DNA of 4,139 nucleotides from a virus. Lineage: Duplodnaviria > Heunggongvirae > Uroviricota > Caudoviricetes. Below the pieces are notes generated by a model. The model was not told the DNA's origin. It made no database searches and worked only from the letters and a program-made list of their open reading frames with translations. The position numbers and the translations under genes are program-made. Shown one piece after another: positions 1 through 4,139 of the stretch; positions within the stretch are counted from its first letter, which is position 1; each line of letters begins with the position of its first letter. The stretch is taken from the IMG/VR virus record IMGVR_UViG_2690316345_000015, positions 1-4,139 of that record, one strand, 5' to 3'.

Positions 1-71
1 GTGCTTTTGCCGTTACGCACCACCCCGTCAGTAGCTGAACAGGAGGGACAGCTGATAGAAACAGAAGCCAC
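1..71 (-). CDS. insA: IS1 InsA, N-terminal fragment (partial; runs off window start)
   Basis: On the minus strand a GTG at 71..69 is followed by GCT TCT GTT TCT ATC AGC TGT CCC TCC TGT (ASVSISCPSC...), the known InsA N-terminus with its zinc-finger Cys residues. Confidence 0.88.
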   Translation of the reverse strand, partial: MASVSISCPSCSATDGVVRNGKS

Positions 72-126
72 TGGAGCACCTCAAAAACACCATCATACAC
101 TAAATCAGTAAGTTGGCAGCATCACC
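1..126 (-). mobile_element. IS1: IS1 insertion sequence, left-end portion (element continues beyond window start). Terminal inverted repeat IRL at 104..126; outer end at 126.
   Basis: Reverse complement of 1..126 reads GGTGATGCTGCCAACTTACTGATTTAGTGTATGATGGTGTTTTTGAGGTGCTCCAGTGGCTTCTGTTTCTATCAGCTGTCCC..., which matches the canonical IS1 left end including the 23-bp IRL as I recall it. Match is from memory, not a database search. Confidence 0.93.
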
Positions 127-195
127 CAGGAACAGAGTTAAAAAGCCGGAACCGGAATCAAATCACAGGATGACCATCTGCCAGTGGCAGGTCAT

Positions 196-221
196 AAAAA
201 AAGGCCGCGCCATGCGCAGCC
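196..221 (-). terminator. Rho-independent terminator on the minus strand: hairpin GGCTGCGC-ATG-GCGCGGCC (203..221) followed by a T7 tract (196..202)
   Basis: Minus strand reads GGCTGCGCATGGCGCGGCCTTTTTTTATGAC: an 8-bp GC-rich stem (one G-U wobble), 3-nt loop, then seven U. It is oriented to stop transcripts coming from the moron region at higher coordinates. Confidence 0.6.
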
Positions 222-407
222 AGAACTCACAAGGAAAATGATAGAAGGAAATAACATTAGTGATGTACGCATGGCGCCTCCCGCTAAGTTCTGCAATGAT
301 CAAACAGAACTCGCTACGTGTCCTTAAAACTCGATCATTTAGCCTCTCCAAGGAGGATTCACCATGCGGTTGATTTTTTAATAAACAGTAAACAAAAAAG
401 TCAAGGA

Positions 408-518
408 TTATTCATTCTGTTTTTTCATCATCGGCCACAGCAATACCACAATGCCGCAGACCAGAGCGCCATCAGTCAGTACCAACATTATCCTGCTGGT
501 GAAATCCATCATCACCAT
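408..518 (-). CDS. Hypothetical small hydrophobic protein (36 aa from ATG at 518; up to 52 aa if TTG at 566 is used): MVMMDFTSRIMLVLTDGALVCGIVVLLWPMMKKQNE
   Basis: Hand translation of the minus strand. Below the 60-aa cutoff, so absent from the ORF track. Strongly hydrophobic with a charged KKQNE tail, and lies between the membrane-protein gene and the terminator at 196..221. No convincing Shine-Dalgarno sequence, so low confidence. Confidence 0.25.
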   Translation of the reverse strand: MVMMDFTSRIMLVLTDGALVCGIVVLLWPMMKKQNE

Positions 519-651
519 CACTAAAAGCAGGATCACAACAGCAAGCAGACACAGTTTATAAAACAATGTTCAGAAAACGCATTCTGCATGCCTAAGGTTC
601 TATTCTTACGAATAGCCAACTTGCAACTTAAAATATTATTTATGCAGCCAA

Positions 652-1410
652 TTAAATTCTGGTCCTTACAATATCAACCTGAAGATTCTTATCTTGTGCT
701 GATTGATAAATGACAAACCTCTTACTACCTGCATTAAAAGAAGTAGACAAAACCAGACAATTATCATAACGAGCAAGAACATAATACCAAGCATCATTAT
801 AATTAATCATTTCATATTCTTTCTTAAACTGAGGTTTGTAATATCCTGTCAGAAATGAGAAGAGCCAGAAATATGCCACAAAAGCAACCATCACAACTTC
901 AAAAAAATGTTTTTTTATAAATGGCTTACCATAGAAGCATGATACCGATAAAAATCGCCCATAAGATCTTATCGAAATTGTAACTGCCAGCGCAATCGCT
1001 GCTGACAGTAGCAAAAGAGGTAACTGAATCTTCTGTCTCAATATAGAAAACTCAATAATTGCCGGCACAAACAATAATTCCACAGCAAAATAAAGGCGAA
1101 ATACATTTAGCTCCTGCATAGAATGTTTTCTTTTCACAGCGAAAAAGAATACAACACCAATACCCCAACCGATAAGAAATATAGCAATGACGATAACTGC
1201 AAAAAATAAACTTCTGACAACATCATCAACACCTGCACCTACAATCCACCATGGGAATCCGTAGTAAAAAGAAGTACCCCAGCCATAGAAATAAGCACTC
1301 CCCCATCCAAGGCATCCCATGTAGGCTATAAAAAGTGAAGAACTCCTGAGCAGTGCACCATCCTTCATAACCACCTCTATACAAGATGATAACATTGGCT
1401 TGAAACTCAT
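652..1410 (-). CDS. Uncharacterised polytopic inner-membrane protein (252 aa; alternative start at Met15, codon 1368..1366, preceded by GAGGTG). About 5 predicted TM helices plus a ~60-aa hydrophilic C-terminal domain. AT-rich moron downstream of Q.
   Basis: Uninterrupted 759-nt ORF in AT-rich DNA, where random ORFs of this length are improbable. Hydrophobic segments approx aa 26-46, 65-92, 105-123, 130-147 and 169-188, with positively charged loops (KRKH, RQK, KKH). Sampled 60-nt stretches give roughly 30-37% GC, against about 53% in the adjacent Q gene. No family recognised by eye. Confidence 0.8.
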   Translation of the reverse strand: MSFKPMLSSCIEVVMKDGALLRSSSLFIAYMGCLGWGSAYFYGWGTSFYYGFPWWIVGAGVDDVVRSLFFAVIVIAIFLIGWGIGVVFFFAVKRKHSMQELNVFRLYFAVELLFVPAIIEFSILRQKIQLPLLLLSAAIALAVTISIRSYGRFLSVSCFYGKPFIKKHFFEVVMVAFVAYFWLFSFLTGYYKPQFKKEYEMINYNDAWYYVLARYDNCLVLSTSFNAGSKRFVIYQSAQDKNLQVDIVRTRI

Positions 1411-1576
1411 AACAAAAGCAATTCAATGCCGTCAAGAGGTTACAGGCTAAAAAACCTCTATTACATTGCAGTCAGCATGTTTACTACACAAATACAATTC
1501 AGAGCATAAAAACTACTCGGCGGCAGGTTATTGAGACTCATCAGTGACAGGTAAAAAATGCCCATTATTGGTGTCA

Positions 1577-1605
1577 AACTTACCCAAAGTTATTCAAAAA
1601 GTCAA
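1577..1605 (-). promoter_or_regulatory. Lambdoid late promoter pR' with Q-utilisation (qut) region: -35 TTGACT (1605..1600), 17-bp spacer, -10 TAAGTT (1582..1577), then a -10-like pause element AATAAT (1569..1564)
   Basis: Minus strand reads TTGACTTTTTGAATAACTTTGGGTAAGTTTGACACCAATAATGGG, which aligns closely with lambda pR' as I recall it (TTGACTTATTGAATAAAATTGGGTAAATTTGACTCAACGATGGG). It lies about 45 bp downstream of the Q stop codon, as in lambda. Confidence 0.75.
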
Positions 1606-1647
1606 TATTATGCCGTTAATATGTTGCCATCCGTGGCAATCATGGCG

Positions 1648-2271
1648 CTAACGTGTGATCGCATTCAAAATGTTGTCTGCGATTGACTCTTCCTTGTGGC
1701 ATTGCACAACCAGAGCGTCATACAGTGGCTTAACAGTGCGTGACCAGGTGGGTTGGGTAAGGTTTGGGATTAGCATCGTTACAGCGCGATATGCGGCACT
1801 TGCTGGCATCCTTGAATAGCCGACGCCTTTGCATCTTCCGCACTCTTTCTCGACAACTCTCCCCCCCTGCTCTGTTTTTGCTATATCAACCGCACGGCCT
1901 GTACCGTGGCAATCTCTGCATCTTGCGCCCGGCGTCGCGGCACTACGGCAATAATCCGCATAAGCAAATATTGCGAGCACTTGCAGTACCTTTGCCTTAG
2001 TATTTCCTTCGAGCTTTGCCACACCACGGTATCTCCCCGATACCTTGTGTGCAAATTGCATCAGATAGTTGATAGCCTTTTGTTTGTCGTTCTGGCTGAG
2101 TTCGTGCTTACCACAGAATGCAGCCATTCCGAATCCGGCTTGTGATTGCGCCATCCCCATAGCAGCCATCACATCAGTACCGGAAAGAGAGTCAGAAGCC
2201 GTGGCCGGTGGTGAGTCGCTCATCATCGGGCTTTTTGGCGAATGAAATTTAGCTACGCTTTCGAGTCTCAT
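1648..2271 (-). CDS. Q: Late-gene antiterminator Q (207 aa), lambda Q type
   Basis: Translation [21 protein letters not shown]...[12 protein letters not shown]...[14 protein letters not shown]... is near-identical to lambda Q as I recall it, including the Cys4 zinc-binding motif. Its start ATG overlaps the upstream phosphatase stop (ATGA at 2271..2268). Confidence 0.95.
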
Positions 2272-2933
2272 GCGCCTTCTCCCTGTACCTGAATCAATGT
2301 GAGGTTTCCGCAGAATACTGCGCCGGTATCGATATACATCTGGTTGGCAAATTTGAGTGGTTTCACTGCTGGCGTATGACCAAAGATGAACGTGTCCGCG
2401 CCTTTGATTTCTTTCACGATCCCGTCTTGTGAGTTGCTGATTCGTTCGCGGTTCCAGATTACCTGCTGATGATCAACTGGCTTTCCAAACTCGTATTCAT
2501 CACAAGGATAATCGGCGTGGCAGATGACATATTTTTTACCTTTGCTCACCAGTTCGATGATTAACGGAAGTTCATCTGCTTTCTGGGCAAGAGCTTTAGC
2601 CAGAATTTCTTTGTCGTAATCGAGATTAAAGAACCAGCCACCGCCATTAAGCAGCCAGTGATTGACGTTTCCACGCTCTGATAAGCCATCAATCATCATT
2701 TGCTCATGGTTTCCACGTACAGCTCTGAACCAGGGGAATGTGATTAATTCCAGGCATTCTACGTTCTCTGTACCGCGATCAACCAAATCGCCCACCGAGA
2801 TAAGCAGGTCTTTTTTGGTGTCGAATCCTATCGTCTCCAGTTTTTTCATCAGGTTCGTGTAGCATCCGTGCAGATCGCCAACTACCCAAATATTTCGGTA
2901 TTTGCTGCCATCAATTCTTTCGTAGATATTCAT
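2268..2933 (-). CDS. ninI: Ser/Thr protein phosphatase, lambda NinI (ORF221 / lambda PPase) type, 221 aa
   Basis: PPP-family metallophosphatase motifs GDLHG, GDLVDRG and GNHE are present. Sequence is near-identical to lambda phosphatase over most of its length; the N-terminus differs slightly (MNIYERIDG here vs MRYYEKIDG in lambda, from memory). Confidence 0.95.
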
Positions 2934-3541
2934 GCAACCTCACTTCTGCTATTTCGCAGGTCTTTGAGTTTCTGTTGGTACTCTGCCTTGATCGCCTTGC
3001 ACTCTTCGATAGTCCAGCGATGGCGGTTATGGTTTGATTCGATTTCGTCTACTGCTTCCTGCCCGATGCGGATAATCAGTTCGACGCGATACGGAACGAG
3101 ATTTCCGCTTTTGTGCTGGTTGCACACCACGCATTGCTTGTGAATATTGCGTTCATCAAATCGGAGTTGAGGTGCCGCAGCAGTTGTCCGGTAATGTCCG
3201 GCATCCCACTGAGCAGACGTGAGCGTTCCGCACGAGATACATGGTAAGTCGCGGTCTCTTTCTCTGATGAAGGCGTTTACGGCTTGTTGGGCTTGTTTAA
3301 TCCAGTAACTGCGGGGCTTTAAGGCGAGTTTTCGAATCTTAAGTTTATCTTTCTGTCTCTGATCCTCTCGTCGTCGTTTCTTCTCTGCTGCTTTTTCCGC
3401 TTTTTCGCGTTCTTTACTTCGTCGTTCGAGTGCTATCTTGGTTCCACACTCTGGAGAGCACCACCACTGATTAGCGAATGCAGGGTGAAACCATTCCCGA
3501 CATTCATCGTTTTTACATCGTCTTCGCGCTGGTTTAGCCAT
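2930..3541 (-). CDS. ninG: NinG / Rap (recombination-adept, structure-specific endonuclease), 203 aa
   Basis: Translation [33 protein letters not shown]... matches lambda NinG (Rap) as I recall it. GAGGAAG Shine-Dalgarno about 7 nt upstream of the ATG at 3541. Its stop overlaps the ninI start (ATGA at 2933..2930). Confidence 0.93.
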
Positions 3542-3594
3542 CGTCTTCTTCCTCGTACATTGAGCTATTCGGATCGCTCATCAGTTCTGTGCAG

Positions 3595-4038
3595 TTATGG
3601 TCTGCCATGGTTTTCATGAAAACCCAGTTCTTTTTCTGCCCTCTTCCTTTCTGCAATAGCGTCAATGATGCTAGCAAATATTCCAAGATATTTGGTGCGC
3701 CCATCTACGCATATATTCGCAATCCACTTACATCTCTCTTTATTGAAATATACTCCAGTCACTCCTGACGAATTGGTTATTTTTCTCTTTTGGTTCTGTG
3801 CATTCTGTTGGTGTGTAACCAATCGAAGATTAGATAGCCTATTATCTGACCTTACTCCATTTATATGATCAATTTTATACCCTAATGGAATCTCACCATT
3901 ATTTATCATCCATATAACGTGGTGAGCATAAGTAATTACACCATCGATAGTTAACATCCTATAACCATCACTCCTAATGTAACCAGCAACACTGCCAACC
4001 TTAACATTATTAGAAGGAGACACTGGTAATGACTCCAA
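3595..4038 (-). CDS. HNH homing-type endonuclease with C-terminal AP2-like DNA-binding domain. The 5' end is disrupted or fused: ORF positions 4025..4038 are IS1 terminal-repeat sequence, so the native N-terminus is probably truncated. Possible GTG start at 4023.
   Basis: HNH_3-like motif (...YAHHVIWMINNGEIPLGYKIDHINGVRSDNRLSNLRLVTHQQN...) followed by an AP2-like segment (SSGVTGVYFNKERCKWIANICVDGRTKYLGIF...). The TTG start in the ORF track lies inside the IS1 IRR (GGTAATGACTCCAA...). Confidence 0.7.
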   Translation of the reverse strand: MESLPVSPSNNVKVGSVAGYIRSDGYRMLTIDGVITYAHHVIWMINNGEIPLGYKIDHINGVRSDNRLSNLRLVTHQQNAQNQKRKITNSSGVTGVYFNKERCKWIANICVDGRTKYLGIFASIIDAIAERKRAEKELGFHENHGRP

Positions 4039-4139
4039 CTTATTGATAGTGTTTTATGTTCAGATAATGCCCGATGACTTTGTCATGCAGCTCCACCGAT
4101 TTTGAGAACGACAGCGACTTCCGTCCCAGCCGTGCCAGG
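4025..4139 (-). mobile_element. IS1: IS1 insertion sequence, right-end portion (element continues beyond window end). Terminal inverted repeat IRR at 4025..4047.
   Basis: 4025..4139 is the reverse complement of the canonical IS1 right end as I recall it (...CCTGGCACGGCTGGGACGGAAGTCGCTGTCGTTCTCAAAATCGGTGGAGCTGCATGACAAAGTCATCGGGCATTATCTGAACATAAAACACTATCAATAAGTTGGAGTCATTACC). Confidence 0.93.
4040..4139 (-). CDS. insB: IS1 InsB (InsAB' transposase), C-terminal fragment (partial; runs off window end)
   Basis: Minus-strand translation ...[32 protein letters not shown] with stop TAA at 4042..4040, the known InsB C-terminus. Confidence 0.88.

What the first reader, a model, noticed from the sequence alone, without database searches (positions are those of the whole stretch)
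1..4139. Lambdoid Q-region fragment bracketed by two IS1 copies in direct orientation (composite-transposon-like)
The window starts inside one IS1 (IRL outer end at 126) and ends inside another (IRR outer end at 4025), both in minus orientation. The 3.9-kb segment carrying HNH-ninG-ninI-Q-pR'-moron therefore lies between directly repeated IS1 elements, the same geometry as Tn9-type IS1 composite transposons. This could make the Q/pR'/membrane-protein module mobilisable independently of the phage, or it may simply reflect IS1-mediated decay of a prophage, as is common in Shigella and E. coli.
Basis: partly seen in the sequence, partly recalled or inferred. Interest (0 to 1): 0.55.

Follow-up and report, generated by a model that had tools for sequence, protein, structure and literature searches.

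The report
Prophage fragment between two IS1 ends
The window is one complete short-read contig holding 3.9 kb of an ordinary lambda-like prophage, cut off at each end where the assembler ran into a copy of the common insertion sequence IS1, and nothing shows that the piece has moved as a unit.

Summary
Window 1-126 is the left end of IS1 (nt 126 to 1) and 4025-4139 is its right end (nt 768 to 654). Both are 100% identical to IS1A, both are in minus orientation, and both junctions fall exactly on the IS1 termini.

The window is an entire 4139-nt contig of a draft assembly (GCA_001285045.1, CYCA01000112.1). It stops inside IS1 because short-read assemblers cannot cross a multi-copy repeat. Only about 120 nt of each IS1 is visible, and nothing beyond.

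The interior (127-4024) is collinear with uninterrupted lambda-like prophages in other assemblies, at 99.9% identity or better in the closest of them. It carries HNH (5' end lost), ninG, ninI, lambda-type Q, pR', a TfpB-like membrane protein and DUF3927. The closest relative differs by 2 of 3898 bases and has no IS1 at either site.

Neither junction occurs in 5,426 complete E. coli genomes, 72,556 plasmids, 50,697 phages, IMG/VR, JGI metagenomes or GTDB representative genomes.

The most likely reading is two recent, separate IS1 insertions into a resident prophage. The Tn9-like geometry is real but applies to any neighbouring IS1 pair, and there is no sign of en-bloc movement. The decisive target-site-duplication test could not be run, because the far sides lie outside the contig and I could not retrieve them. 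Ordinary; low interest.

The parts
1..126 (-). Left end of IS1 (IS1A nt 126 to 1). IRL is at 104-126. The first 23 2/3 codons of insA (GTG start at window 71) run off the contig end.
   Evidence: 100% identity to K-12 IS1A nt 1-126. insA/insB coordinates come from the K-12 annotation.
127..135 (.). Nine bases (CAGGAACAG) next to the left IS1: the expected target-site duplication if this was a simple insertion. The second copy would lie beyond the contig.
   Evidence: Alignment to intact prophages starts exactly at 127. The intact sequence across the site was read.
203..221 (-). Terminator-like hairpin followed by a T-run, downstream of the DUF3927 gene.
   Evidence: Consensus scan only: 1 site found against 1.3 expected by chance, so weak evidence.
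408..566 (-). DUF3927 small membrane protein (52 aa), second gene of the moron (accessory-gene) pair.
   Evidence: Pfam PF13064, E 1.4e-14; phrog_1470.
652..1395 (-). 247-aa membrane protein, TfpB-like (PF27470 in precomputed hits), first gene of the moron pair downstream of pR'.
   Evidence: Called as 247 aa with PF27470:TfpB in relatives; phrog_1521, E 1e-150, function unknown; no hit in the local Pfam copy.
1577..1605 (-). Late promoter pR': -35 TTGACT at 1605-1600, -10 TAAGTT at 1582-1577, with the lambda-like Q-binding region between them.
   Evidence: Near-identical to lambda from the end of Q through the promoter; homology fades shortly downstream of the -10.
1648..2271 (-). Lambda-type antiterminator Q (207 aa).
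   Evidence: Pfam PF03589, E 5e-56. The DNA is about 97% identical to phage lambda over 1573-3594, except that lambda's ninH is absent here.
2268..2933 (-). NinI serine/threonine phosphatase (221 aa).
   Evidence: Pfam Metallophos, E 5e-17; annotated as such in relatives.
2930..3541 (-). NinG (Rap) recombination endonuclease (203 aa).
   Evidence: Pfam PF05766, E 7e-91.
3534..3704 (-). ORF whose last ~21 residues are the C-terminus of NinF. It is the remnant of a ninF gene split by the HNH cassette.
   Evidence: Named NinF by NCBI. phrog_672 matches residues 35-55 only. Comparison with an HNH-less ninF.
3595..4024 (-). HNH_3 endonuclease gene lacking its first 77 nt (25 2/3 codons) because of the right IS1. 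The HNH domain itself is intact.
   Evidence: Pfam PF13392, E 1e-19. The intact 168-aa gene in relatives aligns up to 4024.
4016..4024 (.). Nine bases (GGAGACACT) next to the right IS1: the expected target-site duplication if this was a simple insertion.
   Evidence: Alignment to intact prophages ends exactly at 4024; intact sequence across the site.
4025..4139 (-). Right end of IS1 (IS1A nt 768 to 654). IRR is at 4025-4047. The last 33 codons of insB plus its stop codon occupy 4040-4139.
   Evidence: 100% identity to K-12 IS1A nt 654-768.

Best explanation
The window is a complete contig from a short-read draft genome, apparently E. coli. It holds an internal 3.9-kb piece of a resident lambda-like prophage: the end of the nin region, Q, pR' and a two-gene membrane-protein moron. 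Two IS1 copies inserted into that prophage, most likely in two separate events. One landed 77 nt into an HNH endonuclease gene upstream of ninG. The other landed in the non-coding stretch between the moron and the lysis genes. IS1 is multi-copy, so the assembler could not cross either copy and the contig ends about 120 nt inside each. Shown: the IS1 ends and their orientation, the exact insertion points, collinearity with intact prophages, and absence of the unit elsewhere. Inferred: that the rest of the prophage lies on the far sides, each IS1 with its own 9-bp duplication, and that the pair arose in place. The pair has the geometry of a Tn9-type composite transposon, as any two neighbouring IS1 copies do, but there is no evidence that it has moved.
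For: One search returns CYCA01000112.1 (GCA_001285045.1) at 4139 nt, and one search shows its reverse complement is identical to the window. One search shows IS1 nt 1-126 and 654-768 at the two ends at 100% identity, ending on the IS1 termini. Searches show the interior 127-4024 aligning end to end, without rearrangement, to prophages that run on through both sites (L004 99.92%, L005 99.90%, L002 99.85%). One search shows the closest relative, L025, with 2 mismatches in 3898 and no IS1 in the locus. Searches show that in those relatives the flanks are ninB-ninE-133 aa-ninF' on one side and holin-lysozyme-Rz-terminase on the other. One search shows 233 complete E. coli genomes holding at least 80% of the window, none reaching beyond 127-3594 in the listed best rows. 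Searches found 0 complete E. coli genomes with either junction. Searches (plasmids; phages) found no IS1-bounded unit. Searches found no exact junction matches in GTDB representatives, IMG/VR or JGI metagenomes. One search shows IS1 ends are common: median 10 and up to 68 places per E. coli genome. One search shows a Logan contig of run ERR137800 that is 100% identical, including the window-specific base at 1403, which fits a single-strain origin.
Against: The far sides of both IS1 copies were never seen, so separate target-site duplications and continuing prophage DNA are assumed, not shown. The chimeric ORFs predicted for far-side junctions with 7-11 bp duplications are not on record. This is weak evidence, because such fragments are usually annotated as pseudogenes or not called. 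Look-ups of neighbouring prophage proteins did not bring up any other contig of the source assembly. Those lists are capped at 10 places, so this is uninformative too. With about 10 IS1 copies in 5 Mb, two copies within 3.9 kb is expected in under 10% of genomes if insertion were random. That gives a mild hint of local hopping or an IS1-rich host rather than pure chance.
Confidence: 0.8

Rival explanations
1. The IS1-segment-IS1 unit is a composite transposon that has already transposed en bloc out of its prophage, using the outer IRL of one IS1 and the outer IRR of the other. It now sits in unrelated DNA and carries Q, pR' and the moron pair.
For: Direct-repeat IS1 geometry identical to Tn9. 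IS1 pairs spanning several kb do transpose as units when IS1 is active (PMC12065110).
Against: No second context for the unit or its junctions in any collection searched. The cargo has no evident selectable function. The cargo is 99.9% identical to, and collinear with, intact prophages in relatives, as expected for in-place insertion. The base rate of en-bloc moves is far below that of single IS1 insertions.
Confidence: 0.04
2. The segment is an isolated prophage remnant. One or both IS1 copies mediated an adjacent deletion, or recombined with a distant IS1 (deletion or inversion). The far sides are then not the neighbouring prophage genes and there are no matching duplications, but the unit did not transpose as a whole.
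For: IS-mediated deletions and inversions are frequent where IS copies are many (PMC12065110). Far-side junctions predicted for simple insertion were not found in any collection.
Against: Those negative searches are uninformative, because the inner junctions, which certainly exist, were not found in the same collections either. Nothing in the window distinguishes this reading from simple insertion.
Confidence: 0.13
3. Both contig ends join the same IS1 node of the assembly graph because the molecule is a circle of one IS1 plus the segment, or a tandem array (IS1-segment)n produced by recombination between the direct repeats.
For: Read in gene orientation, the contig leaves the right end of IS1 and enters the left end, which closes a cycle in an assembly graph. 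From my own recollection, direct IS600 copies cause tandem amplification of the stx region in Shigella dysenteriae 1 (McDonough and Butterton 1999). That paper was seen here only as an entry in the reference list of PMC7819885.
Against: The segment has no replication origin; in the relatives the O and P replication genes lie outside it, so a circle would not persist. No coverage information is available to suggest amplification.
Confidence: 0.03

Closest known systems
Tn9-type IS1 composite transposon (two IS1 copies in direct orientation flanking cat)
   Same: Two IS1 ends in direct orientation bracket a few kb of unrelated DNA. The outward-facing ends would be one IRL and one IRR, as transposition requires.
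   Different: Tn9 is defined by movement as a unit, with a single target duplication and occurrence in several replicons. Here the outer ends and duplications are unseen, and the unit occurs nowhere else in the collections searched. The cargo has no known selectable marker.
IS-riddled defective lambdoid prophages of E. coli and Shigella (e.g. the Stx prophage remnant of Shigella dysenteriae 1, which contains an IS600 upstream of stx)
   Same: Insertion sequences sit in and around the Q/late-regulatory region of a lambdoid prophage. From my own knowledge, direct IS repeats there allow deletion or amplification by homologous recombination.
   Different: Here the IS is IS1 and no toxin gene is present. 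Nothing shows that the prophage is defective beyond the truncated HNH gene. PMC7819885 confirms only the defective Stx prophage and an IS600 upstream of stx; the role of flanking repeats is my recollection of the cited 1999 paper.
Phage lambda nin-Q-pR' region and relatives such as phage 2B8 and phage 434
   Same: ninG, ninI, Q and pR' are about 97% identical to lambda. The TfpB-like and DUF3927 pair follows Q in phages 2B8 and 434.
   Different: ninH is absent. An HNH cassette splits ninF. Lambda has orf-64 rather than this moron pair between pR' and S.

Membership tests
IS1 family insertion sequence (IS1A-like) | Terminal inverted repeats of about 23 bp at the element ends | tested here: met
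   IRL GGTGATGCTGCCAACTTACTGAT = reverse complement of window 104-126. IRR-end sequence GGTAATGACTCCAACTTATTGAT = window 4025-4047. 100% identity to IS1A.
IS1 family insertion sequence (IS1A-like) | Full 768-bp element with insA and insB | not testable with these tools
   Only nt 1-126 and 654-768 are in the contig: the first 23 2/3 codons of insA and the last 33 of insB.
IS1 family insertion sequence (IS1A-like) | Target-site duplication (usually 9 bp) flanking each copy | not testable with these tools
   The far sides are outside the contig. Predicted far-side junctions were not found in IMG/VR, and predicted chimeric ORFs are not on record. Both negatives are uninformative.
Composite (compound) transposon, Tn9 type | Two copies of the same IS flanking a DNA segment | tested here: met
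   IS1 ends at both contig ends, in direct orientation. Only the inner ends are seen.
Composite (compound) transposon, Tn9 type | One target-site duplication flanking the whole unit, with DNA unrelated to the cargo outside it | not testable with these tools
   The contig ends inside both IS1 copies.
Composite (compound) transposon, Tn9 type | The same IS-bounded unit present in more than one genomic context | tested here: not met
   0 of 5,426 complete E. coli genomes hold either junction, and none hold the whole window. None in 72,556 plasmids or 50,697 phages. No exact junction in GTDB representatives, IMG/VR or JGI metagenomes. The exact-protein look-ups that reached the source found the IS1-bounded contig only in that one assembly, counted as 2 samples. 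Complete Shigella genomes were reached only through these exact-protein look-ups, not by BLAST.
Lambdoid prophage late-regulatory region | Q antiterminator followed by pR' with a Q-binding region, preceded by nin genes, collinear with known phages | tested here: met
   Pfam hits, alignment of pR' with lambda, and end-to-end collinearity with intact prophages.

The most novel reading that the evidence does not exclude
The IS1-Q-pR'-moron-IS1 unit is a working composite transposon. It could carry a phage late promoter, its antiterminator and a membrane-protein cassette to new sites independently of the phage, and it may already sit outside its original prophage in the source strain.
Probability: 0.04. 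Interest if true: 0.4.

Novelty: already known. Interest (0 to 1): 0.1.

Why it matters
It matters little biologically. IS1 insertions in prophages are routine in E. coli and Shigella, and any two neighbouring copies look like a composite transposon. The useful lesson is methodological: a sequence that starts and ends inside the same repeat is most often a whole short-read contig. 'Bracketed by two IS copies' then describes where the assembler stopped, not a demonstrated mobile unit. If the unit were shown to move, it would be a small example of a phage regulatory module hitch-hiking on IS1.

Tried and rejected
1. Exact junction patterns. The two inner junctions were scanned in IMG/VR, JGI metagenomes and GTDB representative genomes; the two far-side junctions predicted for 9-bp duplications were scanned in IMG/VR only. 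All returned 0.

2. 120-nt junction probes against complete E. coli genomes. No place covered 80% of either probe.

3. Exact-protein look-ups of the truncated HNH with three possible starts. The 147-aa form is not on record. The 120-aa and 142-aa forms occur only in other, IS1-free contexts; no IS1 was detected in those loci.

4. Look-up of predicted far-side chimeric ORFs for duplications of 7-11 bp. Only the 69-aa form matched. It proved to be an ordinary partial protein at the end of a 671-nt contig that ends in native phage sequence, not IS1.

5. Look-ups of neighbouring prophage proteins (133-aa protein, O), hoping to surface other contigs of the source assembly. The source was not among the 10 places shown, and some places were collapsed.

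6. A possible coincidence of the left IS1 site with a phage mosaic boundary. Rejected: in E2348/69 and phage 2B8 the homology runs 42 nt past the site.

7. Literature search for the assembly and run accessions: nothing, so the organism name is not confirmed. Identical proteins in relatives are named Escherichia coli by NCBI.
Full report
**Observation**

I took IS1A from E. coli K-12 (768 bp, NC_000913.3 19796-20563) and compared it with the window. IS1 nt 1-126 matches window 126-1, and IS1 nt 654-768 matches window 4139-4025. Both matches are 100% identical (E 1e-64 and 2e-58).

Both copies are in minus orientation, so they are direct repeats. Each junction falls on the terminal nucleotide of IS1, which is what a real insertion gives and a chimeric assembly would not.

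**Where the window comes from**

An exact-protein look-up with the 247-aa membrane protein returned contig CYCA01000112.1 of draft assembly GCA_001285045.1. It is 4139 nt long, and its reverse complement is identical to the window. The window is therefore a whole contig.

- A short-read assembler cannot traverse a multi-copy 768-bp repeat, so contigs stop a read-length or so inside it.
- That explains why the window 'starts inside one IS1 and ends inside another'.
- Only 126 and 115 nt of the two copies are in the data, and nothing beyond them.
- A Logan contig of run ERR137800 is 100% identical over 435-2301, including the window-specific base at 1403. It probably comes from the same strain.
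- No tool gave the organism name. Identical proteins in relatives are named Escherichia coli by NCBI.

**Interior**

All genes lie on the minus strand:

| Window coordinates | Feature | Evidence |
|---|---|---|
| 3595-4024 | HNH_3 endonuclease, first 77 nt missing | |
| 2930-3541 | NinG | |
| 2268-2933 | NinI phosphatase | |
| 1648-2271 | Lambda-type Q | |
| 1605-1577 | pR' (-35 at 1605-1600, -10 at 1582-1577), near-identical to lambda pR' through the promoter | |
| 652-1395 | 247-aa TfpB-like membrane protein | |
| 408-566 | 52-aa DUF3927 protein | |

From 1573 to 3594 the DNA is about 97% identical to phage lambda itself, except that lambda's ninH is absent here.

**Relation to intact prophages**

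The whole interior, 127-4024, aligns end to end and without rearrangement to prophages in other draft genomes that run straight through both IS1 sites:

- L004 99.92%, L005 99.90%, L002 99.85%.
- L025, the closest, has 2 mismatches in 3898, and a BLAST of IS1 against it finds nothing.

In these relatives the DNA outside the right site is ninF'-133 aa-ninE-ninB-ren-P-O. Outside the left site it is holin-lysozyme-Rz-terminase.

The right IS1 sits 77 nt into the 168-aa HNH gene. The left IS1 sits 281 nt downstream of the DUF3927 stop and about 340 nt upstream of the holin gene. That stretch holds only a doubtful 132-aa reverse-strand ORF, which is frameshifted in the window by a 1-nt difference in an A-run.

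The left site is not a phage mosaic boundary. Homology with E2348/69 and phage 2B8 runs 42 nt past it.

**Is the unit found elsewhere?**

| Collection | Result |
|---|---|
| 5,426 complete E. coli genomes | 233 hold at least 80% of the window, but the best matches stop at 127 and 3594; no genome holds either 120-nt junction probe |
| 72,556 plasmids | no IS1-bounded unit |
| 50,697 phage records | no IS1-bounded unit |
| GTDB representatives, IMG/VR, JGI metagenomes | 0 exact matches to either inner junction |

Among the exact-protein look-ups, only those with the 247-aa membrane protein and the 50-aa NinF remnant returned the IS1-bounded contig, and only from the source assembly, counted as two samples. 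So there is no second context, and therefore no evidence of en-bloc movement.

**The target-site-duplication test**

This is the decisive test, and I could not run it.

- From the intact relatives I derived the far-side junctions expected for simple insertions with 9-bp duplications, CAGGAACAG and GGAGACACT. I searched for them in IMG/VR and found nothing.
- I predicted the chimeric ORFs those junctions would create for duplications of 7-11 bp and looked them up. Only a 69-aa form matched. It turned out to be an ordinary partial protein at the end of a 671-nt contig that ends in native phage sequence.
- Look-ups of neighbouring prophage proteins did not surface any other contig of the source assembly within the 10 places shown.

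All these negatives are uninformative. The inner junctions, which certainly exist, were also absent from the DNA collections.

**Most likely mechanism**

Two IS1 copies inserted, probably separately and recently, into a resident lambda-like prophage. The contig is simply the stretch between them.

- IS1 ends are common in E. coli: median 10 and up to 68 places per genome in the junction-probe search.
- Orientation is a coin toss.
- With n copies in 5 Mb, the expected number of neighbouring pairs within 3.9 kb is about n² × 3.9 kb / 5 Mb. That is roughly 0.08 for n = 10 and more than 3 for n = 68.
- A pair like this is therefore unremarkable in an IS1-rich strain and only mildly unusual otherwise.

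I put this reading at about 0.8. A variant in which one or both far sides were remodelled by IS1-mediated deletion or inversion gets about 0.13. A unit that has really transposed gets about 0.04. A circle or tandem array gets about 0.03.

**Comparison with known systems**

- *Tn9.* The geometry matches Tn9. Laboratory evolution with a hyperactive IS1 shows that any IS1 pair can move the DNA between it (PMC12065110). So 'potentially mobilisable' is true, but generically so.
- *Membership as a composite transposon.* This requires evidence of movement as a unit. The only such feature I could test, occurrence in more than one context, was not met.
- *Natural analogue.* The nearest natural case is the IS-riddled defective lambdoid prophage, such as the Stx prophage remnant of Shigella dysenteriae 1. 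PMC7819885 confirms that prophage and an IS600 upstream of stx. The role of direct IS600 repeats in amplification and deletion is my recollection of McDonough and Butterton 1999.

**Verdict**

The feature is ordinary, and interest is low.

Noticed in passing
window 3534-4024 (and beyond 4024 in relatives; L025 5514-6056): The HNH endonuclease gene is itself a discrete insertion of about 543 bp inside ninF. Relatives carry a 72-aa NinF N-terminal fusion upstream. The window keeps an ORF (3534-3704, minus) whose last ~21 residues are the NinF C-terminus. Phages without the cassette have an intact 56-aa ninF abutting ninG. It looks like a free-standing homing-endonuclease cassette splitting a nin gene. 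A second insertion of about 433 bp (the 133-aa 'bZIP' gene) lies between ninE and ninF.
   Followed up: partly
L014, L015, L016, L019, L020: Several short-read contigs from unrelated samples begin 0-46 nt upstream of the internal ATG of this HNH gene. The cassette's 5' part may be a repeat or mosaic boundary shared by several prophages in one genome, which would break assemblies there.
   Followed up: no
window 189-195 (A-run): The window, L005 and L025 lack one A that L004, L002 and L008 have. This frameshifts the 132-aa reverse-strand 'hypothetical protein' annotated between DUF3927 and the holin in some genomes, so that ORF is probably not a real gene.
   Followed up: partly
window 408-1395; L021 14223-15210; L033 2781-3741: The TfpB-like plus DUF3927 gene pair follows different antiterminators: lambda-type Q here and a PF06323 Q in EPEC E2348/69. 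In those phages it sits just upstream of a SASA/NanS-p esterase gene, the position Stx phages use for accessory genes. Its function is unknown (phrog_1521 is unannotated; DUF3927 is labelled 'TciB-like').
   Followed up: no
window 2928-2930 (ninG/ninI junction): ninH, present between ninG and ninI in lambda, is absent. BLAST matches to lambda-like phages split into two pieces at this point.
   Followed up: no
window 1403: A single base (A; all relatives examined have C) is specific to the window and to the Logan contig of run ERR137800. It lies just upstream of the annotated start of the 247-aa gene.
   Followed up: partly
window 4021-4038: The IRR end of IS1 supplies a GGAG 9 nt upstream of an in-frame GTG at 4023. 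That GTG is the start some annotations use for a 142-aa form of this HNH protein (E2348/69), so the truncated gene could still be translated. This is speculative.
   Followed up: no

Follow-up and report, generated by a model that had tools for sequence, protein, structure and literature searches.

By profile matches and alignment, the AT-rich gene that follows the late promoter of a lambdoid prophage fragment is recognized as an intact TfpB/STM1630 gene (Pfam PF27470, phrog_1521) and hence as part of an already catalogued family to which no function is assigned. On balance, we favor reading it as a moron with its own promoter, the product of which would be a five-transmembrane (TM) inner-membrane protein with a non-enzymatic role in the envelope or in host fitness. 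The gene was studied within a window (the whole stretch of DNA analyzed here, 4,139 nucleotides) in which all recognizable genes lie on the minus strand and belong to a lambdoid nin-Q segment. Because an IS1 terminus is found at each end of the window, both with the same orientation, the window represents a prophage fragment (3.9 kb) between two IS1 copies, with the following features:

1–127, minus strand: end of an IS1 copy (thousands of matching plasmid records with the annotation IS1 family transposase)
192–397, minus strand: STnc100-like sRNA match (Rfam RF02076, full length, 1–206/206; 35.2 bits, E = 3.5e-5, under the gathering score of 47)
408–566, minus strand: DUF3927 or "TciB-like" small membrane protein of 52 amino acids (PF13064, E = 1.4e-14; phrog_1470)
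652–1368, minus strand: predicted inner-membrane protein of the TfpB/STM1630 family, 238 amino acids (phrog_1521, PF27470 homologs, RefSeq name, Shine-Dalgarno sequence, AlphaFold2 model)
1406–1435, minus strand: candidate sigma-70 promoter (-35 TTGACG, 18-nt spacer, extended -10; consensus match)
1561–1618, minus strand: lambda-type late promoter pR' with qut site (match to 98 phage records, several of them annotated "promoter" or "Qut site")
1648–2271, minus strand: lambda-type antiterminator Q (PF03589 Antiterm, E = 5.2e-56)
2268–2933, minus strand: Ser/Thr phosphatase (PF00149, E = 4.6e-17), conserved nin-region backbone
2930–3541, minus strand: NinG (PF05766, E = 7e-91), conserved nin-region backbone
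3595–4038, minus strand: HNH-AP2 homing-endonuclease ORF (PF13392, E = 9.7e-20), AT-rich and abutting the second IS1
4025–4139, minus strand: end of a second IS1 copy (at least 5,000 matching plasmid records, annotated IS1A/IS1B transposase)

Homology to Escherichia coli prophages starts at 127/128. Judged by sequence, the IS1 copy at 1–127 truncates the prophage fragment on the lysis-gene side, and the lysis genes that usually follow are cut away at position 127. Towards the other end, the alignment of the HNH-AP2 ORF (GC content 37.4%) with phrog_99 covers only profile positions 132–268 of 383, and this ORF is hence N-terminally incomplete. Between these two boundaries, about 100 bp of the window (1561–1658), comprising the 3' end of Q and the sequence that follows it, matches 98 lambdoid phage records. 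Given the promoter and qut annotations in these records, the TfpB/STM1630 gene lies directly downstream of Q and pR'. The pR' segment of the window also aligns locally with what we take to be the pR' region of phage lambda. No clear tR' emerged from a terminator scan of the interval separating pR' from the gene, and RNA folding of the leader from pR' to the ORF was no better than that of shuffled sequences (z = 0.41).

An initial annotation of this DNA had described a 252-amino-acid ORF at 652–1410, with a GC content markedly lower than that of the lambda-like genes. The ORF is present as described, on the minus strand, and the difference in composition is confirmed: the GC content of the gene is 36.4% (GC3 30.5%), compared with 51.1% for Q, 45.5% for the phosphatase, and 49.0% for ninG (45–51% for the flanking genes). 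All family copies examined are likewise AT-rich (29–42% GC). The start codon assumed for the ORF, by contrast, needs revision. Translation probably begins at Met15 (ATG at 1368), giving a product of 238 amino acids from 652–1368, to which the ORF at 652–1410 adds 14 codons. The Met15 start is favored because a GAGGTGG Shine-Dalgarno sequence precedes it, because almost all homologs are 236–238 amino acids long and start at the equivalent of Met15, and because the ATG of the longer ORF falls within the candidate -10 element. The possibility raised earlier that the ORF is a fragment of a larger disrupted gene, such as one encoding a Wzy or acyltransferase protein, was rejected, as the ORF has the full length seen throughout the family.

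Pairwise dN/dS values among full-length copies from phage, prophage, plasmid, and chromosome ranged from 0.10 to 0.21, even at 45–67% identity, indicating that the protein is kept by selection in every context. These values, found across all full-length pairs, argue against the gene being a functionless hitch-hiker, the ORF of which is kept only by linkage within mobile DNA, as does the conservation of length and motifs from Enterobacterales to Moraxella and Pasteurellaceae. Truncated or frameshifted copies of the family are numerous in databases, as would be expected of a hitch-hiker, and deletion of STM1630, the Salmonella member, gave no macrophage-replication or growth phenotype (PMC6785131). 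However, STM1630 mutants are reported to be attenuated in calves and chickens (S1 Text of PMC6785131), and we give little credence to an absence of function.

In the initial annotation, the protein could not be assigned to any family by eye; database searches do assign it: it belongs to phrog_1521, to PF27470 (named "TfpB" in Pfam), and to the NCBI "STM1630 family." The phrog_1521 match (E = 1.4e-150) spans residues 31–252 and the entire profile (1–222/222). Among 5.8 billion clustered proteins searched, 101 homologs were found, all with PF27470 and mostly 236–238 amino acids in length, and the RefSeq name for the 238-amino-acid product is "STM1630 family protein." The PF27470 assignment is indirect, having been precomputed on proteins 97% identical to the one studied here, and PF27470 is newer than the copy of Pfam-A that was scanned; that scan gave no family for the ORF at E up to 1. 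A scan of the ORF against NCBIfam gave no match, and a sequence profile search of the PDB gave nothing below E = 6. Nonetheless, the hallmarks of the family are all present in alignments, namely a length of ~236–245 amino acids, an N-terminal AY.YGWG..YYG(F/Y)PWW motif, and a C-terminal YY.L...(I/L)LS...F pattern. In an exhaustive HMM search of 1.84 billion representatives, only 72 proteins were recovered at E up to 1e-3, and the TfpB/STM1630 family is therefore small.

The junction between Q and S in lambdoid phages is a well-known site for cargo genes, of which stx in Stx phages and LT-II are the classic examples. The gene studied here shares its hot spot, deviant composition, and variable presence with such cargo (stx, LT-II, the nanS-p esterase, lpxR, and bor), and differs in having no assigned activity, whereas those genes have known ones. 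A neighborhood comparison across lambdoid prophages upheld the earlier description of the gene as horizontally acquired, AT-rich cargo at the Q-to-lysis position, where it recurs between Q and holin in phages 434 and 2B8 and in many E. coli prophages, including those of O157:H7. The order Q, gene, DUF3927, (SASA esterase), holin is found in both phages and in E. coli D1, 2022H047, and O157:H7 SS52; in the last of these, it reads lpxR, ylcG, Q, gene, DUF3927, holin. The closest phage copies are gp58 of phage 2B8 ("Phage protein," NC_049952; 99.6% amino acid identity) and CPT_434_68 of phage 434 ("putative membrane protein," OL657226; 97.5%). Both follow Q and precede the DUF3927/TciB-like gene, upstream of the lysis cassette. 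Both phages also keep the esterase and lysis genes, whereas those of the window have been lost through IS1. Phage 434 further differs from the window in that its antiterminator is Q82-like, rather than lambda-type, and is preceded by lpxR and ylcG. As a sequence feature, the gene is thus ordinary, being another copy of a catalogued gene that is annotated in phage 434.

Among 5,426 complete E. coli genomes, 682 (about one in eight) carry the window allele at ≥95% nucleotide identity, with a median of two copies, and many of the carriers are O157:H7, O26, O111, and O121 strains. A paralog with 67% identity occupies the same Q-to-lysis slot behind a Q of the DUF1133/Phage_antitermQ type, where it adjoins lpxR, pmrD, and a SASA esterase. 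At the protein level, 3 of 50,697 phage records carry the family (434 and 2B8 being the phages), and the 98 lambdoid phage records that share the Q/pR' segment lack the gene. Presence is therefore patchy among close phages at a gene boundary, and base composition deviates, both of which are marks of a moron.

In every intact prophage seen, the gene lies between pR'/qut and holin, and its transcription by Q-modified polymerase necessarily follows from that position. This could suggest a late-phase function linked to lysis, for example, as a modulator of holin timing or membrane state that is transcribed only from pR'. Such a function is highly improbable, as phage lambda and most lambdoid phages do without the gene (hence only three phage records at the protein level), many copies persist with no lysis genes nearby, as in the window, and distant members occur in non-phage chromosomal contexts.

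In the reading we favor, that of a moron with its own promoter, the gene would be the first element of an AT-rich cassette consisting of the gene itself, the DUF3927 small membrane protein, and the STnc100-like sRNA with its terminator. This cassette would have been inserted between the lambda-type Q/pR' and the lysis genes, which IS1 would then have deleted here. The DUF3927 gene lies immediately 3' of the TfpB/STM1630 gene, a pairing that recurs in phage 434, phage 2B8, and E. coli prophages. Its "Tci" naming was discarded as a guide to function: the TciB label was transferred from phage P1 annotation, and a literature search returned no relevant functional data. The STnc100-like match is the final element of the cassette and ends at an intrinsic terminator, a terminator-like hairpin with seven GC pairs and a T-run at 221–203.

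From sequence alone, the gene appears to be served by a consensus-like promoter (1435–1406) and an intrinsic terminator (203–221) of its own. The candidate promoter consists of a -35 element, TTGACG, at 1435–1430, an 18-nt spacer, and an extended -10 element, TG-T-TATGAG, with its hexamer at 1411–1406. An alignment read by eye indicates that a TTGAC...TTTGT(T/A)ATG core is kept upstream of the family genes in phage 434, an ETEC LT plasmid, and the iro island. The ETEC-plasmid and iro-island copies have this core without Q or pR'. A generic promoter scanner did not list 1435–1406 and reported a different weak site, and a regular-expression scan for the candidate promoter at other loci returned nothing. 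STM1630 has its own mapped promoter, and mutation of the -10 element (two SNPs in ST313) silences the gene (PMC6785131). The late-promoter control proposed in the initial annotation is therefore retained in part: read-through from pR' is expected, but exclusive control by pR' is doubtful, given a consensus-like promoter that is conserved where Q and pR' are missing and the mapped promoter of STM1630. On this evidence, the gene is probably a true moron: the lysogen would express it from the sigma-70 promoter, and Q-modified RNA polymerase that starts at pR' would transcribe it as well during lytic growth, late in infection.

An AlphaFold2 model based on a diverse 50-sequence alignment (mean pLDDT 81.5, pTM 0.75) contains five long helices (6–36, 47–79, 84–111, 116–137, and 155–181; 238-amino-acid numbering), followed by a five-strand C-terminal beta domain (184–235). 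A first run with a shallow enterobacterial alignment had reached a pLDDT of 61 and was set aside. Hydropathy analysis identified four strongly hydrophobic segments and a Gly/aromatic-rich N-terminal segment, so that both the approximately five TM helices and the beta-like C-terminal domain anticipated in the earlier description are borne out. Lysine and arginine residues number 11 in the N-terminus and loops 2 and 4, versus 3 in loops 1 and 3. By the positive-inside rule alone, the N-terminus is therefore predicted to be cytoplasmic and the C-terminal beta domain periplasmic. No solved or viral structure matching the model was found. The C-terminal part gave weak, recurring fold matches to SH3-like barrels (the C-terminal domains of KorB and HIV integrase). 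The product may thus be pictured as a stand-alone inner-membrane protein, with five TM helices, a cytoplasmic N-terminus, and an SH3-like beta domain of ~55 residues in the periplasm.

Conservation is concentrated in the Gly/aromatic-rich first helix and the predicted periplasmic-interface motif that follows it (AY.YGWG..YYGFPWW). In a broad alignment, invariance is restricted to G175, and A15, A25, Y26, G37, P39, and Y195 are close to invariant; no His, Glu, or Arg is invariant across the family. The intramembrane Glu residues to which attention had been drawn (in VELLF, IIEF, and FFEVV) fared unequally, as that of IIEF (E106) is conserved in at least 90% of the enterobacterial subfamily, the other two are not, and none is conserved across the wider family. 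The reported absence of CPBP/Abi motifs agrees with the lack of a PF02517 match at E up to 1, as well as with the lack of a family-invariant His, Glu, or Arg. With no conserved catalytic-type residue, an enzymatic role is unlikely. The first helix and its interface motif would instead fit helix packing, oligomerization, or recognition of a membrane-embedded partner. Given this conserved helix and a wider family without invariant polar or catalytic residues, we consider it most likely that the protein would act without catalysis, through binding or scaffolding in the envelope, and possibly in oligomeric form. Its effect would be to alter the envelope and host-associated fitness of the lysogen, rather than to block other phages.

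Blocking of other phages was, besides lysogenic conversion, a role suggested initially, in the form of a superinfection-exclusion or abortive-infection effector, that is, a membrane protein that prevents phage DNA entry or kills the infected cell. Such effectors would be at home among prophage-borne, AT-rich inner-membrane proteins at a classic cargo site, and related prophages carry envelope-modifying neighbors there (lpxR, pmrD, and the SASA esterase). However, none of the 5,027 models of PADLOC-DB 2.0 matched the ORF at E up to 1, and no CPBP/Abi family of Pfam was matched. The many non-phage contexts of the family also weigh against this role: purifying selection maintains the family where it is carried by plasmids or islands and also at one fixed chromosomal site shared by Salmonella and Citrobacter; Pasteurellaceae and Neisseria members are located among housekeeping genes, rather than in defense islands; and carriage is limited to the 3 of 50,697 phage records. 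An exclusion or abortive-infection role is accordingly improbable.

Diverged members of the family (45–67% identical) are found on plasmids, in islands, at chromosomal sites, and behind other types of Q. For example, a member is divergently adjacent to eltAB on ETEC plasmids, near STb and EAST1 and among IS elements. Another is located between virA and spa40 on Shigella pINV (106 Shigella plasmids), and the member in the iroBCD island adjoins bor. One chromosomal site is common to Salmonella, where the gene is beside sseJ, and Citrobacter rodentium, where it is beside lpxR. In at least five enteric pathotypes, then, a family member neighbors a hallmark virulence determinant. This adjacency may reflect shared descent from lambdoid late-region cargo that was scrambled by IS elements, and not a shared function.

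Of these relatives, STM1630 of Salmonella Typhimurium is 45% identical to the window protein over the full 238 amino acids, is likewise an AT-rich PF27470 member, and adjoins horizontally acquired virulence genes. It differs in being chromosomal, between steB and sseJ and not in a prophage, with its mapped promoter far upstream. STM1630 is up-regulated in macrophages (PMC2639726) and has been grouped with the SPI-2/PhoP-type virulence regulon (PMC2639726; PMC6785131). The regulation of STM1630 and the attenuation reported for its mutants, together with the virulence-linked sites of the family, are the grounds on which a host-fitness role is favored above. A screen reported hypermotility (PMC4219756), and in a later study the mutant was made anew as a cleaner, scarless deletion (PMC4534456).

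A broader interpretation of these contexts is that TfpB/STM1630 is a mobile, horizontally shared envelope factor with a new fold, which enteric pathogens repeatedly gained together with their signature virulence loci. It would contribute directly to colonization or to fitness inside host cells, and its substrates might be pilin-like or other components of the envelope. We consider this interpretation possible, though unlikely. The loci concerned would be those of EHEC prophages, ETEC LT plasmids, Shigella pINV, the ExPEC iro island, and the Salmonella sseJ locus. The thought of a pilin-like substrate comes from a hint provided by the Moraxella namesake locus described below. The family is under purifying selection, and its fold, although predicted with confidence, resembles no solved or viral structure. 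What merits follow-up is this fold without known relative, combined with the repeated linkage of the family to virulence loci in different enteric pathotypes. If a function were established, thousands of entries now labeled "hypothetical protein" in the genomes of EHEC, ETEC, Shigella, and Salmonella could be annotated.

In Moraxella bovis, M. lacunata, and M. equi, the pilin inversion region harbors the member, with a type IV pilin (PF00114, PF07963) and a Piv-type recombinase as its neighbors, and the Moraxella gene is the original tfpB from which PF27470 takes its name. Profile searches gave E values of ~1e-40 for representatives of the Moraxella/Pasteurellaceae type. Moraxella TfpB has the same length as the window protein and, as in that protein, an N-terminal AY.YGWG..YHGYPWW motif and a C-terminal YY.L...IL...F pattern; identity between the two is ~25%, and the Moraxella gene is set apart by being next to piv in the invertible type IV pilin locus. 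On these grounds, the family could be proposed to play an accessory role in type IV pili or in a related pseudopilin machine, for example, type II secretion, all the more so as pilus assembly is promoted by other membrane proteins encoded next to pilins (TfpY/FimB; PMC11841053). As predicted for the window protein, Pseudomonas TfpY, TfpZ, and TfpX and Dichelobacter FimB are small inner-membrane proteins (235–245 amino acids) that begin with TM helices and end in a beta-rich domain in the periplasm, and HHpred found no known domain in these proteins either (PMC11841053).

Nonetheless, such an accessory role is rather improbable for the gene studied here. Pilin or pilus genes were found beside none of the enterobacterial, Pasteurellaceae, or Neisseria members examined, nor within the window, and the searchable literature holds no demonstrated function for Moraxella TfpB. 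TfpY is described as having three TM helices and a larger, two-sheet periplasmic domain (PMC11841053), unlike the five helices and single small beta domain of the AlphaFold2 model, a distinction drawn from the published description. The paper on TfpY mentions neither TfpB nor Moraxella (PMC11841053). TfpY and FimB are, moreover, encoded next to pilA, whereas the window gene has no pilin neighbor; only the Moraxella members of the family are located directly downstream of a major pilin gene. The Pasteurellaceae and Neisseriaceae members stand alone among unrelated housekeeping genes (hscB, P-II, and ADH/esterase). The "TfpB" of Acinetobacter baylyi, which was also considered, is an unrelated extension ATPase.

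Homologues of the prophage TfpB-family gene were also found on virulence plasmids. In enterotoxigenic Escherichia coli (ETEC) plasmids (L006-L009, L056), the eltAB heat-labile enterotoxin operon is divergently adjacent to the family gene, about 870 bp away, with STb and EAST1 close to the pair. This arrangement is consistent with the view that the LT region of these plasmids is what remains of lambdoid late-region cargo after scrambling by IS elements. On the Shigella invasion plasmid (pWR501; L055, 7001-7717), a family member with 57% identity lies between virA and the mxi-spa locus; it is conserved across 106 Shigella plasmids and annotated solely as a hypothetical protein. The family also extends to the Moraxella pilin inversion region: the tfpB homologue of Moraxella lacunata NCTC10359 (L029, 5001-5784) carries an apparent frameshift and reads as two ORFs of 195 and 68 aa, whereas in M. 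bovis (L024) the gene is intact and encodes 261 aa.

Within the window, the following features accompany the family gene:

1-127 and 4025-4139, ends of two like-oriented IS1 copies that flank a 3.9-kb prophage fragment
192-397, (-) strand, full-length, sub-threshold match to the Rfam STnc100 sRNA
203-221, (-) strand, strong intrinsic terminator at the 3' end of the STnc100-like match
3595-4038, (-) strand, AT-rich (37% GC) HNH-AP2 homing-endonuclease ORF beside ninG

The IS1 bracketing represents either a composite-transposon-like arrangement or the scar of an IS1-mediated deletion, and two ends in the same orientation suggest an IS1-rich host, e.g., Shigella. No E. coli complete genome contained the window at >84% coverage, and the best E. 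coli prophage matches end at position 3594, without the HNH-AP2 ORF. This ORF abuts IS1 and is N-terminally incomplete, since its alignment to phrog_99 covers only profile positions 132-268 of 383.

The STnc100-like match (35.2 bits against a gathering score of 47, E = 3.5e-5) and its terminator lie directly downstream of the DUF3927 gene. In the equivalent stretch of RefSeq records (L003/L004, 5804-6202), a plus-strand "hypothetical protein" is annotated instead; the region may encode a prophage sRNA that has been mis-annotated as a CDS.

Formaldehyde-detoxification-type genes adjoin TfpB-family genes in unrelated lineages, namely an FrmR-like repressor and a class III-type alcohol dehydrogenase (ADH) in Salmonella and Citrobacter (C. 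rodentium) (L005, L010), and an ADH and an esterase-D-type hydrolase in Mannheimia glucosida (L025). This adjacency may be coincidental.

What the first reader, a model, noticed from the sequence alone, without database searches (positions are those of the whole stretch)
1411..1647. pR' late promoter and qut present, but no recognisable tR' terminator before the moron gene
The -35/-10/pause-element architecture of lambda pR' is conserved at 1605..1564. In lambda the pR' transcript terminates at tR' after about 194 nt unless Q modifies RNA polymerase. Here the ~160-nt leader between the predicted start (around 1570) and the membrane-protein ATG (1410) shows no GC hairpin followed by a U-tract. 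The only notable structure is a 7-bp inverted repeat, AGAGGTT-N11-AACCTCT, at 1435..1459 with no U-run. If no terminator exists, the membrane protein would be expressed constitutively from pR' in the lysogen; if a cryptic or Rho-dependent terminator exists, it would be a Q-dependent late gene, as stx is.
Basis: partly seen in the sequence, partly recalled or inferred. Interest (0 to 1): 0.5.

Follow-up and report, generated by a model that had tools for sequence, protein, structure and literature searches.

The report
Lambda-type late promoter lacking proximal terminator
A phage-lambda-type late promoter here lacks the stop signal that normally follows it, so transcription probably runs into two membrane-protein genes and a known regulatory small RNA (PasD) without phage induction, an arrangement found in about one in eight complete E. 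coli genomes.

Summary
On the minus strand, a lambda Q gene (97% identical to lambda Q) is followed by a lambda-type pR'/qut: -35 at 1605..1600, -10 at 1582..1577, pause element at 1569..1564. No conventional intrinsic terminator lies in the ~200-nt leader.

That terminator is kept in all 41 copies of this cassette behind a Q82-type gene, at full strength in 40. It is weak in all 69 copies behind lambda-type Q. Other lambda-type pR' modules have a terminator within 200 nt in 73 of 78 cases; cassette-linked ones in 0 of 41.

The first strong terminator (221..203) belongs to the published Hfq-dependent sRNA PasD (367..196; 170/173 identical to PasD1). The "moron" is a PF27470/STM1630-family membrane protein, probably starting at 1368 rather than 1410, plus a DUF3927 protein.

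Published EPEC RNA-seq shows the cassette transcribed in uninduced cells while Q and holin are nearly silent.

Best reading: a Q-independent pR' transcript of ~1.4 kb covers the cassette, and Q is needed only beyond PasD. A cassette-internal promoter is not excluded. This is a new variant of a known system, of moderate interest.

The parts
1648..2271 (-). Lambda-type antiterminator Q gene (207 aa).
   Evidence: Pfam Antiterm PF03589, E = 5e-56. 201/207 identical to lambda Q.
1564..1605 (-). Lambda-type late promoter pR' with qut: -35 TTGACT 1605..1600; Q-binding spacer 1599..1583; -10 TAAGTT 1582..1577; -35-like TTGACA 1577..1572; pause-inducing AATAAT 1569..1564. The predicted +1 is at about 1572..1569.
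   Evidence: Alignment with lambda. BLAST to annotated qut/pR' regions of lambdoid phages. The roles of the elements come from knowledge of lambda pR' and were not tested here.
1508..1529 (-). Weak counterpart of the phage 82/434-type late terminator: AACCTGCCGCCGAGTAGTTTTT.
   Evidence: It is homologous to AAACCCGCTGCCGAGTGGG+T7-9 of phage 434. Folding gives -2.2 kcal/mol against -12.1. No hairpin-plus-U-tract structure forms.
1435..1459 (-). It is probably fortuitous.
   Evidence: -7.8 kcal/mol, z = -1.9. It is not conserved in the majority variant or in phage 434.
1411..1468 (-). Marginal terminator candidate: an AU-rich hairpin at 1468..1424, followed after 2 nt by the interrupted U-tract UUGCUUUUGUU at 1421..1411.
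   Evidence: Found only by the relaxed scan (-12.5 kcal/mol). It is not called by the standard scan. The outer stem is broken in phage 434.
1386..1435 (-). Two overlapping candidate cassette-internal promoters: TTGACG-N17-TTATGA (1435..1407) and TTGTTA-N18-TGtTATCAT (1415..1386).
   Evidence: Promoter-like hit, but the number of hits is no higher than in shuffles. The TTGAC..TTATG block is partly conserved in the ETEC plasmid and C. rodentium homologs. Function is unproven.
652..1368 (-). PF27470 ('TfpB') / STM1630-family membrane protein, 238 aa. The open frame extends up to 1410.
   Evidence: Homologs carry PF27470 and are nearly all 237-238 aa. PHROG 1521. Shine-Dalgarno GAGGTGG at 1377..1371. 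The AF2 model has low confidence: N-terminal helices and a C-terminal beta domain.
408..566 (-). DUF3927 small membrane protein ('TciB-like'), 52 aa.
   Evidence: Pfam PF13064, E = 1.4e-14. PHROG 1470. Annotated TciB in phage 434.
375..404 (-). Candidate PasD promoter: TTGACT at 404..399 and TAAAAA at 380..375, 8 nt upstream of the PasD 5' end.
   Evidence: Read from the sequence against the published PasD1 5' end. This is an inference.
196..367 (-). PasD sRNA gene (Hfq-dependent, STnc100-related). Its intrinsic terminator has its stem at 221..203 and a U7 tract at 202..196. This is the first strong terminator downstream of pR'.
   Evidence: 170/173 identical to PasD1, and the published Northern probe is present at 211..234. 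Rfam STnc100 scores 35.2 bits, below the gathering score of 47. The terminator folds at -15.2 kcal/mol.
1..126 (.). IS1 end (contig boundary).
   Evidence: Exact match to the IS1 5' end in reverse complement. Homology to E. coli prophages starts at 127.
4025..4139 (.). IS1 end (contig boundary). It truncates the HNH endonuclease ORF at 3595..4024.
   Evidence: 100% match to sequences annotated as IS1A family transposase. HNH_3 Pfam hit. The intact HNH gene is present in L228.

Best explanation
The window is an IS1-bounded piece of a lambdoid prophage. It carries a lambda-type Q gene, its late promoter pR' and the Q-loading site (qut).

In lambda, and in most phages with this promoter type, a compact intrinsic terminator 50-190 nt downstream stops all Q-free transcription. 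Here that position holds only a weak counterpart (1529..1508) of the phage 82/434-type terminator, with a 4-bp stem and five U residues.

RNA polymerase starting at about 1570 without Q is therefore expected to cross the ~200-nt AT-rich leader. It would then transcribe the PF27470/STM1630-family membrane-protein gene and the DUF3927 gene, and stop at the PasD sRNA terminator (221..203). The resulting RNA would be ~1.4 kb and would take the place of lambda's 194-nt 6S RNA.

The cassette would thus be expressed in the lysogen at a modest level. In an intact prophage, Q would be needed only to pass the PasD terminator and a second terminator in front of the holin gene.

Shown here: the anatomy, the absence of a conventional terminator, its strict association with the lambda-type module, the identity of PasD, and cassette expression in uninduced EPEC.

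Inferred: that the transcripts start at pR' and actually read through.
For: 1. pR'/qut and Q are lambda-type.

2. No conventional terminator lies between pR' and 222, according to two independent scans with working positive controls. Leader folding is no better than shuffles.

3. Among 110 loci carrying the cassette leader with enough upstream sequence to classify, all 69 behind lambda-type Q have the weak site. It folds at -2.2 kcal/mol in the 66 that were computed. Of the 41 behind Q82-type, 40 keep a -12.1 kcal/mol hairpin with T7-9 and one keeps -6.2. The standard scan calls the terminator in phage 434 but none in the window-type leader.

4. Lambda-type pR' modules elsewhere have a terminator within 200 nt in 73 of 78 cases. 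Cassette-linked ones do so in 0 of 41.

5. There is no rut-like composition.

6. In uninduced EPEC E2348/69 (PMC8550237, Table S2) the PP4 values are Q 6.0, cassette ORF 147 and holin 5.4. Transcription therefore starts after Q and ends before holin, and does not come from spontaneously induced cells.

7. pR' is constitutively active in lambda and in Stx phages (PMC7547250).

8. The Salmonella ortholog STM1630 is transcribed from a promoter ~215 nt upstream of its ATG. A distal promoter with a long leader is therefore the native arrangement, and pR' occupies that position here.
Against: 1. The same cassette (96-97% identical) follows an intact terminator in phage 434 and 40 other loci. Diverged homologs lie next to sseJ, LpxR or eltAB with no Q gene. 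The gene can therefore be expressed without pR'.

2. Two candidate internal promoters exist at 1435..1386.

3. The EPEC PP4 and PP2 copies differ at only 3 positions across the ORF, so the RNA-seq cannot tell which copy is expressed.

4. ORF expression is modest (147-226) against PasD at 8,652-11,017. PasD is equally abundant from PP2, which suggests it has its own promoter.

5. The -10 here (TAAGTT) and in most relatives (GAAACT) matches the consensus less well than lambda's TAAATT, and the generic promoter scan does not call it.

6. Rho-dependent termination and the marginal structures at 1468..1411 and ~1305..1266 are not excluded.

7. No transcript ends were mapped for this locus.
Confidence: 0.55

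Rival explanations
1. The cassette is a classical self-contained moron. A promoter inside the shared leader (around 1435..1386) drives the membrane-protein genes in the lysogen, and PasD has its own promoter at 404..375. pR' contributes little without Q, whether or not a terminator is present, so the loss of the proximal terminator has no functional consequence.
For: The same cassette works behind an intact terminator in the 434-type. Q-less homologs must have their own promoters, and STM1630 has a mapped one. A promoter-like site with an extended -10 lies at 1415..1386, and the TTGAC..TTATG block is partly conserved. The cassette ends in its own strong terminator and is AT-rich, with GC 0.36 against 0.51 for Q. 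PasD1 and PasD2 are about equally abundant despite their different upstream modules.
Against: The promoter-like hits are no more frequent than in shuffled sequence (5 found, 8.0 expected). The mapped STM1630 promoter lies ~215 nt upstream, not close to the gene. The candidate -10 hexamers are poor or would leave an 11-nt 5' UTR. This reading does not explain why the weak site is strictly linked to the lambda-type module. The PP2 terminator in EPEC is itself a weakened variant (-6.2 kcal/mol), so PP2 is not a clean control.
Confidence: 0.3
2. A cryptic stop exists in the leader or the early ORF. Candidates are Rho-dependent termination of the ~200-nt untranslated AT-rich leader, and the marginal hairpin/U-tract structures at 1468..1411 or ~1305..1266. 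The cassette would then be a Q-dependent late gene, as stx is.
For: The leader is long and untranslated. Horizontally acquired AT-rich DNA is a frequent target of Rho and H-NS (general knowledge). The relaxed scan finds a hairpin at 1468..1424 followed by UUGCUUUUGUU. ORF expression in EPEC is only modest.
Against: C/G is <= 1.0 in every 78-nt window from 1600 to 200, and 0.88 over the leader. The candidate structures have weak AU-rich closing stems, are no better than shuffles (z = -0.54 and -0.75), are missed by the standard scan and are not conserved in phage 434. The cassette is transcribed in uninduced EPEC at more than 20 times the level of Q and holin.
Confidence: 0.1
3. The segment is a decaying prophage fragment. 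pR' has drifted (-10 only 3/6 to consensus), the terminator counterpart is neutral debris, and nothing here is functionally expressed in this host.
For: The fragment is cut by IS1 on both sides and lacks early and lysis genes. The -10 differs from lambda.
Against: An almost identical copy (1 mismatch in 1,573 nt) sits in an intact prophage, L228. The same module occurs in the plaque-forming phage 2B8 and in 682 of 5,426 complete E. coli genomes. All ORFs are intact. PasD and the cassette are expressed in EPEC.
Confidence: 0.05

Closest known systems
Phage lambda late control module (Q, pR', qut, tR', 6S RNA)
   Same: Q is 97% identical. The -35, Q-binding spacer, -35-like TTGACA and pause-inducing -10-like element are conserved, and the position directly after the Q gene is the same.
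   Different: There is no tR'. Homology ends ~17 nt after the start site. One extra base lies between the -10 and the pause element. The -10 is TAAGTT rather than TAAATT. The predicted Q-free transcript is ~1.4 kb and coding, instead of a 194-nt non-coding RNA.
Phage 82 / 434-type late promoter with its promoter-proximal terminator, followed by the same cassette (OL657226.1)
   Same: The leader from the terminator position onward, the PF27470 gene, the DUF3927 gene and PasD with its terminator are homologous. Identity is 96.7% over 1,385 nt.
   Different: It has a different antiterminator (Q82-like) and promoter. The terminator is intact (-12.1 to -13.3 kcal/mol, U8) 27-50 nt after the start, so there the cassette lies behind a Q-dependent gate.
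StxS sRNA of Shiga-toxin phages (Sy et al. 2020, PMC7547250)
   Same: A constitutively active pR' whose Q-free transcript ends at the first terminator and yields an abundant Hfq-binding sRNA in the lysogen.
   Different: StxS comes from a 258-nt non-coding pR'-tR' transcript. Here ~1.2 kb of coding sequence separates pR' from the sRNA. Whether PasD derives from pR' transcripts at all is untested.
PasD1/PasD2 sRNAs of EPEC E2348/69 and STnc100 (Pearl Mizrahi et al. 2021, PMC8550237; Zhu et al. 2026, bioRxiv 10.64898/2026.05.13.724894)
   Same: Window 367..196 is 170/173 identical to PasD1 and has the same neighbours (Q upstream, the DUF3927 gene directly upstream).
   Different: Those papers treat PasD as an intergenic or 3'-UTR-type sRNA. 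In the passages I read they do not discuss pR', the missing terminator, or PasD's terminator acting as the first late-operon terminator.
Classical phage morons (promoter-gene-terminator units such as lambda bor and lom or the HK97 morons; from general knowledge)
   Same: An AT-rich insert between conserved modules, present or absent among related phages, ending in its own terminator, and expressed from the prophage.
   Different: A dedicated promoter is not demonstrated. In the lambda-type version the phage's own late promoter may serve instead.

Membership tests
Lambda-type Q/pR'/qut/tR' late antitermination module | Lambda-family Q protein encoded directly upstream. | tested here: met
   PF03589, E = 5e-56. 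201/207 identical to lambda Q.
Lambda-type Q/pR'/qut/tR' late antitermination module | Sigma-70 promoter with a Q-binding element between -35 and -10. | tested here: met
   TTGACT-17-TAAGTT, with a spacer 14/17 identical to lambda. The generic promoter scan does not call it because the -10 is only 3/6 to consensus. Activity was not tested.
Lambda-type Q/pR'/qut/tR' late antitermination module | Promoter-proximal sigma-dependent pause element (-10-like sequence in the initial transcribed region). | tested here: met
   AATAAT at 1569..1564 aligns with lambda AACGAT and is followed by GGG. It lies one base further from the -10 than in lambda. Pausing itself is not testable here.
Lambda-type Q/pR'/qut/tR' late antitermination module | Intrinsic terminator (tR') shortly downstream that stops Q-free transcription. 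| tested here: not met
   None within ~1,350 nt by the standard scan. The counterpart site folds at -2.2 kcal/mol. 0 of 41 cassette-linked modules have a terminator within 200 nt, against 73 of 78 other lambda-type modules.
Lambda-type Q/pR'/qut/tR' late antitermination module | Q-dependent read-through of downstream terminators into lysis genes. | not testable with these tools
   In the intact twin L228, two terminator-like sites (7175-7193 and 7543-7571) precede the holin gene. This is consistent with Q dependence but is not a test.
PasD / STnc100 sRNA | Sequence identity to the experimentally defined PasD1/PasD2. | tested here: met
   170/173 identical to PasD1 and 165/172 to PasD2. The Northern probe is present at 211..234.
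PasD / STnc100 sRNA | 3' stem-loop plus poly-U intrinsic terminator. | tested here: met
   Stem at 221..203, 8 pairs (7 G-C), then U7. -15.2 kcal/mol, z = -2.8.
PasD / STnc100 sRNA | Rfam RF02076 (STnc100) gathering score. | tested here: not met
   35.2 bits against a gathering score of 47, E = 3.5e-5. This fits the published view that PasD is a diverged relative of STnc100. I file it as PasD, not as STnc100.
PasD / STnc100 sRNA | Hfq binding and expression. | not testable with these tools
   Shown for EPEC PasD1 and PasD2 in PMC8550237, not for this strain.
Moron (autonomous promoter-gene-terminator unit in a phage genome) | Own terminator, and a composition distinct from the neighbouring genes. 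| tested here: met
   Terminator at 221..203. GC is 0.36 for the ORF and 0.38 for the leader, against 0.51 for Q.
Moron (autonomous promoter-gene-terminator unit in a phage genome) | Own promoter. | tested here: inconclusive
   Candidates lie at 1435..1386, but promoter-like hits do not exceed the shuffle expectation. Homologs without Q must have promoters, and STM1630 has a mapped one ~215 nt upstream.
PF27470 ('TfpB') / STM1630 family | Sequence membership. | tested here: met
   All 100 homologs carry a precomputed PF27470 hit, and the closest is 97% identical. The family is absent from the local Pfam copy and gave no hit in the NCBIfam scan of the window proteins. RefSeq names a homologous ORF 'STM1630 family protein'.
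Rho-dependent terminator | C-rich, G-poor unstructured rut region of about 70-80 nt in untranslated RNA. | tested here: not met
   C/G is 0.56-1.00 across the leader in 78-nt windows. Composition is only a weak test.

The most novel reading that the evidence does not exclude
In this widespread class of lambda-Q prophages the late promoter has two roles. With the proximal terminator gone, pR' makes a ~1.4-kb bifunctional RNA in every lysogenic cell. That RNA is the mRNA for two membrane proteins, and its 3' end is released as the abundant Hfq sRNA PasD, in the way StxS is released from the pR'-tR' RNA of Stx phages. The PasD terminator has become the operative tR' that Q must overcome. The weakened -10 (GAAACT or TAAGTT instead of TAAATT) would be a compensating adjustment of the now unterminated promoter.
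Probability: 0.3. Interest if true: 0.6.

Novelty: new variant of a known kind. Interest (0 to 1): 0.45.

Why it matters
Lambda-type late promoters are the textbook case of "always on, always terminated". Here the termination step has been moved ~1.4 kb downstream, so prophage cargo genes lie inside the Q-independent transcript.

If pR' really drives them, it shows a simple way for a prophage to express conversion genes in every lysogenic cell without a dedicated promoter. It would also link the biogenesis of PasD to late-promoter activity, in parallel with StxS in Shiga-toxin phages. PasD is one of the most abundant EPEC and EHEC prophage sRNAs.

The arrangement is common: 682 of 5,426 complete E. 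coli genomes carry it, including the prototype EPEC strain. Nature also supplies a matched control, because the same cassette sits behind an intact terminator in 434-type prophages. The question is therefore directly testable with existing strains and probably with existing RNA-seq data.

Tried and rejected
1. My first terminator scan missed lambda tR' because its hairpin is longer than 45 nt and branched. I widened the scan until both controls were found.

2. The relaxed scan then produced long, weakly closed branched structures. These lie at +116 in the majority variant, and at 1521..1454, 1468..1424 and ~1305..1266 in the window. I rejected them as terminators because their closing stems are 3-5 bp and AU/GU-rich. 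Their folding is no better than shuffles, the standard scan does not call them, and one lies in translated sequence.

3. I tried to use EPEC PP4 against PP2 expression as a natural experiment. I rejected it because the two ORFs differ at only 3 positions, and PP2's terminator is itself a weakened variant.

4. I searched the RIL-seq tables for leader or intergenic entries and found none.

5. I looked for promoter conservation across 107 cassette copies, but there is too little variation to be informative.

6. I expected STnc100 next to Salmonella STM1630. There is no Rfam hit there, nor beside the C. rodentium and ETEC homologs.

7. The AlphaFold model of the membrane protein has mean pLDDT 55.8 and pTM 0.39. 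That is too poor for a fold search, so none was run.

8. Literature searches for TciB, TfpB, DUF3927 and EcOnc13 gave nothing relevant to function. PADLOC and NCBIfam gave no hits for the cassette proteins.

9. Which way the terminator changed (lost in the lambda-type, or gained in the 82-type) could not be resolved. Divergence inside the site is similar to that of the flanking leader (~15%, my own count).
Full report
WHAT THE WINDOW IS

The 4,139-bp window is the whole of a draft-assembly contig, CYCA01000112.1. It ends in IS1 sequence on both sides: 1..126 is an exact IS1 end, and 4025..4139 matches sequences annotated as IS1A.

Between the IS1 ends, all genes are on the minus strand. They are an IS1-truncated HNH endonuclease, NinG, a NinI-type phosphatase and an antiterminator Q. 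Q is 201/207 identical to lambda Q. Downstream of Q lie three more features. The first is a 238-252-aa membrane-protein ORF with no hit in the local Pfam copy. The second is a 52-aa DUF3927 protein. The third is a region that matches the Rfam sRNA family STnc100 below its gathering score, at 35.2 against 47 bits.

An almost identical copy, with 1 mismatch in 1,573 nt, lies in an intact prophage, L228. Its gene order is CII-O-P-Nin-HNH-NinG-phosphatase-Q-cassette-holin-lysozyme.

CHECK OF THE OBSERVATION

The promoter and qut are real. The minus strand reads TTGACT (1605..1600), a 17-nt spacer and TAAGTT (1582..1577). It continues with TTGACA, then AATAAT (1569..1564) followed by GGG. This aligns almost base for base with lambda from the Q stop codon to ATGGG, where homology ends. 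BLAST finds the same 133-140 nt at 92-94% identity in HK97, HK022, P22-like and other phages, several of them annotated as qut or promoter.

The leader has no conventional terminator. The standard scan finds no minus-strand site between pR' and 222. It finds none between Q and the PasD terminator in L228. In phage 434, by contrast, the same scan calls the promoter-proximal terminator.

My own RNAfold-based scan was widened until it recovered lambda tR' (-26.3 kcal/mol) and the 434 terminator (-11.1). In the window leader it gives only long, weakly closed structures. These fold no better than shuffled sequence, with z = 0.09, -0.54 and -0.75.

It is limited to this sub-variant and is broken in the majority variant and in phage 434.

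Phage 434 (OL657226.1) carries the same cassette at 96.7% identity, but behind a Q82-like antiterminator. A curated terminator is annotated exactly where the homology with the window begins. That terminator is AAACCCGCTGCCGAGTGGG followed by T8, and it folds at -13.3 kcal/mol with z = -3.5. The window has AACCTGCCGCCGAGTAGTTTTT at 1529..1508. This is recognisably homologous, but the stem is reduced to 4 bp (-2.2 kcal/mol) and three T residues are missing.

I collected 115 loci with the cassette leader, of which 110 had enough upstream sequence to classify. Only two upstream modules occur.

- All 69 lambda-Q-linked loci have the weak site.
- Of the 41 Q82-linked loci, 40 keep the -12.1 kcal/mol hairpin with T7-9, and one keeps -6.2.

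Three recombinants (L017, L063, L098) combine the lambda module and the weak site with a 434-type distal leader. The weak site therefore travels with the lambda module. I could not determine which way the change went. Divergence inside the site is about the same as in the flanking leader.

HOW UNUSUAL THIS IS FOR A LAMBDA-TYPE LATE PROMOTER

I collected further viral contigs with the lambda-type -35/Q-binding motif, which made 174 loci with that motif among everything fetched. I then looked for the first terminator with a GC-containing closing helix next to a U-tract. The run hit its time limit after 119 loci.

- Among modules not linked to the cassette, 73 of 78 have such a terminator within 200 nt. 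It lies either at about +51 (CCUGAGUUAAUAGCUCGGG then U5) or at about +184 (lambda tR').
- Among cassette-linked modules, 0 of 41 do. Their first hit is a marginal structure ~300 nt downstream, inside the coding sequence.

The -10 hexamer also differs. It is TAAATT in 77 of 78 unlinked modules, GAAACT in 36 of 41 linked ones, and TAAGTT in the window.

WHAT LIES DOWNSTREAM

The membrane protein belongs to Pfam PF27470 ("TfpB"). RefSeq names a homologous ORF "STM1630 family protein". Nearly all homologs are 237-238 aa, and a good Shine-Dalgarno sequence (GAGGTGG) precedes ATG 1368. That ATG, rather than 1410, is therefore the likely start. The function is unknown. The structure model is too poor to use.

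The STnc100-like region is the published sRNA PasD. Window 367..196 is 170/173 identical to PasD1 of EPEC E2348/69 and contains the published Northern probe at 211..234. PasD is Hfq-dependent, highly abundant and considered a relative of STnc100.

Its terminator has an 8-pair stem with 7 G-C pairs, followed by U7, and folds at -15.2 kcal/mol. It is the first strong stop after pR', about 1,375 nt from the predicted start. In L228 a second terminator-like site precedes the holin gene, so lysis-gene expression would still depend on Q.

EXPRESSION EVIDENCE

EPEC E2348/69 carries both arrangements. PP4 has lambda-type Q and the weak site, like the window. PP2 has Q82-type Q and a hairpin followed by T9.

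| Gene (uninduced culture, DESeq2 baseMean, PMC8550237 Table S2) | PP4 | PP2 |
|---|---|---|
| Q | 6.0 | 69 |
| Cassette ORF | 147 | 226 |
| DUF3927 gene | not in table | 37 |
| Holin | 5.4 | 3.5 |
| PasD (PasD1 / PasD2) | 8,652 | 11,017 |

The cassette is therefore transcribed in non-induced cells from a start located after Q, and transcription stops before the holin gene. There is a caveat. The two ORF copies differ at only 3 positions, so the split between PP4 and PP2 is unreliable and only the sum is safe. The PP2 terminator is also a weakened variant (-6.2 kcal/mol).

MECHANISM AND ITS RIVALS

pR' is constitutively active in lambda and Stx phages, and its terminated transcript can mature into an Hfq sRNA, StxS. 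The simplest reading here is that Q-free transcription from about 1570 runs through the leader, the two ORFs and PasD, and ends at 221..203.

Composition argues against a Rho site, since C/G is 1.0 or less throughout.

The main rival is a promoter inside the cassette. Diverged homologs (45-67% identity) lie next to sseJ in Salmonella, LpxR in Citrobacter rodentium and eltAB on ETEC plasmids, with no Q gene upstream. Salmonella STM1630 also has a mapped start site with its own -10 box.

That Salmonella promoter, however, lies ~215 nt upstream of the ATG. This is where pR' sits relative to the gene here, which fits the idea that the phage promoter has taken over the distal promoter's role. The candidate internal promoters at 1435..1386 are not statistically supported. 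I put read-through from pR' at 0.55, an internal promoter as the main driver at 0.30, cryptic termination at 0.10 and an inert remnant at 0.05.

NOVELTY

All the components are known: lambda Q/pR'/qut, the 82/434-type terminator, PasD, DUF3927 and the STM1630 family. The arrangement occurs in 682 of 5,426 complete E. coli genomes and in phage 2B8.

I did not find three points described in the papers I could search. The first is that this lambda-type late module lacks its proximal terminator. The second is that the site survives as a weak counterpart of the 82-type terminator. The third is that the PasD terminator is the first stop for pR' transcripts. I rate this a new variant of a known kind, of moderate interest, and directly testable.

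Noticed in passing
window 1577..1582 (-); loci: The -10 hexamer of lambda-type pR' is TAAATT in 77 of 78 modules that keep a proximal terminator. It is GAAACT in 36 of 41 terminator-less cassette-linked modules, and TAAGTT in the window. This could be a compensating weakening of an unterminated promoter, or shared ancestry, because the loci are closely related.
   Followed up: partly
window 163..351 (-): A 62-aa ORF, annotated 'putative membrane protein' in phage 434, lies entirely inside the PasD sRNA and contains its terminator. It has no hit in Pfam, PHROGs, NCBIfam or PADLOC. It is probably not a gene.
   Followed up: partly
window 375..404 (-): A possible PasD promoter (TTGACT, then TAAAAA or AAAAAT) starts immediately after the DUF3927 stop codon. 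It is correctly spaced for the published PasD1 5' end at 367. This would explain why PasD is about 50-fold more abundant than the upstream ORF.
   Followed up: no
window 1..126 and 4025..4139: Both ends are IS1 in the same orientation, and the window is a complete draft contig. The assembly therefore broke at the repeats. IS1 truncates the HNH endonuclease gene at 4024/4025 and sits ~70 nt after the PasD terminator. The fragment could be part of a composite IS1 structure.
   Followed up: partly
L116 / L117 (EPEC E2348/69 PP4 and PP2); PMC8550237 Tables S3 and S7: RIL-seq recorded 57 chimeric fragments between the prophage sRNA PasA and the 5' part of the PF27470-family mRNA (E2348C_0686, 740203-740290). 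This suggests that the cassette mRNA is itself an Hfq/sRNA target.
   Followed up: no
L221-L227: The PF27470 ('TfpB') / STM1630 family sits beside virulence genes in Q-less settings: sseJ in Salmonella, LpxR in Citrobacter rodentium, and the heat-labile enterotoxin genes eltAB on ETEC plasmids. Canals et al. 2019 cite earlier work that Salmonella STM1630 mutants are attenuated in calves and chickens. The gene is silenced by two -10 SNPs in ST313.
   Followed up: partly
L017, L063, L098: These are natural recombinants: the lambda-type Q/pR' and weak terminator site are joined to a 434-type distal leader. A recombination junction therefore lies directly after the terminator position.
   Followed up: no
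L117 (EPEC PP2) and L077: A rare variant of the Q82-type terminator (GAGTGG+T9 instead of GAGTGGG+T8) drops the hairpin from -12.1 to -6.2 kcal/mol. The prototype EPEC strain carries this weakened version.
   Followed up: partly
L115: The cassette leader was found on a 3-kb contig of a metagenome-assembled genome labelled Veillonella sp. This is most likely mis-binned E. coli prophage DNA.
   Followed up: no
window 3595..4024 (-); L228 3295..3801: An HNH_3 homing-type endonuclease gene is inserted between NinF and NinG in this prophage lineage. It is absent from the best-matching E. coli prophages, whose homology with the window stops at 3594.
   Followed up: no
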